A DNA stretch of 64,000 nucleotides from positions 3,800 to 67,799 of the forward strand of contig JBMSYB010000004.1 of assembly GCA_049426285.1 (NCBI GenBank), in the 5' to 3' direction. Source of the DNA: Burkholderiaceae bacterium. GTDB lineage: Bacteria; Pseudomonadota; Gammaproteobacteria; Burkholderiales; Burkholderiaceae_A. The number at the start of each line of letters is the position of its first letter. Within the stretch, counting starts at the first letter, position 1. Position numbers and translations under genes: made by a program. Positions 1 to 64,000 of the stretch are shown here, one piece after another. The notes beneath the pieces were generated by a model, which was not told the origin of the DNA, searched no databases, and worked only from the letters and a program-made list of their open reading frames with translations.

Positions 1-138
1 TGCTGCGGCAGAGATGCCGAAGGCCTGCATGATCTGTGGCCCGAGGGGCATCATGACCATGAAATCGACGATATGACTGAACTGAATGCCCGCCAGCACC
101 CATAAGAATCGTTTTTCCTGCAAGGGGCTAAGCGACAT
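1..138 (-). CDS. MFS transporter, N-terminal part (runs off the left window edge)
   Basis: Manual translation from ATG at 138 gives MSLSPLQEKRFLWVLAGIQFSHIVDFMVMMPLGPQIMQAFGISAAA, a typical MFS TM1 pattern (IQF.HI.DFM.MMPLGP). Not in the ORF track. Confidence 0.75.
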   Translation of the reverse strand, partial: MSLSPLQEKRFLWVLAGIQFSHIVDFMVMMPLGPQIMQAFGISAAA

Positions 139-151
139 TTGGGCCAGACAG

Positions 152-225
152 TGGAGGCGGGACCCGGAATCGAACCGAGGTACACGGCTTTGCAGGCCGC
201 TGCATAACCACTCTGCCATTCCGCC
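152..225 (-). tRNA. tRNA-Cys (GCA)
   Basis: The reverse complement GGCGGAATGGCAGAGTGGTTATGCAGCGGCCTGCAAAGCCGTGTACCTCGGTTCGATTCCGGGTCCCGCCTCCA folds as a cloverleaf with anticodon GCA, a TTCGA T-loop and an encoded CCA. Confidence 0.97.
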
Positions 226-235
226 AGCGCATCAC

Positions 236-275
236 AAAAGACAAAGGGAAGCGTTTGAAACAGCCGCTTCCCTTT
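236..275 (-). terminator. Terminator-like hairpin between tRNA-Gly and tRNA-Cys
   Basis: 11-bp perfect stem AAAGGGAAGCG (243-253) / CGCTTCCCTTT (265-275) with an 11-nt loop, followed by GTCTTTT on the minus strand. Confidence 0.55.
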
Positions 276-280
276 TGAAC

Positions 281-356
281 TGGAGCGGGAGACGAGTCTC
301 GAACTCGCGACCTCAACCTTGGCAAGGTTGCGCTCTACCAACTGAGCTACTCCCGC
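281..356 (-). tRNA. tRNA-Gly (GCC)
   Basis: The reverse complement GCGGGAGTAGCTCAGTTGGTAGAGCGCAACCTTGCCAAGGTTGAGGTCGCGAGTTCGAGACTCGTCTCCCGCTCCA has anticodon GCC and an encoded CCA. Confidence 0.97.
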
Positions 357-368
357 AGTAAGCCCTGC

Positions 369-397
369 ATTATAGGTTCCTAGGGCGCTTCCCGCAA
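369..397 (-). promoter_or_regulatory. sigma70 promoter for the tRNA-Gly/Cys operon
   Basis: Minus strand TTGCGG-N17-TATAAT followed by a GC-rich discriminator (GCAGGGC), just upstream of tRNA-Gly. Confidence 0.7.
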
Positions 398-449
398 ATA
401 GATCTGCACCACCTTGCCTAGCGCTTTACTGGCGGCGTGAAGCCCCTGG

Positions 450-1022
450 CTAGGAACGCCGCCGAATCTCAGGGGCGGCCTTCACAAGGTAGTAGACCAT
501 GGACAGAAAGGTAAGTGCCGCGGCAAACTGAATCAGCCAGTCGCCCCAGTGCTGGGTGTGTATCGCTCCGTCGAAGATCGGCCCGTAGTACAGCAGAAAG
601 GGAATCGCCACCATCTGGGCAATGGTCTTTGCCTTGCCCAGCCAGTTCACAGCCACACTGCGGCGCGCGCCGATCTCAGCCATCCACTCCCGCAGGGCAG
701 AGATAGTGATCTCTCGACCAATAATGATCAGGCCAATGATGGGACCGACCCGGCCCGCGTCAATTAGGGCTACCAGCGCTGCACAGACCATAAGCTTGTC
801 CGCCACAGGATCGAGAAAGGCGCCAAAAGACGAGGTCTGGTTCCAGCGTCTGGCCAGCCAGCCATCAATCCAGTCGGTCAGCGCCGCGGCCACGAAAATC
901 GCTGTTGTCAGCATATTGCGCTCGTGTACCGAAAGGCCCAGGGGAAGGTAGAACACCCCTAGAAACATCGGTATCGCAAGAATTCGGGCCCAGGTGAGCA
1001 GGTTCGGAAGGTTTAGCACCAT
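450..1022 (-). CDS. pgsA: CDP-diacylglycerol--glycerol-3-phosphate 3-phosphatidyltransferase
   Basis: NLPNLLT start and CDP-alcohol phosphotransferase motif D..DG..AR...Q.S.FG.FLDPVADK. Classic position upstream of tRNA-Gly/Cys. Confidence 0.96.
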   Translation of the reverse strand: MVLNLPNLLTWARILAIPMFLGVFYLPLGLSVHERNMLTTAIFVAAALTDWIDGWLARRWNQTSSFGAFLDPVADKLMVCAALVALIDAGRVGPIIGLIIIGREITISALREWMAEIGARRSVAVNWLGKAKTIAQMVAIPFLLYYGPIFDGAIHTQHWGDWLIQFAAALTFLSMVYYLVKAAPEIRRRS

Positions 1023-1270
1023 AGAGGCGAATCATAGCCGCTTCGCCTGGGCGCACGCCTAGGCCTGGTTGGAAGCGCCCTGATCGGACGTCTCCCTGAA
1101 TTAGTGCAGAAAAAGATTGACGCTCGCGCCGATTTCCGGAGAGAATGCTGCTGCGCAACATTTTGCATTTCTTTTTTAAGTGTCCTTAATCCTCGCGCTG
1201 GTGTCTGAACCCTGAGGTGCCCGAGCCAGTTTGCAATGTAGTGTTCCTTCAACCTAACCGTTAATCGACC

Positions 1271-1714
1271 ATGGAAAATACCGTTTACAGCGATATCTCA
1301 GTCGGCCAATCGGCCAGTGAATCGGCAACCCTCACCCCCAAGGCCATCCGCGACTTTGCCGATGTAACGGGCGATACCAACCCAGCCCACCTCGACCCAG
1401 ACTTTGCCCGCAAAACCATCATGAAAGACGTCGTCGGCCATGGCATGTGGAGTGGCGCGCTGTTTTCGCGCATCTTGGGCACGCAGTTTCCTGGGCCTGG
1501 CACCATCTACCTGGGGCAGACCTTTAAATTTCGCCGACCGGTCTATGTGAACGATGTGATTACCGCCACCGTAACGGTAACCAAGAAAGACGATGCCAAG
1601 GGCATGGTCTGGCTTGATACCGTGGTCAAGAACCAACGGGGCGAACTCGTGATTGAGGGCGAGGCCACCATTCTGGCGCCTCAGGTGAAGTTCAAGGCTG
1701 CCCGGGCCGCCTAG
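1271..1714 (+). CDS. MaoC/PhaJ-like (R)-specific enoyl-CoA hydratase
   Basis: Hydratase motif FA..TGD.NP.H.D and GHGM, followed by PGPGTIYL.Q.F.F.RPV. Confidence 0.88.
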   Translation: MENTVYSDISVGQSASESATLTPKAIRDFADVTGDTNPAHLDPDFARKTIMKDVVGHGMWSGALFSRILGTQFPGPGTIYLGQTFKFRRPVYVNDVITATVTVTKKDDAKGMVWLDTVVKNQRGELVIEGEATILAPQVKFKAARAA

Positions 1715-2562
1715 GCGGTAGCACTGCTGCTATTTGGCCCTGCGGTATGGGCTAAGAACTTCTCTACGGCAGAGATCACCTCTTGCGGCTGGTCTTTGTG
1801 GGGGGAATGGCCGCACTGGGCAATTTTGTGCAGCCGGGCTTGTGAGACCCGCGCTGCGATTCCGTCAATCTGGGCCATGGTGCCGTACTCATCGTTCTCG
1901 CCTTGGATTGCCAGGACAGGACAGGTAATCGCGTCGAGCTCCGACTCAATCGACCATGCACGAAACCGGGCATCAAGCCAGATATCGTTCCAGCCCCAGA
2001 AGGCGGAGTCAGGCTGCCGATGGTGTCTGCCCAGCCTTTGCTTGAGGTCTGTTGCAAGATAGGCCTCGCGCGCCTTTTGAATGTTCTCTACCGTAATGTC
2101 TTCGACCATGATGTGCGGCGCCGCCACAACAATACCGGCAAGCGACTGGGACTGACGCGCCGCATAGAGCAGGCTGATCGAACCGCCATCGCTGTGGCCG
2201 AAAAGGTAGATAGGCTGATCACTCGGCGCAACCCCAAGCGCCTGAAGAAATGCCGGTAGCACTTCAAAGGCCTGTCGGTGCATGAAGTCTGGCTGCCAGC
2301 GTTCGTTGCCTGGCCGAGGAGTGGAATTTCCATAGCCAGGCCGGGAGTAGACCAGGCCTCGCAGGCCCAGTGTCCTGCAGAGCTGATCCGGAAAGTCTCT
2401 CCACATAGACACCGACCCCAGGCCCTCGTGCAGAAAGACCATGATCGGAGCAGGTGACGGAGCCCAGCGTGTTGCGGGCAGAGGGCTGCTTTCCTCGGTC
2501 GCGTCGGTCCATCGATACTCGATATCGATGCTGCGACCGGCCCAAGATATGCCGACGTTCAC
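1711..2562 (-). CDS. Alpha/beta-fold hydrolase associated with the box cluster
   Basis: FLHEGLGS oxyanion region, GHSDGG nucleophile, QGENDEYG acid and GHSPH histidine. Its start overlaps the ligase stop (2559-2562). Confidence 0.88.
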   Translation of the reverse strand: MNVGISWAGRSIDIEYRWTDATEESSPLPATRWAPSPAPIMVFLHEGLGSVSMWRDFPDQLCRTLGLRGLVYSRPGYGNSTPRPGNERWQPDFMHRQAFEVLPAFLQALGVAPSDQPIYLFGHSDGGSISLLYAARQSQSLAGIVVAAPHIMVEDITVENIQKAREAYLATDLKQRLGRHHRQPDSAFWGWNDIWLDARFRAWSIESELDAITCPVLAIQGENDEYGTMAQIDGIAARVSQARLHKIAQCGHSPHKDQPQEVISAVEKFLAHTAGPNSSSATA

Positions 2563-4199
2563 TTGCTCTGGTGCTCCTGTTCGCGAAGACGAAATCGCTG
2601 GATCTTGCCAGTGGCGGTCTTGGGTAGCTCATCGACAAAGGCAAAAAACCGAGGGTACTTGTAGGCCGCGAGCTTCTCTTTGGTAAAGGCCTTGAGTTCC
2701 TCTTCGGATACCTGCTGCCCCGGCTTGCGCACCACGAAGGCCTTAGTCTTGGTAAGCCCTTCGGCATCGGAGATACCGATGACAGCGGCCTCTAAGATGG
2801 CCGGGTGCTGCATGAGGGTGGATTCGATTTCAAACGGAGAGACATAGATGCCGCTGACCTTAAGCATGTCGTCGCTACGGCCAGCATAGGTGAAGCTGCC
2901 GTCGTCATTCTGCACATACTTGTCACCACTCTTGGTCCAGGCTCCACGAAAGGTCTCCTGCGACTTCTCGCGGTTCTGCCAGTACATCAGCGCACTGCTT
3001 GGCCCGTGAATGTAGAGGTCGCCCACCTCGCCGGGGGCAACGGGCTGGCCCTTGTCGTCACGTAACTCGATGGCATAACCCGGCACTGGCCATCCCGTGG
3101 TTCCGTAGCGCACGCGCCCGGGCTGGTTTGATAGAAAAATGTGGAGCATCTCAGTGGAGCCGATGCCATCGATGATCTCCACGCCAAAGTGCTGAGTGAA
3201 CCGTTGACCGATTTCCGCGGGCAGCGCCTCGCCTGCGGAGGAGCACATGCGTAGCGCTACCGCACTACGTGCAGGCAGATTGGGTGAGGCGAGCATGCCT
3301 GCATAGCCCGTGGGGGCCCCAAAGAAAATGGTGGGCTTGTGGTCGACCCAGCGCTTGAATACCGCATCCGGTGTGGGCCGCTCGGCCATTAAGACTACCG
3401 TTGCCCCCACCGACAGCGGAAATGACAGCCCATTGCCCAGGCCGTAGGCAAAAAAGAGCTTGGCTGCCGAGAAGCAGATATCTGACTCTTGTAGTTGCAG
3501 CACGCGCTTGCCATAGAGCTCGGCTGTCCAATAGGGGTTGCCATGGGTGTGCACCGTGCCCTTGGGCTTGCCAGTAGACCCCGAGGAATAGAGCCAGAAG
3601 GCAATCTCGTCGGCATGGGTGTCCGCACAGGCTACCATCGGGCTGGCCGCATAGAGCGCCTCAATTGCGATATCCGGCGCGCCTAGCGAGGCACTTGGCG
3701 AAGCATTGGCCGACGACGTATCGGCAAGCCCCGACACGATAACCGTCTTGGGCTTTGCCGATGATTTTTCGATCGCCTGGGCGAGGGCAGCCCGCAGAGG
3801 CGCTGAGACGAGCGCAGCCTTGGCCTGGCTGTGCGTCAACATGTAGGCATAGTCGTCTGCTGATAAAAGGGTATTTACCGCCACCGGAACAATGCCCGCA
3901 TAGAGGCATCCCAGAAAGCTCACCGGCCAGTCGTTGCTGTCGTGCATGAGCAGCAAGACACGGTCTTCGCGTTGCAGGCCTTGGTTCAGAAGCCCTTGGG
4001 CGATGCGCTGCGCCCGGTCTTGAAGTTCTCCGTAGCGCAGACTGCCACGGTCGTCGATAAATGCGGGCTTATGGGCCCGTTGGGCATTGACCCGAAAGAG
4101 ATGGTCTGCAAAGTTAAAAGAAGCCCCGGGGGCCGGGACTGCTGCGGCCGATGTCTTGGACTGGTCTAACCCTGTTGCCAGGGGTTCTGCGTGCTGCAT
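2559..4199 (-). CDS. bclA: Benzoate-CoA ligase
   Basis: Adenylation motifs WLYSSGSTGKPKG, AAKLFFAYGLGN, IIDGIGSTEMLHIFLSN, GRSDDMLKVSG and PKTATGKIQR. Lies in a box cluster with a strong AGGAG RBS. Confidence 0.9.
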   Translation of the reverse strand: MQHAEPLATGLDQSKTSAAAVPAPGASFNFADHLFRVNAQRAHKPAFIDDRGSLRYGELQDRAQRIAQGLLNQGLQREDRVLLLMHDSNDWPVSFLGCLYAGIVPVAVNTLLSADDYAYMLTHSQAKAALVSAPLRAALAQAIEKSSAKPKTVIVSGLADTSSANASPSASLGAPDIAIEALYAASPMVACADTHADEIAFWLYSSGSTGKPKGTVHTHGNPYWTAELYGKRVLQLQESDICFSAAKLFFAYGLGNGLSFPLSVGATVVLMAERPTPDAVFKRWVDHKPTIFFGAPTGYAGMLASPNLPARSAVALRMCSSAGEALPAEIGQRFTQHFGVEIIDGIGSTEMLHIFLSNQPGRVRYGTTGWPVPGYAIELRDDKGQPVAPGEVGDLYIHGPSSALMYWQNREKSQETFRGAWTKSGDKYVQNDDGSFTYAGRSDDMLKVSGIYVSPFEIESTLMQHPAILEAAVIGISDAEGLTKTKAFVVRKPGQQVSEEELKAFTKEKLAAYKYPRFFAFVDELPKTATGKIQRFRLREQEHQSK

Positions 4200-4267
4200 G
4201 GTCTTGTCTCCTATCCCCGGGGAATGTTTTCTCTCTCGGGTCTTTTCTACTGGTTAAGGGAAAAAAT

Positions 4268-5812
4268 CTAAAGTGCGGCAAGAACCTCCGTGCTGGCCTG
4301 AAGGGCAGAGCGTTGGTGATAAAACTGCAGCGCGCGGGAGCCGCCGAGTTCCTCTCCACCGCCTGCGCGGCCGGGCCCTCCGTGAATCGACTGCGGCATG
4401 ACATTGCCATGGCCTGTCTGCAAAGCTGCGACGTCCGGGCTGATGACATGCACGCGACCGTGATAGGGTGCCACCGCGTATGCGGCCTGCGCCAAGGCTA
4501 TTGGGTCCTTGCCATAGATTGAGGTCACCAGCGAGCCTTGGCCCCTTGCGATTAGCCCATACGCCTGCTCTAGGCTCTTGTAGGGCATAAGGGTGGCCAC
4601 CGGTCCAAAGACCTCCAGGTCGTGCACCAGAGGCCGGCCCTCCGGATCGGTGCAGCCTAGGAGCACCGGGCCCAAGCAGCAGGCAATCGCAGGATCCGCA
4701 TCCACCAGAGGGGCACCGCGTCCATCGAAGAGCAGGTCGGCCTGAGCGCTGAGCTGACCGATTCCTTCACATACGGTTACGAACTGCTCGCGGCTCACCA
4801 GGGCACCCATGCGCACAGACTCATTGCGCGGGTTTCCTACGGTGACCTTCTGCAGGCGCGCCCCAATGGCTGCTGCTGCCTTCTCGTAGAGGGCCTCGGG
4901 AACGAAGACACGACGAATCGCTGTGCACTTCTGGCCGGACTTCACAGTCATTTCCCGGCTGACTTCTTTGGCAAGCAGCTCCAAGGTTTCTGAAGAGTCT
5001 GCGGCATCAGGAAGCAGCAGCGCACTGTTGAGGCTATCGGCCTCAATATTGACGCGCACCGAATGCCCCGTGACTGCGCGATGGCTGCGAATCAGTGCTC
5101 CAGTATCTGCGGACCCAGTAAACGAGACCATGTCAAAAGGGGTAAGTGCATCCAGAAGCCCCGCAGAACTGCCGCAGACAATCGACAGGGCACCCGGGGG
5201 CAGAATCTGGGCATCGATCACGTCCTGCACCATCTGGTGGGTGAGCCAGGCAGTGGCCGTGGCCGGCTTCACCACCACAGGAACCCCAGAAAGCAGCGCG
5301 GGGGCGGCCTTTTCCCATAACCCCCAGCTCGGGAAATTAAAGGCATTGATAAAAAGCGCAAGCCCCGCACGGGGCGAGAGAATGTGCTGAGACTGAAAGA
5401 GGGGCTCTTTGCCGAGCTTCACAGCCTCGTCATCCAGCAGAAACCGGCGCGCGCCCAGTTTGTCTCCCAGCCGGGCATAGGTCGAGAGCGTGTAGATGCC
5501 GCCATCGACATCCACCGCGGTGTCGTTTTTTACCGTGCCGCTGTTGGCCGTGGAGATCTCGTAGTAGCGGTCACGCTGGGACTGCAACACCGCAGCGATC
5601 TTGCCGAGCATCGCACCGCGCTCTTGATAGGTCATGGAGCGCAAGGCCGGGCCCGCCTGCGACCGGGCAAAGGCAAAACCCGCCGCAAGATCTATGCCCT
5701 TTGCATCGACCTCTACTAGCGGGGTTCCCAGCACGGGGTCAGACAGGGTGATGCCTTGGCCGCTGCCGGCCTGCCATTTGCCTGCAAGGTGGTTTTCGAG
5801 CCGGGCGATCAT
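4268..5812 (-). CDS. boxD: 3,4-dehydroadipyl-CoA semialdehyde dehydrogenase
   Basis: PaaZ-like aldehyde dehydrogenase (INAFNFPSWG, FTGSA, EADSLN, KSGQKCTAIRR, EVFGPV, HGGPGRAGGGEELGG). Start moved to ATG 5812 (MIARLEN), which has an AAGGAG RBS; the ORF-track extension to 6022 is not credible. Confidence 0.88.
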   Translation of the reverse strand: MIARLENHLAGKWQAGSGQGITLSDPVLGTPLVEVDAKGIDLAAGFAFARSQAGPALRSMTYQERGAMLGKIAAVLQSQRDRYYEISTANSGTVKNDTAVDVDGGIYTLSTYARLGDKLGARRFLLDDEAVKLGKEPLFQSQHILSPRAGLALFINAFNFPSWGLWEKAAPALLSGVPVVVKPATATAWLTHQMVQDVIDAQILPPGALSIVCGSSAGLLDALTPFDMVSFTGSADTGALIRSHRAVTGHSVRVNIEADSLNSALLLPDAADSSETLELLAKEVSREMTVKSGQKCTAIRRVFVPEALYEKAAAAIGARLQKVTVGNPRNESVRMGALVSREQFVTVCEGIGQLSAQADLLFDGRGAPLVDADPAIACCLGPVLLGCTDPEGRPLVHDLEVFGPVATLMPYKSLEQAYGLIARGQGSLVTSIYGKDPIALAQAAYAVAPYHGRVHVISPDVAALQTGHGNVMPQSIHGGPGRAGGGEELGGSRALQFYHQRSALQASTEVLAAL

Positions 5813-5898
5813 GCTGTCGCTCCTTGCGTGAACTGGATCTGGCCGGCAAGGGCCTGGGTGAGTGCGGCGATCTGTGATCGAAAGGTATCGGGTGTCAC
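5809..5898 (-). pseudogene. 29-codon ORF, probable internally deleted DUF4863-family gene
   Basis: GTG at 5898 with AAGGAGA 6 nt upstream encodes MTPDTFRSQIAALTQALAGQIQFTQGATA, and its TGA overlaps the boxD ATG. The two halves resemble my recollection of the N-terminus and the GxIxFT C-terminus of DUF4863 proteins found at this position in box clusters. Confidence 0.55.
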
Positions 5899-5972
5899 GG
5901 CGCGTCTCCTTGGTTGTTCTCTGGGGCCTACCCCGATGCGCAGGGGTCTCAGGCTTGCTCGAGTTGCGGTTA

Positions 5973-5994
5973 TGCAGTATCGTGCAGGTATGCA
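5973..5994. promoter_or_regulatory. Putative BoxR operator (TGCA repeats) in the boxD/boxR divergent region
   Basis: TGCA-gtatcg-TGCA (5973-5986) plus a third TGCA (5991-5994). BzdR/BoxR-family operators are built from TGCA repeats. Confidence 0.55.
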
Positions 5995-6015
5995 CATTAG
6001 ATCTCATTTCCCAAT

Positions 6016-6930
6016 ATGTCAAGCACTATAGTTCATATTTTCGGTCAGGATGCTGGAACAGAGGAGAAAAACCCTTTCCTGGTGGCGCTCGGCGAGCGCG
6101 TGAAAACCGCCCGAGCTCGCAAGGGAATGACCCGTCGGGCCCTTGCCCAGGCGGCTGAGGTATCGGATCGGCACCTTGCGAACCTTGAATATGGGCTAGG
6201 CAACCCGTCTATTCTGGTACTTCTGCAGGTGGCCAACGCCCTGCAGTGTTCTTTGGCGGAGCTTGTCGGCGATGTGACCACCCAGAGCCCAGAGTGGCTT
6301 TTGCTAAGAGAACTTCTGCAGCAGCAGGATGAGGCGTCTCTACGCCGAATTCGGTTGCAGATCTCAGATTCTCTTGGCCTGGTAAAGCCCGGTTCAAGGG
6401 AGAAGAGCCGGCGTCTCGCCTTAATTGGTCTGCGGGGTGCGGGCAAGTCCACATTAGGGCGCATGCTCTCCGAGGACCTGGGCTTTCCGTTTGTTGAGCT
6501 CAGCCAAGAGATCGAAAAGTTTGCCGGCTGCAGCGTCGCCGAGATACAGGCCCTCTATGGGGTCAATGCCTATCGCCGGTACGAGCGACGGGCGCTCGAA
6601 GAAGCGATTCAGATCTATCCCGAGGCGGTGATTGCCACGCCGGGTGGGCTTGTCTCCGATCCTGCGACCTTTAACCTTTTGCTAAGCCACTGTTCCACCT
6701 TATGGCTCAAGGCCGACCCCGAAGACCACATGGGCCGGGTGCGGGCCCAGGGCGATCTGCGCCCGATGGCGGCCAGCCGTGAGGCCATGCAGGATCTCTG
6801 CAATATCCTTGAAGGTCGTGCGGCTTTTTATTCCAAGGCCGACCTCACCCTCGATACCAGCCGACAGCCATTGGCAGAGACTTTTGGGCTCCTGCGGGCA
6901 TCTGTAAGGGACTTCCTGGATATGCATTAA
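6016..6930 (+). CDS. boxR: Benzoyl-CoA-responsive repressor (XRE HTH plus shikimate-kinase-like domain)
   Basis: N-terminal XRE HTH (RARKGMTRRALAQAAEVSDRHLANLE) and C-terminal LIGLRGAGKSTLG P-loop. This is the BzdR/BoxR architecture. Confidence 0.93.
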   Translation: MSSTIVHIFGQDAGTEEKNPFLVALGERVKTARARKGMTRRALAQAAEVSDRHLANLEYGLGNPSILVLLQVANALQCSLAELVGDVTTQSPEWLLLRELLQQQDEASLRRIRLQISDSLGLVKPGSREKSRRLALIGLRGAGKSTLGRMLSEDLGFPFVELSQEIEKFAGCSVAEIQALYGVNAYRRYERRALEEAIQIYPEAVIATPGGLVSDPATFNLLLSHCSTLWLKADPEDHMGRVRAQGDLRPMAASREAMQDLCNILEGRAAFYSKADLTLDTSRQPLAETFGLLRASVRDFLDMH

Positions 6931-6968
6931 AGTGCTTGACACGGGAAATATTGTTGCATTATTATTCA
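6923..6968 (+). promoter_or_regulatory. boxCBA sigma70 promoter with overlapping operator-like sites
   Basis: TTGACA (6936-6941)-N18-TATTAT (6960-6965), overlapped by TGCA-N6-TGCT (6923-6936) and TGCA-N6-TTCA (6955-6968). Confidence 0.65.
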
Positions 6969-7026
6969 TGTCATAGCAGCATGCACTGCTGTAGCAACCA
7001 TCACAACACCACCTGAGGAGACAGAC

Positions 7027-8685
7027 ATGAATAGCCACCCCCGCGTCGAGTATCAGACCGATCCCACGCAGTACAAGCACCTGAAATTAAGCTTCAACGG
7101 CGCCGTAGCCACTCTGGCCGTAGACATTGACGAGAATGCAGGGCTGCGCCCCGGCTACAAGCTCAAGCTCAACAGCTACGACCTCGGCGTGGATATCGAG
7201 CTTAACGATGCCCTAAACCGTATTCGTTTCGAGCACCCCGAAGTGCGTTCGGTGGTGGTAACCAGCCTGAAGGACCGCATCTTCTGTTCGGGCGCCAACA
7301 TTTTTATGCTGGGGCTTTCCAGTCATGCCTGGAAGGTCAACTTCTGTAAGTTCACCAACGAGACCCGTAACGGTATTGAAGACTCTTCCAAGCACAGTGG
7401 CCTGAAGTTCATCGCTGCGGTCAATGGCGCCTGCGCCGGCGGTGGCTACGAGCTTGCCCTGGCCTGCGACGAGATTGTCTTGATTGATGACCGCTCCTCT
7501 TCGGTGAGTCTGCCCGAGGTACCGCTGCTGGGGGTTCTTCCCGGCACGGGCGGTCTTACCCGGGTGACTGACAAGCGCCATGTCCGCCACGACCTTGCTG
7601 ATATCTTCTGCACCACCACCGAGGGCGTGCGTGGTCAGAAGGCTAAAGACTGGCGGCTTGTGGACGAAGTGGTGAAGCCTGCGCAGTTTGCTGACTACGT
7701 GCAAAAGCGCGCCGAGCAGCTTGCGGAGCAGAGCGATCGTCCAATAGGTGCCAAAGGTATTACCCTGCCCCGCGTGGAGCGCGAGGAGACGGCCGATACG
7801 ATTAGCTACAGCCACGTGAAGATCCAACTCGACCGCGTACTGCGTACCGCAACCATCACGGTGCATGGTCCAGGCGCAGCGCTGCCTCAGACTACCGAGG
7901 CCATTGAGGCAGCGGGTGCCGCCTGGTATCCGCTGGCCCTGGCGCGTGAGCTTGATGACGCCATTCTGCAGCTTCGTACCAACGAGCTTGACATGGGTAC
8001 CTGGATTATCAAAACAGCTGGCGATGCCCAGGCGGTATTACAGATGGATGCATTGCTACAGGCGCATCAGAGCCATTGGCTCGTGCGCGAAACCTTAGGC
8101 CTCATGCGCCGTGTCTTTAGCCGGCTTGATGTCTCTTCGCGCAGTCTGTTTGCCTTGATTGAGCCGGGCTCCTGCTTTGTTGGCAGCTTTCTGGAATTTG
8201 CCCTGGCCTGCGATCGCAGCTATATGCTGGCCCTGCCCGATGATGCGCAGAAGGCCCCGAAAATCGCTGTCTCTGACATGAACTTCGGCACCTTCCCGAT
8301 GGTGACGGGTCAGAGCCGCCTTGGTCGTCGGTTCTACGATGAGGAACCCGCCATTGCCGCGGTGCAGGCGGCCAACGGGCAGATGCTCGATGCCGATGCT
8401 GCATTTGCCTTAGGCCTGGTTACCAGTAACCCCGATGACATCGACTGGGCCGATGAGGTGCGCATTGCGATTGAAGAGCGCTCTGCCATGTCGCCCGATG
8501 CCCTTACAGGTATGGAGGCTAACCTGCGGTTCAATGGCAAAGAGACCATGTTCAGTCGTATCTTTGGACGTCTGACTGCCTGGCAGAACTGGATATTCCA
8601 AAGACCCAATGCAGTAGGCGAGAAGGGCGCTTTAAAGGTCTATGGCAAAGGCGAGAAGGCCGCCTTCGACTGGAATCGCGTCTAG
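7027..8685 (+). CDS. boxC: 2,3-epoxybenzoyl-CoA dihydrolase
   Basis: Tandem crotonase fold with YKLKLNSYDLGVDIEL, HAWKVNFCKFTNETR, LPEVPLLGVLPGTGG and RLTAWQNWIFQRPNA. Confidence 0.95.
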   Translation: MNSHPRVEYQTDPTQYKHLKLSFNGAVATLAVDIDENAGLRPGYKLKLNSYDLGVDIELNDALNRIRFEHPEVRSVVVTSLKDRIFCSGANIFMLGLSSHAWKVNFCKFTNETRNGIEDSSKHSGLKFIAAVNGACAGGGYELALACDEIVLIDDRSSSVSLPEVPLLGVLPGTGGLTRVTDKRHVRHDLADIFCTTTEGVRGQKAKDWRLVDEVVKPAQFADYVQKRAEQLAEQSDRPIGAKGITLPRVEREETADTISYSHVKIQLDRVLRTATITVHGPGAALPQTTEAIEAAGAAWYPLALARELDDAILQLRTNELDMGTWIIKTAGDAQAVLQMDALLQAHQSHWLVRETLGLMRRVFSRLDVSSRSLFALIEPGSCFVGSFLEFALACDRSYMLALPDDAQKAPKIAVSDMNFGTFPMVTGQSRLGRRFYDEEPAIAAVQAANGQMLDADAAFALGLVTSNPDDIDWADEVRIAIEERSAMSPDALTGMEANLRFNGKETMFSRIFGRLTAWQNWIFQRPNAVGEKGALKVYGKGEKAAFDWNRV

Positions 8686-8775
8686 GCCAACTAGCCCTAC
8701 TGCGGCTTCAGAGCACTCACCCCAACATAGCAAACCCCTTTTTATTTAACGAACGAAATTTCAAAGGAGCAGACC

Positions 8776-10203
8776 ATGAACGGTATTAATTACAGCGAGA
8801 AAATCCCCAACAACGTCAACCTCAGCGAAGACCGTACCCTGCAGCGGGCGCTCGAGCAGTGGCAGCCCAACTACATTCAGTGGTGGAATGACATGGGCCC
8901 GGAGGGCAGCCAGAACTTCGATGTCTATCTGCGTACAGCGACCAGCGTTGACCCCCAGGGCTGGGCCCAGTTTGGCCATGTCAAGATGCCCGACTACCGC
9001 TGGGGCATTTTTCTCAATCCCGCTGAGGCCGGACGCAAGATTCACTTTGGGGACCATATGGGCGAGAACGTCTGGCAAGACGTGCCGGGTGAGCACCGGG
9101 CCAACCTGCGCCGTATCATCGTTACCCAGGGCGATACCGAGCCTGCCTCGGTGGAGCAGCAGCGTCACCTGGGTCTGACCTGCCCAAGCCAGTACGACCT
9201 GCGCAACCTGTTTCAAGTCAATGTAGAAGAAGGCCGGCACCTCTGGGCCATGGTCTATCTGTTGCACAAGCACTTTGGCCGCGATGGCCGCGAAGAAGCT
9301 GAGGCCTTACTCGAGCGCCGCAGCGGGGAGCAGGACAACCCCCGTATTCTGGGTGCCTTTAACGAGAAGACTCCTGACTGGCTCTCGTTCTACATGTTCA
9401 CCTACTTCACCGACCGTGATGGCAAGTTCCAGCTCTGCGCCCTGGCAGAGTCAAGCTTCGACCCGCTTGCCCGCACCACCCGGTTTATGCTCACAGAAGA
9501 GGCCCACCACATGTTTGTCGGTGAGTCGGGCGTGTCTCGCGTGATTCAGCGCACCTGCGACATGATGAACCAGTTAAAGACCGACGATGTTACTAAGCTG
9601 CGGGCTGCAGGTGTCATCGACCTGCCCACCATTCAGCGTTATCTCAACTTCCACTTCTCGGTCACCATTGACCTCTTTGGTGCCGATGAGTCAAGTAATG
9701 CAGCCACCTTCTTTAGCTCTGGACTGAAAGGCCGGTACGAAGAAGGCAAGCGCATCGACGACCATATTCTGAAGAACGACACCTATAAAGTGCTGCAGGT
9801 TGTTAATGGCCAGCTCGTCGAGAAAGACGTTCCAATGCTCAACGCATTAAACGAAGTCTTGCGCGATGACTACATCAAAGACTCTGTGGGCGGTGTTGAG
9901 CGTTGGAATAAGGTGATAGAAAAGGCTGGTATTGATTTCAGGCTTAAGGTGCCGCACAAGGCCTTTAACCGCAAAATTGGTGCCCTTTCCACCGTGAAGG
10001 TATCACCCGATGGCCGCGTGGTCTCTGTTCAAGAGTGGAATATGCATGTGGAGCAGTGGCTGGCCACCGACGAAGACCGTGCCTATGTGGCCTCGCTGAT
10101 GGGCCGTGTCGTAGAGCCCGGTAAGTTTGCCAACTGGATTGCGCCGCCGGTTATGGGTATCAATCGCCAGCCGGTGAACTTCGAGTACATTCGGTTTAAC
10201 TAA
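8776..10203 (+). CDS. boxB: Benzoyl-CoA 2,3-epoxidase, diiron subunit
   Basis: INYSEKIPNNVNL start, QGDTEPASVEQ, EEGRH and EEAHH diiron motifs, FTDRDGKFQL. Confidence 0.96.
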   Translation: MNGINYSEKIPNNVNLSEDRTLQRALEQWQPNYIQWWNDMGPEGSQNFDVYLRTATSVDPQGWAQFGHVKMPDYRWGIFLNPAEAGRKIHFGDHMGENVWQDVPGEHRANLRRIIVTQGDTEPASVEQQRHLGLTCPSQYDLRNLFQVNVEEGRHLWAMVYLLHKHFGRDGREEAEALLERRSGEQDNPRILGAFNEKTPDWLSFYMFTYFTDRDGKFQLCALAESSFDPLARTTRFMLTEEAHHMFVGESGVSRVIQRTCDMMNQLKTDDVTKLRAAGVIDLPTIQRYLNFHFSVTIDLFGADESSNAATFFSSGLKGRYEEGKRIDDHILKNDTYKVLQVVNGQLVEKDVPMLNALNEVLRDDYIKDSVGGVERWNKVIEKAGIDFRLKVPHKAFNRKIGALSTVKVSPDGRVVSVQEWNMHVEQWLATDEDRAYVASLMGRVVEPGKFANWIAPPVMGINRQPVNFEYIRFN

Positions 10204-10246
10204 GGTTCTCGGCGGTCATATAAAAAAGAAGGCGGAGGAGACAGCC

Positions 10247-11548
10247 ATGGGTATAGACGATAGCAAGGTGCTCAAGCAGCACCTGATAGACCCCGAGATC
10301 TGCATTCGGTGCAACACCTGCGAGGCTACCTGTCCTGTAGGTGCCATCAGCCACGATTCGCGTAACTATGTGGTCGATGCAGAGAAATGCAACTTTTGCA
10401 TGGCCTGCGTGCCGCCATGCCCTACTGGGTCGATCGACAACTGGCGTGTGGTACCGAAGATAAATGCCTATAGCCTCGAGGAGCAGCTGGGCTGGGATAC
10501 TCTGCCCGCAGAGCTCTCAGCAGAAAGCCTTGCAAGTCTGGGTGTTAGTCTTGAAGATACTGCTTCCTCTCTGGTGACGGTGCCTGGCGATGCGGGCGCA
10601 GTTACGGGCGATTCGACTCAGGTTGCCCCCAATGCGCTGCCTGCGGCGGCTGGTGTTTCTGCCAGTCTGCCTCCCTGGTCTGCGGCCCATCCTTACAGCA
10701 ACCTGTATGGGCCGAAGGCCGCACAAAAGACGGTAAAGGCCACGGTTACAGGAAACTTTCGGGTCACCGAGGTCGGCAAAGACTACGATACTCATCATAT
10801 TGTCTTGGACTTCGGCCAGGCGTTCTTTCCGGTGCTTGAGGGGCAGTCATTGGGTATTGTGCCGCCCGGAGTAGATTCCCATGGTCGGGCGCATCATCCG
10901 CGTCAGTACTCGATTGCCAGCCCCCGCAATGGCGAGCGCGCAGGGTATAACAACGTGTCGCTTACAGTAAAGCGGGTGCTCCAGGACTGGAATGGAAACC
11001 CCATACGCGGTGTCGGTAGCAACTACCTGTGCGATCTGCAGGTGGGCGATTCGGTGGACGTTATTGGGCCCTTTGGTTCCAGCTTCCTGATGCCCAACCA
11101 TCCGAAGTCTAATATCGTGATGATCTGCACGGGTACCGGAAGCGCACCCATGCGGGCGATGACCGAATGGCGCCGCCGTGAGCGCAAAAACAGCGCTGCT
11201 GAGCAGGGCAGGCTCATGTTGTTCTTCGGTGCTCGTACTAAAGAGGAGCTGCCTTATTTCGGCCCGTTGATGAACCTTCCCAAAGACTTCATCGACATTA
11301 ATCTGGTCTTCTCCCGTGAATCCGGTAAGCCCAAGCGTTACGTACAAGATGCCCTGCGGGAACGGGCGGCCGATCTGTCTGCCTTGCTGGCCGACCGCGA
11401 TACCTACATCTACGTCTGCGGGCTAAAGGCCATGGAAGAGGGTGTCGTTATGGCGTTGCGAGATGTTGTATCACAGACGGGTGGCGACTGGGCCGGTATG
11501 CATCAGGCCATGAGGGCGGAGGGTAGAATTCATTTCGAGACGTATTAG
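10247..11548 (+). CDS. boxA: Benzoyl-CoA oxygenase reductase subunit (2x[4Fe-4S] plus FNR domain)
   Basis: CIRCNTCEATCP and CNFCMACVPPCP ferredoxin motifs, RQYSIAS, MICTGTGSAP, YVCG, and C-terminal HFETY. Confidence 0.95.
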   Translation: MGIDDSKVLKQHLIDPEICIRCNTCEATCPVGAISHDSRNYVVDAEKCNFCMACVPPCPTGSIDNWRVVPKINAYSLEEQLGWDTLPAELSAESLASLGVSLEDTASSLVTVPGDAGAVTGDSTQVAPNALPAAAGVSASLPPWSAAHPYSNLYGPKAAQKTVKATVTGNFRVTEVGKDYDTHHIVLDFGQAFFPVLEGQSLGIVPPGVDSHGRAHHPRQYSIASPRNGERAGYNNVSLTVKRVLQDWNGNPIRGVGSNYLCDLQVGDSVDVIGPFGSSFLMPNHPKSNIVMICTGTGSAPMRAMTEWRRRERKNSAAEQGRLMLFFGARTKEELPYFGPLMNLPKDFIDINLVFSRESGKPKRYVQDALRERAADLSALLADRDTYIYVCGLKAMEEGVVMALRDVVSQTGGDWAGMHQAMRAEGRIHFETY

Positions 11549-11655
11549 CGTGAAAGACAAGTCGCCTTTTACTTTCTTTCATCTCTAGAGAAGGTACTAA
11601 GACCCATAATTCCCAGGTCAGTTATAAACGCGGTTTGTTCGCGAACGGCAATCAT

Positions 11656-11700
11656 CCCTGAAACGCATTCACGCCATGAATGAGTTTCGGGGTTTTGTTT
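11656..11700 (+). terminator. Intrinsic terminator-like hairpin after boxA
   Basis: CCC-TGAAAC-G-CATTCA cgcca TGAATG-A-GTTTC-GGGG followed by TTTTGTTT. Confidence 0.5.
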
Positions 11701-11723
11701 GATAATTTTGAAGGCTTTATTCC

Positions 11724-12158
11724 ATGCGATTTGCTGAGTTTTTTCCTGGTCAGGTAATTGAGGCAGGTCCTGTTTCTGTTGATGAGCAGGAGATCATTAC
11801 CTTTGCCAAGGCCTATGACCCTCAGTGGTTTCATACCGATCCTGAGGCCTCGGAACGCGGACACTTTGGTGGCCTTATTGCCAGTGGATGGCACACCTGT
11901 GGGCTAGCCATGCGGCTGGTTGCCGACAAAGTACTTGCCGGGTCAGAGTCTTTCGCCTCGCCTGGGCTGGCCTACGTCAAGTGGCCTGCGCCGGTGCGTC
12001 CCCATGATCAGTTGCGGTTACGTGCCGAGGTGCTTGAGGTAAAGCGCGCTAGCAGTAAGCCTCATCTTGGCATCCTGCGCTGGCGGTGGCAGTTGCACAA
12101 TCAGCAGGCGGTCATGGTGCTGGAGCTTGAGGCGACGAGCCTGTTTCATGTGCCCTGA
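11724..12158 (+). CDS. MaoC family dehydratase
   Basis: FAKAYDPQWFH.D, GGLIASGWHT and VKWPAPVRP are hot-dog fold motifs. Confidence 0.88.
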   Translation: MRFAEFFPGQVIEAGPVSVDEQEIITFAKAYDPQWFHTDPEASERGHFGGLIASGWHTCGLAMRLVADKVLAGSESFASPGLAYVKWPAPVRPHDQLRLRAEVLEVKRASSKPHLGILRWRWQLHNQQAVMVLELEATSLFHVP

Positions 12159-12171
12159 TTAGAATTACGGA

Positions 12172-12230
12172 AATTACGGTGACAGTTTACTTAATTCCCG
12201 CAGGGAATTAAGTAAACTGTCACCGTAATT
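12172..12230. repeat. Perfect 28-bp inverted repeat with a 3-nt loop (REP-like palindrome)
   Basis: AATTACGGTGACAGTTTACTTAATTCCC-gca-GGGAATTAAGTAAACTGTCACCGTAATT, checked base by base. AATTACGG is also directly duplicated just upstream (12163-12170). Confidence 0.95.
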
Positions 12231-12350
12231 CCAGCAGACCTTGCGCGACCCCGCGCATACACCGCCGCGTGCAAGGCGGGGAGCGAGAGCAGGGTAAGCC
12301 CAGCAAGCCGTGCGCCGTAGGCTTTGATTCGAGGCATGGGGCGCATAGTG

Positions 12351-12437
12351 CTACCCCTGCCGCGGCGGCTGTTTGCGCCCGACAACGTAGCCGGCGAGAA
12401 AGCCCACCAGAAAAATAATGATCCAGCCAATTACCAT
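12351..12437 (-). CDS. 28-aa single-pass membrane microprotein
   Basis: MVIGWIIIFLVGFLAGYVVGRKQPPRQG: hydrophobic helix with GxxxG motifs and a basic tail, AGGA upstream. Below the ORF-track cutoff. Confidence 0.55.
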   Translation of the reverse strand: MVIGWIIIFLVGFLAGYVVGRKQPPRQG

Positions 12438-12515
12438 GGGACGAAGTCCTTGTTGTGTCGTGGTCGTTGAGGGTAATGCCTGGGTGCCACCGGCCTGTCT
12501 TGCGAACAGCGGCAT

Positions 12516-12842
12516 TTATCCCAAAAACTCCGGCGGCCGCTTTTTCACCCAGTCGATAAATTTGGCAACCTCTGGGTGGGTGCGTAATGACTCCCAGGTA
12601 TTGTACTGTCGGGCAAGTTCCCGGGGTTTGAGGGCCTGGTGAATTTTTAGGTGACAGACTTTGTGGAGCCTGAATTTTTCTCGTCCCCCCTGTGACCGCG
12701 GGGTGAGGTGGTGTTCGTCTACCGTGGGCCCAAGCACCATCAGCCTGTCGCACAAAGGGCAGCGCAGGTCTTCTTCGGGCAGAATCTCTGCGCCGGAGGC
12801 ATCTTGGCCTTCTTTCCATCGGAGGGAACGTTTTGCAACCAT
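12516..12842 (-). CDS. Small HNH endonuclease-family protein
   Basis: CPLC...EHHLTPRSQGG...LHKVCH.KIH is a zinc-finger HNH pattern. Start taken at ATG 12842 because 12866 would overlap the pnuC start. Confidence 0.8.
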   Translation of the reverse strand: MVAKRSLRWKEGQDASGAEILPEEDLRCPLCDRLMVLGPTVDEHHLTPRSQGGREKFRLHKVCHLKIHQALKPRELARQYNTWESLRTHPEVAKFIDWVKKRPPEFLG

Positions 12843-12864
12843 CTTTAGATCATAGTCGCTTCGC

Positions 12865-13434
12865 ATGAACTTGCTGGAATGGCTTGCGGCCGGTCTGGGT
12901 CTTGGGGGGGTCTTGTTGGGTATTGCCCAAAAGACTGCCGTATGGCCCCTATGGATTGCCTCAAGCGCGATCTATGTGGTTATCTATGCACGGCTGGCCC
13001 TCTGGGGGCAGGTGGGGCTTATGGTCTTGTTTATCGGCCTATCGTTATGGGGGCTCTTTCAGTGGCAAAGACAGACCGCCCAGGCGCAGGCCATCCCAGG
13101 TTGGCTTGGCCTGCCCTATTGGCGTGCTTTATTACTGTTTGTTTTTTCGACCTGGCTACTTATGGGGGTTTTTCTTGGTCAGACCGAAAACCCCCATGCC
13201 TGGCTCGATGCCTGGGTCACCACCACAAGCCTCTTTGCCATGGGGCTTATGGCGCGTCGAAGGCTGGACTGCTGGCTTTTCTGGGGCGTTGCTAATGCCT
13301 CTGCGGTGGTCTTGTTCGCACAGCAGGCCCTCTGGGCAACTACCCTTTTGTATACGGTACAACTGTTTTTATCCTGGTGGGGCTTTCAACGCTGGCGGGC
13401 CTCCTCCTCAAGCCACGATGCCGAGAGTTCGTGA
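12865..13434 (+). CDS. pnuC: PnuC-family vitamin transporter (nicotinamide riboside or thiamine type)
   Basis: Multi-TM protein with WLDA..T..SL.A..LMARR.LDCWLFW..AN, containing the WxxWxxxN/D signature. Confidence 0.88.
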   Translation: MNLLEWLAAGLGLGGVLLGIAQKTAVWPLWIASSAIYVVIYARLALWGQVGLMVLFIGLSLWGLFQWQRQTAQAQAIPGWLGLPYWRALLLFVFSTWLLMGVFLGQTENPHAWLDAWVTTTSLFAMGLMARRRLDCWLFWGVANASAVVLFAQQALWATTLLYTVQLFLSWWGFQRWRASSSSHDAESS

Positions 13435-13464
13435 CCTGCGGCATGTCTCTCGCGTTATTGGCTG

Positions 13465-14049
13465 ATGCCTGACACACTCTCAGACCTCGATGTGGCTAGC
13501 CGGGATGCCATGCGGCGGGTTGCTGTTGTAGGGGCAGAGTCGACTGGCAAGACGATACTCTGCCGCTTTCTGGCGCAGCATTTCGAGGGCTGGTCTTTTG
13601 AAGAACCCTTACGCCAGTGGGTTGAGCACTTTGGCCGTAGCCCATCTGCCAATGAGCAATGGGAAATTCTGCAGAGACAAAAGCAGGCCGAAGACCAGGC
13701 CCTAGTGTCTGCCCGAGGCGCGGGTAAGCGCTGGGTGTTCTGCGACTCCGCGCCTCTTGTCACAGCGGTCTATAGCCAGTTTTACTTTCAAGACAACACG
13801 CTCTTCGATCAGGCGATTGCCCACCACAAAGAGGCCTATTCCCACACGTTGGTCTGCGATATTGATCTTGGCTGGCAGGCCGAGCCCGGGATGCGCGATG
13901 GCCCACAGGCACAGTCCACGGTGCGAGGGCTGCTTCTGGAGGCCCTGCAGAGGCATGACATTGGGTATTTCACAGTGCGTGGCAAGGGGGAACAACGGGG
14001 GCAGCTTGCAGCCCAGTTCCTTACCGCGGTAGACTTCGGTCAACGCTAG
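13465..14049 (+). CDS. NadR-like (AAA_28) P-loop kinase
   Basis: Walker A GAESTGKT, FCDS, and D..W..EPGMRDG as in NadR ribosylnicotinamide-kinase-like domains. Adjacent to pnuC. Confidence 0.82.
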   Translation: MPDTLSDLDVASRDAMRRVAVVGAESTGKTILCRFLAQHFEGWSFEEPLRQWVEHFGRSPSANEQWEILQRQKQAEDQALVSARGAGKRWVFCDSAPLVTAVYSQFYFQDNTLFDQAIAHHKEAYSHTLVCDIDLGWQAEPGMRDGPQAQSTVRGLLLEALQRHDIGYFTVRGKGEQRGQLAAQFLTAVDFGQR

Positions 14050-14158
14050 GGGTCCCGACACGTCAGACCGGGTTGCTGGGTCTGATCTCTTGCAGTTAAA
14101 GAGCGGGTGAGACAAACCCTTTGAACCTGATCGAGTTAAGACTTGCGCAGGGAAGCGT
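14043..14158 (+). ncRNA. TPP (thiamine pyrophosphate) riboswitch
   Basis: P1 ACGCT/AGCGT, P2 AGGGGT/ACCCT, GGGTGAGA pyrimidine pocket, GAACCTGATC...TAA...GCGCAGGGAAG core. Lies upstream of a TonB receptor. Confidence 0.9.
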
Positions 14159-14219
14159 CGAGAAGCCTTCCGTGCCGGGTCTTTGGGCCCTGTGTTTTTC
14201 AGGCAATCGTCTTCTCGCT

Positions 14220-14244
14220 GCCTCTCTGCTTTTTTGAAAGAGGC
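14220..14244 (+). promoter_or_regulatory. RBS-sequestering hairpin (riboswitch expression platform)
   Basis: GCCTCT (14220-14225) pairs with AGAGGC (14239-14244), which contains the SD 6 nt before ATG 14251. Confidence 0.55.
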
Positions 14245-14250
14245 CGCCCT

Positions 14251-16437
14251 ATGACATCTGTTCCAAAAGCTCTCAAGACCGTGCGTTCTGCGCTTGCCTT
14301 GGCAGTGCTCGCGAGCCTGCCTCAATCTGTTGTTTATGCGCAGGGGGTTTCTGTTCTACCGGCCGTGGTGGTTACCGAGGCCCCAGAGTCAGCGCTTGCC
14401 CCCCGCGGCGTCTCGATGCCAGCAGGGGCAGACCAGATACCTTGGCTCATGCAGAGTCTGTCTTCTTCGGTAATTACACAAGAGCAACGGGCACAGATTG
14501 GGGGAGGGCGGCTGACCGAGGTGCTGCGATTCGACCCTTCTGTAGAGCCCAATTACAGCCCGCTGGGCTACTTTGAGAGCTTTCAGATACGCGGCTTCCC
14601 AGTGGATCCCGTTCTGGGCTTTCGTGTTAACGGTGTGCCTGTAGTGGGTGAGGCCCCTATCTTCATGGGCAACAAGCAGCAGATCGAGGTCTTGCGCGGC
14701 GCTGCAGGTGTATGGGGTGCCCCCGGGGCGGGCGGTGGGTTGCTGCATTTTGTGACCAAGCGCCCCATGCCTGTGCGCAGTCTGAGCTTCTCTGCGGAAG
14801 AGGAACGCTCGCTTGGCCTAGCCACCGATATCGGAGCAGTCGATAACCAGGGCAATGGCTGGCGACTCAACCTGGGCGCAGACCGTATGCGGCCCTATGC
14901 CAAGGGTGCCGACGGTGAGGCGGCCGGTCTTGCGCTTGCCATCGACCGCCAACTGACAGCAGGCGGGCGGCTTATGTTTGATGTCGAAATCAGTCGCCAG
15001 GAGCAGATCACGCAGCCCGGCAGCCAGTTACTCGGCGGACGTGTATTGCCCCCCTTGCGGCCAGAGACAGTGCTTGGTCTGTCGGAATGGTCTAAGCCCG
15101 TGCGGTTTGCTTCCGCCTTTGCCATGGCCCAGTGGGAGATGCCTCTGCAGAATGACTGGATGGCGACAGCCAAGGCCTCAATGCATCGGGTAAAGACCGA
15201 TGACTACAGCAGCTTTCCATGGGGCAGTCTGGATTTTTCGGGGTTTACAAGCGATTCGTACTTTTCGTCTTCCGGGGACTTCGGCTTCTATGATTATCGA
15301 TCGATCAACGAGCAGCGGTCCACGCAGGCCGTTAGTTTCGAGTTAACGGGAAGAGTTACCTCGGGAGGAATGACCCATACGATTTCCCTTGGGGGGGAGT
15401 TTCTTGAGCATGTATCGACAAAGCCTGATTACCTTTACGCCTACGTTGGGGAGGGCAATGTAATTCGCTCTTCCTGGGCAGGCGGCCCGAGCGACGCGTC
15501 TGGCAGAGATGTCTTCCGTCGCGAGATTCGTCAGTCCAGTCTTTACCTTTCTGATCGGGTGGCCTTGGCCGAGGGCGCGCTCTCTCTAAGTCTGCGTGGG
15601 GTTCAAATGAAGGACAGCTATCGGGCGGATTTCGATCCTGACTTTTACAACCCGATTGATTGGAGAAGTCGCTCAGACCACTGGCTCCTACCTGCCGCCA
15701 CCTACAGCCTCCCACTGCATGGCCAGCAGCAGGTATGGGCGTCTTATCGTCAAGATATCGAGCCCGGTGCCGTCGCTCCCCTGTCGTCTGCCAATAACGG
15801 CCAGGTGCTGCCCGCCCGTCGGCTGCACCTGGTAGAACTCGGTACCAAGGCCGTTCTTCGCCCGCAGCTCGAGGCCTCAGCCGTGGTTTTTCACAGCTGG
15901 CGGCCGCATAACTTTCGCAACGATGATCCGGTCGACCCGCTGGGGAATCCCGCAGGCCGTTACCTGCAGCGCGGAAAAGAGTCGCGCACCGGACTTGAAC
16001 TTGCTGCGGCTGGCCGACTCTCGCCAGGTCTGCAGGCGCAGGTTGCTGCTACCTATTTAGCATCGGATACCTCAGGCCTTGATAATGCCGCCTTTGAAGG
16101 AAAGCAGGCCCTGAACATACCGAAGCTTCGGCTGTCGGCCCTCTTCGACTATCGGCTGCCCCAGGTCTCGGGCCTTTCGGTCTGGGCGGGAGGCTTCTAT
16201 GTTGGTCGGCGCCCCGCTAGCCGGGACAATGCGGTGTATGTGCCTGGCTACGTGCGGCTCGATCTTGGCCTGAACTTTGCCCATAAGGCGGCGGGGCAGC
16301 GTCAGACCTATCGATTCAGTGTTGAAAATATTTTTAACAAATCATACTGGCGCGATGCCGCAGAATTTCTAGGCGATGCCTACCTAATGCCGGGTGCGCC
16401 GAGAATATTTAAGTTCAGCGCAACCACAAGCTTCTAA
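14251..16437 (+). CDS. TonB-dependent receptor, TPP-riboswitch controlled (probable thiamine or precursor uptake)
   Basis: Signal peptide, LPAVVVT TonB-box-like segment, plug motifs (IRGF, IEVLRGAA), VENIFNKSYW and terminal Phe. Start moved to ATG 14251 with a GAGG RBS. Confidence 0.9.
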   Translation: MTSVPKALKTVRSALALAVLASLPQSVVYAQGVSVLPAVVVTEAPESALAPRGVSMPAGADQIPWLMQSLSSSVITQEQRAQIGGGRLTEVLRFDPSVEPNYSPLGYFESFQIRGFPVDPVLGFRVNGVPVVGEAPIFMGNKQQIEVLRGAAGVWGAPGAGGGLLHFVTKRPMPVRSLSFSAEEERSLGLATDIGAVDNQGNGWRLNLGADRMRPYAKGADGEAAGLALAIDRQLTAGGRLMFDVEISRQEQITQPGSQLLGGRVLPPLRPETVLGLSEWSKPVRFASAFAMAQWEMPLQNDWMATAKASMHRVKTDDYSSFPWGSLDFSGFTSDSYFSSSGDFGFYDYRSINEQRSTQAVSFELTGRVTSGGMTHTISLGGEFLEHVSTKPDYLYAYVGEGNVIRSSWAGGPSDASGRDVFRREIRQSSLYLSDRVALAEGALSLSLRGVQMKDSYRADFDPDFYNPIDWRSRSDHWLLPAATYSLPLHGQQQVWASYRQDIEPGAVAPLSSANNGQVLPARRLHLVELGTKAVLRPQLEASAVVFHSWRPHNFRNDDPVDPLGNPAGRYLQRGKESRTGLELAAAGRLSPGLQAQVAATYLASDTSGLDNAAFEGKQALNIPKLRLSALFDYRLPQVSGLSVWAGGFYVGRRPASRDNAVYVPGYVRLDLGLNFAHKAAGQRQTYRFSVENIFNKSYWRDAAEFLGDAYLMPGAPRIFKFSATTSF

Positions 16438-16477
16438 AAAGGTGCTAGCCTTCTGCAGTCTTTAAGGGAGGCTGGTC

Positions 16478-16957
16478 GTGAAAACACATGTGCCCGAACA
16501 TGCTGTTCGGGTTTTAAAGCAGTTTCGGGTTATTTTTAGGGCAGTAAAAGAACACTACCGTATGGTGGAACTGGCCACCGGCCTGTCAGGATCTCATGTC
16601 TGGGCCCTGGTGATCATCGAAGAAAACCCAGGCATACGGCCTGGTGCGCTAACCGATCGGCTGGCCATTCACCAGTCCACCGCAAGCAATATCGTGCGGC
16701 ATCTGGTTTCTGAAGGGTATGTGCTCAGGGCCCGATGCCCCGATGATGCACGAGCCTTCGAACTCAGTGCAACGCCGAAGGCCCGCGAGCTGCTGGCCAA
16801 GGTGCCGGAGCCCAAGATTGGCATTCTGGTGCAAGCCCTGGCAGAAATGCCGCAGGGTTCGGTGGCGGGCCTCGAAGGCTATCTGGATCACCTCATTGCC
16901 CGCATGGGCCAGTCGGGCGATGCTGAGGCTGGGCTTAAGCCGCTCGCTGATCTATAA
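16478..16957 (+). CDS. MarR family transcriptional regulator
   Basis: Winged-helix pattern LAIHQSTASNIVRHLVSEGYVLR...DDAR, GTG start with AAGGGAGG RBS. Confidence 0.85.
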   Translation: MKTHVPEHAVRVLKQFRVIFRAVKEHYRMVELATGLSGSHVWALVIIEENPGIRPGALTDRLAIHQSTASNIVRHLVSEGYVLRARCPDDARAFELSATPKARELLAKVPEPKIGILVQALAEMPQGSVAGLEGYLDHLIARMGQSGDAEAGLKPLADL

Positions 16958-16990
16958 AAAAAGCCCGCAGATTTCTCTACGGGCTTTTAT
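16956..16990. terminator. Bidirectional intrinsic terminator
   Basis: AAAAGCCCG...CGGGCTTTT stem with A and T tracts, between convergent marR and actP. Confidence 0.75.
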
Positions 16991-17039
16991 CTAGAGACTG
17001 CCTTGCCGATGTATCGGCAAGGCCTACCTCGTAGCAAGC

Positions 17040-19124
17040 TTAGGCCATCTTCAGGTCGGGGTACCGAACCGAGGAGACCAGATCTTGTACTTCGCGCTTC
17101 GGTGCTGGTGTGATCAGCGACACGATGATGATGATGGCGAAGCCAAGCGGTACACCAAAGATACCGGCTGAGATGGCAGAGATACCCCACCACTCGTCAG
17201 GTCCAATGGGCACAGAGCGCGCCACACCATAAAACACTTCACGCATCCAAGGCTGGTTGAGTGTCATGTAGTAGAAGGTGATCGCAATACCGCCAATCAT
17301 GCCCAAGCTTGCGGCAATACCGGTGGTGCGCTTCCAGAAAATTCCCAGCACCAGGGCCGGGAAGAACCCAGCCGCCGCAAACGAGAACGCCGCACTCACC
17401 AGGAAGAGAATGTCTGCGGGCTTCTGTTGCGCTACCAAGGCCGCCAAAATGGCTACGATCAACAGCATGGTCTTGGAGATGGCTACGCGACGCGACACCG
17501 GTGCATTGGGGTCAATCATCTTGTAGTACACATCGTGGGACAAGGCATTGGCGATGGTAAGCAGCAGGCCGTCAGCGGTTGACAGCGCAGCCGCCAGGCC
17601 ACCTGCAGCCACCATGCCTGACACTACATACGGCAGGCCTGCGATCTCGGGCGTCGCCAGAACGACCACATCATTACCAATGCGAATCTCAGCGAGCTGG
17701 ACAATACCATCCTTGTTTATGTCTACGATAGACATGAGGGAGGCATCGACAGCATTCCAACGCTGGACCCAGTCAGGTAGTGCTGCAATTTGTGAGCCCA
17801 CGATATCGTTGTACATCACAAACTTTACGAGCACGGCCAACGCAGGCGCCGTGAAGTAGAGCAGGAAGATGAAGAACAATGACCATGTCACTGAGTTACG
17901 CGCCTCACGTACCGATGGCGTAGTGTAGAAACGCATCAGAATATGGGGCAGGGCAGCGGTACCCACCATAAGACAGAAGATCAGCGCCAGGAAGTTTTTC
18001 CGTGCTTTATCTTTTGCGGCCTCGTCCTTGCCAGGGAATGTCTCGGCATGGTTGCGTGGGGGGGTTGCCCTAGCAGCAAGCGCTCTTTCGCTATTAAGCC
18101 CCTTTGTGTAAGCCTCAATGTCTGCCGGAAACTTTGCTACAGCATCTTCAGCCGCTTTAACGGCGGCATCGTCTGCCTTACTGGCCTTCAGTTCTGCAAC
18201 TTTAGTCTCGAGTGCAGCTTTGTCTGCCGCGTAGGCTGCAGGCGCATCTTTAAGCTTCTCAACGGCAGCTGCAGACCGGTCTTTAAAGATCTGCCGAACC
18301 TGCTGTTCACCCGGGTCGGCATTGATCTTCTTCTCAAGCTCGGTCACCTTAACCAGTTGCTGACCATAAATGAGCTGCGGGATGGGGAAGCCGGTTTGCT
18401 TTACCGAGAGCCAGACCACCGGAATCATGTAGGCAATGATCAGGATGATGTACTGGGCCACCTGCGTCCAGGTAACGGCACGCATACCACCCAAGAACGA
18501 GCAGACCAGAATGCCAGCGAGCCCCAGGAACACTCCAAGTTCGAAGCTCACACCGGTAAGGCGGGTGGTAATGAGACCCACGCCATAGATCTGGGCTACT
18601 ACATAGGTGAAGGAGCAGAGAATGGCAATGGCTACCCCAATAAACCGGGGAATGGTGCCACCATAGCGCGCGCCCAAGAAGTCTGGAATGGTGTACTGAC
18701 CAAACTTACGCAGGAACGGCGCCAAGAACAAGGCAACAAGCACATAGCCGCCTGTCCATCCCATAATAAAGGCCAGACCACCGTACCCACCAGCATATAG
18801 ACCACCAGCCATACCAATGAACGACGCTGCGGACATCCAGTCGGCGCCGGTTGCCATTCCGTTGAAGACCGCGGGCACTCGTCGACCGGCCACATAATAG
18901 TCGTCGGCCACGTTGGTGCGGCTCATGATGCCGATACCGGCATAAAGAATGACCGTTGCGGCTAGGAAGACGTAACCAATGCCTGCCTTCGACAGCCCCA
19001 TCTGCTCGGCAATCGCCAAAAGAATGCAGAATCCAAGAAAGCCACCGGTATAAAACCCGTAGACTTTCTTAAGTTGAGCATTAAAGGCCTTTTGCGAGCC
19101 CCCTGCATCAAGTAATCCCGCCAT
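17040..19124 (-). CDS. actP: Sodium/solute symporter, ActP/VC_2705 type (acetate or monocarboxylate uptake)
   Basis: YYVAGR.VP...NGMATGADWMSAASFI, GMRAVTWTQVAQY, MVGTAALPHIL.RFYT, AAALSTADGLLL, with a long soluble insertion. Confidence 0.88.
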   Translation of the reverse strand: MAGLLDAGGSQKAFNAQLKKVYGFYTGGFLGFCILLAIAEQMGLSKAGIGYVFLAATVILYAGIGIMSRTNVADDYYVAGRRVPAVFNGMATGADWMSAASFIGMAGGLYAGGYGGLAFIMGWTGGYVLVALFLAPFLRKFGQYTIPDFLGARYGGTIPRFIGVAIAILCSFTYVVAQIYGVGLITTRLTGVSFELGVFLGLAGILVCSFLGGMRAVTWTQVAQYIILIIAYMIPVVWLSVKQTGFPIPQLIYGQQLVKVTELEKKINADPGEQQVRQIFKDRSAAAVEKLKDAPAAYAADKAALETKVAELKASKADDAAVKAAEDAVAKFPADIEAYTKGLNSERALAARATPPRNHAETFPGKDEAAKDKARKNFLALIFCLMVGTAALPHILMRFYTTPSVREARNSVTWSLFFIFLLYFTAPALAVLVKFVMYNDIVGSQIAALPDWVQRWNAVDASLMSIVDINKDGIVQLAEIRIGNDVVVLATPEIAGLPYVVSGMVAAGGLAAALSTADGLLLTIANALSHDVYYKMIDPNAPVSRRVAISKTMLLIVAILAALVAQQKPADILFLVSAAFSFAAAGFFPALVLGIFWKRTTGIAASLGMIGGIAITFYYMTLNQPWMREVFYGVARSVPIGPDEWWGISAISAGIFGVPLGFAIIIIVSLITPAPKREVQDLVSSVRYPDLKMA

Positions 19125-19126
19125 GA

Positions 19127-19390
19127 TTAATCCTCCTCAGGCTCGGCAACGCCGAACTCTTCATCTATGCGGTTCATGGAGCGGGCGTAGTACCAAATGA
19201 TCAGAACATAGACGATCAAGGCACCCTGGGCGCCCACCCAGAAAGAAAAGGGCCAGCCAAAGAAGCTAAAGCTCAGCGCTTCGGCGTAGTACCCAACAAC
19301 ATAGGTAACCACAAACCAAATCGCCAGGAGCCATGCGGTCTTCTTTAGCAACGCCCGCCAGTAGGCTAGGTGTCGTTCAGTGAGTTGCAT
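19127..19390 (-). CDS. DUF4212 small membrane subunit of the ActP-type symporter
   Basis: YW...L...WFVVTY...FFGWPFSFWVGAQGALIVY...YARSMNRID, immediately upstream of the symporter. Confidence 0.88.
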   Translation of the reverse strand: MQLTERHLAYWRALLKKTAWLLAIWFVVTYVVGYYAEALSFSFFGWPFSFWVGAQGALIVYVLIIWYYARSMNRIDEEFGVAEPEED

Positions 19391-19462
19391 TAAGTCCTCC
19401 AGTTAAAATTTTAAATTCCGGCTTGTCCCGCCGTTTCGTCAGTCAATTCGTTAAGGCACGGA

Positions 19463-20047
19463 TTACAAAAACGGATCTTTCACGCCAGCATCAATACCAG
19501 TTTCTCGTTGCAGCTGCACCGCCAGTTTGGGTTCAAAGCTACCCAGCTTGCGGGTGGTTTTTCGGTAGGCTTTTTCGTCTCCCATTTTGAACTGCAAAAC
19601 TGCCAAGTGGTAGTAGCCGTAGGGGCTCATCGGCTGCAGTTCCACAGTACGCTGCAGGGCGGCACGGGCCTCTTCGTTGCGGCCAAGGGCCATGAGCGAC
19701 AACGCCCGGCCATAGTGGGCACGATCGAGCGAGGGGTGAAACCGAATGGCCTTATCGAAGGCGTTCAGCGCCTCTTCGTGCTCGTCGCGCTTCTGAACCA
19801 AAAAACCCAGGTTAAACCAGGCAGGAGCCTGCGTGTCATCGATGAGCAGGCTCTTGCGCAAGAGCGACTCAGCCTCAGCGTTTTTGTGAGCGAGGGCGAG
19901 GTGGTTTGCGGCAGTCACGAGCATTGCCGGTTTTTGTGGTTGATACCGATGCGCACGTACCCAAAACTCTGCGGCGATATCGTTTTTGCCAAAGATACCC
20001 GCCCAGATGGCGATCTGTTTGTTATACCAGGCGGCTAGAGCGTTCAT
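19463..20047 (-). CDS. Tetratricopeptide repeat protein
   Basis: Repeated TPR motifs (AWFNLGFL, AHYGRALSL, GYYHLAVL). Start set at ATG 20047 to avoid overlap with the upstream gene. Confidence 0.8.
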   Translation of the reverse strand: MNALAAWYNKQIAIWAGIFGKNDIAAEFWVRAHRYQPQKPAMLVTAANHLALAHKNAEAESLLRKSLLIDDTQAPAWFNLGFLVQKRDEHEEALNAFDKAIRFHPSLDRAHYGRALSLMALGRNEEARAALQRTVELQPMSPYGYYHLAVLQFKMGDEKAYRKTTRKLGSFEPKLAVQLQRETGIDAGVKDPFL

Positions 20048-20075
20048 GAGAGCAGGCCGAAATGGTTTGCGAGGG

Positions 20076-20372
20076 CTATTGCGGCGCAGTCGGAAGCGCG
20101 GAGGTGACGAGAGAGGCCTTAACAATCACTAAGCCGAACCACACCCAGAAGAGCAGAAAAAACCCCACAAACGGCAAGTGTCGGTCAGCAACCTGTCTTG
20201 GGGTAATTGCGCGAACGGTACTGATTACAGGCCTACTAAGAAAGCGAAACATGAGGTAGACCGCATTGGTGTCGTGGCGACCAAAGCTCAGCAGGTATAC
20301 AAGACCCTGCCCCATGAGGAGAAGGCCAATAAATTCAGTCATGCCCTTTAACACTGACACAAGACCGATCAA
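20076..20372 (-). CDS. Small membrane protein (YggT-like, uncharacterised)
   Basis: Hydrophobic segments plus N.VY..FRFLSRP...VRAITPR.VADRH. TTG start with AGGGGG RBS. Confidence 0.65.
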   Translation of the reverse strand: MIGLVSVLKGMTEFIGLLLMGQGLVYLLSFGRHDTNAVYLMFRFLSRPVISTVRAITPRQVADRHLPFVGFFLLFWVWFGLVIVKASLVTSALPTAPQ

Positions 20373-20561
20373 TAGAATCCCCCTAAAACTTGCCTAGGCT
20401 CGAGAGCCCCGCGTTTCCCGTTGCACGGAATACCAATTATACAAACGTATACTGCCTGAACTGCACAAATGATTTACTTCAGAAAAAATTACTTTTTGTG
20501 CTTTTGAACAATACTGTGCCTTCATCCAAAAGTCTAGCTATATTCACATAGAGGAATCCCT

Positions 20562-22040
20562 GTGAGTGACGCACTGCAGCAAGACCTTACTGAACTCAGC
20601 CTAGAGACCCCCATTGCAGAGCTGGTTAAGTCTGAGCCGCTCTTATGCCTGCCCGAAACCCCCTTGCGGGCCGTTTTTGAGCGCATGCATGCCGCCCGGG
20701 TCGGGTCGATTGTGGTGGTCAATACCTTTATGGAACCCGTTGGCATTCTCACCCGCTACGACCTGATCAGCAGAATTATCCTACCAGGCAAGGATCTCAC
20801 GGCCCCCGTCTCTGATGTGATGAGCCGCGATGTCATCTGCGCACCTGCCCATTGGTCGGTAATGGAGGCCACCCTCTGTATGGCCACCCACGGCATTCGC
20901 CATGTTCCGGTGGTGGCAGAGGGCAAGCTCAAGGGCGTGATCTCGGAGAGCGATCTGGTGCGCCACCAACGCGAGAGCCTACGCAGTCTCTCAGCCATGG
21001 TGCAGCGTGCCAGTGACCTGCCTTCTCTTGCCAAGGTAAGTGCCAGTATTCGGCAGCTGGCCCAGCGGCTTCTGCAGGAAGGGCTTGCCGCTACTGCGGT
21101 GGCCCGGCTGGTAAGCCACCTGAACGACGCGATGACCAAGCGCGCCATTGAGATCGTCTCCGCACAGGACCCTAATCTGGTTGAAGGCCTTCCCGACTGG
21201 AGCTGGCTTGCCCTGGGTTCCGAAGGCCGCGAGGAGCAGACCATTGCCACCGACCAGGATAATGCGATTGTCTTTGTAGCCGATGCAGGTGCGGCTGATC
21301 AGATCCGGCCCCGGTTTCTTGCGCTGGCCGACAAGGTAAACGATGCCCTGGCCGCGATTGGCTTTCCTTTGTGTAAGGGCGGCGTAATGGCCAGGCACGA
21401 GAAGTGGTGTCGCAGCCTTGAGGAATGGAAAGAGGCTATGGCCGACTGGTTTCGCAGGCCCACGCCCGAGAAGCTCTTAGATGCCCATACCTTCCTCGAC
21501 TTTCGGGCCCTCACGGGCAGCCTGGCGCTTGGCGAAACGCTTCGTGACTGGGTTACGGCAGAGGCTCCTTCTCATCCCTTATTTCTGCGTGAACTCGCCC
21601 AAGACTCTATGCGCAGCGCGGTCGGCGACCTGCCGCGCCCGGTTTTGTTCTCGGCGGTGGCGCGCTGGCTGAGACGAAAGAAGCTTCCCGGGAACTGGAT
21701 CTCCCCCGACCGTCTGGATATTAAAAAAGACGCTACGGCCCCCGTGGTGGCCTGGGCTAGGGTGCTTTCGCTGATGAACGGGATTGCGGCTACTACCACC
21801 GATGGCCGGCTTGCAGGGCTGCAGGCTGCCGGAAAAATGCAGCGCAGTGAGGGGCAGGCAATACGCGAGGCATTTGATTTGGCCCAGAAGTACCGCCTGA
21901 AGGCGCAGTTGGTAGGGTTGCAAGCCCCGAATTCGTTAATGCTTGATCCATTGAGTCTGCATGAGCTTGAGCGGCTTACGATCGCACTAGACGAACTGGC
22001 AAAGGTAAAAGATGCCGTTCGCCTGGAGTTGCGCCTCTAG
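20562..22040 (+). CDS. CBS-pair plus DUF294 nucleotidyltransferase-like protein
   Basis: Two CBS pairs (VGSIVVV, IRHVPVV), nucleotidyltransferase motif LALGSEGREEQTIATDQDNA, GFPLCKGGVMA, FLDFR, DIKK. Confidence 0.88.
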   Translation: MSDALQQDLTELSLETPIAELVKSEPLLCLPETPLRAVFERMHAARVGSIVVVNTFMEPVGILTRYDLISRIILPGKDLTAPVSDVMSRDVICAPAHWSVMEATLCMATHGIRHVPVVAEGKLKGVISESDLVRHQRESLRSLSAMVQRASDLPSLAKVSASIRQLAQRLLQEGLAATAVARLVSHLNDAMTKRAIEIVSAQDPNLVEGLPDWSWLALGSEGREEQTIATDQDNAIVFVADAGAADQIRPRFLALADKVNDALAAIGFPLCKGGVMARHEKWCRSLEEWKEAMADWFRRPTPEKLLDAHTFLDFRALTGSLALGETLRDWVTAEAPSHPLFLRELAQDSMRSAVGDLPRPVLFSAVARWLRRKKLPGNWISPDRLDIKKDATAPVVAWARVLSLMNGIAATTTDGRLAGLQAAGKMQRSEGQAIREAFDLAQKYRLKAQLVGLQAPNSLMLDPLSLHELERLTIALDELAKVKDAVRLELRL

Positions 22041-22110
22041 GGGCAAGAACCCTAAGGCGAAGGCCAAAGGCAAAGTGACCGTTGGCTCTTGATTCTTTAT
22101 CGGCTATTGG

Positions 22111-23352
22111 CTAGAGCGTTAGGTAGATCATGGCGTAGAGGGCCAAAAGCCCAATCACCCAGATCGCGGTGTAGCCGATTCCCCAGGTACGCGAGAGCAG
22201 ACCACCGATGCCTGAGTAATGGCGGGCCAAACGCTGGACTGCCGTTACCATGCCGAAGCCGGTCTGGGCAATGACATTTCTAAGACCAAAAGCAATCTGG
22301 GCGAGCGCCCTCGCAACTCGGAAGAGCCCTGTGCGCCAAAGCCAGTCGCTATCAACAAGAACCTCGGCCTTTCGCGACTCATGGTCGGTCTGCCCAGCCG
22401 ATGCGCTGGCTGCGAGAAAAAATCCCAGGGCGTAAAAACCCGGGATAAGCCACGTAATGGCCCACGCCAAGGTTTCGCTGCCACTCGCAGCCAATGCCAA
22501 GGCAAGGCCAGTGAGGCCTACCCCTATGCGGGCCATTCGTACCATCGCCGCGCGAGCAGCGATTCCGTAGACGATGGCATAGGCAATCATGACAAGGCCA
22601 AGGGCTATAAATTCTGTGGGCAGAGGCGCTAGTAAGGCATTGAGCACTATCAGGGCGGTGAGCGGAAGGGCAATGCCAAGCCAGGGGCTGCCGCTGCCTG
22701 CAATATGCCGAGCCGCATCGGGCAACACCATGGCCACAGGCCACGCACCGAGCTTGATGCAGGCCCCAGCAATCAGGGCCCACCCTCCTGGTATTTCGAC
22801 GATCGGCTGCGCGGCCGCGGAGAGCAGGTAGCTCCCGAAGCTTGCCTCGTAGCCATGCATTCCATACTTAAAAAGAAACCCACCGGTGAGCTGCAGCAAC
22901 AAAAACCGAATGCCCGCGGCACGCGCCTGCTCGGTGCCAGCCATAAAAATAAGGGCAGTAATGGTTAAGGCCAGGAGCTCCCATTGCAGAAAGATGGCAA
23001 TGAGGTCGCCAGAGAAGATCACGCCAAGGCCAAAGGCTGCTGAGAGGAGCCCCGCAACCGCTGATCGGCGGTCATTTTCATCAAGAAAGGGAGAAAGAAA
23101 TACCGCCAGTGCGGCACCAGCCAGAACAGCCCATGCTGCGGCTGACCGCGTGGCATCGTTAAAAACAAGTGCCACGGTGTACTTCATGAAGCCGACCTCA
23201 AGCAGCTGTCCAGTAGGCAAAAGGCCGACTGCCATCGCGGTTATGGCGATACCGGCAAGCCCAATCGAACGCGTGCGGCGAGTGGTTGTAACCGCCACGA
23301 GTACCGCGGTAACTATGAGCAGTAGGCTGGGAGGGAAGGCAGCAATATTCAT
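22111..23352 (-). CDS. Divergent, shortened MrpD/A-like antiporter subunit
   Basis: Keeps FPP, GDLI..F..WE, G.RFL..Q..GG, IKLG and C-terminal DSDW.WR / LSRTW, but is only 413 aa and lacks the second-half motifs. Coupled to the mrpD stop. Confidence 0.7.
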   Translation of the reverse strand: MNIAAFPPSLLLIVTAVLVAVTTTRRTRSIGLAGIAITAMAVGLLPTGQLLEVGFMKYTVALVFNDATRSAAAWAVLAGAALAVFLSPFLDENDRRSAVAGLLSAAFGLGVIFSGDLIAIFLQWELLALTITALIFMAGTEQARAAGIRFLLLQLTGGFLFKYGMHGYEASFGSYLLSAAAQPIVEIPGGWALIAGACIKLGAWPVAMVLPDAARHIAGSGSPWLGIALPLTALIVLNALLAPLPTEFIALGLVMIAYAIVYGIAARAAMVRMARIGVGLTGLALALAASGSETLAWAITWLIPGFYALGFFLAASASAGQTDHESRKAEVLVDSDWLWRTGLFRVARALAQIAFGLRNVIAQTGFGMVTAVQRLARHYSGIGGLLSRTWGIGYTAIWVIGLLALYAMIYLTL

Positions 23353-24815
23353 GGCGCACCCTGGTATATCTGCATCTCAAGCGCAATGGGAATGCCGTTG
23401 AAAAAGAAAAAGGCCAGAGTAAACAGCGCCGTGGTGCTCAGTGCCAAGACCATTGGCCAGGGCGCCTCGCGATGGTCTTTTTTTGGCGCCACATCTTCAG
23501 GCATAAGAAATGCTCTAAAGATCACAGGTAAAAAATAGGCGCAGTTCAGTAGGGTACTGGCCAGCAGAGTGAGAATCACGAGCATATTGTGGGTGTCGAG
23601 GGCCCCCCCGAGAATCCCCCATTTTGAGATCGCCCCGGCAGTGGGGGGAATGCCAATCATGCTCAAGGCCCCTATCGTGAACGCAACCATCGTAATAGGC
23701 ATTCGCCGTCCAATGCCGTTGAGCTGCCCGAGCTCGGTCTTCTTGGAGGCGACATAAATTGCGCCTGCTGCAAAAAACAGAGTTATTTTTCCAACACCAT
23801 GGGCAAAAATGTGCAGTGCCGCCCCGACCTGGGAGATCGGCGCCAAAAGCGCCGCCGCCATTACCACATAGGAGAGTTGCGCAACGGTGGAATAGGCAAG
23901 CATCCGCTTTAGGTTGGTCTGTCGTAATGCAACCACGCTGGCGGCCACGATCGTGAAGCAGGCAGCCGGAATCAGCCAGTCGGTGCCTGCCTGCGAGAAA
24001 ACATAGTTAGGGCCAAAGATGTATAGGATGACTTTGGTAACGGTAAATACCCCCGCTTTAACCACTGCTACCGCGTGCAGCAGGGCGCTTACCGGCGTAG
24101 GCGCAACCATGGCCGCCGGCAGCCAGCGATGGACGGGCATGACCGCAGCCTTGCCCACACCTAGAACAAACATCAAAAGAAGCAGGCCGACGGCAGGCCC
24201 TGCCAGATGCCCCTCAAGAATGCCGCCTGGCGTAAACGAGAGTGTTCCGGCGACGGAATAGGTAAAGATAATCGCGGGCAACAAGAGGCCAATTGAAGTG
24301 GCCAACAGGATTCCCATGTAGACACGGGCCTGCTGGATTGTCTGGGGGTCACCCTTGTGGGCAACCAGGGGATAGGTGGAGAGGGTGAGCACCTCGTAAA
24401 ACACAAAGAGCGTAAATAGGTTCTCGGCAAAGGCGATGCCTATTGCGGCGCTTAAAGCGATGGTAAAGCAGGCATAAAAGCGCGTCTGGTGTTTCTCATG
24501 GTTACCACGCATGTAGCCAATGGAATACACGGAATTGACAATCCAGAGCAGAGAGGCCAGGCACGCGAAAAGCATTCCGAGTGGCTCGATCTTAAAGGCG
24601 ATCGATAGCCCCGGCATAAGTGTGGCAAGGTGGGCCTCTGGCCGCTCTCCGGCCAGTAGCGCTGGCAGAAATGACCAGACAAGAAGCATAAGAACGCCCG
24701 CCGTAGTGAGCGTGATGGTCTCGCGGATATTGGGCCAGCGTCCGGCAATAGTAAGCAATACGCCACCCACGAGAGGTACAAAGAGAGCGAGCAAGATCTG
24801 CGTGCTTTGGCTCAT
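23349..24815 (-). CDS. mrpD: Na+/H+ antiporter subunit D (second copy)
   Basis: FVFYEVLTLSTYPLV, GKAAVMPVH.WLP.AMVAPTPVSALLHAVAVVKAG, LKRMLAYST, IGIPP. Confidence 0.88.
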   Translation of the reverse strand: MSQSTQILLALFVPLVGGVLLTIAGRWPNIRETITLTTAGVLMLLVWSFLPALLAGERPEAHLATLMPGLSIAFKIEPLGMLFACLASLLWIVNSVYSIGYMRGNHEKHQTRFYACFTIALSAAIGIAFAENLFTLFVFYEVLTLSTYPLVAHKGDPQTIQQARVYMGILLATSIGLLLPAIIFTYSVAGTLSFTPGGILEGHLAGPAVGLLLLMFVLGVGKAAVMPVHRWLPAAMVAPTPVSALLHAVAVVKAGVFTVTKVILYIFGPNYVFSQAGTDWLIPAACFTIVAASVVALRQTNLKRMLAYSTVAQLSYVVMAAALLAPISQVGAALHIFAHGVGKITLFFAAGAIYVASKKTELGQLNGIGRRMPITMVAFTIGALSMIGIPPTAGAISKWGILGGALDTHNMLVILTLLASTLLNCAYFLPVIFRAFLMPEDVAPKKDHREAPWPMVLALSTTALFTLAFFFFNGIPIALEMQIYQGAP

Positions 24816-26320
24816 CGGGAAGCTCCCAATAGCTGCTGTACCTCCATGCCGGCCAGACCAAGTGGCAGGCTTGGGTCTATGCCGAACCAGATATTGGCGA
24901 TTGCCAAAAGCCAGATCATCAGGAGCATGGGCAAGGGGGCTTCGGAGATTCGTCTAGGGGGCTCACCCTGCGGCATGCTGGCTGGTTCTTGAAAGTAGGC
25001 CACCTCAATGACCTTCCAGATATAGACCACTGCCAGAAGTGAACTGACCAGAATGAGGAAGACAACCAGATAGCCGATGCCTTCTATTTCGAGCATGGCC
25101 TGTATAAGGAACCACTTGCTCATAAAGCCAGCGGTGAGGGGAACCCCAATAAGCGAGAGCCCCGCCACACAGAACGCGGCCATGGTCCAGGGCATAGACT
25201 TGCCCGCTCCGGCAATGTCACTAATGCGCGATGAGCCATAGCGCAGAACCATGGCGCCGACCGCCATAAACAGCGCCACCTTAATGATCGCGTGATTAAA
25301 CATATGCAGAATCGCTGCGGTGGTTCCTGCGCTACTTACCAGGCTGGCACCCAGCAGAATGTAGCCGATCTGCGCCACGGAAGAATAAGCCAGCATGCGC
25401 TTGAGGTCGCGTTCGAAGACCGCTACCGTGGATCCCACCAAGAATGCCAAGATGCACAGGGGCATAAGAATGGTCGTGAAGAGCAGGGCATGGTCGCCAA
25501 GGTTTGGCTGCAGAATAAGGAAGTCAAACCGGATGAGAACGAACAGCGCCACTTTGGTTGAGCATGCAGCCAGAAACACGGTGACGATGGTTGGTGCATA
25601 GCGATAGGCATTGGGCATCCAGGCATGCATCGGAAAGAGCGCCGCCTTCAGGGCGAGCCCCAAGACGATAAATCCGCTTGCCATTAGCACCGGCGCGGTT
25701 TCCGATACCTGGGACAGGCGATCGGCCATATCGGCCATATTGAGCGTGCCGGTCATCATGTAGAGATAGCCGACCCCGATGAGGTAAAAAGTGGCACCGA
25801 TGGTTCCGGTAACCAAGTACTTAAAGGTAGCGGTAAGTGCCTGTCGGCTGGGGCCTGCCGAAACCAGCACGTAGGAGGCCAGCGCGGAGATCTCCATGAA
25901 CACGAAGACATTGAAGGCATCGCCGGTTATGGTGATTCCAACCAGACCAGCGGTGGCTAGTAGCCAACAGGCATAGAGAAGCGACTGGTGTTCCTCGCCG
26001 ACTTCATGGTTCATGCTTGCCCGACCCCAGAGCAGCGCAGCCAGTGAGGCCCCCGTAATAACCAAGAGCAGGAGCGCCGAGAATGGCCCGATAACAAGTC
26101 CGATGCCAAAGGGCACGGGCCAGTTGCCCAGTTCGTAGAGCAGAATGCCCTGGGCCATGACCTGCTGGGTTACTCCGATGGCAAGCAAGAAGCTAAAAAA
26201 GGCGGTTAAGCTCGCTACGAGCCAGGGGATTCCAGACCGACTCGGAAGGACTGCCACCAGAGGCGCCATTACGAGCGGAACCACCACCACCAGGATGGCG
26301 AAGTGCGAGGATAAGGTCAT
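24812..26320 (-). CDS. mrpD: Na+/H+ antiporter subunit D (first copy)
   Basis: DAFNVFVFMEI, LKAALFPMHAWMP, STKVA, KRMLAYSSVAQIGYI, GVPLTAGFMSKW. Confidence 0.9.
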   Translation of the reverse strand: MTLSSHFAILVVVVPLVMAPLVAVLPSRSGIPWLVASLTAFFSFLLAIGVTQQVMAQGILLYELGNWPVPFGIGLVIGPFSALLLLVITGASLAALLWGRASMNHEVGEEHQSLLYACWLLATAGLVGITITGDAFNVFVFMEISALASYVLVSAGPSRQALTATFKYLVTGTIGATFYLIGVGYLYMMTGTLNMADMADRLSQVSETAPVLMASGFIVLGLALKAALFPMHAWMPNAYRYAPTIVTVFLAACSTKVALFVLIRFDFLILQPNLGDHALLFTTILMPLCILAFLVGSTVAVFERDLKRMLAYSSVAQIGYILLGASLVSSAGTTAAILHMFNHAIIKVALFMAVGAMVLRYGSSRISDIAGAGKSMPWTMAAFCVAGLSLIGVPLTAGFMSKWFLIQAMLEIEGIGYLVVFLILVSSLLAVVYIWKVIEVAYFQEPASMPQGEPPRRISEAPLPMLLMIWLLAIANIWFGIDPSLPLGLAGMEVQQLLGASR

Positions 26321-26712
26321 GCCTCGCGGTCCATTCTCTGGGTGTCAGCCTCTTCGATTGACCCGTACTCTTCTTTGATACGAATGGCCAGCGCCAGGCC
26401 AAGGGCGGTGACCGCAATACCCACCACGATGGCTGTAAGTATAAGAACCTGAGGTATGGGGTTGGAAAAGATCTGTCCGGCTACCGGTTCGCCCTGAAAG
26501 ATGGGCCCCGTGCCACCGTCGACCTTGTCCATGCTGATATACAGAAGAAATACCGCCGACTGGAAGATGCCCAGTCCAATCATGCGCTTGACATAGTTGC
26601 CCTTCACCAGAACGGCATAGAGCCCCACGCAGAGCAGAAAGATATAGACCCAGTAGTTAAGCAGGCCCAGTACGGTGACCAGGAGGTTGCTAGTAGGAGT
26701 CACGGTTGGCAA
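26317..26712 (-). CDS. mrpC: Na+/H+ antiporter subunit C
   Basis: NYVKRMIGL and NPIPQVLILTAIVVG. Confidence 0.9.
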   Translation of the reverse strand: MPTVTPTSNLLVTVLGLLNYWVYIFLLCVGLYAVLVKGNYVKRMIGLGIFQSAVFLLYISMDKVDGGTGPIFQGEPVAGQIFSNPIPQVLILTAIVVGIAVTALGLALAIRIKEEYGSIEEADTQRMDREA

Positions 26713-27676
26713 TCGCGTTGAAGATCATAATGAGAACCGCGGTAACCGTAAGCCCCACGCCGAATTCGATGAGCAGAATGCCAAGGTACTGACCGGCAAG
26801 CGGGTCGGTGGCAAGCACACTGTAGTTCAGGAAGTTGCCGCCCTTAAAGAAGGCGACCAGCCCCACACCGCTGTAGATGGTTGCCCCTAGGGCGGCGAGC
26901 CGAAGCATAACCCCCTGGGGCATTGCTCTGGCAGACTTGTCTGCGCCTTCTAAAATGCCATAGAGCATTACGGCCGCTGCAAACAGCGCCCCCGCGGAGA
27001 AGCCGCCGCCTGGTGTGTACTTTCCGTGAAACTGCACTACGAGCGCAAAGAGCATGAGCACTGGGATAAGTAGCTTGCCGACCACCCGTAGCACGGCATG
27101 GTGCTGTATACCACGCACCCTTTGGGCTAAGGAACTGCCGCGTAGCATGGACTTCGACTGGGGACGAAACCCCAGAACCGAGATAACCCCGATGCCTGCG
27201 GTAAAGACCACGATGACCTCACCCAGGGTGTCATAGCCCCGAAAGGACGCCAGAATCGCGGTGACGATATTGGGTATGTCGATGAGCTTAGGCGTTTCAG
27301 ACAGATACCAGGGGGCCACATGCTGATGCACTGGCGCGGTGAAGTCTCCGAGCAAGGGCTGCTCAAAGCTGACGATGACTAGCACGATGCCGAGCACGGA
27401 CATCACGATGATCGGCAGCCAGCGAAATTTCTCTTTGACATGCTCATGCTCAGCAGTGAGTGCCAACGCGCCGAGGAACAACACGGTAGATACCCCTGCG
27501 CCCACCGCCGCCTCGGTGATGGCGACGTCGGGGGCATCGAGAATAAAAAAATTTGCGGCCATCATGAGGCTGAAAATACCCAGCCAGACGCTGGATTCAA
27601 ACAGGTTGCGGCTGTTCACGGCAAGGACAGCTGATATGGCCACAAAGGCAAGGGTGAAGAATCCTAGAAAGGTCAT
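26690..27676 (-). CDS. mrpB: Na+/H+ antiporter subunit B (DUF4040 plus MnhB fused)
   Basis: LDAPDVAITEAAVGAG, NIVTAILASFRGYDTLGE, TPGGGFSAG, IEFGVG. Confidence 0.88.
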   Translation of the reverse strand: MTFLGFFTLAFVAISAVLAVNSRNLFESSVWLGIFSLMMAANFFILDAPDVAITEAAVGAGVSTVLFLGALALTAEHEHVKEKFRWLPIIVMSVLGIVLVIVSFEQPLLGDFTAPVHQHVAPWYLSETPKLIDIPNIVTAILASFRGYDTLGEVIVVFTAGIGVISVLGFRPQSKSMLRGSSLAQRVRGIQHHAVLRVVGKLLIPVLMLFALVVQFHGKYTPGGGFSAGALFAAAVMLYGILEGADKSARAMPQGVMLRLAALGATIYSGVGLVAFFKGGNFLNYSVLATDPLAGQYLGILLIEFGVGLTVTAVLIMIFNAIANRDSY

Positions 27677-28002
27677 TGCTGCGGCGCCTTTGGATTTTGT
27701 GGGCCAAGAACAGGCTTAAGCCCCGAGGCTCGAGCCGTATTGGCCAGGGCATAGCCGCTGATTGGCGAGGTAAAGAGCAGAAACACCAGGATTGCGAAGA
27801 GCTTGAAGGTTGCCAACTGGCCTCCTGAGTGCAGCATGAGGCCAGCAATAAGGAGCAGCGAGCCCAGGGTTTCGGTAACGCTGGCGGCATGCAACCGGGT
27901 GTAAAGGTCGGGCATACGTAGGGCGCCAATGCCGCCCACCAGCACGAAGAACGCCCCCGCACCCAGACAGACCCATGTGGCTATGTCATAGGCTAGGCTC
28001 AT
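27673..28002 (-). CDS. mrpG: Na+/H+ antiporter subunit G
   Basis: GALRMPDLYTRLHAAS and TSPISGYALA. Confidence 0.9.
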   Translation of the reverse strand: MSLAYDIATWVCLGAGAFFVLVGGIGALRMPDLYTRLHAASVTETLGSLLLIAGLMLHSGGQLATFKLFAILVFLLFTSPISGYALANTARASGLKPVLGPQNPKAPQQ

Positions 28003-28289
28003 GGGGTTTCCTTTTGGCCTGACTCTTGATTGCGCCGCAGTTCCCGAATTTGCACGAACTGCAGCACCGCGAGAATACCGATGAAGTTGATTAAGGCGTA
28101 GGCCAAGGCCAGATCGATAAAGTCAGGACGGCCAAAGAGCAGGGCCACCAGCGCCAGAAGTAAAACGGTTTTTGTGCCAAACATATTGACAGCCAGCACC
28201 CGGTCGTAGACCGTTGGGCCCAGAATCCCCCGGGCAAGGGCCAGGACCATGGTGACCAGGATGGCAAAGCCAGCCACGGCAAGCATCAT
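27999..28289 (-). CDS. mrpF: Na+/H+ antiporter subunit F
   Basis: GPTVYDRVLA and DLALAYALINF. Confidence 0.9.
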   Translation of the reverse strand: MMLAVAGFAILVTMVLALARGILGPTVYDRVLAVNMFGTKTVLLLALVALLFGRPDFIDLALAYALINFIGILAVLQFVQIRELRRNQESGQKETP

Positions 28290-28798
28290 GCTGCTCCCCC
28301 TTTTGCGGTACTGCGATAACGTTCAATACGCGCGACGCGGTCATTCATGTCGGAGTTGGCCGTGCCCTCGGCCCCGGCCTGGGTAAGCGCGTGCACGGAG
28401 ATCACCCCATGCTCATCGATATCGGTGGTAAGTGTGCCGGGGGTGAGGGTGATGGAGTTGCCCAAGATCACCCGGCCCACCTGGGACCGGGCCTTGGACT
28501 GTACCTGGATTAGAGTGGGGCTGATAGGCAGCGAGGGCGAAAGAATGATTCGGGAAACCTGGAGGCTTGAGACCACGATTTCTTTTAAGAGCCAGCCCCA
28601 GTAGGGAAGGATTCCTAGCGTGAGGCCCGTAGGAATGGATTCTTCGTCTACGGTGTCAAGATGACGAACGAGCCAGACAACAAACAGGCAGGAGGCTAGG
28701 CCAAGACCCAGGATAATGGGCTTATAGAGCCCCGACCAGAGTAGCCAGAGGCCCGCAAGAAAGAAAAACAACAATAGGCTTTTTTGATTTTTTGTCAT
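28286..28798 (-). CDS. mrpE: Na+/H+ antiporter subunit E
   Basis: NSITLTPGTLT and VHAL. First gene of the operon. Confidence 0.9.
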   Translation of the reverse strand: MTKNQKSLLLFFFLAGLWLLWSGLYKPIILGLGLASCLFVVWLVRHLDTVDEESIPTGLTLGILPYWGWLLKEIVVSSLQVSRIILSPSLPISPTLIQVQSKARSQVGRVILGNSITLTPGTLTTDIDEHGVISVHALTQAGAEGTANSDMNDRVARIERYRSTAKGGAA

Positions 28799-28839
28799 AA
28801 ATCAGACAACCAGTTGGACCTGAATTGTAAACTAGCCCT

Positions 28840-29646
28840 ATGCATATCCACCTTGCATCTGATCTGCACCTTGAGCTTCTGCATAAGCGTTTTCCGGATT
28901 TTGTGCGCGTTGATCGGTTGTATTCCCCTTGGGCTGACGTGCTTGTTCTGGCCGGCGACATTCACAAAGAGACCGAGACTATTAAGGCCTTCGGTCGCTG
29001 GCCTCATCCGGTTTTGTACGTTCTAGGTAATCACGAGTTCTATGACCATACCATCGCCCAGACCATTGCTGGCATTAAAAAGGCAGCTCAGAACACCGCA
29101 GTAATCCTGCTTGACCGTGATGAGTTCGTTTACCTGGGGGTGCGGTTTCTGGGGTGCACCCTATGGACCAACTATCTGTTGTCGGGCGAGTCGCGCCAGC
29201 GCGCCGCGATGATGGCCTGCGAGGCCCGCCTAGCAGACCACCGCAAGATTATGGGGATTACCTCCCCCGGCGAGAAGTTCACGGCCGCGCGGGCCTTGGA
29301 ACTACACCAGAGAGACCACGACTGGCTTGAGGCCAAGCTCAATACACCTTTCGACGGCCCTACCGTGGTGATTACCCATCATGGCCCGCACCCGGGCAGC
29401 GTGCATCCCCGGTTTCGGGACGATCCTTGTAATGCGGGGTTTATCTCCGATCTCACGCCTCTGGTATCCAAGGCCACGGTATGGATTCATGGCCATATCC
29501 ACGATAGTTTTGACTATCAGGTGGGGGGCTGTCGAGTCATTTCAAACCCAGGAAGCTACGCCGCCGGGGTGCCCAAGGCCAAGACGCCTGCCGACCTGGT
29601 CTGGGAGAATCCTTTGTTTGACCCGCAAAAGGTGGTTGAGGTCTGA
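28840..29646 (+). CDS. Calcineurin-like metallophosphoesterase
   Basis: SDLHLE, LAGDI, GNHEFY, THHGP, HGHIH. Confidence 0.9.
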   Translation: MHIHLASDLHLELLHKRFPDFVRVDRLYSPWADVLVLAGDIHKETETIKAFGRWPHPVLYVLGNHEFYDHTIAQTIAGIKKAAQNTAVILLDRDEFVYLGVRFLGCTLWTNYLLSGESRQRAAMMACEARLADHRKIMGITSPGEKFTAARALELHQRDHDWLEAKLNTPFDGPTVVITHHGPHPGSVHPRFRDDPCNAGFISDLTPLVSKATVWIHGHIHDSFDYQVGGCRVISNPGSYAAGVPKAKTPADLVWENPLFDPQKVVEV

Positions 29647-29669
29647 GACAATTGGGGTTAGGTCATTCT

Positions 29670-29754
29670 GCCCGGATGACGAAATCGGTAGACGTACGGG
29701 ACTTAAAATCCCGGGCCGCAAGGCGTGCGGGTTCGATTCCCGCTCCGGGCACCA
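29670..29754 (+). tRNA. tRNA-Leu (TAA)
   Basis: GCCCGGATGACGAAATCGGTAGACGTACGGGACTTAAAATCCCGGGCCGCAAGGCGTGCGGGTTCGATTCCCGCTCCGGGCACCA: anticodon TAA, long variable arm, encoded CCA. Confidence 0.96.
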
Positions 29755-29767
29755 GACTTTTTCGTCG

Positions 29768-30013
29768 TTAAGAAGCGGTCTCTTCCCGGCAGGCGGTGGC
29801 CAAGAACGAGATCTGGTCATGGATGTCTGCAATAACAGGATAGGCCACCGAAGAGGCGGGAAGCGGGTGCCCTGTCTCGGCTTAAGGGGTCAGCAGCGAT
29901 GAAAGATGCTCGGTGCGCTCAGCGATTTTTTCTGCACCAATGTAACGGGCAGCCCCCTTTAAGTTGTGCAGTCGGCGCATGACTGTCCGGTAGTCTTGCT
30001 GCATTAGCCGCAT
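29768..30013 (-). pseudogene. Hpt (histidine phosphotransfer) domain ORF with an in-frame TAA at 29882-29884
   Basis: MRLMQQDYRTVMRRLHNLKGAARYIGAEKIAERTEHLSSLLTP* contains the HxLKGxxxxxGA motif. The frame stays open for 37 more codons (AETGHPLPASSVAYPVIADIHDQISFLATACREETAS*). Not in the ORF track. Confidence 0.65.
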
Positions 30014-30030
30014 GGCAGCGGGGCCGCCGA

Positions 30031-30390
30031 CTACTGTGGCACCTGCTGACCAAGCTGTGCCGCAAGGCCAATCAGGTTGGTGCAGCGCGCGCCGCTTCGG
30101 CAGTAGGCAAGAATGGGGGTGGGCAGGCTGTTGATCAAAGCCCCCATCTCTAGCGCCTGCTCTGGGGTGTGGCCGGTGGAGCCTACAGGATGGTAGGCGA
30201 AGGCCAGACCCATGGCCTTGGCCGCGTCGCTGATTTCAGACTGGCTTGGCTGCATCGGGCCATCTTCACCGTCTGGGCGATTGCAGATCACCGACTTGAA
30301 CCCCGCCTCCTGGGCGGCCGGAATATCCGACGCGGAGATCTGGGGACATACGGCGATTTTGGGCGTAAGCCAACGAACCTCAAGTGTCAT
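30031..30390 (-). CDS. TIGR01244/DUF442 family sulfurtransferase (stand-alone)
   Basis: GFKSVICNRPDGE and ILAYCRSGARC catalytic loop. Confidence 0.87.
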   Translation of the reverse strand: MTLEVRWLTPKIAVCPQISASDIPAAQEAGFKSVICNRPDGEDGPMQPSQSEISDAAKAMGLAFAYHPVGSTGHTPEQALEMGALINSLPTPILAYCRSGARCTNLIGLAAQLGQQVPQ

Positions 30391-30441
30391 AGCTGTGATT
30401 CTCCCTTGCTGAGTATTTTGTTTACTTCTGTTTATTGTGTT

Positions 30442-30822
30442 TCACGAGACCGATGATACTTTGGCGCGTGTCTTTGCGGCCTCTGGCCTGGCATCGGGGC
30501 GATGGGGTATGGGGCAGAACAGGGCATAAAGAGTCATAAGCAAGGCCTCTACCTGCTGATTGCACAGGCGGTAATAGATCTGCTTTCCGTCGCGGCGCGT
30601 TTCCACTACCTGCTCATTGCGCAATACTCCCAGCTGCTGCGATAAGGTTGGCTGCCGGATACCCGTGAGGTCTTCGAGGGCGCTGACATTTTGTTCGCCT
30701 TGGGTAAGCTGGCACAAGAGCATTAACCGGTCTTCGTTGGCCAAGAGCCGCAGCAGACCTGAGGCCTGGGCGGCGGCAGAGCGCAGATCGGTAAGGTTTA
30801 CAGAAGAGGGCGCAACAGGCAT
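30442..30822 (-). CDS. ArsR/SmtB family repressor, BigR/SqrR-like (two Cys)
   Basis: LANEDRLMLLCQL...RQPTLSQQLGVLR...V.TRRDGKQIYYRL...LYALFC. The Cys positions match the BigR/SqrR pair. Confidence 0.85.
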   Translation of the reverse strand: MPVAPSSVNLTDLRSAAAQASGLLRLLANEDRLMLLCQLTQGEQNVSALEDLTGIRQPTLSQQLGVLRNEQVVETRRDGKQIYYRLCNQQVEALLMTLYALFCPIPHRPDARPEAAKTRAKVSSVS

Positions 30823-30846
30823 GCGCTTATTATATAAAAAAATAAA

Positions 30847-31806
30847 CTATCTTGGGTGTGCCGCAAGGGCCCCGGCCGTGAGGCCACGAAACTGCGGAAA
30901 CATTTCATCAATAAGCGCATTGGCCCGTTCGAGCATGAAATAGCGAAAGGCCTCCGCCGCCAGCGACAGCGTGCGGTTACTCAGGTTGACCACATGCCAG
31001 AGACGCATTACTGGCGTTTTTTCCACCCGCAGGACCTTGAGCACACCATGATGACTTTCAAGGCCGATGGTGTGTAGCGATACAAACGATATTCCCAGGC
31101 CCGCCATTACCGCCTGCTTAATCGTCTCGTTGCTCGACATCTCCAGGGTCGAGAGGGGCCGAAAACGGTGGTCTTCAAAGAAAGACTCCATGACCGCACG
31201 GGTTCCAGAGCCTTCTTCGCGTACAAGTATTTCTTGCTGGTCGAGCTGCTTGACCCCAATCTGCGGTTCCTGCACCAGGGGATGGTCAGGGGCGGCAATA
31301 AAGGCATGGGGGTGCGGTGCGAATACCTCGGCGCGGGTATCAAGGTCTTTGGGCGGGCGGCCCATAATGGCCAGGTCAATGTCGCCATCGCGGAGCAGGG
31401 CTCCCAACTGATCCCGGTTACGCACCTGAATAACGACCTGGATTCCGGGGTGTTCTCGCCGAAAGACGGCAAGAAGCCGGGGCACCAGATACTTTGCGGT
31501 GCTGACCAGTCCGATAGTGAGCTGACCGGTCTCCACGCCTTTGAGCTTACTCATCATGTCTTCTGCCTCACGCAGGGACGCGAGCACCCGACGCGCATAG
31601 ACGAGAAAGTACTCGCCCGCGCTTGTGAGCGACACGCCCCGGCCCTTCTTGGCAAAGAGCGTTATCCCGAGGTCTTCTTCCAGGTCGCGCATCTGCATGG
31701 ACACGGCCGGTGCGGTGAGGTGCATCTCATCGGCGGCCTTGGCAAAACTCGACTGTCGTGCCGCTGAGACGAAGATACGCAACTGTCGTAGCGATAGGTT
31801 CCGCAT
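30847..31806 (-). CDS. cbbR: LysR-type regulator of the Calvin cycle operon
   Basis: LysR HTH (SFAKAADEMHLTAPAVSMQ), STAKY, REEGSGTR, SSNETIKQAVMAGLG. Divergent from cbbL. Confidence 0.94.
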   Translation of the reverse strand: MRNLSLRQLRIFVSAARQSSFAKAADEMHLTAPAVSMQMRDLEEDLGITLFAKKGRGVSLTSAGEYFLVYARRVLASLREAEDMMSKLKGVETGQLTIGLVSTAKYLVPRLLAVFRREHPGIQVVIQVRNRDQLGALLRDGDIDLAIMGRPPKDLDTRAEVFAPHPHAFIAAPDHPLVQEPQIGVKQLDQQEILVREEGSGTRAVMESFFEDHRFRPLSTLEMSSNETIKQAVMAGLGISFVSLHTIGLESHHGVLKVLRVEKTPVMRLWHVVNLSNRTLSLAAEAFRYFMLERANALIDEMFPQFRGLTAGALAAHPR

Positions 31807-31842
31807 GGGTCTCCTCCCATACCAGTGGTGATTGGCGCTTTG

Positions 31843-31909
31843 ATAAGCGCTACTTATTTTTTATTTAACTAAATGTGACTTTACCTTACCCGTATTGTCT
31901 TCATAGACT
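31843..31909 (+). promoter_or_regulatory. CbbR binding sites and cbbL promoter
   Basis: ATAAG-cgcta-CTTAT palindrome (31843-31857, fits TNA-N7-TNA), a second TTA..TGA half-site pair (31865-31878), and TTTACC (31880-31885)-N18-TAGACT (31904-31909). Confidence 0.65.
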
Positions 31910-31926
31910 GACGACTGGCGTGTTAA

Positions 31927-33435
<1,509 letters not shown>

Positions 33436-33491
33436 GGTGCGGCGAATTGCGACAGAGGCACGGTAGCGAACACCATTAAAGGAGTCTTCAA

Positions 33492-33908
33492 ATGCGTATT
33501 ACCCAAGGACAGTTTTCTTTCTTACCCGACCTCACCGATGAAGAGATTCGCCTTCAGGTGGACTACGCCATTGGTCGTGGCTGGGCCCTTTCGGTGGAAT
33601 GGACCGATGACCCGCATCCCCGTAACACCTACTGGAACATGTGGGGGATCCCGATGTTCGAGATCAAAGATGGGGCGGCGGTGCTCTACGAGGTGAATGC
33701 CTGTCGTAAGGCCAATGCCAATTGCTATATCAAGGTGAATGCCTTTGACAACACGCGGGGCACCGAGTCGCAGGTGATGAGCTTTATCGTGCATCGGCCC
33801 GGGCACGAGCCAGGCTTTGGGCTTGCACGGCAGGAAGCCGGAGGCCGCAATCTGCGCTATACCACCCATTCGTATGCCACTGACAAGCCGTCCGGAGAGC
33901 GGTACTAG
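33492..33908 (+). CDS. cbbS: RuBisCO small subunit (red-type)
   Basis: [25 protein letters not shown]-terminal beta-hairpin extension RYT.HSYA. Confidence 0.96.
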
Positions 33909-33935
33909 TTTTTGGTGTCAAGCGAAAGGGAGCCC

Positions 33936-34844
33936 ATGACACAAGCTGCCAACACCGTTGACCTTCAGGCTATTCTGCAAGAGGCCCATGTCATTGAGGT
34001 GCTCGATGAACTCGATCGTGAGCTTGTGGGCTTAAAGCCCGTGAAGCAGCGTATTCGCGAGACGGCGGCCTTTCTGGTGGTGTCTAAGGCGCGGGCCCAG
34101 TTGGGGCTGGAGGCGGCAACCCCATCGTTACACATGTGCTTTACCGGTAATCCCGGTACGGGCAAGACCACGGTGGCTATGAAGATGGCCGCTATATTGC
34201 ATCGCCTGGGCTATGTGCGTAAGGGGCATGTGGTGAGCGTCACCCGCGATGACCTGGTGGGCCAGTACATTGGCCATACCGCCCCGAAGACCAAAGAAAT
34301 GCTGAAGAAAGCCATGGGTGGGGTTCTGTTTATTGATGAGGCGTACTATCTGTATCGGCCTGAAAACGAGCGGGACTATGGCCAAGAGGCCATCGAGATC
34401 TTGCTACAGGTAATGGAGAACAACCGCGACGACCTGGTGGTGATTCTTGCCGGCTATAAGCAACGCATGGATACGTTTTTTAAGAGCAACCCCGGTATGA
34501 GCTCTCGAATCGCCCACCACATTAATTTCCCCGATTATTCCGATGCCGAGTTACTGTCGATTGCCAAGACCATGGTGGGCCAGATGCACTACACGCTCGA
34601 TGCCGAAGCACAGGCCGCGATGGCCGAGTACATTGCGCTTCGCAAGACTCAGCCGCACTTCGCCAATGCGCGGTCGGTGCGCAATGCCCTGGATCGGGCC
34701 CGGCTGCGTCAGGCCAATCGGGTGTTTGAGGCAGCCACACGGGGCGGCGCTGCGGTCAACGCCGATTTCCTCTCGGTAATCTCAGCGCAAGATATTCGGG
34801 CCTCGCGTGTGTTTTCTGGGGGCTTGCAGGACCAGGGGGCCTAG
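33936..34844 (+). CDS. cbbX: Red-type RuBisCO activase
   Basis: [59 protein letters not shown]. Start at ATG 33936 with GGGAG RBS. Confidence 0.95.
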
Positions 34845-34893
34845 GGCTTACGAAGGCTTCGAGAACGAATTTTTATCTTTAGGGAGACTAGTT

Positions 34894-35961
34894 ATGCACC
34901 TTGGACGCACGACCCTATCAAAGTTTCTGATTCAGCAGCTCAAGGGCAGTGACCAGCAGGCCGCGCTTGCTGCCCTGTTGGTCGATATTGCGGCAGCGGT
35001 TAAGGCGATTTCAAGCATGACCGCCAAGGGTGCGCTTGCCGGCGTCTTGGGCAGCCTCGAGTCGCAGAATGTGCAGGGCGAAACCCAGAAAAAGCTCGAT
35101 GTATTGTCGGATAAAGCGTTTATCAACACCTTTCATCTGGGTGGTCTGGTGGCGGGTATGGCCTCCGAAGAAAACGACCACCCGATTGTCTTTGATGACT
35201 TAGAGGCCCCGGGTGCCTTCCTTGCGGTATTCGACCCGTTGGATGGCTCCTCGAATATCGATGTGAATGTATCGGTGGGGTCGATTTTTTCGATTCTGAA
35301 GGCCCCTGAGGGGCGCTTGCCTGAGCCACAGGATTTTCTGCGTCCTGGGAAGGACCAGCTTGCTGCGGGCTATGCGGTCTACGGCCCATCCACCATGCTG
35401 GTATTAACCGTGGGCCAGGGCACCCATGGATTTACGCTCGACCGTGAGGTGGGCAATTTCATTCTCACCCATCCCAATATTCAGATTCCGGTCCAGACCA
35501 GTGAGTTTGCCATTAACACCAGCAATGAGCGGTTCTGGGAGCCGCCGGTGCTGCGGTATATCGAGGAGTGTAAGGCGGGCAAGACCGGGCCTCGGGGGCG
35601 AGACTTCAATATGCGCTGGATTGCCAGCATGGTGGCCGACGTGCATCGCATTCTGATGCGTGGCGGGGTGTTTATGTATCCCAGAGACACGAAGGATCCG
35701 TCCAAGCCCGGGCGTCTGCGCCTGATGTACGAGGCCAATCCCATGTCTCTGGTGGTGGAACAGGCGGGGGGCAAGGCATCCACCGGCCGCGGGCGGATCT
35801 TGGAGGTTCAGCCCGATCAGATTCACCAGCGTGTGCCTGTGATTCTGGGCTCCTCTGAAGAGGTCGACCGCATCGCGGGCTACCACGAAGCCTTCGACAA
35901 AGGGGAAGACAAGGCCTTTAGCTCTCCGCTGTTTAAGGAGCGGTCGTTGTACCAGGCCTGA
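34894..35961 (+). CDS. cbbF: Class 1 fructose-1,6-bisphosphatase / SBPase
   Basis: [47 protein letters not shown]. Start at ATG 34894. Confidence 0.94.
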
Positions 35962-36057
35962 CCCTGCTTGTCTGATCTGAGTCTGGCGCTCTTTGCGAGG
36001 CGGGGTTGTACGCCCGGTAGCGCTCTTTGAAAAAATCGCATGTGAAAAGGTAATGCT

Positions 36058-36933
36058 ATGTCTGTGAAGCACCCCATTGTGGCAATTACGGGCTCATCCG
36101 GAGCGGGTACCACCACCGTGATGAGCAGCTTCAGGCATATCTTCCGGCGTGAGGGCATTGCGGCGCAGATCGTCGAGGGGGATTCGTTTCATCGCTATAA
36201 CCGCATGGAGATGCGCGTGGCCATGAAAGACGCAGAGACCAAGGGCAATCGGCACTTTAGCCACTTCGGCCCTGAGGCCAACCTGTTATCTGAACTCGAG
36301 CAACTCTTCAAAGGCTATGGTGAGACTGGTGAGGGAAAGGTGCGGCGTTATCTGCACGATGCCGAGGAGGCGGCGCCGTATAAGCAAGACCCGGGTACCT
36401 TTATTGACTGGCAGCCTGTTCCTAGCAATACCGACCTAATGTTCTACGAGGGGCTGCATGGGGGCTATGCCGATGCCACGGTTGATGTGGCCCGATATGT
36501 CGATCTGTTGGTGGGCGTGGTACCGATTGTGAACCTGGAATGGATTCAAAAGCTGCATCGCGACCAGAAGATGCGCGGCTATTCGCAAGAGGCTGTGGTC
36601 GACACCATACTGCGGCGCATGCCCGATTACATCAACCACATCATGCCGCAGTTCTCGCGCACCCATGTCAACTTTCAGCGGGTGCCTACGGTAGATACCT
36701 CCAACCCTTTTATTGCCAAAGATATACCGTCGCCCGATGAGTCTCTGGTGGTGATTCGGTTTACCAATCCGAAGGGCATCGACTTTCCCTATCTGTTGTC
36801 GATGCTGCACGACTCGATGATGACCCGGCCCAACACCCTGGTGATTCCTGGCGGCAAGATGGGCCTTGCCATGCAGCTGATCTTTACGCCGATGATTCTG
36901 CGGCTCATGGACCGCAAGCGCAGGGGACAGTGA
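36058..36933 (+). CDS. cbbP: Phosphoribulokinase
   Basis: MSVKHPIVAITGSSGAGTT, EGDSFHRY, YEGLHG, WIQKLHRD, FQRVPTVDTSNPF. Confidence 0.96.
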   Translation: MSVKHPIVAITGSSGAGTTTVMSSFRHIFRREGIAAQIVEGDSFHRYNRMEMRVAMKDAETKGNRHFSHFGPEANLLSELEQLFKGYGETGEGKVRRYLHDAEEAAPYKQDPGTFIDWQPVPSNTDLMFYEGLHGGYADATVDVARYVDLLVGVVPIVNLEWIQKLHRDQKMRGYSQEAVVDTILRRMPDYINHIMPQFSRTHVNFQRVPTVDTSNPFIAKDIPSPDESLVVIRFTNPKGIDFPYLLSMLHDSMMTRPNTLVIPGGKMGLAMQLIFTPMILRLMDRKRRGQ

Positions 36934-37592
36934 TGAAGGGGCTGGTCGTCTTTGACCTTGATGGCACGCTGATTGACACCGCCACCGAGATCACCGAGGC
37001 GGTGAATCGCACACTGGCAGACTTTACTGGGCGGTCGGTTCCCGAGTCGGATGTGCGGCGATGGATCGGTCATGGCACAGGCTGGCTGATGCAGCAGGCC
37101 TGGGCCGACCAGATAGGAGAACCAGATAAGGCGCACTGGCCGCAGGTGATGTCGCGTTTTGTGGCCCACTACCATGACACCGCGGGTACCATGAGCAGGC
37201 CGTACCCATTCGTGGTGGAGACTCTGGCCGTGCTGCGCAGCCTCGGCATTGGGCGGGCGATTCTCACCAATAAAGAGTCGCGGTTTACCGAGAGGGTGTT
37301 ACAGGCCCATGACATGACGCATAGTTTTGATATGGTGATTTCGGGCGACTCGCTGCCAACGAAGAAGCCAGACCCGGCAGGGCTCTTACATTGCATAGCC
37401 CAGACCGGGGCGACGGTGGACTCAAGCCTGTTTGTGGGGGATTCTGAAATTGATGTGGCTACGGCCAAGGCTGCGGGTGTGGTCTGCTGGGCAGTGCCCT
37501 ATGGCTACAACCATGGCCGACCGATTGCGCTTGCAAATCCCGACCGACTAGTGGACGACATTCGCCCGGTGCTGCAGCACTTTTCGGTCTAG
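36930..37592 (+). CDS. cbbZ: Phosphoglycolate phosphatase
   Basis: HAD motifs FDLDGTLID, LTNK, KKPDP, VGDS.ID and YGYN. Start may be ATG 36933. Confidence 0.88.
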   Translation: MMKGLVVFDLDGTLIDTATEITEAVNRTLADFTGRSVPESDVRRWIGHGTGWLMQQAWADQIGEPDKAHWPQVMSRFVAHYHDTAGTMSRPYPFVVETLAVLRSLGIGRAILTNKESRFTERVLQAHDMTHSFDMVISGDSLPTKKPDPAGLLHCIAQTGATVDSSLFVGDSEIDVATAKAAGVVCWAVPYGYNHGRPIALANPDRLVDDIRPVLQHFSV

Positions 37593-37646
37593 TCGTGTCT
37601 CCGTGCTTTCGTCCTCAGGCTCTGTTTTTTTACGACACGTTCGGCC

Positions 37647-38390
37647 ATGGCCTACACGATTGATCCCCGTATAACCAAAGCCCTGCTCTTTGATGTTGAT
37701 GGCACCCTTGCAGAGACGGAGGCCGAAGGCCATCTGCCTGCCTTCAATGAGGCCTTTGTAAGACTCGGCATCCCCTGGCACTGGACCTTTAAAGACTATG
37801 CAGACCTGCTGCGGGTGACCGGGGGCTTTGAACGCATGCAGGCCCACGCCCGAATACGCGGCGATACCCAGTGGCTGACACCAGAAGGCCTGGTGCGGCT
37901 TAAGCAGGCGCATCAGTTAAAGAATGCCTGTTATGCCGACCGCTTGGCCCAAGGCCTGGTGGGCCCGCGTCTGGGACTGGCAGCGCTGGTAGGTCAGATA
38001 AAGGCGGCAGGTCTATGCTGGGTTGTGGTGACCACCACCAGCCGTGACAATTGGCAAGCCTTATGGACCCAGTGTCTTGCCGCGCATCTGGCCCTGCCGC
38101 CCTTGTTTGCCATATGTGGAGAGGATGTTTCCCGCAAGAAGCCCGATCCCGAGGCCTACCTTCTTGCCCTCGGGCGTCTTGGGCTGCCGGCCTCGTCTTG
38201 CCTGGCCGTAGAAGACTCGCCTAATGGCCTCATAGCGGCGCAAGGCGCGGGGATAGGCTGCCTGGTGGTGCGCTCAGTTTTCTTCCGCGAAGCAGAATTT
38301 TCTGGGGCGTACGCGGTTACAGAGGAGCATCTTGATTTACGACTCGACGCCGGGCCCGACGAATTCCCAGCAGCAGCAAACCCCCAATGA
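37647..38390 (+). CDS. cbbY: CbbY-like HAD phosphatase (xylulose-1,5-bisphosphate phosphatase family)
   Basis: FDVDGTLAETE..GH..AFN.AF, LL.VTGG.ER, VTTTS, KKPDPEAY, EDSPNG. Confidence 0.85.
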   Translation: MAYTIDPRITKALLFDVDGTLAETEAEGHLPAFNEAFVRLGIPWHWTFKDYADLLRVTGGFERMQAHARIRGDTQWLTPEGLVRLKQAHQLKNACYADRLAQGLVGPRLGLAALVGQIKAAGLCWVVVTTTSRDNWQALWTQCLAAHLALPPLFAICGEDVSRKKPDPEAYLLALGRLGLPASSCLAVEDSPNGLIAAQGAGIGCLVVRSVFFREAEFSGAYAVTEEHLDLRLDAGPDEFPAAANPQ

Positions 38391-39735
38391 GAGGCACCGT
38401 TGCTGCGGTAATGAGGTCTGTGGGCAGATCCAGGCCGACAGACTTTGCCCCTTTGACAAGGTAGTTCACTAGCCCCACCCCGTAGTAAGTGAGCACAACC
38501 AGTGAGAGCCCCTCTACGGTCTGTTGCAGCTTGAGCTGCAGCTGCGCCCGACGGTTCATACTGGCCAGCAGCGCCTGGTTCTGCCGCTCGTTCATAAACT
38601 CAATGCCGGTGCGCAGAATCTGGGTGGTACGCGTGACCCGGTCGGAGAGTTCGCGCAGTCGACGCTGGGTCCAGCGGCAGGTACGCATCGCCGGCTCAAA
38701 CCGGCGGTCCATAAACTCTGAAAGGTTCTGTACGCCGGGCAAGGGCGTCTCCTTGAGTTCGCCGATTGCGCGACGTACGAGTTCGACATAGGCCTCGCTG
38801 GCCGTAAACCGCAGTCCATGGGCAGAGATCCATTCTTCCACGCGGGCTGCGAGCACCGATACGCCCTTGAGCAGTCCCTCGTGGTCTGGGTATCCGGGAG
38901 GCTGCGTTGTGGATCCGTCTTGTGTACCTACGGCCTGCAGTGCGGCAACAGGGGCTGACTCTGCCAGGGCAATCTTGCCCGAGAGTCCGGCAAGCTCCTC
39001 TTCGGCCCGACGCAAGGGCTCTGAAAGACTTTTGGCCCGGGGCAGCGCGAGCATCGCCATCATGCGATAGGTATCGATATCGATGAGTCGCTGCACCACC
39101 CGGCCGGCCTGCCGCGATCCCATGCCCTGATGGTTCACGAGTATGCAGATGAAACCCATGTCATCGAGCTGGAAGTCGGTCCAGACCTGAGCCCTGGCCG
39201 AGGCCAGAATGGAGGCACCCACCAGGGTGTTATCGGAGAAGAGCGGCGCAAAGATCGCCGCGTCTTCCTCGGGGTCCGCGCGGCGAATGGCAATGTCGAG
39301 TGCGGAGATACGCTCGCCAAAGTCTGCCCCGGGCATCGTTAGCCCGAGATCCATGAGCCGCGTCCTTAGCCGATTGAGCATGGCCTGACGCGAACTTATC
39401 CAGTCGGTATCGATATTGGGCGTGCCCTGTTCGTAGACGGTAAGCGAGGAAAACTCCCCGTGTAACTCCCACTTCAGCAGCATCCTCTGCGGCTCGGGCA
39501 GAAGCTCAAGAATGCGAAAGTTCTGGCCATGCACCGGATGGGTCTCGGTCTGCAAGGCCTTGGTGAGAGACTCGATGAAGGCGTTCTGATTGGACCGGTG
39601 GTGAGGCTCGGTGAGAAGGAAGGCCTGGTTGCAGACCCGCTCTTCCGGCCACAGGGCAATGGGCGGACGGGCGTGCACTTCTTCATGCAGTATCTGACGC
39701 TGGGTATGTTCGTGAGAGGAGGGCAGGGGGTTCAT
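38317..39735 (-). CDS. DUF3422 family membrane-anchored protein
   Basis: EVHARP, WELHGEFSS, GRVVQRLIDIDTYRMMA, RF.ASEAY, DRRFEPAMRTC, QQTVEGLS...YY, two C-terminal TM helices. Confidence 0.85.
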   Translation of the reverse strand: MNPLPSSHEHTQRQILHEEVHARPPIALWPEERVCNQAFLLTEPHHRSNQNAFIESLTKALQTETHPVHGQNFRILELLPEPQRMLLKWELHGEFSSLTVYEQGTPNIDTDWISSRQAMLNRLRTRLMDLGLTMPGADFGERISALDIAIRRADPEEDAAIFAPLFSDNTLVGASILASARAQVWTDFQLDDMGFICILVNHQGMGSRQAGRVVQRLIDIDTYRMMAMLALPRAKSLSEPLRRAEEELAGLSGKIALAESAPVAALQAVGTQDGSTTQPPGYPDHEGLLKGVSVLAARVEEWISAHGLRFTASEAYVELVRRAIGELKETPLPGVQNLSEFMDRRFEPAMRTCRWTQRRLRELSDRVTRTTQILRTGIEFMNERQNQALLASMNRRAQLQLKLQQTVEGLSLVVLTYYGVGLVNYLVKGAKSVGLDLPTDLITAATVPLIGGLLLLGIRRARRRVVNQDAPL

Positions 39736-40229
39736 GCGGTTTGGCTCCAGTAGCGGTGGGCACGCACAACCTGGTCATCGAGGTAGGCGCCATAGAAGTC
39801 TCTAGAACTGTATCCCACCAAGGGTGGAAATAGTGGCCCGGCGTCTCTACCGACCATCACAACAGTGGGTGCGACACGATAGCCGTGGCTTTCTGCCCAA
39901 CGGGCAGGCGTAAACCGCAGGGTCGTAGGCGATGGCTTGGCCAATGGCCCAGGCCGCTCTGTGCCGCCCGTATCGGGTCGTGTCTCGGGCTGTAAAACGA
40001 GGACAGTCTGGCTATCGGCGATATCGAATACAACAACGTCGAGGCTAGGGCCCGTACGGCTACGGATGCGGGGAATCAGTTGCTCCTCAATAACGAGTCC
40101 GCACCAGGGGCAGTGCGCGGCAGTGACCATGATCGCGACCGCACGGCTTTTCTCCCGCTGGGCCCGAGAGAGTGCAGCCCCGAGATCTCGGGCTGGCAAC
40201 AGAGGTGGGGGGGCGGAATGCGGAGTCAT
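39732..40229 (-). CDS. Thioredoxin-fold protein (SoxW/SoxS-like)
   Basis: CPWC motif and VAPTVV cis-Pro strand. Start uncertain (40229 or 40265). Confidence 0.7.
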   Translation of the reverse strand: MTPHSAPPPLLPARDLGAALSRAQREKSRAVAIMVTAAHCPWCGLVIEEQLIPRIRSRTGPSLDVVVFDIADSQTVLVLQPETRPDTGGTERPGPLAKPSPTTLRFTPARWAESHGYRVAPTVVMVGRDAGPLFPPLVGYSSRDFYGAYLDDQVVRAHRYWSQTA

Positions 40230-40345
40230 CTTATGGGTTCTGAGAAGGGCAAGAGAGCCGACCAAGATCCGCCAAGAGGCCGATTGTGCGCCGCGTCAAC
40301 CCTTGTTCTTGACTATATGCTTGTAAAGGAATATTTTTCACATCC

Positions 40346-40717
40346 ATGACAATTTCTGTTTCTGCGACAGCCCCAAAAGAAGCCACAAACGAAGACTTCG
40401 CTAAAGGGCTGTCCCACGACACGGCCGAACTCGATTTTATTTTCGAGCGGGCGGCTCAGTATTTTGCGCTCCTTTCTGAGCCAGCGCGGCTAAGAATTAT
40501 TCAGTCTGTTTGTTCCGAAGAGCGATCAGTGCAAGCGGTAGTTGAGGCCACGGGGCTGCCTCAGCCCAATGCCTCGCGTCACCTCACTATGCTCTATCGC
40601 GCAGGGGTTTTAAGTCGCCGTCGTCGTGGCACCTTCGTTTATTACAAGGTAAGTGATGCGCTTCTGATCGATATCTGCCGATCGGTGTGCGTACGACTTG
40701 CCGGTGCTATGGAGTAA
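40346..40717 (+). CDS. ArsR family regulator upstream of sox (SoxR-like)
   Basis: FALLSEPARLRI, PQPNASRHL, RRRGTFVYY, with Cys in QSVC and ICRSVC. Confidence 0.85.
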   Translation: MTISVSATAPKEATNEDFAKGLSHDTAELDFIFERAAQYFALLSEPARLRIIQSVCSEERSVQAVVEATGLPQPNASRHLTMLYRAGVLSRRRRGTFVYYKVSDALLIDICRSVCVRLAGAME

Positions 40718-40814
40718 CAGCGTATCTGGGTTTCTTGAATAACGATAAATAAGTGTTTCTAAAGATGTGGCTGGGTACCTGGTCTAGACAGGGGGTGGTT
40801 TGAGGTTTAGTTAG

Positions 40815-40826
40815 TGCAGTACTGCA
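40815..40826. promoter_or_regulatory. Perfect palindrome upstream of soxC (candidate operator)
   Basis: TGCAGTACTGCA, 31 nt before the soxC start. Confidence 0.4.
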
Positions 40827-40857
40827 ACACACGAAAAAAGGTTTTGGGGAGAATCAT

Positions 40858-42210
40858 GTGACAACACTCAGTACGCGACTCGGGCGCCTGATGAAGGCAC
40901 CCGAAAATTTCTTGACACAAGAAGACGCTAAAGAGCCAACCCAGATGCGCCGGAAGTTTCTGGCGGCCTCTGCGGTAACTGCTGCTGGTGCCGGCCTAGG
41001 CTTAGCGGGTGCCGCGCGCGCGGCCTCTAACCCGGTGTCGGGCGCGGGCGATCCCAATATCCTGCAGCTGCCTCCGCACTCGGTCGGGCTTGGCATGCCG
41101 GTGGCGGCCAATGGCTACGGTGTGCCCTCTCAGTTTGAACAGGGCCTGCAGCGACGCGAAAGCCCGGGGCTCACCCGGGTGTCGGCGGCTTCGGTAGCCT
41201 TTACCCCTTTGCAGGGTACCTTCGGAATCATCACCCCCAGCGGTCTGCACTTTGAGCGTCACCATCAGGGCTGGTGGGACATCGACCCCTCGAAGCATCG
41301 GCTCATGATCAATGGCATGGTAAAGACCGCCAAGGTCTACACCATGGATGATCTGATGCGCCTGCCCTCGGTCTCACGCATTCACTTTATTGAATGTGGT
41401 GCCAATACCGCCATGGAATGGGGCAATGTGGCGGTGCCCACGGTGCAGTACACCCATGGCATGGTGTCTTGCTCAGAGTTCACCGGGGTGCCGCTCTCGA
41501 TGCTGCTCGATGATGCCGGTTACGACAAGAAAAATGGTAAGTACATTCTTGCTGAGGGTGCAGATGGCTCCGGAATGACCCGCACCATCGCGATCGACCG
41601 CGCACTGGACGATGTGATTGTGGCCTACGGCATGAATGGGGAGATGCTGCGCCCCGAAAACGGCTACCCCCTACGTCTGGTGGTACCCGGCGTTCAGGGT
41701 GTCTCGTGGGTAAAGTGGCTGCGTCGTATCGAGGTAGGCGATCAGAAGTGGGCCACCAAAGACGAGGCAATCCACTATGTTGACCTCATGCCCGATGGCA
41801 TGCATCGGCAGTACAGCGGCATGCAGGAGGCCAAGTCGGTCATTACCTCGCCCTCGGGCGGGCAGATTCTGCTCGACAAAGGCTTCTACAACATCACGGG
41901 CCTTGCCTGGTCGGGCCGCGGCAAGATCAAGCGGGTGGATGTCTCTACCGACGGCGGAATAAACTGGCGAACCGCGCGACTCGAGACCCCGGTACTCACT
42001 AAGGCCTTTACCAGGTTCAATATCGACTGGTCCTGGAACGGCAAGCCGGCGATTCTGCAGTCGCGGTGTATTGATGACACCGATTACGTGCAGCCCACAG
42101 TCCATCAGTTACGCGCAGTACGTGGTACTCGTTCGATTTATCACAACAATATGATTCAGTCTTGGCGCATTGCCGAGTCAGGGGAGGTGAGTAATGTCCA
42201 AGTTGGCTAA
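40858..42210 (+). CDS. soxC: Sulfane-sulfur dehydrogenase, molybdopterin subunit
   Basis: Tat motif RRKFL, GLHFERHH, FIECGAN (Moco Cys), LRPENGYPLRL, KWLRRI, GLAWSGRG. Confidence 0.94.
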   Translation: MTTLSTRLGRLMKAPENFLTQEDAKEPTQMRRKFLAASAVTAAGAGLGLAGAARAASNPVSGAGDPNILQLPPHSVGLGMPVAANGYGVPSQFEQGLQRRESPGLTRVSAASVAFTPLQGTFGIITPSGLHFERHHQGWWDIDPSKHRLMINGMVKTAKVYTMDDLMRLPSVSRIHFIECGANTAMEWGNVAVPTVQYTHGMVSCSEFTGVPLSMLLDDAGYDKKNGKYILAEGADGSGMTRTIAIDRALDDVIVAYGMNGEMLRPENGYPLRLVVPGVQGVSWVKWLRRIEVGDQKWATKDEAIHYVDLMPDGMHRQYSGMQEAKSVITSPSGGQILLDKGFYNITGLAWSGRGKIKRVDVSTDGGINWRTARLETPVLTKAFTRFNIDWSWNGKPAILQSRCIDDTDYVQPTVHQLRAVRGTRSIYHNNMIQSWRIAESGEVSNVQVG

Positions 42211-42967
42211 GACAATGCAGTCGCAGGCATGGCTTCGCACGGTTCTGGGGGCAATGCTCTCGGTATCGTTGCTTGGTTCTGCGGTGGCTGCAGGCAAGTT
42301 TGAGGGGGTCGGTCGGGCGGCAACTCCCGCCGAGGTGCAAGCCTGGGACATCGATGTCCGCCCCGACTTTAAAGGTCTGCCCCCGGGTTCAGGCTCGGTA
42401 GCCAAAGGCCAGGATGTCTGGGAGGCGCAGTGTGCCTCCTGCCATGGTGTCTTTGGCGAGAGTACCGATGTCTTCACTCCTATTGCTGGGGGGACAACCA
42501 AAGAAGATATCAAGACCGGCCGTGTGGCGAATCTGGCCCGCGAAGACTATCCCCAGCGCACCACGCTTATGAAGGTGGCCACGGTCTCCACACTCTGGGA
42601 TTACATCAACCGGGCCATGCCCTGGACCATGCCCAAAACGCTCTCGGCTGATGAGGTCTATGCCGTGGTGGCCTATATCTTGAACCTGGGTGAGATCGTG
42701 CCCGAAGACTTTGTGCTGTCTGACAAAAACATTGCCGAGGTGCAAAAAAAGATGCCCAATCGCAATGGCATGACGGCAGACCATGGGCTATGGGACCTCA
42801 AGGGAAAGCCCGATGTTAAGAATGTTGCCTGTATGAAAGACTGTAAAAAAGAAGTACGTGTGACGTCGTTTCTGCCGGGGTCTGCGGTCGACAGTCATGG
42901 CAACCTGATCGAGCAGAACCGCCCGATCGGCCCCACACGTGGCCTTGATACCAGCAAGCCTCGTTAG
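42194..42967 (+). CDS. soxD: Sulfane-sulfur dehydrogenase cytochrome c subunit (single haem)
   Basis: WDIDVRPD..GLP.GSGSV, CASCH, DYINRAMP, MPNRNG. Only one CxxCH motif. Confidence 0.9.
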   Translation: MSKLAKTMQSQAWLRTVLGAMLSVSLLGSAVAAGKFEGVGRAATPAEVQAWDIDVRPDFKGLPPGSGSVAKGQDVWEAQCASCHGVFGESTDVFTPIAGGTTKEDIKTGRVANLAREDYPQRTTLMKVATVSTLWDYINRAMPWTMPKTLSADEVYAVVAYILNLGEIVPEDFVLSDKNIAEVQKKMPNRNGMTADHGLWDLKGKPDVKNVACMKDCKKEVRVTSFLPGSAVDSHGNLIEQNRPIGPTRGLDTSKPR

Positions 42968-42996
42968 TTTTTTATATTTTTGAAAGGAGTATCTCC

Positions 42997-43464
42997 ATGA
43001 GTATGAATCGACGTGATGTACTAAAGGTAAGTGGTGGCGCTGCGGTCTATTCCGCCCTGGCCTCTATGGGTTTCTTTGCGGCCAACCCCGCTATGGCTGC
43101 CTGGAAAAAAGAATGGTTTGAAACCAAGAGCATTGCTGACACGTTCAAGGCCATGGGTGTTGCATCGCCCGCAGAGAGCGCAGAGCTGGCAATCACCTCG
43201 CCCGATATCGCCGAAAACGGCGCTGTCGTACCGGTGGGGGTCGCTAGCAAGCTTCCCAAGACCGAGATGATTGCTGTCATGGTCGAGAAGAACCCTAACA
43301 TGATGGCTGGTATCTATGAGTTCACCCCGGCTGCTGATCCCGACGTCTCGATGCGGGTAAAAATGGGCCAGAGCTCTGATGTCTTTGCCGTAGTCAAGGC
43401 CGATGGCAAGTTCTACATGACCAAGAAGGAAATCAAGGTCACCCTTGGCGGCTGCGGCGGTTAA
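42997..43464 (+). CDS. soxY: Sulfur carrier protein SoxY
   Basis: Tat signal NRRDVLK, PDIAENGAVVP, C-terminal VTLGGCGG. Confidence 0.97.
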   Translation: MSMNRRDVLKVSGGAAVYSALASMGFFAANPAMAAWKKEWFETKSIADTFKAMGVASPAESAELAITSPDIAENGAVVPVGVASKLPKTEMIAVMVEKNPNMMAGIYEFTPAADPDVSMRVKMGQSSDVFAVVKADGKFYMTKKEIKVTLGGCGG

Positions 43465-43514
43465 ATCCCCGCATGACTATAGAGTGACTTCGAGATAACC
43501 AAAGGAGATTTACG

Positions 43515-43826
43515 ATGGCAAGTCCAATGCGTATTCGTGCCCGTATGGCGGGTGATGTGGCTGACGTGCGGGTTCTTATGGCCCACGAAATGGAAACCGG
43601 AACCCGCAAGGGGTCTGACGGGCAGATTGTTCCTGCCTGGTTCATTCAAGAGGTAGTTGGCAGCCATAACGGCAAGCCGGTAATGACCGCCCAGTGGGGC
43701 CCCGCAATTTCTAAGAATCCCTACCTGCAGTTCAAGATTAAGGGGGCAAAGGCCGGTGACAAGGTCACGGTAACCTGGAAAGACAATAAGGGTGAAAGCC
43801 GTACCGACGAAGCGGCTATTGCTTAA
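43515..43826 (+). CDS. soxZ: Sulfur carrier protein SoxZ
   Basis: MAHEMETG.RK, AWFIQ, ISKNPYL, W.DNKG. Confidence 0.96.
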   Translation: MASPMRIRARMAGDVADVRVLMAHEMETGTRKGSDGQIVPAWFIQEVVGSHNGKPVMTAQWGPAISKNPYLQFKIKGAKAGDKVTVTWKDNKGESRTDEAAIA

Positions 43827-43947
43827 GTGGCTTTAGCGGTGAAGCCCACCGCTTCTTGCCTTTTGTAGGAAGAGGTGGTGTTGTGAAGGAGATTAGCCCG
43901 CGCTCGGCTTTAACGCGGGCGTGCATCGAAACGACGGGAGACACATA

Positions 43948-44760
43948 ATGATTAAGAAATCGTGGGCAACATGGGTAGTCGGGCTTGGATTTGGCGCCCT
44001 AGCCTCTGCCGGGGCCATGGCACTCGAGCAGAAGTCAGAGACCGAAAAGGGCATTGACCGGTATCGTGAGCTTTTGCAAGACGGTAATCCTGCCGAGCTC
44101 TGGGAGATGCAGGGCGAGGAACTCTGGAAGAAAAAGGCCGGACCGAAGAACGTATCGCTTGAGCAGTGCGACTTGGGACAGGGTCCAGGGGTTGTTAAGG
44201 GTGCCTATGTCGGATTGCCTCGTTATTTTGCTGATGCCGGTCGGGTCATGGACCTTGAGGTGCGGCTTGCCTGGTGTATGGAGAAGCTGCAGGGCATCAC
44301 CCCCAAAGTGGCCAGCTACAACCGTGACGACCATAAAAACATCGTCGCGCTGGTCACCTACATCGCTACTGCGTCTAGAGGTATGCCCGTGAATGTGCCG
44401 CAGAGTCACCCGGAAGAAAAGAAGATGTACGAACTGGGCAAGCGGGCTTTCTTTTTCCGCGCTGGCCCATATGACTTCGCATGCGCTACCTGCCACGCTG
44501 AAGACAATAAGCGTATTCGGCTTCAGGGGCTTCCTAATTTAACCAAGAAGGAGCCAGCCGGTCAGGCGTTTTCTTCGTGGCCGGCGTACCGTGTGAGCAA
44601 CTCTCAGGTGTGGCCGATGCAGAAGCGTCTTGAAGACTGCTTTCGGCAGCAGCGGTTTCCGGAGTTGCAGTTTGGCTCTGAGACTAGTATTGCCCTGTCG
44701 ATGTATATGGGCGTAAACGGTAATGGCGTGCCATCACTGGCGCCGACCATCAAGCGTTAA
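43948..44760 (+). CDS. soxA: SoxAX cytochrome subunit A (monohaem)
   Basis: GNPAEL, SLEQCDLG, CATCH, WPAYR, CFRQQRFP. Start at ATG 43948 with GGGAG RBS. Confidence 0.94.
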   Translation: MIKKSWATWVVGLGFGALASAGAMALEQKSETEKGIDRYRELLQDGNPAELWEMQGEELWKKKAGPKNVSLEQCDLGQGPGVVKGAYVGLPRYFADAGRVMDLEVRLAWCMEKLQGITPKVASYNRDDHKNIVALVTYIATASRGMPVNVPQSHPEEKKMYELGKRAFFFRAGPYDFACATCHAEDNKRIRLQGLPNLTKKEPAGQAFSSWPAYRVSNSQVWPMQKRLEDCFRQQRFPELQFGSETSIALSMYMGVNGNGVPSLAPTIKR

Positions 44761-44772
44761 AGGAGCCTCGAA

Positions 44773-45399
44773 ATGAAAATGACAAAAATCGCGCTGGCGG
44801 TCGGTACTATCTTTGCTCTTGTAGGCTGCGCCGGCGGTTACTCCTCGGCCGAGCTTGATAAGATGGCCACAGAGATGATTAACAAATCATTTAAGGCCAA
44901 GGGTATCGCGGGTATTGATCGTCTTAATCAGGATTCGGTCAACCTCGCATGCTCCGCTGCTGAGACAGAGGGTAAGGACCTAGCCTCGGATATACGCAAG
45001 AATGTTGAAGAGGCTAACATGAAGACCATAAAGTGGCCTTCTGATGGAAATTACTTTGGTGACTGGAAGCGTGGCGAGGCTGTCGCACAAAGCGGTCGGG
45101 GTAGCACTTACTCAGATAAGGCTGGATCGGCTAACGGAGGCAACTGCTATAACTGCCACCAGATTTCGAAGGCTGAACTTTCTTATGGCACTCTAGGCCC
45201 AAGCCTTTACAACTACGGTAAGTTGCGTGGTAACTCAGAGGCAGTGGTGAAATACACCTGGGGAAAGATCTATAACGCTAAGGCTTATAACGCTTGTACC
45301 AACATGCCTCGGTTTGGGCATGCGGGCGTGCTTACCGAGGCCCAGATGCGTGACCTCATGTCATTGTTGCTAGATCCGAAGTCACCCATTAACCAGTAA
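44773..45399 (+). CDS. soxX: SoxAX cytochrome subunit X
   Basis: Lipoprotein-like LVGC, GGNCYNCH, GTLGPSL, NMPRFG, LLDPKSPIN. Confidence 0.94.
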   Translation: MKMTKIALAVGTIFALVGCAGGYSSAELDKMATEMINKSFKAKGIAGIDRLNQDSVNLACSAAETEGKDLASDIRKNVEEANMKTIKWPSDGNYFGDWKRGEAVAQSGRGSTYSDKAGSANGGNCYNCHQISKAELSYGTLGPSLYNYGKLRGNSEAVVKYTWGKIYNAKAYNACTNMPRFGHAGVLTEAQMRDLMSLLLDPKSPINQ

Positions 45400-45418
45400 T
45401 TATCTACGCCAGGAGATA

Positions 45419-45449
45419 GGCCCAGAGTTCTCGTCTCTGGGCCTTTTTT
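45419..45449 (+). terminator. Intrinsic terminator between soxX and soxB
   Basis: GGCCCAGAG-ttctcgt-CTCTGGGCC followed by TTTTTT. Confidence 0.75.
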
Positions 45450-45471
45450 CAATGAATAAGGTGTTTTTCAA

Positions 45472-47193
45472 ATGAGTCTGAATCGACGCGAGTTTCTTGG
45501 GGTGATGGCAGCCGCCTCTGCCAGCGGCATGTTTTCTACGTGGCAAGATGCCAATGCGCAGGCCAAAAAAGGCGCAGACCTGTACAACATGCCCAAGTTC
45601 GGTAACGTTAGTTTTCTGCACTTTACTGACTGCCATGCCCAGTTGCTTCCCGTGTATTTCCGTGAGCCCAATGTCAACCTAGGGTTGGGCGAGATGCTGG
45701 GGCGGCCCCCACACTTTGTAGGCGAGTCTCTGCTGAGGCACTTTGGTATTGCCGCCAACACGGCTTTGTCACACGCCTACACCTATCTCGACTTTGAGAA
45801 GGCCGCGCGCACCTACGGAAAGGTGGGCGGCTTTGCGCATATGGCAAGTCTGGTAAAGATGATGAAGGCTTCGCGCCCCTATGCCTTTCTGCTTGATGGT
45901 GGTGATACCTGGCAGGGGTCTGCCACCGCACTCTGGACCAAAGGCCAAGACATGGTCGATGCCACCAAGCTCTTGGGTGTCGACATGATGAGCCCGCACT
46001 GGGAGTTCACTTACGGGGCCGATCGGGTCATGGAGATTGTTGAAAAGGAACTTGCCGGAAAGATCGAGTTTCTTGCCCAGAATGTGAAGACCAATGACTT
46101 TGGTGATCCGGTATTCAAGCCCTATGTGATTCGTCAGCAAAATGGTATTCCTGTGGCGGTCATTGGCCAGGCGTTTCCGTATACGCCCATTGCTAACCCG
46201 CGCCACTTTGTGCCCGACTGGACCTTTGGCATTCAAGATGACAATATGCAAAAGATGGTCGATGAGTGCCGTGCCAAGGGCGCCCAGGTCGTCGTGGTGA
46301 TTTCCCACAACGGCATGGATGTTGACCTGAAGATGGCCTCGCGCGTGCGGGGTATTGATGCCATTTTGGGGGGCCACACCCACGATGGTGTTCCTCAGCC
46401 CGTGAAGGTGAAAAATGCCGGGGGCGTTACGCTTGTTACCAATGCCGGGTCGAACACCAAATTTCTCGGTGTGCTTGATTTTGACGTGAAAAATGGCAAG
46501 GTGGCCGACTTTCGCTATAAGCTTCTGCCGGTGTTTGCCAACATGCTGCCGGCAGACAAAGAGATGCAGGCCTTTATCGATAAGGTACGTGCGCCCTACA
46601 AGGCGAAACTCGAAGAGGTACTGGCTGTAACGCAGGGAACTCTGTATCGGCGGGGTAACTTCAATGGCAGCTTTGACCAGCTTCTGGTTGATGCCATGAT
46701 CGACGTAAAAGGCGCCGACATTGCCTTCTCTCCGGGGTTTCGCTGGGGCACCTCTTTACTGCCAGGCCAGAGCATCACCCGCGAGCATGTCATGGACCAG
46801 ACCGCAACCACCTATTCGTTTAGCACGCTTACCGAGATGTCAGGTGAAATGATAAAAACCATTCTAGAAGACGTCTGTGACAACCTGTTTAACCCCGACC
46901 CCTATTACCAACAGGGCGGTGACATGGTGCGTGTGGGTGGGCTTGAGTATGCCTGTGCGCCTCTTGAAAAAATGGGCAACCGCATTCAGGACATGCGGTT
47001 AAAGGGTAAGCCGATTGAGGCCAATAAAAACTACAAGGTGGCGGGATGGGCGCCGGTTGCGGAAGGCGCCTCGGGCGAGCCGATCTGGGATGTGGTGGAG
47101 ACCTGGCTCAAAGACAAAAAAACCGTGCCTGCGCTCAAGATCAATACGCCACGCCTCATCGGCATGAAGGGTAACCCTGGTATTTCTTTGTAA
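45472..47193 (+). CDS. soxB: Thiosulfohydrolase SoxB
   Basis: Tat signal NRREFL, HFTDCHAQL, DGGDTWQG, HWEF, SHNG, GGHTHDG, RRGNF, QQGGDMVR. Confidence 0.96.
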   Translation: MSLNRREFLGVMAAASASGMFSTWQDANAQAKKGADLYNMPKFGNVSFLHFTDCHAQLLPVYFREPNVNLGLGEMLGRPPHFVGESLLRHFGIAANTALSHAYTYLDFEKAARTYGKVGGFAHMASLVKMMKASRPYAFLLDGGDTWQGSATALWTKGQDMVDATKLLGVDMMSPHWEFTYGADRVMEIVEKELAGKIEFLAQNVKTNDFGDPVFKPYVIRQQNGIPVAVIGQAFPYTPIANPRHFVPDWTFGIQDDNMQKMVDECRAKGAQVVVVISHNGMDVDLKMASRVRGIDAILGGHTHDGVPQPVKVKNAGGVTLVTNAGSNTKFLGVLDFDVKNGKVADFRYKLLPVFANMLPADKEMQAFIDKVRAPYKAKLEEVLAVTQGTLYRRGNFNGSFDQLLVDAMIDVKGADIAFSPGFRWGTSLLPGQSITREHVMDQTATTYSFSTLTEMSGEMIKTILEDVCDNLFNPDPYYQQGGDMVRVGGLEYACAPLEKMGNRIQDMRLKGKPIEANKNYKVAGWAPVAEGASGEPIWDVVETWLKDKKTVPALKINTPRLIGMKGNPGISL

Positions 47194-47245
47194 TCGTGTT
47201 ACCGTTTTTGCAACGCGAAGTCTCAGGGAGGGGCGAGGCATAGGC

Positions 47246-47626
47246 ATGGTACGTAGGTGGTCGCGTAGTAGCGCCTCTAGAGGCGCTCGTGTTGAGGCCT
47301 TTGTTGCTGGGGCATTGTTTATTGGGGCCGTGATGCTAATGGGGTTTGTGGCTGAGTCTGCACAGGCGGCCCCATTTGCCAAGGGTAACCTGGCAACCGG
47401 AAAGGCACTGCATGACAAAAGCTGTGCCTCCTGCCATAACTCAATGATGCCCGATGGCAAGGGCGCTGAAATTTATTCAGAAGACTTTCGCAAGATGCAG
47501 AACCTTGCCCAGGTAAGAACCATGATTGAGGTCTGTGCAAGCCGCAGCCGCGCGGGCTGGTTTGAAGAAGAAATCGAGCATGTGGGGCGTTATCTCAACG
47601 ACACCTACTATAAGTACACCAAGTAA
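47246..47626 (+). CDS. Small periplasmic c-type cytochrome
   Basis: Signal peptide, G.ALHDKSCASCH, and C-terminal WFEEEI..V..YLN..YYK. Confidence 0.82.
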   Translation: MVRRWSRSSASRGARVEAFVAGALFIGAVMLMGFVAESAQAAPFAKGNLATGKALHDKSCASCHNSMMPDGKGAEIYSEDFRKMQNLAQVRTMIEVCASRSRAGWFEEEIEHVGRYLNDTYYKYTK

Positions 47627-47689
47627 GCGCCTAGTAGGCGAGATACCCTCGGGTGGGTTTTTCGGTGTTGGGCCACTTGGATTCGGCGC

Positions 47690-48484
47690 CTATTTCTTTG
47701 CTAAGACAATCGAGCCCTTAAACCGTCCGGCAAAAATAAGGTTCATCTGCGCGCCGCTTGCTGACTCTGTAACGATTACCCCGGGTTGCGGTAACGGGTC
47801 TGTTTCTTTGATCTGCAGCAGGCCTTCGGTCCAATAGACGCGTAGATGGGCAGTCATGGGTAGGTAGCCATCGAGGTACCGCCGCATCAGTGGGCCTGCC
47901 TGCAGCCGCCAGGATTTCTCATCAATTGCGTCTAGGGCCTGGGAGTCAAGGTCGATACAGATGGATGCCCCGCGCTGCACCTGGGTGAGTACCACCAGAT
48001 GCCGATCAATCTCCACCTTCTCAATGCCTTCTGCCTTAACGACCTTCAAGGAGCGCAGACGGTCTTTATTAAATGCGATGACGACCTTGCGAATGGGGTC
48101 AAGCTGGTAGTGGCAGGTGGAGAGCTGCACCATGCCCGTGGTGAGGCTCTCGGGGCTGATGCGCACATGCGACTCATAGCGGTAGGTATGGGGTTCGGGG
48201 TGGCTGGCAAGATACCGCAGCTCGCCTTCCTTTGCGATATCGGAAAACTCAAGGGCATGGGCAGTGCGTAGAGCAATGCCCGATAGCGGCCCTGGCAGAA
48301 GACTCGTTGCAGCAGTGAGCAGCAGTAATGCTACGGGGCATAACACAGCCAACCGAGACAATGAGGCCATCGGAGGCAATGAGGTCCGAGGCGACAATTT
48401 GGCGAAAGCGGGCAATGAGGCGAAAGCGGGCAGTGAGGCTAGTCGCGCAACAAGGGTGTGGATTGGGGAGAATCGCGTAGCCAT
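47690..48484 (-). CDS. Hypothetical exported protein
   Basis: Long ORF with a signal-peptide-like stretch (AVLCPVALLLLTAA...AHA) and a globular domain (EGELRYL, CHYQLDP, GPLMRRYLDGY.PM, PQPG). Start uncertain. Confidence 0.65.
   Translation of the reverse strand: MATRFSPIHTLVARLASLPAFASLPAFAKLSPRTSLPPMASLSRLAVLCPVALLLLTAATSLLPGPLSGIALRTAHALEFSDIAKEGELRYLASHPEPHTYRYESHVRISPESLTTGMVQLSTCHYQLDPIRKVVIAFNKDRLRSLKVVKAEGIEKVEIDRHLVVLTQVQRGASICIDLDSQALDAIDEKSWRLQAGPLMRRYLDGYLPMTAHLRVYWTEGLLQIKETDPLPQPGVIVTESASGAQMNLIFAGRFKGSIVLAKK
48359..48448. repeat. Five degenerate 18-nt tandem units
   Basis: Units start at 48359, 48377, 48395, 48413 and 48431 (caatgagg, caatgagg, caatttgg, caatgagg, cagtgagg). 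They encode ASLPAF-type hexapeptides on the minus strand. Confidence 0.75.
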
Positions 48485-48502
48485 AGACGCATTCTTTCTT
48501 GG

Positions 48503-49177
48503 TTAGGAGCGTAGCGGTAACAAAGGCCCGAGTACCTTCCAGACGTTTTCGAGCATGATGGGCTGCGCCTGGGCATTAGGATGAATCTGGTCTGCCTGAA
48601 AGAACGACAGGTCTTCGGCAAAGCCATCGATCAGCAGAGGCACCAGGGGTATTTTTTCTTGTTGTTGCAGGCGACGATAGACCTGGTCGAACCTTGTCGT
48701 GAACGCTTCGCCAAAGTTGGGCGGCATGGTAATGCCCACCAGCACCACCTGGGCCCCGGCAGACCGGCTCAGCCGAATCATTTCGCGCAGATTTTGTTCG
48801 GCCTGCTGCAGAGAAAGACCGCGCAGACCGTCGTTGCCGCCGAGCTGCAGAACAACCCAGCGTGGACGGGTCTGCCGCAACACTCGCTCAAAGCGCTGCA
48901 GACCGCCGTGGGTGGTTTCCCCGGAGAGGCTTCGGTTTTCGACCCGAATCGGGGAGCCCTGCTGGCTGAGGCGCTGCTGCAATAACCAGGCCCAGCCTTG
49001 TTCACGGCTCAGGCCATAGGCCGCCGACAGGCTATCGCCGTAGACCAGAATTGTTGGGGCGGCCGGCGCCGCGGCCTGGGCAACGCCCATAAGGGCTTTG
49101 GGGAATGGATAAGCGACAATAGCGGCAAGGCCCACAATGCCGCAGAAAAAAGAAAGCCAACTCCGACCCAACCGCAT
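48503..49177 (-). CDS. tesA: Arylesterase / acyl-CoA thioesterase I (SGNH hydrolase)
   Basis: GDSLSAAYG, SGETT.GG, LGGNDGLRG, PPNFG, DQIHPN. Confidence 0.9.
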   Translation of the reverse strand: MRLGRSWLSFFCGIVGLAAIVAYPFPKALMGVAQAAAPAAPTILVYGDSLSAAYGLSREQGWAWLLQQRLSQQGSPIRVENRSLSGETTHGGLQRFERVLRQTRPRWVVLQLGGNDGLRGLSLQQAEQNLREMIRLSRSAGAQVVLVGITMPPNFGEAFTTRFDQVYRRLQQQEKIPLVPLLIDGFAEDLSFFQADQIHPNAQAQPIMLENVWKVLGPLLPLRS

Positions 49178-49195
49178 ACCAAGGAACCCTTTTTA

Positions 49196-49912
49196 GTGAC
49201 CGAAAACCGTGACCATGACCCTACCGTAGACGCACCCGTGGCGGCCAGCACGCCCGCAATTGAGGCGCGCGGCGTTACCAAGCAGGTATCTGATGGCGAC
49301 ACGCCACTTACCATTCTGCACGAGGTAAGCCTTACCGTCGCGCCGGGTACCTCTCTGGCGATTCTCGGCCCATCAGGATGCGGAAAGTCTACTCTTTTGG
49401 GCCTGCTTGCGGGGCTTGATACCCCAAGTGCGGGCGAGGTGATCTGGCAGGGCGAGGTCATCTCTTCGCTGTCAGAAGAAGACCGCGCGGCACGGCGCAA
49501 TGGCAGACTGGGATTTGTCTTTCAGTCGTTTCAGTTGTTGCCGCAGCTCACGGCTCTGGAGAATGTGATGCTGCCTCTGGAGCTTTCGGGCCATGCTGAT
49601 CCTATGCCTCTGGCCAAAGATATGCTCGCTCAGGTGGGGCTCTCGTCCCGGCTCGGGCATTTCCCCAAGACGCTTTCGGGCGGTGAACAGCAGCGGGTGG
49701 CGCTCGCGCGCGCCTTTGTCTTAAACCCACCGCTGCTCTTTGCTGATGAGCCTACAGGCAGCCTAGATGCGGTCAGTGGAGACCGGGTCATGAGCCTCTT
49801 TTTCGAACTGCAGGCGCGGCACCAAACGACCGTGATCGTGGTCACCCACGATGCGGCTTTGGCCCAACGCTGTGCCAGCCGGGTGCAGATGCAGGCGGGC
49901 CGGATCGTATAA
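49196..49912 (+). CDS. ABC transporter ATP-binding protein, YbbA/LolD-like
   Basis: GPSGCGKST, FVFQSFQL, LSGGEQQRVALARA, FADEPTG, VVTHD. Start set at GTG 49196 after an AAGGAA RBS. Divergent from tesA, as in the ybbA-tesA arrangement. Confidence 0.88.
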   Translation: MTENRDHDPTVDAPVAASTPAIEARGVTKQVSDGDTPLTILHEVSLTVAPGTSLAILGPSGCGKSTLLGLLAGLDTPSAGEVIWQGEVISSLSEEDRAARRNGRLGFVFQSFQLLPQLTALENVMLPLELSGHADPMPLAKDMLAQVGLSSRLGHFPKTLSGGEQQRVALARAFVLNPPLLFADEPTGSLDAVSGDRVMSLFFELQARHQTTVIVVTHDAALAQRCASRVQMQAGRIV

Positions 49913-49921
49913 TCCAGTTCT

Positions 49922-52900
49922 ATGTCAGAGCTGCTCTGCCTCCCGGGTGTTGAGGCGTTTTCAGGCTTTCGCAGGGCGCAGAAGCTCTCAGCCCTGCAGC
50001 GTGTCTCCTCACGCGTAAAGGCTGTCTCTGCCTTCTGGGTCTATCTGGTTTTGCGCGATATGCGGCATTCCGCAGCCGCAGTGGGCGCCCCGGGCGGAGG
50101 CGGGCGGACTGGGCCAACCGGCACTGCCGATCTCGCCTTTTCAGAGCGGCAGCGACTGCAGCAGATGCTCGACCTCTCCGGCTTTGAGATTCCACCCGTG
50201 CCACGAGATTCGACCCGGCTCTGGGTCTTTCCCCGTCGCGGTACGCGTTCGCCCTGGTCTTCCAAAGCTACCGAGATTCTGCAGCGCTGTGGGCTTTCTG
50301 CGGTCCTTCGGGTTGAGCGGGGCCTATGTTGTGACCTGCGCGGTGTAAAGGCCGCAGACCCTCAGATTATGCCCCTGGCGGCAACTCTGCACGACCGCAT
50401 GACTGAGGCGGTCTTTGTGGGCGACCCGCCGGGCGATCTCTTTGCCCCCGTGGCGGCGCAGCCTCTGCAGCACATTACGCTGGGAGAGTCTTCTAACACG
50501 GCACGGGCGGCGCTCACCGAGGCCAACTGCGCCCTGGGTCTGGCCTTGTCGGCAGACGAGGTCGACTACCTGGTGGATGCCTATCGGGCCCTTGGCCGCG
50601 ACCCCACCGATGTGGAGCTCATGATGTTTGCCCAGGCCAATTCAGAGCACTGTCGGCACAAGATATTCAACGCCAGTTTCAGTATCGATGGTCAGCCGCA
50701 GGAATTGTCTTTGTTTCAGATGATTCGGCATACCCATGCCGAGACGCCCGAAGGCACGGTATCTGCCTATAGTGACAATGCGGCAATTCTGCGGGGCGCT
50801 CAGGCCTTGCGACTGATACCAGCCGCGGGCGCTGCTTCGGCTGCACCGCATGCAGATAGCAGCGCCCCTGGTTCGGTGGGCCTGCCCGCGGGGCCTGGGC
50901 CCTACTGCGAGCTGCCCATGCAGCTGCATACGGTGTTAAAGGCAGAGACCCATAACCATCCCACCGCTATTGCCCCGTTTCCTGGCGCCGCCACCGGTGC
51001 TGGGGGCGAGATTCGTGACGAAGGTGCCACAGGTCGCGGTGCGGAGCCCCGGGCTGGGCTTACGGGATTTGCGGTATCCGCAATTGATTTCGATGGGGCA
51101 GCGCAGGGAGGGCTCAACGGACGATTCGATGGGCCCAGACGCATTGCCTCTCCGGTGCAGATCATGATCGACGGCCCGCTCGGTGGAGCAGCCTTTAACA
51201 ATGAGTTTGGCAGGCCCAATCTTCTAGGCTACTTCCGTAGTTTTCTGCTCGACCACGAGGGGCGGCGCTGGGGCTATCACAAGCCCATCATTCTCGCTGG
51301 AGGGGTAGGGGTGGTGCACGATGCCTTTTGCTTTAAGCAGGAACTGCCTGCAGGTGCCCTGCTCGTGCAGCTTGGCGGACCGGGCATGCGCATTGGGGTG
51401 GGAGGGGGCGCGGCATCTTCGATGCAGACTGGTAGCAACGACGAGGCGCTTGACTTCAACTCGGTACAGCGCGGCAACCCGGAGATGCAGCGGCGGGCCC
51501 AGGAGGTAATCGATGCCTGCGTGGCCCTTGGGCCAGACAATCCGATCATCTCAATCCACGATGTCGGGGCAGGGGGCCTGTCGAATGCCTTTCCGGAACT
51601 CGTTCATGGCGCAGGCCGTGGGGGCGACTTTACTCTGTCGGCCGTACCGGTCGACGAGCAGGGTCTCTCGCCTGCCGAGATCTGGTGCAACGAGTCGCAG
51701 GAGCGGTATGTTCTGGCAATTGCACCCCAGGCGCGCGCGCGTTTTGCCGCGATTGCCGCGCGGGAACGCTGCCCCTGGGCAGTGATTGGTGTGGCAACCA
51801 ATGAAGACAGGCTGCGTCTGACGGCCGAGGGAGGGCCAGCGCCAGTTGATATGCCATTGTCGGTGCTGCTGGGTAAGCCGCCTAAGATGCAGCGCGATGT
51901 AACCACCGTGCCCTTGGCATCTGCCGAACTCGACCTGACAGTGCTAAAGCTCGAAGATCTGGCCGAGGCGGTGCTTGCCCACCCCACCGTGGCGAGCAAA
52001 GAATTTCTCATCACCATTGGCGATCGTACCGTGGGCGGACTCACGGCCCGCGACCCAATGGTGGGCCCCTGGCAGACCCCGGTGGCCGATGTCGCAATCA
52101 CCTTATGGGACTACCGAGGCTACGGTGGTCAGGCCATGGCGCTTGGTGAGCGCAGTCCAATTGCCGTGGTGGATGCCGCAGCCTCTGCCCGTATGGCCTT
52201 AGGCGAAGCGATCACCAATTTATTAGCAGCACCCATCGAAGACCTGCGTTCGGTAAAGCTCTGTGCCAACTGGATGGCGGCCTGCGGTGAGCCTGGGCAG
52301 GATGCAGCACTCTATGCTGCAGTAAAGGCGCTTGCCCTGGAGGTATGCCCACAACTCGGTCTGTCTATTCCCGTGGGAAAAGACTCGCTCAGTATGCGCA
52401 CCCAGTGGCAGTCGCCCGAGGGCCCCCAGGCCGTGATTTCTCCAGTGTCTTTAAACCTCACGGCGGTGGCGGCGGTGGCCGATGTGCGCAGGGCCTTTCT
52501 GCCGGTCCTTGATACCACCGTGGTGAACTCAGTTTTGGTATTGATCGACCTTTCAGCAGGCAGGCAACGCCTGGGCGGGTCGATTCTCGCCCAGACCCAG
52601 AACCAGTTTGGCGGATCACCGCCAGACCTGGACGACCCCATGCTGCTGCAGTCGCTTGCGGCCGCACTCGCAGATCTTCGTAGCAAAGACGGCCTGGTGT
52701 GTGCCTATCATGATCGTTCTGATGGCGGTCTCTGGGCCTGTATCTGTGAGATGGCCTTCGCCGCGCGCTGTGGCGTGACACTCAATATTGATCTTCTTGC
52801 TATAGACCCGGTTGCGGCCGACTGGGGTGACTTTAAGATTCGCCCCGAGCAGGTAGCTGTGCAGCGCGATGAGATCACCATGAAGGCGCTGTTTAACGAG

Positions 52901-54046
52901 GAACTGGGGGTGGTGCTGCAGATACCCAAGGCCCGGCGGTCGGAGTGTATGGATATTCTGCGGACCCATGGGCTTTACAAGAACAGTTTTGAGATCGGTG
53001 GGCTGAACCTACGTGACACCATTGAGATCTATCGTGACGCCAAGTGCATTTATGCCAAGCCCCGTCGCCATCTGCAGCGGGTCTGGTCAGAGGTCAGCAG
53101 ACGTTTTGCCGAGCGCCGAGATGAGCCCGCGTTGGCGCGCCAGGCCGTTGATGCTATTGATACAACCGAGCCCGCGATACCTGTCGTTCTGCCAGAGGCA
53201 CTCGTTGCACGCCACCAGCAGCTCTCCGCTCCAGCGCTGGTCACGGGTATAGCGCCCAAGGTGGCTATCCTTCGAGAACAGGGTGTGAATGGTCAGGTCG
53301 AAATGGCCGCGGCCTTTCAGCGGGCCGGCTTTGCGCCCTGGGATGTGCATATGTCCGACCTTGCCGAGGGCCGAGTGTCACTCGCAGACTTTCAAGGGTT
53401 TGCGGCTTGTGGCGGGTTTTCTTTTGGCGATGTGCTCGGGGCTGGCCAGGGCTGGGCCAAGTCGATCCTCTACAACAATGCCCTACGCGAGCAGTTTGCC
53501 GATTTTCTTGCCCGCAGTGACCGGTTTGCCCTGGGGGTCTGCAACGGATGCCAGATGATGAGCGGCCTTAAAGAGATTATTCCGGGGGCTGAGGACTGGC
53601 CACGATTTGTACGCAACCAGTCGGAGCAGTTTGAGGCGCGGCTGTCGGGGGTCACGGTGCGTGATTCGCCATCGCTCTTTTTTGCTGGAATGGCCGGTGC
53701 GCGACTGCCCGTGGTGGTGTCGCATGGCGAGGGCCGCGCGGCCTGGGGCGAACGGTCATCGGGGAAAGCCGATACCATTCCTGCAGGGCTGAAGGCCTGC
53801 CTGCAGTTCACCGATGCCAAGGGCGAGCCTGCCGCTGCGTATCCTGCCAACCCCAATGGCTCTGCCCAGGGTCTTACCGGCTTTTGCAATACCGATGGCC
53901 GTATCACGATCTTAATGCCCCACCCCGAACGGGTCTTTCGGAATGTGCAACTCTCTTGGGTGCCTGAGCAGTTCCAAGCATTGGGCGATGACTCGCCCTG
54001 GATGCTCATGTTCCGAAACGCCTTTGACTGGGTGCGCCAGGCATAG
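49922..54046 (+). CDS. purL: Phosphoribosylformylglycinamidine synthase (large single-chain form)
   Basis: [70 protein letters not shown]. Confidence 0.97.
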
Positions 54047-54089
54047 AGGCATAGGGCACAGTTTTTTCTTCTGATCGGAATTTTTCGCG

Positions 54090-55706
54090 ATGTTATCGAC
54101 CGCCAATATCACCATGCAGTTTGGGGCGAAGCCCCTTTTTGAAAACGTCTCGGTGAAGTTTACCGACCGCAACCGCTATGGCCTGATTGGCGCTAATGGC
54201 TGCGGAAAGTCCACCTTCATGAAGATTCTGGGCGGCGACCTTGAGCAGACCAGTGGCGAAGTCATGAAAGAGCCCGGCGTGCGTCTGGGCAAACTGCGCC
54301 AAGACCAGTTTGCCTATGAAGACGTGCGGGTGCTCGATGTGGTGATGATGGGCCACGAAGAGATGTGGGCTGCCATGACCGAGCGCGATGCGATTTACGC
54401 CAACCCCGATGCCACCGAAGACGACTATATGAAGGCGGCCGACCTTGAGGCCAGGTTTGCTGAATACGATGGCTACACGGCCGAAGCCCGAGCGGGTGAG
54501 TTGCTACTAGGCGCAGGCATCCCTAGCGAGCAGCACAATGGGCCGATGCGTGAGATTGCCCCTGGCTGGAAGCTGCGGGTGCTCTTGGCCCAGGCCTTAT
54601 TTAGCAACCCCGATGTACTGCTGCTTGATGAGCCCACCAATAATCTAGATATCGACACCATTCGCTGGCTTGAAGACCTGCTCAACGACCGCGACTGCAC
54701 CATGATCATCATTTCGCACGATCGACATTTTTTGAACTCGGTCTGCACCCATATGGCTGACGTCGACTACGGCGAGATTCGTATCTACCCCGGCAACTAC
54801 GACGACTATATGCTGGCCTCCACCGAATCACGCGCGCGGCTCATGGCGGCCAATGCCAAGAGTAAAGAACGCGTTACAGAATTGCAGGAGTTCGTACGCC
54901 GATTCGCTGCGAATAAAAGCAAGGCTAAGCAGGCGACATCCCGGCGTCGGCTGATTGAAAAGATTCAGTCAGAGGCGGTAGAGGTGCGGCCCTCCTCGCG
55001 TCAGAATCCGTTCATTCGGTTTGAGCAGACCAAGCAGCTCTTTCGTCAAGCGGTGCACCTTCAGAGCATTGTTAAGGAATACGATGGCCAAAAGGTGCTC
55101 GATAGGGTCTCACTTATGGTGGAGGCCGGCGAAAAGATCGCGATTGTGGGGCCCAATGGAGCGGGAAAATCCACCCTGGTCAAGGCCATGGTGGGCGATG
55201 AGAGGGGTGGCATTGCCATTGATGCGGGACTCGTAAAGTGGGCCGAGAACGCCCAGATTGGCTACATGGCCCAGGATGTCTACCCGCAGTTTGAGCAGGA
55301 CACCACACTGACCAGTTGGCTGCGGGCCTATGCCCAGGAGGGCGACGATGACCAGGCGCTGCGATCGATTCTTGGGCGCTTGCTCTTCTCAGGCGATGAG
55401 GTGCATAAGCCTGTTAAGGTACTCTCGGGAGGCGAGAAGCACCGCATGAGCTTTGGCCGTTTGATGCTCGAACGGGCCAATGTGCTGCTCCTGGATGAGC
55501 CAACCAACCACCTTGACATGGAGTCGATTGAGTCGCTGCAGCTGGCCCTTGAGAAGTACCCCGGCACGCTTTTTTTGGTCTCTCACGACCGCGAGTTTGT
55601 CAATGCCGTGGCCAACCGCATCTGGGCTATGCATGGCGATGGCAAGGTAACCGACTTTAAGGGCAGCTACGACGAGTATCTGGCAAGCCTGGGGGTGGCG
55701 GCCTAG
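54090..55706 (+). CDS. ABC-F family ATPase (YbiT-like)
   Basis: [24 protein letters not shown], two Walker A motifs ([18 protein letters not shown]), two LLLDEPTN motifs, no TM segments. Confidence 0.92.
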
Positions 55707-55752
55707 CCCCTATTGCTGCGCACTTCCGAGACTTCCGAAAGATCGTCGAGAC

Positions 55753-56457
55753 CTACAGCACTAGGTTCTGGGCTTCACGGGCGCGGTAGAGCATATCAAG
55801 AGTGATTTTTCGTACCTCGATTTTGCTTTGTTCAATATGAGCCGAGAGTAGCCGCTGCGATTCTTCGCTGCGCCGGGCCTCTAAAGCCTTCACTATGAGG
55901 CCGTGCTCGGTGTAGGTGGCGTCGATGCGGTGCTCTTTGGTGAAGTCAAGCCGCCGCACAATGCGAATTCTTTCGGTGATCTCGCGGTGGGTCTTGGTGA
56001 TCTCTGAATTACCCGCAAGGGCAACGAGTTCCTGGTGAAAAGACTCATCGAGCATACCTACCCGTTTGGCATCTTTAATGCGATCCGCTGGCTTGACTCG
56101 CCATATCTTTGAGAGCGCTGTCAGGCCAGGCCGAGGGCCTTCGATGAGACAGACCATACGAGCCGCGAAGCACTCAAGCAGAATACGAAAGTCATAAAGC
56201 GCATCTAACCGCTCGAAGCGAAGCGGTGGAATCATCCACCCCACCTTGGGCTGTGCCTCTACAAAGCCTTCATGCTGCAGACGCTGAAGGGCCTGACGCA
56301 GGGGCGTGCGACTCAGACCCAGCGACTCTGCAAGCTCGGATTCCGAGAGCCGATCACCGGGCATAAAGCCAAAGTCGAAGATTCGCTCCTTTAGGCTGCG
56401 ATAGGCCTGATCGGCCAGAGACTCGCCTGCGGGAGGAATGTGAAGAAGTCTGGGCAT
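55753..56457 (-). CDS. GntR family regulator (FCD domain)
   Basis: PGDRLSESELAESLGLSRTPLRQALQRL HTH, with LDESFH and EHGLI in the FCD domain. Confidence 0.92.
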   Translation of the reverse strand: MPRLLHIPPAGESLADQAYRSLKERIFDFGFMPGDRLSESELAESLGLSRTPLRQALQRLQHEGFVEAQPKVGWMIPPLRFERLDALYDFRILLECFAARMVCLIEGPRPGLTALSKIWRVKPADRIKDAKRVGMLDESFHQELVALAGNSEITKTHREITERIRIVRRLDFTKEHRIDATYTEHGLIVKALEARRSEESQRLLSAHIEQSKIEVRKITLDMLYRAREAQNLVL

Positions 56458-56495
56458 AGGGATTGGGGTGTGGGGGTCAGAACCTAAAGCGATGC

Positions 56496-58319
56496 TTAGA
56501 CCGCAGAGCCCGACTCTACGAAAGACCGCCAGCCGCCGAAATGGGTAATTTCCATAGCGTCGTCAAGCGCAACCGGCTCGCAGATAAACCCCTTTACCCA
56601 GCTGCCATCGCTGAGTTCGATATTGCCGAGTCCCAGTGGATGGGGAATCTGGGCGAGAAAGGGGCCGACCGAGGCCAAAGGAAAGTCATAGACCTCAACG
56701 GAAATGCTCGCTCCCCCACTGGTGACGCGTCTGAGCCCGGGCTTGGGCGGCGCGGTCTGCCGCAGGGCATACAGGGTGTAATGGGCTGCAGTCTGGCAGC
56801 TGGCACGCAGACTGGCCCCTGCCTGCTCTACCTGCCAATGCAGGGGCATTCCTTTGAGGTGCGCTCCCACCATGGCAATAGGAATCGACTGACTGGGGGG
56901 CAGCCACCGTGGCCCACTGCTGTCGGTGTCATCGGTGGCAGATTCTTTCAGATACCAGCCGACTGGGCACTGCGCGGCCCGCTGCCAGTCATGACCTACG
57001 TTGAGTAAGGCATGGTCGTGGCCTCCGGGGGCGACTAGGGTGATGCCAAACGGAAGACCCGCCGGGGTAATCGACGCAGGCAGGGCCAGCGCGGACCATC
57101 CGAGCAGGTTGACAAAGTTGGTGTAGGCACCGAGCGCGGCGTTGGCAGAAATGGGTGCTTCACGTATCTGTTGCAGGCTGGGGAGTTCGGGGGCCGTGGG
57201 AAGAAACAGCAGGTCGATATCGGAAAAAATCTGCGCGGCTAAGACCGCAAGTTCCCGCAGTCGGTAGTGTGCTTCAAAGGCCTGCTGCGCGGAAAACTGG
57301 GCGCCTTTGCGCACAATAGCCGAAACACTGGGATCCAGGTCAGGCCGTTGCTCGTCTAGCAGCGGTCTGATGACGCTGTAGCGTTCGGCCACCCACGGGC
57401 CCTCGTACAGAAGTGCGGCGGTCTCATCGAGTGGTGTCATGTCGATTGGGTTAAGCTGCCAGCCCAGTGCCTCCGCCTTTGTAAGTGCTGCCGCATAGGC
57501 CTGTTGGTAGTCATGGGAACTCAGAATGGGTGCCTTCGGCACCCCGATGCGCAGCGGCGTAGGCATGGCAAATCGCGGTGTCACTGGGGCAGAGTGGAAC
57601 TGTGGCTCCTTTGCTCTTACGGCCTCGGGTGTCTGGGCGGCCCGCAGCACCAATGCGGCGTCTTGCACGGTGAGGGTAAAAAAAGAGACAACATCCAGTG
57701 TCTTGCAGGCAGGCAGAACCCCCTGTGTGCTGACCAGCCCTGGTGTTGGTTTGGTTCCTACCAGGTTGCAGAACCCTGCGGGTATCCTCCCGGACCCTGC
57801 GGTATCGGTACCCAGCGCAAAACATACAAGACCGCGTGAGACCAAGGAGGCAGACCCCGAGCTTGAGCCTCCGCTAATGTAGTCTGGGTGGAAAGGGTTG
57901 GGAACCGCCCCATAAGGAGACCGGGTGCCGACAAGCCCTGTAGCAAACTGATCGAGATTGGTCTTTGCAAGCAGAATGGCCCCCGCTGCCTGCAGCTGTG
58001 CGACGACCGTTGCGGTTTGCTGTGCAATGTAACGATACGAAGGGCAGGCCGCAGTGGTGGGCCAGCCCGCGACGTCAATATTGTCTTTGATGGCAAAGGG
58101 CACCCCATATAAGGGCAGGCTCTTAGGGCTCTTGCCCGCGAGCTGGTCAAGCTGCACCTGCACCTGCTCCCAGCTTGGAATAAAAATAATGGCTGTATCG
58201 CCTTGGGGGCCAACACTGCACTCGTTAATCGCATTCCATTGCTGGCGAATATGCGTTTCGACGGAGAGCCCTACAGCATAGGCAGACAAGAGGTCGGTAA
58301 TCGTGTGGAGGTTTTTCAT
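56496..58319 (-). CDS. atzF: Allophanate hydrolase (amidase plus C-terminal domain)
   Basis: GVPFAIKDNID, KTNLDQFATGLVGTRSPYG, GGSSSGSA, GTDTAGSGRIPA, YTNFVNL, and C-terminal VGAHL.GMPL...GWVKGFICE...FGGWR. Its ATG overlaps the ABC ATPase stop. Confidence 0.92.
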   Translation of the reverse strand: MKNLHTITDLLSAYAVGLSVETHIRQQWNAINECSVGPQGDTAIIFIPSWEQVQVQLDQLAGKSPKSLPLYGVPFAIKDNIDVAGWPTTAACPSYRYIAQQTATVVAQLQAAGAILLAKTNLDQFATGLVGTRSPYGAVPNPFHPDYISGGSSSGSASLVSRGLVCFALGTDTAGSGRIPAGFCNLVGTKPTPGLVSTQGVLPACKTLDVVSFFTLTVQDAALVLRAAQTPEAVRAKEPQFHSAPVTPRFAMPTPLRIGVPKAPILSSHDYQQAYAAALTKAEALGWQLNPIDMTPLDETAALLYEGPWVAERYSVIRPLLDEQRPDLDPSVSAIVRKGAQFSAQQAFEAHYRLRELAVLAAQIFSDIDLLFLPTAPELPSLQQIREAPISANAALGAYTNFVNLLGWSALALPASITPAGLPFGITLVAPGGHDHALLNVGHDWQRAAQCPVGWYLKESATDDTDSSGPRWLPPSQSIPIAMVGAHLKGMPLHWQVEQAGASLRASCQTAAHYTLYALRQTAPPKPGLRRVTSGGASISVEVYDFPLASVGPFLAQIPHPLGLGNIELSDGSWVKGFICEPVALDDAMEITHFGGWRSFVESGSAV

Positions 58320-60094
58320 TCTTTTGTGTCTTGGAGAAAACGGGGTGCGGCCGCAAGCAGCGTCTTGGTGTAGTCGTGTTGCGGCGCATGAAACACCTGG
58401 TGCGTCGGGCCGGATTCGACAATGCGGCCGGACTGCATCACGATGACGCGGTCGCAGAGCAGTCGCACGACTTCCAGGTCGTGACTGACAAACAGATAAG
58501 ACATTCCGAGGTCTGCCTTGAGGTCTGCAAGCAGGTTCAGTACCACCGCCTGTACAGACACATCGAGCGCTGCTGTGGGCTCATCAAGAATGAGCAGCTC
58601 TGGGCGGCTTGCCAAGGCTCGGGCGATGCCTACGCGCGCCTTTTGCCCCCCCGACAACTGGTGCGGAAGACGGCTTAAGAGCTCTGTCTCAAGCCCCACC
58701 TGCTCGGCGAGCTTTCGCACCTCCGTATGAATCTGATCCCGCGATGAGAGGTTCAGCAAATGGATGAGGGGGTCTGCGATTGACTGCTCAGCGGTTGCTC
58801 GGGGGTTGAGGCTCTCTGTGGGGTCTTGGAAGACCATCTGTATCTGTGCCCGCATCGGAGACTGCGTGAACTGGTCGCTGCGTATAAGGCTGAGGTCTTT
58901 TCCCTTAAACCAGATGCTGCCATCGGTGGGTTCGAGCAGTCGTGCGATCATGGCCGAGGTGGTGGACTTACCGCAGCCAGACTCGCCAACTAGCCCCACA
59001 CTCTCGCCAGGAAACACCTGAAAGCCAATGCGGTCTACGGCGAGAAAGGGGGCAGGCTGCCTGCGGTGCAGCCAGTCTCCCAGGCCTCGCGCCCTTGGAA
59101 ACGCTTTAACCAGATCGACCACGTCGAGCAAGGGAACCGCTGTCTTCGTTGTGCTGGCAGGGGCAGGGGCAGGAGCAGAGGCCACACTCGGGGCCGAATC
59201 AAGGGCCGTACCAGAGTCTAAGTCAGGGGCGACTTCGGGTCGTTCGGGCGGTCGTTTAGCCCGCTGTAAGCCCTCATCTGGCAGCAGTTCTCTAAGACTC
59301 TGCGCATGATGCGGTGTTGCCTTTACCAGCTTGCGTGTGTAGGGATGCTGGGGCCGCAGAAAGATATCTTGGGCCTGGCCACTTTCGACCACCAGGCCAC
59401 GCTCCATCACGATAATGGTGTCGCAGTATTCGCCCGCAAGACCAAGGTCATGGGTGATCAGAATAGAAGCCATGCCACTTTCGCGGGTGAGGTTGCGAAT
59501 AAGGTCCATGACAGTTCGTTGGGTGGTGACATCCAGCCCTGTGGTGGGCTCATCAGCAATGAGAATCTGCGGCTTACAGGCCAAGGCCATGGCAATTACG
59601 ATCCGCTGGCACATTCCGCCGGACAGCTCGAACGGGTAGGCGTGGTAGCGCTCCTCGGGGTTACGAATCTGCACCCGCTGCAGTGCCTCGATTGCCTTGT
59701 GCCGTGCGGATGCCCGGGTGGCCTGGGCATGCTCAATGAGCACGTCGGAGATCTGCTGCCCCACGGTACGAATGGGATTCAGGGCTGCCCGGGGGTTCTG
59801 AAAGATCATCGAGATCTCTCGCCCGCGTAGTTCGTTCATCACCGATTCAGAAGCCTGGTCGAGGCGTATGCCGCCGAAGACCGCAGACCCGGATGCGATG
59901 ATCCCCGCGCGGTCGAGAATCCGCATGATGGCGTAGGAGGTTACCGACTTGCCGGACCCCGACTCGCCCACGATGCCAATGGTCTGCCCCTTGCGCAGCG
60001 TGAATGAGACATCCCGAACCGCATCCACCGTGCCACGGCGGGTGCGAAACTGCACCGATAGCTGCTGCACCGATAAAAGAGCGGGACCAGACAT
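58316..60094 (-). CDS. Peptide/nickel-type ABC transporter, fused double ATPase
   Basis: Two GESGSGKS/GESGCGKS motifs, LSGGMCQR and LSGGQKAR, two HPYT-like tails. Confidence 0.93.
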   Translation of the reverse strand: MSGPALLSVQQLSVQFRTRRGTVDAVRDVSFTLRKGQTIGIVGESGSGKSVTSYAIMRILDRAGIIASGSAVFGGIRLDQASESVMNELRGREISMIFQNPRAALNPIRTVGQQISDVLIEHAQATRASARHKAIEALQRVQIRNPEERYHAYPFELSGGMCQRIVIAMALACKPQILIADEPTTGLDVTTQRTVMDLIRNLTRESGMASILITHDLGLAGEYCDTIIVMERGLVVESGQAQDIFLRPQHPYTRKLVKATPHHAQSLRELLPDEGLQRAKRPPERPEVAPDLDSGTALDSAPSVASAPAPAPASTTKTAVPLLDVVDLVKAFPRARGLGDWLHRRQPAPFLAVDRIGFQVFPGESVGLVGESGCGKSTTSAMIARLLEPTDGSIWFKGKDLSLIRSDQFTQSPMRAQIQMVFQDPTESLNPRATAEQSIADPLIHLLNLSSRDQIHTEVRKLAEQVGLETELLSRLPHQLSGGQKARVGIARALASRPELLILDEPTAALDVSVQAVVLNLLADLKADLGMSYLFVSHDLEVVRLLCDRVIVMQSGRIVESGPTHQVFHAPQHDYTKTLLAAAPRFLQDTKE

Positions 60095-60118
60095 GGGATA
60101 GGAATGCCGAGGGGGAAC

Positions 60119-60964
60119 TTAGGTTCTGCGGGCGGGATCAACGAGGTCACGAAGCCCGTCGCCCATGAGGTTGAAGGTAAAGACGGCAATCATCAGTGCC
60201 AGCCCCGGAAAGAGGGCGAGCCACCACTCGCCCGAGACGATATAGCTTGCCCCTTCGGCCACCATGATTCCCCATTCGGGTGTGGGCGGCCGAACGCCAA
60301 GCCCGATAAACGAAAGCCCTGCCGCATTCAAAATCGCCCAGCCCATATTGAGCGAGATCTGCACCATCATTGGGGGCAGAATATTGGGAACCACCCGGGC
60401 AAATAGAATACGGGCATCGTGATTGCCGGAAAGCTTGGCTGCCATCACCCAGCCTGCGTTTCGCCGAATGGATACCTCTGCCCGTGCAACACGTGCATAG
60501 AACGGCAGATTGATAATGGCCGTAGCGATCACAATGTTTTCAATCGTGTTCCCCGAGGCGGCCACGATGCCCATGGCAAGCACAAAGAGCGGAAATGCCA
60601 TGATGGTATCGAGCAGTCGGCCAAGAATACGGTCGGTCCAGCCACCCCAGAAACCGGACACAGCGCCCAGGGCGGTTCCCACAAAAAACGACAAGGCGAC
60701 CGCGCTAAATGAGATCAACAGGTCGAGCCGTGTTGCCACCACGACTCGGGAAAAGACATCGCGGCCAACCTGATCCGTGCCGAACCAGTGCTGAAGGCTT
60801 GGGGGCTTGAGTGCACCTGTGGCCGCGCTAGCCAAGGGATCATAGGGCACCAGCGAGGGTCCAAAAATCGCAACCAGCAGCATGACTGCAAAGAGGCTAA
60901 AGGCCAGTAAGGTTACTGGGTTGCTCACCAGCACATATCGAAGATGCTGAAAGAAACTAACCAT
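60119..60964 (-). CDS. ABC transporter permease (DppC-like)
   Basis: HWFGTDQVGRDVFSR, NILPP, AAGLSFIGLGVRPPTPEWG, FNLMGDGLRD. Confidence 0.93.
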   Translation of the reverse strand: MVSFFQHLRYVLVSNPVTLLAFSLFAVMLLVAIFGPSLVPYDPLASAATGALKPPSLQHWFGTDQVGRDVFSRVVVATRLDLLISFSAVALSFFVGTALGAVSGFWGGWTDRILGRLLDTIMAFPLFVLAMGIVAASGNTIENIVIATAIINLPFYARVARAEVSIRRNAGWVMAAKLSGNHDARILFARVVPNILPPMMVQISLNMGWAILNAAGLSFIGLGVRPPTPEWGIMVAEGASYIVSGEWWLALFPGLALMIAVFTFNLMGDGLRDLVDPARRT

Positions 60965-61976
60965 CGATTTTCAGCCGAGGGTCAATCAGTGTGTAAGCAA
61001 TGTCAACGCAGAGGTTGAGCAACACAAACAAAACGGCCATGGCCAGTACAAAACCTTGTACAGCGGCATAGTCGGAGGCAACCAATGCCTCTATTGCATA
61101 AGAGCCAATGCCGGGCCAGCTAAATACCTTTTCAACCAGGACATTGGCCCCCAGAGAAAAGGAAAAGACCATACCCAGCGTTGTCACCACAGGAAGCAGG
61201 GCATTACGCAGGGCATAACTAAAAAGAATTTTTGCTGAGCGCAGGCCGCAGGCCTTCGCGGTGCGGATGAAATCCGAGCCCAACGCCTGCAGCATCGAGG
61301 CCCGGGTCATACGCGCCAGTGGGGCCAAGGTAAACAGCGCCAGGGTAATCGACGGTAGCGCAAGCTGCTTCATCGCAGACCAGGCGGTCTGCCACTCCCC
61401 CGCCAAGGGCGCATCAATCAAATAAAAGCCAGTGACATGGGGAGGCGGCAAGGAGACGATATCGATTCGCCCCAAGGGCGTTGGCGCAATTCCCAACAGG
61501 TAATAAAAGACATAGACCAGGACCAGGCCGGTGAAGAACGTGGGAAGACTCACCCCTGCCGTGACAACGAAACGGCAGAGCTGGTCAACCCAGGTGTCTT
61601 GCTTGAGTGCAGCCAGAACGCCGAGTGGCACTGCAATTGAAACAGAAAGGATAAGCGCTACCAAGGTAAGTTCGAGAGAAGCCGGCAGTCGCTGCGCCAG
61701 ATCGGCGATCACTGGCTGGCCTGTCGATAAAGACTGACCAAGGTTGCCGCGCATGAGGTCAGCAAGATAATTTAAAAACTGAATGGGTAAGGGCTGATCC
61801 AGGCCAAGCTGCGCCCGAACCTCTGCAATCGATTCTGTGGTTGCTGCCGGGCCTGCAAAGAACGCGGCCGGATCCCCGGGCAGCGCCCGGGTCATCAAAA
61901 AGGTCACCACCAGAATCCCTAGCAGGGTTGGCAGTGCCTGACCCAGGCGACTGAGGACCACAATCAAACGAGACAT
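60957..61976 (-). CDS. ABC transporter permease (DppB-like)
   Basis: LPGDPA, GLDQPL..QF..YL, RLPASLEL, FIRTAKACGL, YALRNA, VEKVFSWPGIG. Confidence 0.93.
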   Translation of the reverse strand: MSRLIVVLSRLGQALPTLLGILVVTFLMTRALPGDPAAFFAGPAATTESIAEVRAQLGLDQPLPIQFLNYLADLMRGNLGQSLSTGQPVIADLAQRLPASLELTLVALILSVSIAVPLGVLAALKQDTWVDQLCRFVVTAGVSLPTFFTGLVLVYVFYYLLGIAPTPLGRIDIVSLPPPHVTGFYLIDAPLAGEWQTAWSAMKQLALPSITLALFTLAPLARMTRASMLQALGSDFIRTAKACGLRSAKILFSYALRNALLPVVTTLGMVFSFSLGANVLVEKVFSWPGIGSYAIEALVASDYAAVQGFVLAMAVLFVLLNLCVDIAYTLIDPRLKIDG

Positions 61977-61998
61977 ATCGAACCCGGCCGGTAATACC

Positions 61999-63609
61999 TT
62001 AGAGCTTCAACGATCGGGCATCCACCTGGCGGTGGTACCAGAAGGTGTAGCCTGTGAGCTTTTGCGCCATGGCGGATTCCAGCGTAGGCTGCCAGAGTGC
62101 TATACGTGGCAGGTCTTCAAATGCTTTTTCGATTAGCTGGCGAATCTTGGGCGCATAGGCAGGATCGCTAGGCTCCATGTGCAAGGTCTCGTTGACCAGC
62201 TGTCTAACGGTCTGATCGTCGTAGTTCGATGCGTTAAAGAGGTTCTCTTTCAGGTAGGAGTAGTAGAAGTAATAGCACGGCGTATTAAGCCAGCCACCGA
62301 AGTTTTCCAACAGGAAGGGAAACTTCTTCTCAACGAGTGCAAGGGTTCGCCAGTTTGCGCCGGGGACCTTATCCAGCGATACCTTGATTCCGATTTTTCC
62401 AAGGCTTTCCTGAATCAACAAGGCGGTGGGCTCTCCCCAGTCTGCCTCGCCGAGGTCAAACGACAATGGCACCTCAAAGCCCTTGGGGAACTTGCTCTTA
62501 CTGAGCAAGGCTCTTGCCTGATCAAGGTTCGTGTTGTAGGGGAAGGGCTGTGGCCATGCAATGCTGGAAGGCTTTGCTGACTTCGCTCCCCACATCGGCA
62601 CGCCTCGGCCAAATGCGGCCTGATCAAAAATCTGTTGATAGGGGATGGCAAAGGCCACTGCCTTGCGAACATTCGAATCCTGAAAGGGCTCAAAGTTGTA
62701 GTTCAGGCAGGCCACATAGAGGCAGTTGTCAATCGGCGAGCCCACCACCTTAACCTTTGCATTGCTTGCAAGCTCCTGCGCGTCTTTGTTGGGTATCTGG
62801 AAGCTCAGCTGAACATCACCGCGCTCAATGAGCGCCCTGCGTGTGGACTGCGAGGGCACCTCGCGAATAATGACTCGGCGTATCGCTGGCTTAGGCCCAC
62901 CCGCCCAGTCATCGTTTCGCACATAGACAAGCTGCTGGCCTGCGTCCCAGCGTTCTACCTTGTAAGCGCCACTGCCCTGGGGGTTTGTGTGTAGGAACTC
63001 AGCCGCCCAGGGGTCGGCAGCCGTGGCTTTCGCCTTGGCCGCCTTGGAATTGATTACGACCGCGACAGGCACTGCCAGATTTGGCAGCGAGAGCTTGGAG
63101 GGCTGCTTTAAATTCACCTGAAAAGTTTTCGGATCGACCACTACGAACTGACCCGGATCCACGAATCCGCCCGCGCCCATCTGAAATCGTGGGAAGCCGC
63201 CAAGCGCGAGCGCGCGATCGTAAGACCATTTCACATCCTCTGCGGTGACCGGACTTCCATCCCAGAACTGGGCATTGGCCTTAATCTTGAAGGTGATGGT
63301 CTTGCGGTCTGGGCTGATCGTCCAGCTCTCGGCAAGCTCTGGAACCACCTTGCTGTAATCGAATGACAAAGAGCCATCTTTCAGGGTTCTGGTGCCAAAA
63401 CTCACCAGACGGTCATAGACATTTACTGCCACCTGATAACTGGGTCGGTTTGTGCCAGTGCGATGGATATCCAGGCTATTGATCGTATTGCCAATCACCA
63501 CCACAGCGGTATCGCCGGACTGTGCAAGTGCAGTGGACTTCAGAAAGGGCAGCATGGCAGCGCCAAGCGCGGCGCCAGAGGTGGTTTTCAGTAGATCACG
63601 GCGATTCAT
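61999..63609 (-). CDS. ABC transporter substrate-binding protein, family 5 (Tat signal)
   Basis: MNRRDLLK Tat signal, VYDRLV, PELAESW, FWDGSPVTAEDVKWS, GSGAYK, VRKAVAFAIPY. Start at ATG 63609 with AGGAG RBS. Confidence 0.92.
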   Translation of the reverse strand: MNRRDLLKTTSGAALGAAMLPFLKSTALAQSGDTAVVVIGNTINSLDIHRTGTNRPSYQVAVNVYDRLVSFGTRTLKDGSLSFDYSKVVPELAESWTISPDRKTITFKIKANAQFWDGSPVTAEDVKWSYDRALALGGFPRFQMGAGGFVDPGQFVVVDPKTFQVNLKQPSKLSLPNLAVPVAVVINSKAAKAKATAADPWAAEFLHTNPQGSGAYKVERWDAGQQLVYVRNDDWAGGPKPAIRRVIIREVPSQSTRRALIERGDVQLSFQIPNKDAQELASNAKVKVVGSPIDNCLYVACLNYNFEPFQDSNVRKAVAFAIPYQQIFDQAAFGRGVPMWGAKSAKPSSIAWPQPFPYNTNLDQARALLSKSKFPKGFEVPLSFDLGEADWGEPTALLIQESLGKIGIKVSLDKVPGANWRTLALVEKKFPFLLENFGGWLNTPCYYFYYSYLKENLFNASNYDDQTVRQLVNETLHMEPSDPAYAPKIRQLIEKAFEDLPRIALWQPTLESAMAQKLTGYTFWYHRQVDARSLKL

Positions 63610-63711
63610 TGTGGAGGCTCCTATAAACCCCATGGGGGTGGTGGCGAAGGGCCGATAGGAAAGACAGGGGGGTTGGCGTCTTATGAATACCTACCGGTAT
63701 ACAAGACGGTA

Positions 63712-63728
63712 TGCAGTATCTATGCCAA
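63712..63728 (-). promoter_or_regulatory. sigma54 (-24/-12) promoter of the ABC-atzF operon
   Basis: Minus strand TTGGCATAGATACTGCA has GG-N10-GC spacing and the TGGCA/TGC cores. Confidence 0.7.
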
Positions 63729-63811
63729 GAGGAAGAATGGCGAGCCCATGGGGTTCGCAGAGATAGTCTCCGAAGGCTTGCCACTAGGCTGCCCTATAAA
63801 CAGGCAGGTAT

Positions 63812-63849
63812 TGCACCAGACTAGCGCGATGCGGCGCGGCCCTGGTGCA
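63812..63849. promoter_or_regulatory. Two NtrC-type enhancer sites
   Basis: Perfect half-sites TGCACCA (63812-63818) and TGGTGCA (63843-63849), each with a degenerate partner. Site centres are 21 bp apart and about 120 and 140 bp upstream of the predicted start. Confidence 0.6.
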
Positions 63850-63908
63850 GCTGGTAGGTCAAGGTCACAAACTCGGCACGAACCCGTCCACTGGGCCCGC
63901 GATCTTTT

Positions 63909-64000
63909 CTAGAAAGCCGCTACGCCCCCGTTGGACCGCGGGTCGAATCCGCCTTCCAGAACGCCACTGGCATAACGCCGGATCATGCCTGCATGCCCGA
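63909..64000 (-). CDS. Gamma-glutamyltransferase / Ntn-hydrolase family, C-terminal end (partial)
   Basis: Manual translation GHAGMIRRYASGVLEGGFDPRSNGGVAAF* matches the GGT C-terminal G..DPR..G motif. Not in the ORF track. Confidence 0.8.
   Translation of the reverse strand, partial: GHAGMIRRYASGVLEGGFDPRSNGGVAAF

Follow-up and report, generated by a model that had tools for sequence, protein, structure and literature searches.

The short reading frame ahead of boxD in the window, that is, in the whole 64,000-nt stretch of Burkholderiaceae DNA analysed here, is, with a probability of roughly 0.88, the deletion stub of a PF16155 gene and no gene in its own right. Its peptide consists of residues 1-19 and the last 10 residues of a 158-aa PF16155 protein, joined directly to each other. 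The data presented here establish where the frame came from and where its junction lies, that the catalytic core is gone, that the allele is real, and that the genus has lost this gene repeatedly, whereas ongoing translation of the stub, reinitiation at boxD and a survivorship filter on the frame are inferred.

Anatomy of the short frame and of the box cluster

The frame translates as MTPDTFRSQIAALTQALAGQIQFTQGATA (29 sense codons). Its coordinates, read on the minus strand (Table 1), agree with the preliminary description, which had reported an AAGGAGA-N6-GTG start and a TGA overlapping the boxD ATG. A Pfam scan of the 29-aa product and of a 62-aa version starting at ATG 5997 gives no match, both being too short, and the stub does not match the PF16155 HMM even at E 10 (gathering score 26.9 bits). 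Because the Pfam scan is silent on the stub, its homology had to be shown via relatives.

The neighbouring genes adopt the layout of a BoxR-regulated box divergon, with boxR-boxCBA running away from boxD-bclA-lactonase and TGCA repeats between the two arms; the binding of BoxR to these repeats is a prediction. This divergent BoxR-controlled arrangement was described by Suvorova and Gelfand 2019 (PMC6449761), where TGCA repeats are the BoxR/BzdR sites and a pfam16155 cupin-like protein is an optional member of the boxD-bclA arm. The role ascribed to the hydrolase in Table 1 follows the one given there for COG2267/COG596 in box operons. The space between boxD and boxR measures 203 nt, contains TTGACA together with the three TGCA repeats, and is conserved in all loci of the genus. 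A promoter/terminator scan under a strict rule found nothing.

Table 1. Features of the stub and of the surrounding box cluster (window positions).
Feature	Position	Strand	Remarks
Alpha/beta hydrolase (lactonase-type gene of box operons), 283 aa	1711-2562	minus	Pfam Abhydrolase_1/6
Benzoate-CoA ligase (bclA-like), 546 aa, intact	2559-4199	minus	TIGR02262, 773.6 bits
boxD, 514 aa	4268-5812	minus	Pfam Aldedh; NCBIfam equivalog NF008868, 864 bits
Stub ORF, GTG to TGA, 29 sense codons	5809-5898	minus	remnant of a 158-codon PF16155/DUF4863 gene
ATGA overlap, stub stop/boxD start	5809-5812	minus	TGA 5811-5809, boxD ATG 5812-5810
Last 10 sense codons of the stub, QIQFTQGATA	5812-5841	minus	homologous to the intact C-terminus
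boxD's own Shine-Dalgarno, AAGGAG	5820-5825	minus	within stub codons 25-27, 7 nt 5' of the ATG
Deletion junction, one retained GGCC copy	5841-5844	minus	reads GGCCAG at 5844-5839
Stub codons 1-19	5842-5898	minus	homologous to N-terminal helix 1 of the intact protein
Shine-Dalgarno of the former PF16155 gene, AAGGAGA	5905-5911	minus	6-nt spacer to GTG 5898-5896
Three TGCA repeats, BoxR-operator-like	5973-5994	minus	within the boxR-boxD control region
boxR (XRE HTH + shikimate-kinase-like domain), 304 aa, full length	6016-6930	plus	NF006015, 431 bits; divergent from the stub-boxD operon
boxC, full length	7027-8685	plus	TIGR03222 equivalog
boxB, full length	8776-10203	plus	TIGR03225 equivalog
boxA, full length	10247-11548	plus	TIGR03224 equivalog

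Intact counterparts in relatives

Syntenic loci were found by using BoxD as a query in same-genus genomes. BoxD orthologs at 86-88% identity are present in G008, G022 and G005, and G002 holds a fragment. In G008, G022 and G043, the region between boxR and boxD is occupied by a 158-codon ORF whose 158-aa product matches PF16155 (PnbB/DUF4863) with 184-187 bits. Every intact same-genus relative shows the ATGA overlap with boxD. Furthermore, a protein search for the PF16155 family returned 6806 clusters, only three of which lie within 90% of the genus sequences. P0145, a member of these close clusters, has Thr5 at its N-terminus in common with the window peptide, and the contigs of its clade (L135-L138, one ENA and three Logan assemblies) carry an intact PF16155 gene and a boxD with the ATGA overlap; they encode a 304-aa BoxR, like that of the window. 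The AAGGAGA Shine-Dalgarno is identical in the intact G008 and in the P0145 clade, boxD's AAGGAG is likewise present in the intact P0145 clade, and the Shine-Dalgarno, GTG start and ATGA overlap of the stub are identical to those of the nearest intact relatives. When the genome from which the window comes was searched for PF16155, no further copy of the gene turned up. No paper using the word DUF4863 was found in the literature.

Origin of the deletion and its junction

Pairwise BLASTP against the same-genus 158-aa protein aligns the N-terminal half of the stub with 16 of 20 residues identical (E 2e-9) and the C-terminal half with 10 of 11 identical (E 5e-5). At the DNA level, the window matches both flanks of a single 387-nt gap, which corresponds to 129 codons in frame, the missing portion being codons 20-148. 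When the stub is compared with a correspondingly spliced gene of the P0145 clade, 6 of 90 nt differ (three synonymous and three non-synonymous changes), and the DNA of the right flank is identical. The ORF is far beyond chance, because its halves match both PF16155 termini and the DNA aligns around one gap. Synteny and terminal identity together make the remaining parts orthologous to the PF16155 gene. The in-frame deletion proposed in the preliminary description is thereby confirmed. The 11 family members examined agree with the termini given there for the family, M..F...IA.LT..IAG at the N-terminal end and LP.G.I.FT at the C-terminal one. The same description would have been abandoned if neither half had aligned to the family termini or if relatives had carried the 29-codon frame with no longer ancestor; instead, both halves match the PF16155 termini, and longer ancestors occupy the same position in relatives.

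The breakpoints can be read from the intact P0145 clade, where the left one is GGC|CGG, an instance of the GGC|CGx of intact relatives, and the right one GGC|CAG, giving a microhomology of GGCC. This 4-nt repeat stands at both breakpoints in the P0145 clade, in G022 and in G043, and one copy is retained at the junction, as is characteristic of a microhomology deletion. A 6-nt repeat, GGCCAA (Gly-Gln on both sides), is found only in one further relative (L139). Of the junction that had been suggested earlier, a GGCCAG (Gly-Gln) microhomology, the GGCC portion is therefore supported by the nearest intact relative, G022 and G043, and the full GGCCAG may possibly have been the repeat in the direct ancestor. 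A direct intact ancestor allele of the window lineage was not found, so the repeat may have measured either 4 or 6 nt. A search with a degenerate junction pattern over genome and metagenome contigs gave 33 and 47 chance matches, none homologous, the pattern being too loose.

The following course of events is proposed. The ancestral operon would have comprised the PF16155 gene, boxD, bclA and the hydrolase gene, divergent from boxR and with ATGA at the boxD start. Illegitimate recombination or replication slippage between short direct repeats (GGCC, perhaps extended to GGCCAG in the immediate ancestor) would then have removed the 387 nt (129 codons) and fused codon 19 directly to the first of the last ten sense codons. 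Such an event would have left untouched the promoter/operator region, the Shine-Dalgarno, the GTG, the last 10 codons including boxD's AAGGAG, and the ATGA overlap.

Loss of the cupin core

The nature of the lost portion is apparent from an AlphaFold model of P0145, built from a 34-sequence alignment (pLDDT 94.8). The model comprises three N-terminal helices, of which helix 1 spans residues 3-17, followed by a beta-barrel at residues 60-146. A fold comparison with the PDB ranks cupins highest, namely the DMSP lyase DddQ and RmlC-like cupins. The invariant residues H94, H95, H97, E101 and H130 all fall within the deleted codons 20-148, and the cupin signature of an invariant H-H-x-H-x3-E followed by a further H is consequently absent from the stub. 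The removal of a cupin-like core, as postulated in the preliminary description, is thereby shown. Because only helix 1 and the C-terminal tail are kept, the stub is not an enzyme; judged by the predicted structure, it cannot fold or catalyse.

The predicted fold of PF16155 is nearest to a DMSP lyase DddQ-type cupin and carries an N-terminal helical bundle. A PDB sequence search returned no solved relative.

History of the gene in the genus

The box cluster is present in 6 of 30 genomes of the genus. In these six clusters, the PF16155 gene is intact in three (G008, G022, G043), reduced to the stub in the window, and missing from G005 and G002, where no recognisable trace of a PF16155 remnant is found upstream of boxD, so that the deletion endpoints are ambiguous. 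In the BoxD tree, the window and a second carrier of the stub (L140) are sister to the intact P0145 clade (support 100/99), and G005 groups with the intact G008 (84/91). In the boxR DNA tree, the window genome (G000) and L140 are sister to the intact-gene clades (98/100), and G002 joins the intact P0145 clade (90/94), apart from the window. A single loss common to G000 and G002, which was also considered, is ruled out by this placement of G002.

Outside the genus, the PF16155 gene adjoins boxR in eight of nine order-level outgroup loci. As regards the outgroup boxD orthologs, it lies directly 5' of boxD in G100 and is absent in G073 and G087. Collectively, the gene trees and the outgroup loci indicate that the ancestor of the genus cluster had the PF16155 gene, which was then lost on three independent occasions. 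Two of these three losses (G005 and G002) left no ORF upstream of boxD.

Age and constraint of the stub

Between the window and the P0145-clade contig L135, boxD has diverged with a dS of 0.427 and a dN of 0.033. Had the stub drifted neutrally along the whole branch, a rough estimate (87 sites, each at about half of 0.427) predicts some 18 extra changes in it, and 6 are observed. This low count fits a deletion that is recent relative to the split between the window and the P0145 clade and continuing constraint on the stub equally well. The comparison of the stub with the matching parts of the intact gene reveals no sign of post-deletion adaptation. One candidate for such an adaptation, a GGG-to-GGA change that perfects boxD's AAGGAG and could have compensated for the deletion, was rejected, since AAGGAG is already present in the intact P0145 clade.

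Dependence of boxD on the stub

The stub and boxD display the anatomy of an ATGA-type pair, with a 4-nt overlap on the same strand and an upstream ORF that has its own Shine-Dalgarno and start. Ongoing translation of the stub is most likely, and ribosomes ending at its UGA could restart at the overlapping boxD AUG, as they would have done after the full-length gene; direct initiation at boxD's own Shine-Dalgarno would add to this reinitiation.

The preservation of the frame requires separate consideration. The boxD frame is open upstream, so a frameshifting deletion would have fused an extension to BoxD: in one alternative frame, read directly from the sequence, a 28-residue N-terminal extension would result, and in the other, ribosomes would cross the boxD start and reach a stop 34 codons past the junction. 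The in-frame outcome is nevertheless best read as chance (1/3), with a survivorship filter that is plausible given these alternatives, because the stub is unchanged from the intact gene, boxD has its own Shine-Dalgarno, and relatives exist without an upstream ORF. In G005, G002, G073 and G087, boxD directly follows the control region.

A different explanation of the same anatomy is that selection keeps the stub as a leader ORF, boxD relying on ATGA termination-reinitiation and the remnant having been exapted as a coupling device. In agreement with it, the Shine-Dalgarno, start, frame and ATGA are intact and identical in two assemblies, the divergence of the stub is not faster than that of coding sequence, and a second deletion in the same operon (in the sister lineage G002) is likewise in frame; furthermore, 13 of 14 tested ATGA gene pairs were strictly coupled, even where a Shine-Dalgarno was present (Huber et al. 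2019, PMC6728339). Against it stand the perfect AAGGAG of boxD at 7-nt spacing, the four loci that have no ORF upstream of boxD, and the fact that all the features described as kept are unchanged from the intact ancestor, with no later adaptation visible. The fold of the RNA of the 5' region is ordinary (z -0.48), and there has been little time for the stub to decay, because its two carriers differ by only 0.4%. Adaptive retention is thus considered unlikely, and the more demanding version, in which the remnant has become a leader ORF that boxD needs, only in-frame deletions survive and the deletion is perhaps polymorphic, slightly more so. The chance that boxD expression now requires the stub is put at about one in five.

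Far less probable than either is that the frame belongs to something other than a former PF16155 gene: an independent small-protein gene, an attenuation-type leader peptide, or a boxD that starts upstream. The strong Shine-Dalgarno would suit an independent small ORF, but the DNA-level synteny and the near-identity to both ends of the PF16155 gene speak against it, and the peptide has neither a run of regulatory codons nor a hydrophobic segment. As regards the upstream start, the boxD frame is indeed open to 6022, where a TTG would open a 584-aa ORF. The Aldedh domain and all orthologs, however, begin at the 514-aa start. The extension (5813-6022, minus strand) was rejected as spurious, as it overlies the conserved TGCA control region and is absent from the BoxD of the orthologs.

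Reality of the allele

The stub is not confined to one assembly. Contig JBMSZP010000164.1 of GCA_049427845.1 (L140) encodes exactly the same BoxD protein and carries an identical stub; across 3719 nt it matches the window at 99.6% identity, with none of its 15 mismatches in the stub. The presence of the same allele in an independent second assembly means that it is no assembly artefact. An identical BoxR is found on two Logan contigs from other runs. The idea of a mis-assembled or mis-binned metagenome, with a deletion present in no real cell, is the most improbable of all the explanations considered, since the genome is admittedly a 108-contig draft but the identical allele recurs in that NCBI assembly among mismatches elsewhere, a Logan contig of another run has the stub's 5' half, and a 4-nt repeat is too short to collapse a k-mer assembly.

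The Logan contig in question, L133 (SRR21705881), is one of the two with the identical BoxR. It corresponds to window positions 5841-7173, and its end coincides exactly with the final base of GGCC at the junction. A k-mer (de Bruijn) graph would branch at this point if the sample held both a deleted and an intact allele that share their 5' sequence. Given its end point, the deletion may be polymorphic in the SRR21705881 sample.

Comparison with known systems

With respect to the PF16155 genes (PnbB/DUF4863, the 4-hydroxylaminobenzoate lyase family), the stub is alike in position, at the head of the arm that diverges from boxR, and in its Shine-Dalgarno, start, first 19 and last 10 codons and ATGA overlap with boxD. 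It differs in lacking 129 codons, the cupin barrel, the invariant His/Glu residues and any Pfam match. What remains descends from a gene of the family but does not itself belong to it.

The stub-boxD pair also resembles the coupled ATGA pairs studied by Huber et al. 2019 (PMC6728339), in that a 4-nt overlap joins two frames of one operon and the downstream Shine-Dalgarno lies inside the upstream ORF. In contrast to those pairs, the upstream frame of the window is a mere 29 codons long and yields no product in its own right, and coupling is predicted from anatomy.

A third comparison is offered by the microhomology deletion remnants of streamlined or reductive genomes, where short repeats similarly leave one copy at the junction, the gene lost is an accessory one, and the loss recurs in sister lineages. 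Unlike these, the stub is unusually tidy, as both translation signals and the frame survive. The case is real, tidy and well documented, but conceptually it is an ordinary example of a gene being lost from a small genome of a freshwater, Burkholderiaceae-type bacterium.

Its value lies in the fact that the stub is a natural, cleanly defined knock-out of an uncharacterised PF16155/DUF4863 gene, with the other box genes intact. Together with three losses in one genus, this argues that, in these small genomes at least, the core aerobic benzoyl-CoA pathway can do without the cupin. Moreover, close relatives show the locus intact, reduced to a stub and cleanly lost, which provides a test case for whether ATGA coupling limits which deletions of an upstream gene are survivable.

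Further variation at the box loci

Several other changes are observed at the box loci of relatives. In G002, a 315-codon ORF (L006:784-1731, minus strand) fuses BoxD residues 1 to ~59 in frame to residues 291-545 of the ligase, and the ligase part is 97% identical to the benzoate-CoA ligase of the window. About 2.3 kb has been deleted, and both boxD and the ligase gene are inactivated, while boxR and the hydrolase gene are intact; the box operon itself is dying in this genome.

In G005, the region upstream of boxD (L004:1240-1500) contains a short duplicated start-like string, ATGACGGAG, with ATGATC 12 nt later. Two ATGs thus stand in the same frame at a distance of six codons, and nothing of PF16155 is left there.

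In the order-level loci L034-L041, the gene that follows the PF16155 gene varies (boxD, an ORF with a benzoate-CoA-ligase-like start, and others), and the adjoining boxR is divergent. Finally, BoxR occurs in two lengths, 304 aa in the window, G002 and the P0145 clade versus 317 aa in G005, G008, G022 and G043. The 13-residue indel just past the N-terminus separates the two clades (window 6016-6930, L004, L006, L031-L033, L136).

Follow-up and report, generated by a model that had tools for sequence, protein, structure and literature searches.

Bacteroides thetaiotaomicron takes up thiamine with a TonB-dependent receptor (OMthi) controlled by a TPP riboswitch, the transporter PnuT and the thiamine pyrophosphokinase (TPK) Tnr3 (PMC5613172). 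Pnu transporters are characterized by a WxxW(x)3[D/N] motif in TM6, and PnuT of Shewanella woodyi, a proposed partner of a cytoplasmic thiamine kinase, requires Asp166 of WxxWxxxD for thiamine binding (PMC5749112). Neither TMP nor TPP is a substrate of the S. woodyi channel (PMC5749112), so that trapping works. For nicotinamide riboside (NR), salvage by PnuC and NadR is described for Enterobacteria, Haemophilus and Lactococcus (PMC7221760; Kurnasov 2002 as cited therein). In E. coli, thiamine is salvaged in two steps, from thiamine to TMP by ThiK and from TMP to TPP by ThiL (PMC12632268).

The locus described here comes from a Burkholderiaceae bacterium (assembly GCA_049426285.1, contig JBMSYB010000004.1). 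The window, that is, the whole stretch of DNA analysed, comprises 64,000 nt and covers positions 3,800–67,799 of the forward strand of the contig. The host is a small aquatic betaproteobacterium. The locus is probably the thiamine acquisition module of an obligate auxotroph, in which the vitamin would be taken up, trapped as TMP and then passed to ThiL. The identities of its genes and of its RNA were established as follows (window coordinates):

12865–13434, + strand: PnuC-family (Pnu) vitamin channel, 189 aa (PF04973, E = 1.4e-33; TIGR01528)
13465–14049, + strand: standalone NadR-RNK-like P-loop kinase, 194 aa (PF13521, 83.2 bits), a proposed thiamine kinase
14038–14170, + strand: TPP riboswitch aptamer whose P3 carries a long insertion (RF00059, 59.5 bits)
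14177–14199, + strand: weak hairpin of 5 bp that, with the T run behind it, resembles a terminator; immediately downstream of the aptamer (consensus scan only)
14220–14244, + strand: hairpin GCCUCU...AGAGGC, read from the sequence
14251–16437, + strand: TonB-dependent outer-membrane receptor, 728 aa, with signal peptide (Plug and barrel; TIGR01783)
16478–16957, + strand: MarR-family regulator (PF12802/PF01047), 40 nt downstream of the receptor

With the B. thetaiotaomicron system this locus shares a TPP riboswitch, a TonB-dependent receptor, a Pnu channel and a cytoplasmic kinase that would trap the vitamin. In B. thetaiotaomicron, however, the riboswitch stands at the head of the operon, the trapping enzyme is a thiamine pyrophosphokinase and its product is TPP, whereas here the riboswitch lies between the kinase and the receptor, the enzyme is a P-loop protein of NadR-RNK type, and TMP is its predicted product, so that ThiL is still needed. 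A sequence-only reading of the same DNA had listed riboswitch, receptor, pnuC and kinase as contiguous elements. All four are indeed present, but pnuC and the kinase both precede the riboswitch, so the implied control of these two genes had to be given up for this locus.

The aptamer aligns with the full RF00059 covariance model (positions 1–105; 59.5 bits against a gathering threshold of 54.3; E = 3.9e-9); no other TPP riboswitch occurs in the genome. On its 5′ side the aptamer covers the final 12 nt of the kinase gene, with the stop codon TAG (14047–14049) inside it, and a riboswitch occupies the same position in the related loci L045–L048 and L050–L053. The start listed for the receptor ORF, TTG 14143, falls within the riboswitch and was discarded; the plausible start is ATG 14251, which is followed by a signal-peptide-like N-terminus. 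The receptor contains Plug (PF07715) and β-barrel (PF00593) domains and scores 241.4 bits against TIGR01783 (cut-off 223.5), which identifies it as a TonB receptor. A TPP riboswitch precedes its homologues in every genome where these were located, and we propose that the protein is a thiamine receptor under TPP riboswitch control.

When TPP is plentiful, the riboswitch would shut down synthesis of the receptor, probably by hiding its ribosome-binding site. We infer this mechanism from the hairpin at 14220–14244, which could sequester a Shine-Dalgarno sequence 7 nt before ATG 14251; the hairpin at 14177–14199 is a possible further part of the expression platform. Single-sequence folding of 14030–14275 was no better than that of shuffles (z = −0.5), and the description of the expression platform therefore rests on our reading of the sequences. 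Comparable anti-SD/SD pairing is visible in genus relatives. At the window locus only the receptor is visibly TPP-controlled, the riboswitch being downstream of pnuC and the kinase, and these two genes are probably expressed without TPP control. No riboswitch, NAD-type or other, was found upstream of pnuC, and a consensus scan of the + strand between 12100 and 14250 returned no sigma-70-like promoter. Transcription of pnuC and the kinase might read through into the riboswitch–receptor unit, or the kinase gene might harbour an internal promoter at its 3′ end. Of 24 sequencing runs listed, the 20 that contain the stretch come from 9 studies and include no RNA run.

The genome is 96.9% complete. 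It gave no match to ThiC or to ThiE/TenI, no TPK and zero genome-wide matches to ThiK (NF007620), and it encodes a ThiL (237 bits). Judged by this gene content the organism is a thiamine auxotroph, unable to make vitamin B1, and because ThiL is kept while TPK and ThiK are absent, a kinase step from thiamine to TMP is required. The window channel is the only Pnu gene of the genome, which holds a single true AAA_28 gene. Thiamine would thus enter through the outer membrane by way of the TonB-dependent receptor, diffuse across the inner membrane through the PnuC-family protein and be converted to TMP by the NadR-RNK-like kinase. TMP, unable to exit through the channel, would be trapped in the cell, and ThiL, encoded elsewhere in the genome, would make the cofactor TPP from it. 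We infer the substrates of receptor, channel and kinase, as well as TMP as the product. The predicted two-step chemistry is that of ThiK and ThiL in E. coli, but ThiK has an APH fold unrelated to AAA_28, so that the likeness is one of function and not of membership. Uptake also differs: E. coli uses ThiBPQ, whereas no uptake system of this type was found in the window genome, where nothing scored above the cut-off for ThiB.

As in the PnuC–NadR pathway, a Pnu channel is paired with a kinase of RNK fold, and facilitated diffusion would be followed by phosphorylation. The kinase belongs to the AAA_28/RNK family by its profile match, its Walker A motif (G23-AESTGKT-30), its Walker B aspartate (D94) and its fold, and both Walker motifs are invariant in the alignment. 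The closest match to its AF2 model (pLDDT 92.4) is NadR (8x7f; TMq 0.75), followed by dNK and thymidylate kinases, and its nearest relatives of solved structure are NadR RNK domains. While it has the fold, Walker A and Walker B of NadR, it consists of the kinase domain only, without the NMN adenylyltransferase and HTH domains (53.5 bits against TIGR01526, full NadR, cut-off 341), and subfamily-specific residues replace NadR-conserved ones at eight positions (L49, R58, P60, Q65, P97, Y103, S104, T128). Conservation at each of the eight reaches 88% or more within the riboswitch-linked clades, whereas NadR and the unlinked clades have other residues there. Compared with a small set of five NadR sequences, the kinase lacks the NadR-conserved residues outside the P-loop: the G of EYGR is L49, F/Y is Q65, W-H or F-C is Y103-S104, and R58-x-P60 is added. 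In the kinase tree the window protein falls into a clade with 99/99 support together with operonic orthologues, apart from the NadR RNK domains; several clades of standalone kinases show no riboswitch link. A related-locus search with the kinase as query returned a single locus, L001. A 368-aa ‘fusion’ protein, P0090, proved to be a mis-called ORF running over a separate pnuC gene.

The channel is a clear family member, with 116.8 bits against PF04973 (curated cut-off 27.3) and 59.7 bits against TIGR01528 (cut-off 42.45). Its TM6 motif, W137-LF-W140-GVA-N144, fits WxxW(x)3[D/N] and ends in Asn144, as in E. coli PnuC, in place of the Asp of PnuT. The stretch AMGLMARR singled out by the sequence-only reading is present at residues 125–132 (nt 13237–13260), but the contrast drawn with a Gln typical of NR-type PnuC does not hold: the corresponding stretch of E. 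coli PnuC, which is a genuine NR transporter, reads AMILMTRK, and many riboswitch-linked homologues carry the Gln. Both N and D occur at the last motif position of riboswitch-linked channels, and N-type channels are found directly behind TPP riboswitches (layout B relatives; L122). Neither position therefore separates riboswitch-linked from NR-type channels, and both were rejected as discriminators; the Asp/Asn position may not define thiamine specificity. A Pnu phylogeny, which the same reading had called for, was built from 34 proteins, among them E. coli PnuC and two PnuT homologues that a class-wide TPK search had found next to TPK; it places the window clade on a long branch and is not decisive. 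The channel shares 25.6% of its residues with E. coli PnuC and 25% with a TPK-linked PnuT, and neither the tree nor the identities separate PnuT from PnuC. Searching the sequences of solved structures with the channel as query gave nothing relevant. We propose that the protein is a PnuT-like inner-membrane thiamine facilitator which, like S. woodyi PnuT, would act with a cytoplasmic thiamine kinase, although it has Asn144 where the latter has Asp166 and is only about 25% identical to the TPK-adjacent PnuT homologues.

The fold of the kinase, its nearest solved structures (NadR NR kinases) and Asn144 of the channel count against this proposal. They could be explained if pnuC and the kinase were an ordinary NR uptake pair (RNK-only, with NMN used via PncC) beside an unrelated thiamine receptor. 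Pfam, NCBIfam and structure matches all indicate PnuC and NadR, the channel motif is N-type like that of E. coli PnuC, source databases label relatives of the kinase ‘nicotinamide riboside kinase’, and the riboswitch lies downstream of both genes. The genome also encodes PncC/CinA, so that NMN derived from NR could be used. We nevertheless regard an NR pair as unlikely. The genome encodes NadA, and NAD is therefore obtainable de novo and NR salvage dispensable, yet an organism with such a pair would have no means of using thiamine. The replacement of NadR-conserved residues in the kinase likewise speaks against it, as do the relatives.

The kinase occurs in 35 further genomes of the order, and in 20 of these the channel–kinase pair adjoins a homologous receptor with a TPP riboswitch at its 5′ end. 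As these relatives contain only 1–4 TPP riboswitches each in 1.6–6.4 Mb, the adjacency is far above chance. In about 30 of the 34 loci retrieved, pnuC immediately precedes the kinase gene. The adjacency to the receptor recurs in three gene orders. One is pnuC-kinase-[TPP]-receptor and another is convergent; in the third, [TPP]-receptor-pnuC-kinase, the genes form a compact operon after the riboswitch, and their junctions are 27 nt long or overlapping. In addition, a contig of a distant lineage (60% GC) carries a TPP riboswitch directly before a pnuC-like gene, whose motif is N-type, and a signature kinase. Two low-GC distant PnuC–AAA_28 pairs (L117, L121) showed no TPP riboswitch, and none was found on the short contigs L126–L129, which carry signature kinases but whose flanks are too short for a verdict. 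Where the pairs lack a link to a riboswitch, their neighbours are housekeeping genes, which gave no hint of NAD or thiamine.

The auxotrophy pattern points in the same direction, since the occurrence of the kinase follows the loss of ThiC and ThiE. Within the family of the host, ThiC is absent from all five kinase-bearing genomes and present in all five kinase-free ones; across the order the kinase occurs in 15 of 54 ThiC-less and in 21 of 347 ThiC-bearing genomes. ThiC and ThiE are both missing from the window genome and from each of the 12 others that have one of the two co-directional layouts. In contrast to PnuC–NadR, pairs of the window type go with TPP riboswitches and with lost thiamine synthesis rather than with NAD genes. 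That a NadR-type kinase acts on thiamine, as the earlier reading had suggested, is the prediction best supported by comparative genomics: the auxotroph keeps ThiL without TPK or ThiK, orthologous pairs stand in TPP-riboswitch operons, and the subfamily signature is unlike NadR. The protein is most likely an unrecognized type of thiamine kinase; our literature searches turned up no paper on a thiamine kinase resembling NadR.

The pair might instead handle a compound related to thiamine, for example a breakdown product or one of the precursors (pyrimidine or thiazole); alternatively, the kinase might be promiscuous for NR and thiamine. TPP riboswitches do control precursor transporters in other bacteria, the presence of N or D in the motif of riboswitch-linked channels could reflect different cargos, and prototrophs with the convergent layout retain the channel–kinase pair as well. 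We consider this improbable, because without ThiE and ThiC, absent from all co-directional-layout genomes, precursors cannot be joined into thiamine phosphate, and because ThiL, which all these genomes retain, acts on TMP. The precursor that the earlier reading had offered as a substrate is thus unlikely in the window genome, where ThiE is missing. It is more improbable still, to the point of being barely tenable, that the kinase transfers pyrophosphate and yields TPP directly in place of TPK, which would make ThiL irrelevant. Such an activity would account for the absence of TPK from the window genome and from all 35 other kinase-bearing genomes, but the fold is that of P-loop nucleoside or NMP-type kinases, which transfer a single γ-phosphate, and ThiL is kept in 13 of 13 ThiC-less kinase-bearing genomes.

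Beyond this locus, at least six of the eight signature residues are found in 145 of the 150 best representatives (50%-identity clusters) from 1.84 billion proteins; pnuC is absent beside three of eight sampled subfamily members. On balance, we favour the view that the signature subfamily (at least 145 of these 150 best clusters) is a large and widespread non-orthologous thiamine kinase that feeds ThiL, is systematically misannotated as nicotinamide riboside kinase and supplies the missing step in many B1-auxotrophic aquatic bacteria; here, with the riboswitch within the gene string and over the kinase stop codon, only the costly receptor would be vitamin-regulated. If so, the gap in B1 salvage of bacteria that lack TPK and ThiK would be closed by a non-orthologous replacement for EC 2.7.1.89, and the annotation of hundreds of protein clusters labelled ‘nicotinamide riboside kinase / PnuC’ would be corrected. 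The B1 and B3 dependencies inferred from genomes would change for freshwater and other aquatic communities, and whether the Pnu motif ends in Asp or Asn would not alone decide between specificity for thiamine and for NR. The locus is also an example of a riboswitch set within a string of co-directional genes and overlapping the 3′ end of the gene before it.

Upstream of pnuC, the ORF at 12220–12819 (− strand) is spurious, the real gene at that place being 12516–12866 (− strand). The MarR-family gene downstream of the receptor, for which we claim no part in the system, is a conserved neighbour in the genus (72–99% identity by tblastn).

The interval holds co-directional genes for a channel, a kinase and a receptor, together with one RNA element:

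12865-13434, plus strand: PnuC-family channel, 189 aa (PF04973, E 1.4e-33)
13465-14049, plus strand: standalone AAA_28 kinase, 194 aa (PF13521, 83.2 bits)
14038-14170, plus strand: TPP riboswitch aptamer (RF00059, 59.5 bits; gathering threshold 54.3)
14177-14199, plus strand: weak terminator-like hairpin, 3' of the aptamer
14220-14244, plus strand: hairpin in which the Shine-Dalgarno sequence immediately 5' of ATG 14251 can pair
from ATG 14251 (plausible start), plus strand: TonB-dependent receptor, plug plus barrel (TIGR01783, 241 bits)

The riboswitch separates the kinase and receptor genes, with the kinase stop codon (TAG 14047-14049) inside the aptamer, and this junction leaves no space for a promoter or a terminator. 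A sequence-only reading had placed riboswitch and receptor contiguous with pnuC and the kinase gene; the contiguity holds, but both genes lie upstream of the riboswitch here, and no riboswitch of any kind was found upstream of pnuC in the window. Pairings similar to that at the receptor Shine-Dalgarno sequence were seen in genus relatives by sequence inspection. ATG 14251, with a signal-peptide-like sequence after it, is a more plausible receptor start than TTG 14143. The aptamer shares positions 14038-14049 (P1 and its junction) with the kinase gene, whose coding sequence ends in these 12 nt, stop codon included; a ribosome terminating there would sit over the aptamer's 5' half. If kinase and receptor share a transcript, kinase translation could be coupled to riboswitch folding.

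Within the same GTDB order, 401 sampled genomes were searched (E up to 1e-10); 36 contain kinase homologues, and 34 loci were taken for comparison. In about 30 of these pnuC lies directly 5' of the kinase gene, and in about 20 a receptor homologue stands beside the pair, which bears out the synteny on which the earlier proposal had been made to depend. Each such receptor has a TPP riboswitch at its 5' end (genome-wide RF00059 search, 35 other genomes). Three arrangements were observed. Besides the window's own genome, layout A (pnuC-kinase-[TPP]-receptor) occurs in four congeners and, in two other families, four more genomes. Three genomes from two families have layout B ([TPP]-receptor-pnuC-kinase), with junctions of 27 nt or overlapping. 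In layout C pnuC-kinase convergently faces [TPP]-receptor, an arrangement seen in seven genomes from two families and, across a 5-kb gap, in one more. In a further family (three genomes) the pair stands alone, and a homologous receptor preceded by a TPP riboswitch lies elsewhere in the genome.

The kinase tree splits the standalone kinases from the ribosylnicotinamide kinase (RNK) domains of NadR (support 86/70). Layout A kinases form one clade (98/73), and the window kinase falls in a 99/99 clade comprising all layout A and B members and the further family with the lone pair; it is therefore orthologous to kinases transcribed behind a TPP riboswitch. The AlphaFold model is of high confidence (pLDDT 92.4) and has NadR as its top solved match (8x7f, TMq 0.75; also 6gyf, NadR with nicotinamide riboside, NR); deoxynucleoside and thymidylate kinases rank next. 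By its predicted fold the protein is related to NadR-RNK, with an altered signature: in an alignment of 25 kinases of the riboswitch-linked clades with five NadR-type sequences and ten standalone kinases that are unlinked, the linked clades share eight positions (L49, R58, P60, Q65, P97, Y103, S104 and T128 in the window kinase) at 88-100% conservation, and both other groups differ there. When 1.84 billion representatives were searched exhaustively with phmmer, 1485 clusters matched at E up to 1e-3, of which 370 also matched at E up to 1e-10. Six or more of the eight residues are present in 145 of the best 150 clusters, and the two NadR-length hits have two of them.

Among eight sampled signature representatives, pnuC lies directly 5' in five but not in the other three, and only on the contig of one, P0090, was the upstream DNA long enough to reveal a riboswitch. 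There a TPP riboswitch (59.4 bits) immediately precedes a pnuC-like ORF of 208 aa, whose motif is N-type (WPMWMIVN), and the kinase gene comes next; the 368-aa "fusion" protein of the database was rejected as a mis-call of these two separate genes. This contig (60% GC) also encodes phosphoketolase, acetate kinase and aminopeptidase N, and its host is suspected to be an actinobacterium. On two metagenome contigs (L124, L129), signature kinase genes without an adjacent pnuC are transcribed away from a pair of ABC-2 type exporter genes. On L129 a gene for transketolase, a TPP-dependent enzyme, lies 3 kb from the kinase gene.

The channel is less telling. Shewanella PnuT needs Asp166 for thiamine binding (PMC5749112), and the window channel has Asn144 at this site, as E. 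coli PnuC likewise has Asn. The layout B channels and the riboswitch-led channel of the P0090 contig are also N-type, so Asn144 weakens the thiamine reading and does not overturn it. The earlier argument from AMGLMARR in place of a Gln motif fails, E. coli PnuC having AMILMTRK there. The channel phylogeny that had been proposed as a check does not decide between PnuT and PnuC: the window channel clade is a long branch of indecisive placement, two PnuT homologues adjacent to thiamine pyrophosphokinase (TPK), found by searching the whole class for TPK, group within the kinase-linked channels, and E. coli PnuC falls outside these with weak support.

In the own-genome assembly (2.16 Mb, 96.9% complete; the window lies on contig C4) the TPP riboswitch, the Pnu gene and the true AAA_28 gene are each single-copy, all at this locus. 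ThiC, ThiE/TenI, TPK and ThiK were not found there, nor was ThiB above its cut-off; therefore thiamine and thiamine phosphate are not made, and thiamine must be imported. The thiamine monophosphate (TMP) kinase ThiL is kept (237 bits), and no recognised thiamine-to-TMP enzyme was found. ThiL and a CinA/PncC-family gene, a retained TMP kinase and an NMN deamidase, lie on one strand of another contig (C31:9028-11213), separated by about 760 bp. The main rival, plain NR salvage by pnuC and the kinase, is compatible with the NadR-like fold and Asn144; we consider it unlikely. NadA and PncC/CinA are both encoded, NAD can be made de novo, and NR salvage is possible but dispensable.

Thiamine salvage is the function we regard as probable. 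The TPP-regulated receptor would take thiamine across the outer membrane, the Pnu channel would allow its facilitated diffusion, the NadR-derived kinase would trap it as TMP, and ThiL would convert TMP to TPP. Genome comparison, synteny and signature make action of a NadR-type kinase on thiamine, as first suggested from the sequence, the best-supported reading. The working of the proposed system would resemble that of the Bacteroides OMthi-PnuT-TPK module and of E. coli ThiK-ThiL. The kinase here is neither TPK nor ThiK, and we found no published description of such a NadR-like thiamine kinase. ThiC and ThiE are both missing from all 12 other genomes with layout A or B, each of which has one TPP riboswitch; TPK was found in none of 35 kinase-bearing genomes, and ThiL in 13 of 13 ThiC-less kinase-bearing genomes tested. 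Within the window's own family, kinase-bearing genomes lack ThiC (5/5) and kinase-free ones, one a congener, have it (5/5), and across the order sample the kinase occurs in 15 of 54 ThiC-less against 21 of 347 ThiC-bearing genomes, phyletic counts that are descriptive only, as relatives are not independent. One genome in the order tally (G692, ThiC present) is unpublished, and no conclusion depends on it.

Two genes with no evident thiamine connection follow the receptor in most genus relatives: a MarR-family regulator (16478-16957), with 99% identity in the nearest congener, and a sodium:solute symporter of 694 aa (17040-19124, minus strand). Just 3' of a MaoC-like gene, window 12168-12233 is a perfect palindrome with 31-bp arms (GGAAATTACGGTGACAGTTTACTTAATTCCC) and loop GCA, far more AT-rich than its surroundings; it recurs at at least 20 genomic places, often at contig ends, and resembles dispersed repeats of the REP or MITE type. 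A small ORF (12516-12866, minus strand; 116 aa, or about 108 aa if translation starts at an internal Met) is divergent from pnuC and extends to its start codon. It has no Pfam match and carries an HNH-like pattern, CPLC...DEHHLTPRSQGG...CHLKIH. The four congeners have it at 97, 79, 69 and 69% identity; in the closest of them, PnuC (84%) and the kinase (65%) are much less conserved.

Follow-up and report, generated by a model that had tools for sequence, protein, structure and literature searches.

A truncated Hpt domain, very probably left over from a hybrid sensor kinase gene, between tRNA-Leu(UAA) and a DUF442 gene in a Burkholderiales genome

Background

Does the short split reading frame between tRNA-Leu(UAA) and a DUF442 gene encode a working histidine phosphotransfer (Hpt) protein, or is it what is left of a larger gene? 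The frame lies in the window, which is the whole stretch of 64,000 nucleotides that was analysed, on contig C4 of the genome that we refer to as G000. An earlier note on this DNA had described an Hpt ORF split by an in-frame TAA, at the end of a cbbR-bigR-DUF442 run, and had offered three readings of it: a remnant of a hybrid kinase that was truncated when a cbb/sox block arrived beside the tRNA, a two-helix mini-Hpt that dimerises into a four-helix bundle, and an intact Hpt masked by a sequencing error or by read-through. We conclude that the feature is very probably a 5'-truncated, nonsense-interrupted Hpt-domain remnant of a hybrid sensor kinase, an unremarkable leftover of a gene and not a functioning phosphorelay protein.

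Results

Layout of the locus

The split frame was found as the earlier note had described it, with an ATG (30013..30011) that lies 17 nt past the stop of the sulfurtransferase (DUF442) gene (TAG, 30033..30031), followed by 43 codons, a TAA, and 37 further codons, spanning 246 bp in all (29768-30013). No strand had been named, and because the description fits the minus strand only, all of these positions are read on the minus strand. The 43-codon product contains LHNLKGAARYIGA, and its translation also shows RRLHNLKGAARYIGA, while YPVIADIHDQISFLATAC is encoded within the 37 codons past the in-frame TAA. The frame is open except for this single stop, has no indels relative to its homologues, and retains an intact HNLKG motif. 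Upstream of the ORF on the same strand are the DUF442/BLH_phosphatase gene and then genes for ArsR-family and LysR-family regulators (Pfam), and the terminal TAA falls 14 nt from the 3' end of tRNA-Leu(UAA). The DUF442 product shares 95% amino acid identity with its orthologue in the congener G002, right up to the stop. Coordinates of these features, together with those of the corresponding spacers in related genomes, are given in Table 1.

Table 1. Features of the G000 locus (window coordinates) and of the spacer between tRNA-Leu and DUF442 in congeners (coordinates of the named loci)
Feature	Position	Strand	Length	Description
Remnant segment 1	29885..30013	-	43 codons	Helix that bears the His (HNLKG, His16), plus most of the following one
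In-frame TAA nonsense codon	29882..29884	-		Cys or Tyr at the same column in relatives
Remnant segment 2	29771..29881	-	37 codons	Same Hpt domain continued: loop and last helix
Terminal TAA	29768..29770	-		Near the gene ends of relatives
tRNA-Leu(UAA)	29670..29754	+		ARAGORN; Rfam tRNA, 59.3 bits; left border of the variable slot
DUF442 / BLH_phosphatase-like gene	30031..30390	-		Pfam PF04273, 86.2 bits; right border of the slot
Genome-specific stretch	29755..30021	no strand	~267 bp	tRNA-Leu 3' end to ~9 nt below the DUF442 stop; nearly all Hpt remnant; from the junction comparison
G005 spacer	L015 1856-1887		32 bp	
G024, G013 and G010 spacers	L019 (G024) 1901-2157		257-269 bp	56-aa membrane ORF, other strand
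G002 spacer	L014 647-1509		863 bp	BrnT (86.9 bits) and a CopG-like ORF; toxin-antitoxin pair
G043 spacer	L017 1856-3275		~1.4 kb	PF07399, putative Na+/H+ antiporter
G022 and G008 spacers			gap similar in size to that of G043	
Spacers of other congeners			1.8-6 kb	

At 56.5% GC the fragment matches the window as a whole (57.4%), and its composition bears no trace of recent import. A scan around the ORF found no promoter-like or terminator-like sites. Rfam showed the tRNA alone, and an RNA element at the site was thereby excluded.

Assignment to the Hpt domain

Both the 43-aa product and the 81-aa read-through product exceeded the cut-off of 24.6 bits for the Pfam Hpt family (PF01627), which bears out the claim of the earlier note that the ORF carries an Hpt phospho-His motif. 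The 43 aa scored 31.9 bits (E 1.6e-7) over profile positions 22-58 of 84, and the 81 aa scored 34.5 bits over positions 23-79 of 84. In a six-frame search of the genome the remnant scored 33.3 bits against the same family, and the 37 codons taken alone matched no Pfam family. H16 of HNLKG, the putative phospho-accepting histidine, is invariant across the alignment with relatives. A short fragment may clear a Pfam gathering threshold through one highly conserved motif; here the threshold is passed on the strength of the HxLKG helix, which carries more information than any other part of the profile. The Hpt signal is beyond chance: its E-value holds after correction for the window's ~1000 small ORFs, and each half of the frame is matched by independent homologues. 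A complete four-helix bundle was not found in one chain: matches cover profile positions 22-79 only, and three helices are modelled.

Homologues and the missing N-terminal helix

A phmmer search of 1.84 billion protein representatives found the best full-length matches to be P0002, P0004, and P0007, which align to query residues 3-73 without gaps at 50-52% identity, in each case at the C-terminal end of the protein. In an alignment with relatives, the remnant showed 46-48% identity over ~77 residues, again gapless through the stop. P0004 is a 677-aa hybrid kinase with the arrangement PAS_3-HisKA-HATPase_c-Response_reg-Hpt, and P0002 is identical to its C-terminus. At the column where G000 has TAA, P0007 carries Tyr, while P0002, P0004, and a metagenome contig (L025) carry Cys. 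A Tyr codon (TAY) is one substitution from TAA. The relatives stop 3-4 residues short of the G000 end in the alignment. The remnant therefore has in common with tripartite hybrid kinases (ArcB/BarA/TorS type, represented here by the uncharacterised metagenomic P0004) the HxLKG motif, the C-terminal position, and a stop at about the same place. It differs from a kinase of the P0004 type in being just the last two thirds of the Hpt domain, with PAS, HisKA, HATPase, REC, and the first Hpt helix missing, and in carrying the in-frame TAA.

The continuation past the TAA was examined through L025, a 681-bp ENA metagenome contig (ERZ4206873; GC 49%, coverage 0.94) that encodes P0001, the one match returned by a word-indexed protein search with the 81 aa, whose length window leaves out long kinases. 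In tblastn, the 43-aa half matched L025 with 61% identity over 41 aa. The 37 aa alone also matched it, with 12/23 residues identical (52%; PLPASSVAYPVIADI vs PLPSSSQVYPIIADV; E 4e-7), and because this match is independent of the first half, the continuation past the TAA reflects true homology and not chance. In L025, HATPase_c is joined straight to Hpt in the same frame, with no REC between them. Like the remnant, L025 is interrupted, with an in-frame TAA in the first Hpt helix (Ser in relatives) and, at two codons' distance from the G000 stop position, a 1-nt deletion that shifts the frame; unlike the remnant, it retains the first Hpt helix. The coverage of 0.94 means that its defects may be sequencing errors, and L025 is either a second decayed copy or a product of low-coverage errors. 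Explanations of the TAA by an alternative genetic code or by programmed recoding were rejected, given that relatives carry ordinary sense codons there and that the defects of L025 are at other positions.

Closer relatives were not found in the other collections searched. The 81 aa matched only distant Hpt domains in the genome contigs collection (42-53% identity over short stretches), and P0004 had no close relative there either (best segment identities 26-44%). Among 400 genomes of the order, nothing exceeded 34-41% identity to the remnant, and JGI metagenome contigs scanned with the alignment gave no match.

Relatives have ~33 extra residues at the N-terminal side of the domain (GNPxxFLKLLRIFCxENQG..LIDEI), forming the helix that precedes the His helix, and these are absent from the window. 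In solved Hpt structures (ArcB HPt, YPD1) the His lies on the second helix of a four-helix bundle. Since the preceding helix of the relatives is absent, the fragment lacks bundle helix 1, and it is thus 5'-truncated besides being stopped. The 3' end of DUF442 fills the space in the window where the first Hpt helix would lie, and the upstream in-frame translation of this DNA shows no Hpt similarity. Even complete read-through would yield just three of the four bundle helices. The earlier note had suggested that the 37 codons would supply the missing bundle helix; they are a genuine continuation of the domain, as the L025 match shows, yet the helix on the N-terminal side is still gone.

Single-sequence AF2 modelling of the 81 aa predicted helices at residues 8-24, 28-46, and 57-79, with a mean pLDDT of 80 and the TAA position inside helix 2. 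The model resembles generic three-helix bundles, and Foldseek returned no significant PDB match for it, the best being the CheA P1 domain at E 1.1. A sequence search of the PDB gave just a weak match to a plant HPt (1wn0, E 0.074), in which the layout of the His helix is alike.

These results bear directly on whether an intact protein is hidden here, that is, whether an error of assembly or sequencing produced the TAA, or ribosomes read through it, such that a functional 81-aa Hpt-like protein is made. The frame does stay in register, its second half is homologous, and the Pfam score rises with read-through; the genome also looks like a metagenome-assembled draft (108 contigs), in which a consensus error at the TAA is possible. 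The N-terminal helix decides the matter, however. With profile positions 1-21 replaced by the 3' end of DUF442, the proposal of a masked intact Hpt fails whether or not the TAA is real. The generic fold of the model and its poor best match in the PDB also speak against a functional 81-aa protein, read-through in bacteria is generally lower at TAA than at the other stop codons, and the lack of conservation and of partners described below counts here too. We therefore consider a hidden functional Hpt very improbable.

Phosphorelay partners and a possible small protein

A six-frame search of the G000 genome, which is 96.9% complete, found no Hpt match other than the remnant. It contains 9 REC and 13 HATPase_c matches, and no adjacent pair of the two lies in one reading frame. 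Adjacent HATPase_c and REC matches are in different frames, as expected of a kinase and a regulator encoded by separate genes, and a hybrid kinase in need of an Hpt was therefore not seen. Neither a phosphate-donating hybrid kinase nor a stand-alone receiver for the Hpt was identified in the genome at this completeness. No REC or HATPase_c match falls on contig C4, in agreement with the statement of the earlier note that the window holds no kinase or receiver gene.

A different possibility is that the 43-aa ORF is translated by coupling to DUF442 and works as it stands, its product being a helical hairpin that dimerises into a four-helix bundle, or a decoy that binds receivers, and thereby links the sulfur and CO2 regulators to two-component signalling. 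Its motif is intact, the AF2 model predicts a helix-turn-helix over residues 8-46, and the position of the ATG, so close behind the DUF442 stop, makes some translation of a 43-aa peptide possible. Dimeric four-helix-bundle phosphotransferases are known, for example Spo0B and ChpT, in which the bundle is built from two helical hairpins in the way that the dimerising mini-Hpt would require. These proteins are, however, kin to the kinase DHp domain and not to PF01627, measure ~190-220 aa, and have an extra alpha/beta domain; no sequence relation between them and the remnant was found.

No good Shine-Dalgarno sequence was found in the 17 nt preceding the ATG, the stop shortens the second helix of the hairpin, and the ORF was found in 0 of 29 congeners, which leaves no evidence of selection. 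A natural precedent for a working fragment is the frameshifted rcsD of Yersinia pestis, which yields a small Hpt-only protein, RcsD-Hpt, whose function has been shown (PMC10191623). There, too, a phosphorelay gene is broken and its 3' Hpt part is left as a separate ORF (PMC10191623). RcsD-Hpt nevertheless comprises a whole Hpt domain, and its partners RcsC and RcsB are present (PMC10191623), whereas the remnant in the window is an incomplete domain for which no partners were found. The dimerising mini-Hpt of the earlier note lacks support: the ORF is not conserved, a clear ribosome-binding site is missing, and the genome shows no hybrid kinase to partner it. We regard a working 43-aa protein of this kind as highly improbable. 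We likewise give hardly any credence to the idea that the remnant has been recruited as a micro-protein, an HNLKG peptide of 43 aa (81 aa if read through) that would serve either in phosphotransfer, as a minimal unit, or as a receiver decoy. If true, such a micro-protein would tie the sulfur/CO2 regulon to two-component signalling.

A variable slot between tRNA-Leu and DUF442

To place the remnant in the context of the genus, we compared the interval between tRNA-Leu and DUF442 across congeners. Congeners have the tRNA-Leu together with the sequence to its left, and they have DUF442 at the right border; the content in between is not shared. No DNA match to the fragment (query positions 369-614) was found in any of 29 congener genomes, though the tRNA and DUF442 flanks matched, and blastn found no match to 29755..30021 in the 11 congener loci compared. 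A protein search of 24 congeners at E<=10 gave weak matches at unrelated loci only. The same ORF was not found in related genomes across the 29 congeners, the 400 genomes of the order, the genome contigs collection, and the JGI metagenome contigs.

In the genus, gene turnover has a hot spot at the 3' flank of tRNA-Leu(UAA), where the spacer ranges from 32 bp to ~6 kb and carries differing cargo (Table 1). The junctions were compared using G002, G005, G024, and G010. The order LysR(CbbR)-ArsR-DUF442-spacer-tRNA-Leu is common to G000, G002, G005, and G013. Because this order is shared among congeners, only the spacer content is new in G000, and the regulator run did not arrive and truncate a kinase. 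One of the readings in the earlier note is therefore upheld in part: the feature fits a hybrid-kinase remnant, given that its relatives are C-terminal Hpt domains and that the first helix is gone, but arrival of the cbb/sox block as the cause of the truncation is not supported.

Partial repeats of the tRNA 3' end were observed in two congeners, at G014:C7 15296-15352, ~11 kb from the tRNA at 4057-4141, and at G042:C29 192-217. These repeats suggest integrated islands. No second att-like copy of the tRNA 3' end was found within the G000 window.

The variability of the slot raises the question of whether the kinase gene was ever resident there. The fragment might instead be a scrap of foreign DNA that came to lie beside the tRNA in a single capture event, for instance as the edge of an imprecisely excised tRNA-Leu island. 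Slot content differs in each congener compared, partial tRNA 3'-end repeats of the sort seen in the two congeners are typical of tRNA-targeted islands, and no close relative of the fragment occurs among the 400 genomes of the order. Against a one-step capture, the window lacks a second copy of the tRNA 3' end, no integrase is nearby, and the GC content of the fragment matches that of its host. On balance we find such a capture possible but doubtful. It differs from the decay of a resident kinase gene in the history proposed, while the nature of the present sequence is the same in both.

Discussion

A proposed history of the remnant

Under the preferred reading, a resident hybrid kinase gene that decayed in place, a PAS-HisKA-HATPase-REC-Hpt gene would formerly have occupied the slot between tRNA-Leu(UAA) and DUF442, in the orientation of DUF442. 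It was probably gained horizontally. A deletion would then have taken all of the gene on the 5' side of the helix with the His, a loss of at least 1.8 kb and also of bundle helix 1 of the Hpt domain, with its endpoint ~9 nt below the DUF442 stop. A later point mutation, most simply Tyr TAY to TAA, may have put the stop into the second retained helix. What would remain keeps the HxLKG motif and still scores as Hpt, and it would be unable to form a four-helix bundle and would have no phosphodonor in the genome. The remnant is presumably not expressed.

For annotation, we suggest labelling the ORF as a pseudogene, a fragment of the Hpt domain of a hybrid kinase, and not as a phosphotransfer protein. 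A phosphorelay tie to the cbbR-bigR-DUF442 genes should not be inferred from it. The remnant instead marks the 3' flank of tRNA-Leu(UAA) as a site of turnover in a small-genome freshwater Burkholderiales genus.

Further observations in the genus

Two side observations concern the neighbouring regulators and the wider signalling complement. In G024 (L019) and G010 (L022), a CbbR-like LysR gene follows DUF442, and tblastn detected no ArsR/BigR between them; with ArsR present in G000, G002, G005, and G013, it is not a fixed member of the run. Hpt domains are rare in the genus, occurring in 6 of the 29 other genomes, in unrelated ORFs of ~550-1030 aa. The approximately nine receiver domains of G000 make up a very small two-component repertoire for an autotroph with cbb and sox genes.

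Follow-up and report, generated by a model that had tools for sequence, protein, structure and literature searches.

In a small freshwater-type betaproteobacterium, an operon that joins a peptide-type ABC importer to allophanate hydrolase (AtzF) very probably constitutes a nitrogen-regulated module in which a compound is imported and then processed by AtzF. The operon lies in the 64,000-nucleotide stretch of DNA analysed here (hereafter the window), with all its genes on the minus strand, and the importer–AtzF pairing is a widespread conserved module rather than a local oddity.

The importer and the allophanate hydrolase

The genes discussed below are as follows:
61999–63633, minus strand: family-5 periplasmic substrate-binding protein (SBP; SBP_bac_5, PF00496, 262 bits)
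60957–61976, minus strand: DppB/OppB-type permease (PF00528 and PF19300)
60119–60964, minus strand: DppC/OppC-type permease (PF00528 and OppC_N)
58316–60094, minus strand: fused DppD–DppF double ABC ATPase, 592 aa (two ABC_tran and two oligo_HPY stretches)
56496–58319, minus strand: full-length AtzF, with amidase and AH_C domains (TIGR02713, 711.5 bits; PF21986)
55753–56457, minus strand: GntR-family regulator with an FCD effector domain (PF00392 and PF07729)
63909–64000, minus strand: 3' end of the gene for an HpxW-like GGT-family amidohydrolase (PF01019, 419 bits; gene of 537 aa, the rest lying beyond the window)

Gene calls and domain profiles confirmed the gene order and the families put forward in the original prediction, namely the SBP, two permeases, a (fused double) ATPase, AtzF and a GntR regulator of the FCD type, and the proposed ATGA coupling of atzF is seen in the sequence as an overlap between the ATPase stop and the AtzF start. 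An 8-nt overlap likewise joins the DppC-like permease gene to the permease gene before it, and gntR, the last gene of the operon, is convergent with an ABC-F gene. The likelier start of the SBP is the ATG at 63609, which is preceded by AGGAG and yields MNRRDLLK; from this start, a Tat-type signal is predicted (MNRRDLLK...ALA/Q).

The importer belongs to the PepT, Dpp/Opp type, with a family-5 SBP, two BPD_transp_1 permeases (one with OppC_N) and two ATPase domains with oligo_HPY. The SBP matches no NCBIfam equivalog (GsiB, 116 bits for a cut-off of 594; NikA, 92 for 393; DppA, 69 for 1005) and lies, by the NCBIfam cut-offs, outside the named specificity families DppA, OppA, GsiB, NikA and the opine binders, its nearest solved relative being AgaA (6HLX, E = 1e-40). 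The reading as a nickel or glutathione importer was rejected in view of these family cut-offs and of the gene context.

AtzF scores 711.5 bits against the equivalog model TIGR02713 (cut-off 511.05), in agreement with the genome-wide scan, and is about 50% identical to GbAH (4GYR) and KlAH (4ISS). Its AH_C domain (PF21986, 163.5 bits, residues 480–601) retains the VGAHLKG motif; this C-terminal domain processes N-carboxycarbamate and is useful only for the product formed from allophanate. The Tyr/Arg motif LLYEGPWVAERY aligns with LLYGGPWVAERL of 4GYR, whose chain positions 328 and 336 correspond, after subtraction of a 29-residue tag (internal offset check), to Tyr299 and Arg307 of GbAH, which we take to be the pair binding the allophanate carboxylate (Lin & St Maurice 2013). 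The motif is retained in 38 of the 41 full-length SBP-linked AtzFs. Finally, the Ser-cisSer-Lys motifs (KDNI, GGSSSGS and GTDTAGSGR) align with those of GbAH and KlAH, and an offset check equates the nucleophile with KlAH Ser177, the residue replaced in the S177A variant cited in PMC5770610. Judged from the sequence, all checkable allophanate-specificity features are retained in AtzF.

The promoter region

Four candidate control elements were delineated:
63712–63727, minus strand: sigma-54 promoter TGGCATAGATACTGCA, TGGCAT-N5-CTGCA, with GG at -24 and GC at -12 (motif scan and conservation)
63812–63849, minus strand: two NtrC-type half-sites, TGCACC (63844–63849) and GGTGCA (63812–63817) (partial conservation)
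63697–63714, minus strand: GCATAC-N6-GTATAC boxes, a candidate GntR operator, covering the -12 element and the predicted start of transcription
63789–63807, minus strand: inverted repeat with an AT-rich centre, CTGCCTGTTTATAGGGCAG (similar sequence in the congeners G002 and G005)

Within the window alone, the sigma-54 motif (consensus core GG-N10-GC, TGGCAC-N5-TTGCA) is not significant, with 2 matches for 0.89 expected. Of the 78 orthologous loci, however, 18 carry it 5' of the SBP gene, for about 0.5 expected from a background of 0.006 per 350 nt, and this conservation bears out the sigma-54 promoter proposed earlier. Note that the motif is absent from every LysR-type locus among the orthologous loci scanned. 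The genome contains rpoN, a bona fide NtrC (673 bits, cut-off 559) and only three sigma-54 activators. The conserved promoter, the presence of RpoN and NtrC and the low number of activators make nitrogen control of the operon plausible. Points against the proposed mechanism are the weakness of the NtrC sites when taken as full sites and the existence of a second, uncharacterised sigma-54 activator in the genome.

The two NtrC sites of the original prediction match well only as two half-sites, which are separated by 26 nt and lie some 105 nt ahead of the -24 element. As 17-mers, each has 3 mismatches, i.e. chance level in a window scan with the full consensus TGCACC-N5-GGTGCA, and we therefore relied on half-site conservation instead. 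The half-sites are kept in two congeners, G002 and G005, where the spacer diverges, and the related loci L029 and L030 carry a near-perfect NtrC site, TGCACC-N5-GGTGCT. The boxes previously proposed as a GntR operator are indeed present over the -12 element and the start, and the GTATAC box is conserved: TCTTGTATACCG is invariant in the beta-proteobacterial orthologues (G002, G005 and L028–L030), and related palindromes occur in L090 and L094 (TGGTATACCA) and in alpha-proteobacterial loci (TTGCATACAA). A comparison with FadR/FCD-type GntR proteins, for which an operator of the type T.GT...AC.A was sought near the promoter, showed that the winged helix and the FCD domain are both present. Orthologues of this GntR follow AtzF in L027–L029 and also belong to the related loci in G030 and G039. 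Contig 76 has another TTGTATACC box, ahead of a luciferase-like monooxygenase; it probably arose by chance, and 9 such 9-mers occur genome-wide.

The inverted repeat CTGCCTGTTTATAGGGCAG sits between the enhancer-like sites and the promoter and is possibly the site of a bending protein or a regulator. Guanidine-type riboswitches are often found ahead of allophanate hydrolase and transporter genes; such a reading was dropped here because an Rfam search of the operon leader returned no riboswitch and the fold of the leader is not better than that of shuffled sequence. In the mechanism that we propose, NtrC would activate the sigma-54 promoter from the upstream half-sites under nitrogen limitation, and the FCD-type GntR would occupy the GTATAC box that covers the -12 element and the start until its effector, presumably the substrate or a product, arrives.

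Conservation of the module and sources of allophanate

Orthologues of the SBP, at 45–86% identity, are present in the best 80 loci, and in 48 of these the importer has a full-length AtzF next to it; by our tally, AtzF is linked in 38 of the 46 informative loci of the SBP clade at or above 57% identity. The SBP–AtzF linkage spans alpha-, beta- and gamma-proteobacteria over the same 45–86% range of SBP identity, the DppB-like permease being 58–85% identical over related loci. In the host's own genus, the SBP and AtzF occur in the same four of 25 genomes. The module is accompanied by a dedicated GntR or LysR regulator.

Allophanate-making enzymes were sought in the host's own genome (96.9% complete), including 12 kb of contig beyond the window. 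The best match to the urea carboxylase model TIGR02712 reached 541 bits for a cut-off of 1304 and involved the biotin-carboxylase part of the model only. The genome contains no PF09663 match (AtzD), in a search in which the controls were silent and whose model matches 7 of 41 other genomes, and no PF11533 match (AtzH). Of the amidases, one next to the locus and one on contig 29 were scanned, and both score far below the AtzE cut-offs. No close BiuH or TrtA homologue was found in the genome, whose single isochorismatase-family gene (contig 38) is about 20–27% identical to the BiuH/TrtA of related loci; we rejected it as a hidden BiuH given an identity of ~25% and its neighbours, of which two are PuuE-like and another encodes a branched-chain-type binding protein. 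Since the genome encodes a urease, urea does not depend on AtzF. The original prediction would have been undermined by a urea carboxylase or an atzDEH set beyond position 64000; neither turned up in the 12 kb of contig or in the whole genome, which supports its proposal that the operon serves the uptake and hydrolysis of a ureide or carbamoyl compound.

Among the 41 module-bearing genomes, urea carboxylase was not seen in 39, and a BiuH/TrtA-like gene was present in 23 and not seen in 18. Altogether, 29 of them contain some known allophanate-forming enzyme, often next door, and the remaining 12, four of which are isolate genomes, showed none of urea carboxylase, BiuH/TrtA, AtzD and AtzH. Roseicyclus mahoneyensis DSM 16097 is an example of an isolate in which the minimal module stands alone.

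The original prediction had the GGT-family gene next to the operon end 300 nt upstream on the same strand and compared it with HpxW. On the contig, which continues past the window, its stop codon begins at 63909, which places it 300 nt ahead of the probable SBP start, so that only its last 92 bases fall within the window. Among solved structures, the protein is closest to 5HFT (two subunits, E = 7e-95 and 1e-80, versus 1.7e-33 for E. coli GGT), i.e. K. pneumoniae HpxW as identified in PMC12360370, with identities of roughly 57% and 72% for the two subunits, estimated by eye from the alignment; Thr351, the nucleophile, lines up with the first residue of the small chain, and the protein has no signal peptide. 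Upstream of this gene, on the contig beyond the window, are genes for an HpxA-like allantoin racemase (3QVJ, E = 1e-74) and for an M20 carbamoylase that resembles N-carbamoyl-amino-acid hydrolases more than AllC; a second, divergent ABC–amidase unit, with an amidase of 391 aa, lies nearby. The racemase–M20–HpxW genes appear to belong with this separate allantoin-type ABC–amidase unit, which fits them better than the AtzF operon. The hpxWXYZ context was not found: the HpxW-like gene follows the racemase and M20 genes, and no HpxZ was found in the genome. The 391-aa amidase was discarded as the allophanate-forming step because the SBP2–amidase unit also exists in two near-complete genomes with no detected AtzF, and the GGT as a member of the AtzF pathway because the HpxW-like gene of four congeners stands behind a TRAP transporter, with no AtzF found in these genomes.

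The imported compound and its significance

The Tat-exported family-5 SBP and the Dpp-type translocator would import a small carboxylated ureide, and cytoplasmic AtzF would then convert allophanate, through N-carboxycarbamate, into 2 NH3 and 2 CO2. Because AtzF is the sole enzyme consistently co-transcribed with the importer and no allophanate maker was found here or in at least 12 other genomes, the simplest ligand would be allophanate (urea-1-carboxylate) or a close analogue, and allophanate or a near-identical analogue is the identity that, judging from gene content and AtzF residues, we favour, if only tentatively. The recurrence of the importer–enzyme pair in many aquatic Proteobacteria points to a small ureide as a nitrogen source, possibly allophanate. 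On the other hand, family-5 SBPs usually bind larger ligands (peptides, opines, metal chelates), and we know of no allophanate transporter described so far. In Marinobacter, in a nested SBP clade, a GGT-family hydrolase and a TauE-type exporter replace AtzF, which fits a ligand that is not strictly allophanate. In the 29 genomes with a known allophanate-forming enzyme, the importer could bring in biuret or triuret instead. Moreover, allophanate is reported to be unstable at physiological conditions, decaying to urea and CO2 (PMC6219798), which makes a standing environmental pool doubtful.

Uptake of biuret, triuret or a related stable, neutral polyureide, with AtzF as no more than the shared last enzyme and the first hydrolase lying elsewhere or belonging to an unrecognised family, seems to us rather unlikely. 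These compounds are chemically stable, AtzF is the final enzyme of the published triuret pathway (PMC7948467; PMC12625717), a BiuH/TrtA-like gene is present in the 23 genomes mentioned above, and in a more distant clade the SBP is associated with AtzE-like and AtzH/HpxZ-like genes. BiuH (6AZO, E = 1e-121) and TrtA (6XIX, E = 1e-84) even adjoin the module in Paracoccaceae loci, but there they form a neighbouring block with a separate ABC importer of the Bmp type, and AtzF remains next to the family-5 one. In addition, the searches of the host genome found no close BiuH/TrtA, AtzE-type or AtzH gene, 12 of the 41 module-bearing genomes showed none of the known entry enzymes, and the unit of the local 391-aa amidase is shared with genomes in which AtzF was not detected. 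Still less probable as the ligand is oxalurate or some other ureido acid from purines that exceeds allophanate in length by one atom; AtzF would convert it into oxamate, CO2 and NH3 in place of HpxXYZ, the HpxW-like enzyme then turning oxamate into oxalate and NH3. The HpxW-like gene does lie 300 nt upstream, in an island with the HpxA-like racemase and the M20 carbamoylase, and purine breakdown in the genome reaches allantoate/ureidoglycine, with no ureidoglycine aminohydrolase, ureidoglycolate lyase or HpxZ found there. Furthermore, GGT-family genes are linked to the SBP family in three lineages (the host's genus, Ferrovibrio, whose GGT is 50–52% identical to the local one, and Marinobacter), the TauE-type anion exporter found in two of them could expel oxalate, and the AtzH-like neighbour in the distant clade bears the NCBIfam name HpxZ, 'oxalurate catabolism protein'. 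However, the Tyr/Arg pair and the C-terminal domain of AtzF are unchanged, most module-bearing loci have no GGT nearby, and the HpxW-like gene is associated with a TRAP transporter in the four congeners. Oxalurate is, in yeast, a non-metabolised analogue of allophanate, which argues against its hydrolysis by AtzF-type enzymes.

It is highly improbable that we are dealing with an ordinary peptide, glutathione or nickel importer, with AtzF co-transcribed as a general nitrogen-stress enzyme clearing endogenous allophanate: GsiB, NikA and Dpp/Opp components are the best NCBIfam/PDB neighbours, but all these matches are far below the family cut-offs, the SBP–AtzF linkage is kept across three proteobacterial classes, a dedicated regulator goes with the module and no endogenous allophanate source was found.

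The operon is a minimal, stand-alone variant of the beta-proteobacterial allophanate hydrolase–ABC transporter–atzG-atzE-atzH clusters described by Esquirol et al. 2018 (PMC6219798). Both join AtzF to a peptide-type ABC importer with no AtzD, and the SBPs of the published type of locus are 45–50% identical to the present one, but here no AtzG, AtzE or AtzH was found in the genome searched, and AtzF is the operon's only enzyme, coupled to the ATPase gene. The cyanuric acid operon atzDGEHF of Pseudomonas sp. ADP, in which nitrogen limitation acts through NtrC/sigma-54 and a regulator specific to the operon, likewise ends in AtzF (the present AtzF matches 4CP8, E = 1.5e-94), whereas the host operon has no ring-opening AtzD, no AtzEG and no AtzH, a GntR instead of a LysR regulator, and an importer. 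With the urea amidolyase pathway (GbAH 4GYR, KlAH 4ISS, KlUA 5I8I), it shares a two-domain enzyme of ~50% identity with catalytic and substrate-binding motifs kept, but no urea carboxylase was found here or in 39 of 41 module genomes, and urea is handled here by urease. AtzF is also terminal in the triuret/biuret pathway of Herbaspirillum and nitrifiers (trtA-trtB-biuH-atzF, bmpA-nupABC; PMC7948467, PMC12625717), from which the present system differs by the lack of a close BiuH/TrtA and by a family-5/Dpp importer instead of Bmp/Nup. As for the hpx genes of purine catabolism in Klebsiella (HpxA racemase, HpxK allantoate amidohydrolase, HpxW oxamate amidohydrolase, HpxXYZ), the neighbouring HpxA-like and HpxW-like genes, with M20 between them, resemble them, but HpxX/Y/Z are missing, the M20 hydrolase is nearer carbamoyl-amino-acid hydrolases and these genes form a neighbouring unit outside the AtzF operon. 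Finally, plasmid pSC52_3 of Rhodobacteraceae bacterium SC52 (CP049031.1) carries a LysR gene and a divergent SBP–permease–permease–ATPase–atzF set, with an SBP 62% identical to ours; LysR stands there in place of GntR, and the genes are annotated only generically.

AtzF is normally explained by an allophanate-making partner (urea carboxylase, biuret hydrolase or AtzEGH), none of which was found here or in at least 12 other genomes; what it is tied to in their place is an importer and a putative nitrogen-starvation promoter. The module is widespread, being found in freshwater Burkholderiales, marine Rhodobacterales, Roseibium, Saccharospirillum and others, and it is testable. On a bolder and rather tentative reading, the family-5 ABC system might be a dedicated high-affinity allophanate importer, and allophanate, a labile intermediate in the metabolism of urea, biuret or cyanurate, an exchanged nitrogen currency of aquatic communities, harvested by many Proteobacteria through an importer-coupled AtzF that does not depend on urea carboxylase. 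The identity of the ligand would extend the list of dissolved organic nitrogen sources for aquatic bacteria and would explain what a large family of proteins annotated as "peptide ABC transporter" does.

The AtzF operon and its hydrolase

Gene calling and domain searches of the window resolved six closely packed genes on the minus strand (55753–63633), preceded by a candidate promoter.

Features of the AtzF operon (window coordinates)
63712–63727, minus: sigma-54 promoter TGGCATAGATACTGCA, a motif match
63609, minus: ATG, preceded by AGGAG, the likelier start of the family-5 solute-binding protein (SBP)
minus: DppB-like and DppC-like permeases, with an 8-nt gene overlap
minus: fused double ATPase, 592 aa, with two oligo_HPY regions
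minus: allophanate hydrolase AtzF, 607 aa, AH_C domain present
minus: GntR regulator with an FCD domain

Read from the ATG at 63609, the SBP begins with a Tat-type signal (MNRRDLLK...ALA/Q). No transporter component reached a named specificity family in comparisons with family models. An ATGA joins the ATPase gene to the AtzF gene and contains the stop of the one and the start of the other. Against the allophanate hydrolase equivalog, whose cut-off is 511 bits, AtzF reaches 711, and it aligns at about 50% identity, across both domains, with GbAH and KlAH, two allophanate hydrolases of solved structure. The Lys, cis-Ser and Ser motifs, the LLYEGPWVAERY segment and the C-domain VGAH motif are all retained. 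We take the Tyr/Arg pair within LLYEGPWVAERY to be Tyr299/Arg307 of GbAH, an assignment with which the GbAH chain numbering agrees given a 29-residue tag; of 41 full-length AtzFs linked to the SBP, 38 share this Tyr/Arg motif. Judged by its sequence, the local AtzF looks like a genuine allophanate hydrolase.

Conservation of the importer–AtzF module

Within the genus, the SBP and AtzF co-occur in the same four of 25 genomes and form one block between purL/ABC-F and a second ABC operon. A search with the SBP alignment, run on one genome per species, gave a best set of 80 loci (45–86% identity) from alpha-, beta- and gammaproteobacteria and cyanobacteria, and in 48 of these 80 a full-length AtzF with both domains adjoins the transporter. 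Where SBP identity is at least 57%, AtzF is present in 38 of the 46 informative loci of the clade by our own tally, the rest being six Marinobacter loci with a GGT-family gene instead and two loci with neither. The Marinobacter SBP clade is nested inside the AtzF-linked one; in its loci (L036–L040, L049, L087) GntR and a GGT-family gene replace AtzF, the GGT being generic, 35% identical to the local one and not specifically HpxW-like, and a TauE/SafE-type exporter is found in four of six. A more distant SBP clade adds AtzE-like and AtzH/HpxZ-like genes, and a cyanobacterial clade is without AtzF. Plasmid pSC52_3 is a public example, its genes annotated generically.

Among 41 module-bearing genomes, urea carboxylase was not seen in 39 and a BiuH/TrtA-like gene was not seen in 18; in 12 of them, four being isolates, none of urea carboxylase, BiuH/TrtA, AtzD and AtzH was seen. 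Cultured strains with the minimal module include Roseicyclus mahoneyensis DSM 16097, Tropicimonas sp. S265A, Saccharospirillum alexandrii and Roseibium aggregatum. Where BiuH (6AZO, E 1e-121) and TrtA (6XIX, E 1e-84) adjoin, both belong to the block next door, which has a Bmp-type importer, and AtzF remains with the family-5 importer. A Bmp/Nup-type ABC importer makes up, together with a formamidase (NF009803, 574 bits), a block that recurs beside the module in alphaproteobacteria (L043, L065, L070, L050–L066); BiuH, TrtA, a small cupin and a 2OG-Fe(II) oxygenase are often part of it.

Allophanate sources and neighbouring genes

The absence of urea carboxylase and AtzD from the window, noted in the original prediction, extends to the whole genome (2.16 Mb, 96.9% complete): the best urea carboxylase match reaches 541 bits where the cut-off is 1304 and spans the biotin-carboxylase part of the model only, and profile searches found neither AtzD nor AtzH. 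The single isochorismatase-family gene is only about 25% identical to BiuH/TrtA. Urease is present, and so is a purine cluster. Neither ureidoglycine aminohydrolase nor ureidoglycolate lyase was found genome-wide, which leaves the pathway beyond ureidoglycine without assigned enzymes; it may continue through an HpxW-type oxamate branch. Four more PuuE-like polysaccharide-deacetylase paralogues lie elsewhere in the genome: two on contig 38 (L118, L119 and L144 being the loci of contigs 38, 29 and 76) accompanied by an isochorismatase-family gene and a gene for a branched-chain-type binding protein; one on contig 29, with a 562-aa amidase gene some 4 kb away; and one on contig 76, alongside genes for a luciferase-like monooxygenase and a flavin reductase. 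This load of cyclic-amide hydrolases is unusual for a 2.2-Mb genome.

The window covers positions 3800–67799 of contig 4. Inspection of the genes beyond position 64000, proposed earlier as a check, showed that the contig runs 12 kb further and that three same-strand genes lie upstream of the AtzF operon.

Neighbouring genes and purine cluster (L001, the own locus extended beyond the window)
same strand as AtzF, upstream: Asp/Glu/hydantoin-family racemase, 247 aa
same strand: M20 hydrolase, 427 aa, 4-nt overlap with the next gene
same strand: GGT-family protein, 537 aa, stop codon starting at window 63909
L001:9614–9629, plus: second-operon sigma-54 promoter TGGCACGTCGATTGCA, a near-perfect match
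L001:9636–16584, plus: second family-5 ABC operon, divergent from racemase–M20–GGT, its last gene a 391-aa amidase (PRK08310 type)
own-genome contig 13, 7050–16691 (L117:1050–10691): xdhABC, PuuD-type urate oxidase, PuuE allantoinase, OHCU-decarboxylase/M20 fusion, HIU hydrolase

The best solved relatives of the racemase are 3QVJ/3QVK/3QVL (E 1e-74), the Klebsiella allantoin racemase HpxA, followed by 5LFD, deposited as 'allantoin racemase'. The M20 protein is closer to carbamoylase-type enzymes than to AllC. For the GGT-family protein the top match is 5HFT, the oxamate amidohydrolase HpxW (PMC12360370), with E-values of 7e-95 and 1e-80 against its two chains and identities estimated by eye at roughly 57% and 72%; true GGTs match much less well. 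A GGTGCA half-site lies upstream of TGGCACGTCGATTGCA. Because orthologues of the second SBP (76–82% identical) in other Burkholderiales adjoin PuuE-like, M20 and racemase-like genes, as well as 391-aa-amidase genes, the second operon may encode an allantoin-type ureide importer. In four congeners (L121, L123 and L124 in G009, G017 and G019, plus G023, the last by ORF-size pattern only), an HpxW-like gene (66–72% identical) directly follows a DctP–DctQ–DctM TRAP transporter on its 3' side, with Pfam assignments for the G019 locus only; the pair looks like an oxamate-amidohydrolase scavenging unit. AtzF was not found in these four congeners, nor in two near-complete Burkholderiales genomes carrying the second-SBP unit. 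The most fitting place for racemase–M20–HpxW is therefore with the second operon, the whole forming an allantoin/oxamate-type unit; the AtzF operon is an independent module next to it. As no terminator-like site was found in between, transcription could read through from one to the other.

Regulation and candidate ligand

The sigma-54 promoter motif is unremarkable within a single window; of 78 orthologous loci, 18 have it ahead of the SBP gene where about 0.5 would be expected by chance, which supports the promoter originally proposed. It is absent from all loci among the 78 with a divergent LysR. RpoN and a bona fide NtrC are encoded in the genome, which has only three sigma-54 activators; of the other two, one lies on a contig whose promoters look flagellar, and one is uncharacterised. 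For the two NtrC-type sites of the original prediction, half-sites TGCACC and GGTGCA lie about 105 nt upstream and are kept in two congeners with a divergent spacer; taken as full sites, they match at chance level. Near-consensus NtrC sites are present in two orthologous loci (L029, L030), and for Rhizobiales a published prediction places atzF under NtrC (PMC5343134). The GTATAC boxes remain a candidate GntR operator: TCTTGTATACCG follows directly on the -12 element and does not vary among the betaproteobacterial orthologues, and other GntR-type loci contain palindromes that resemble it. A similar TTGTATACCGG box on contig 76 (L144:4360–4372), 65 nt 5' of the luciferase-like monooxygenase gene, is possibly due to chance, as the genome holds nine such 9-mers. 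Between the half-sites and the promoter, an inverted repeat whose centre is AT-rich is conserved (63789–63807, minus); it could be an IHF-type bending site or the site of another regulator. Neither a riboswitch nor, on folding, any unusual structure was found in the operon leader.

The reading to which we commit is that nitrogen limitation would induce the operon, GntR would gate import, and AtzF would mineralise the imported small carboxy-ureide. Allophanate itself, or a near-identical analogue, is the simplest ligand and our leading, if tentative, choice, because no enzyme other than AtzF accompanies the importer consistently and because stand-alone modules occur in genomes without a known allophanate-making route. 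The main objection is that allophanate is reported to be labile (PMC6219798). Biuret, triuret or another stable polyureide is a weaker possibility, in which the first enzyme would be an unrecognised one; where BiuH and TrtA adjoin the module, they come with a Bmp-type importer of their own. Oxalurate is rather unlikely as the ligand; on that reading AtzF would take the place of HpxXYZ and supply HpxW with its substrate. An ordinary peptide, glutathione or nickel importer is very improbable beside the recurrent AtzF linkage.

Clusters of AtzF with an ABC transporter and AtzGEH were published in 2018 without a substrate (PMC6219798), and triuret clusters containing AtzF are already known (PMC7948467, PMC12625717). 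What is new is the minimal stand-alone importer–AtzF–GntR form, the breadth of lineages that carry the module, its independence of urea carboxylase and its conserved sigma-54 promoter.
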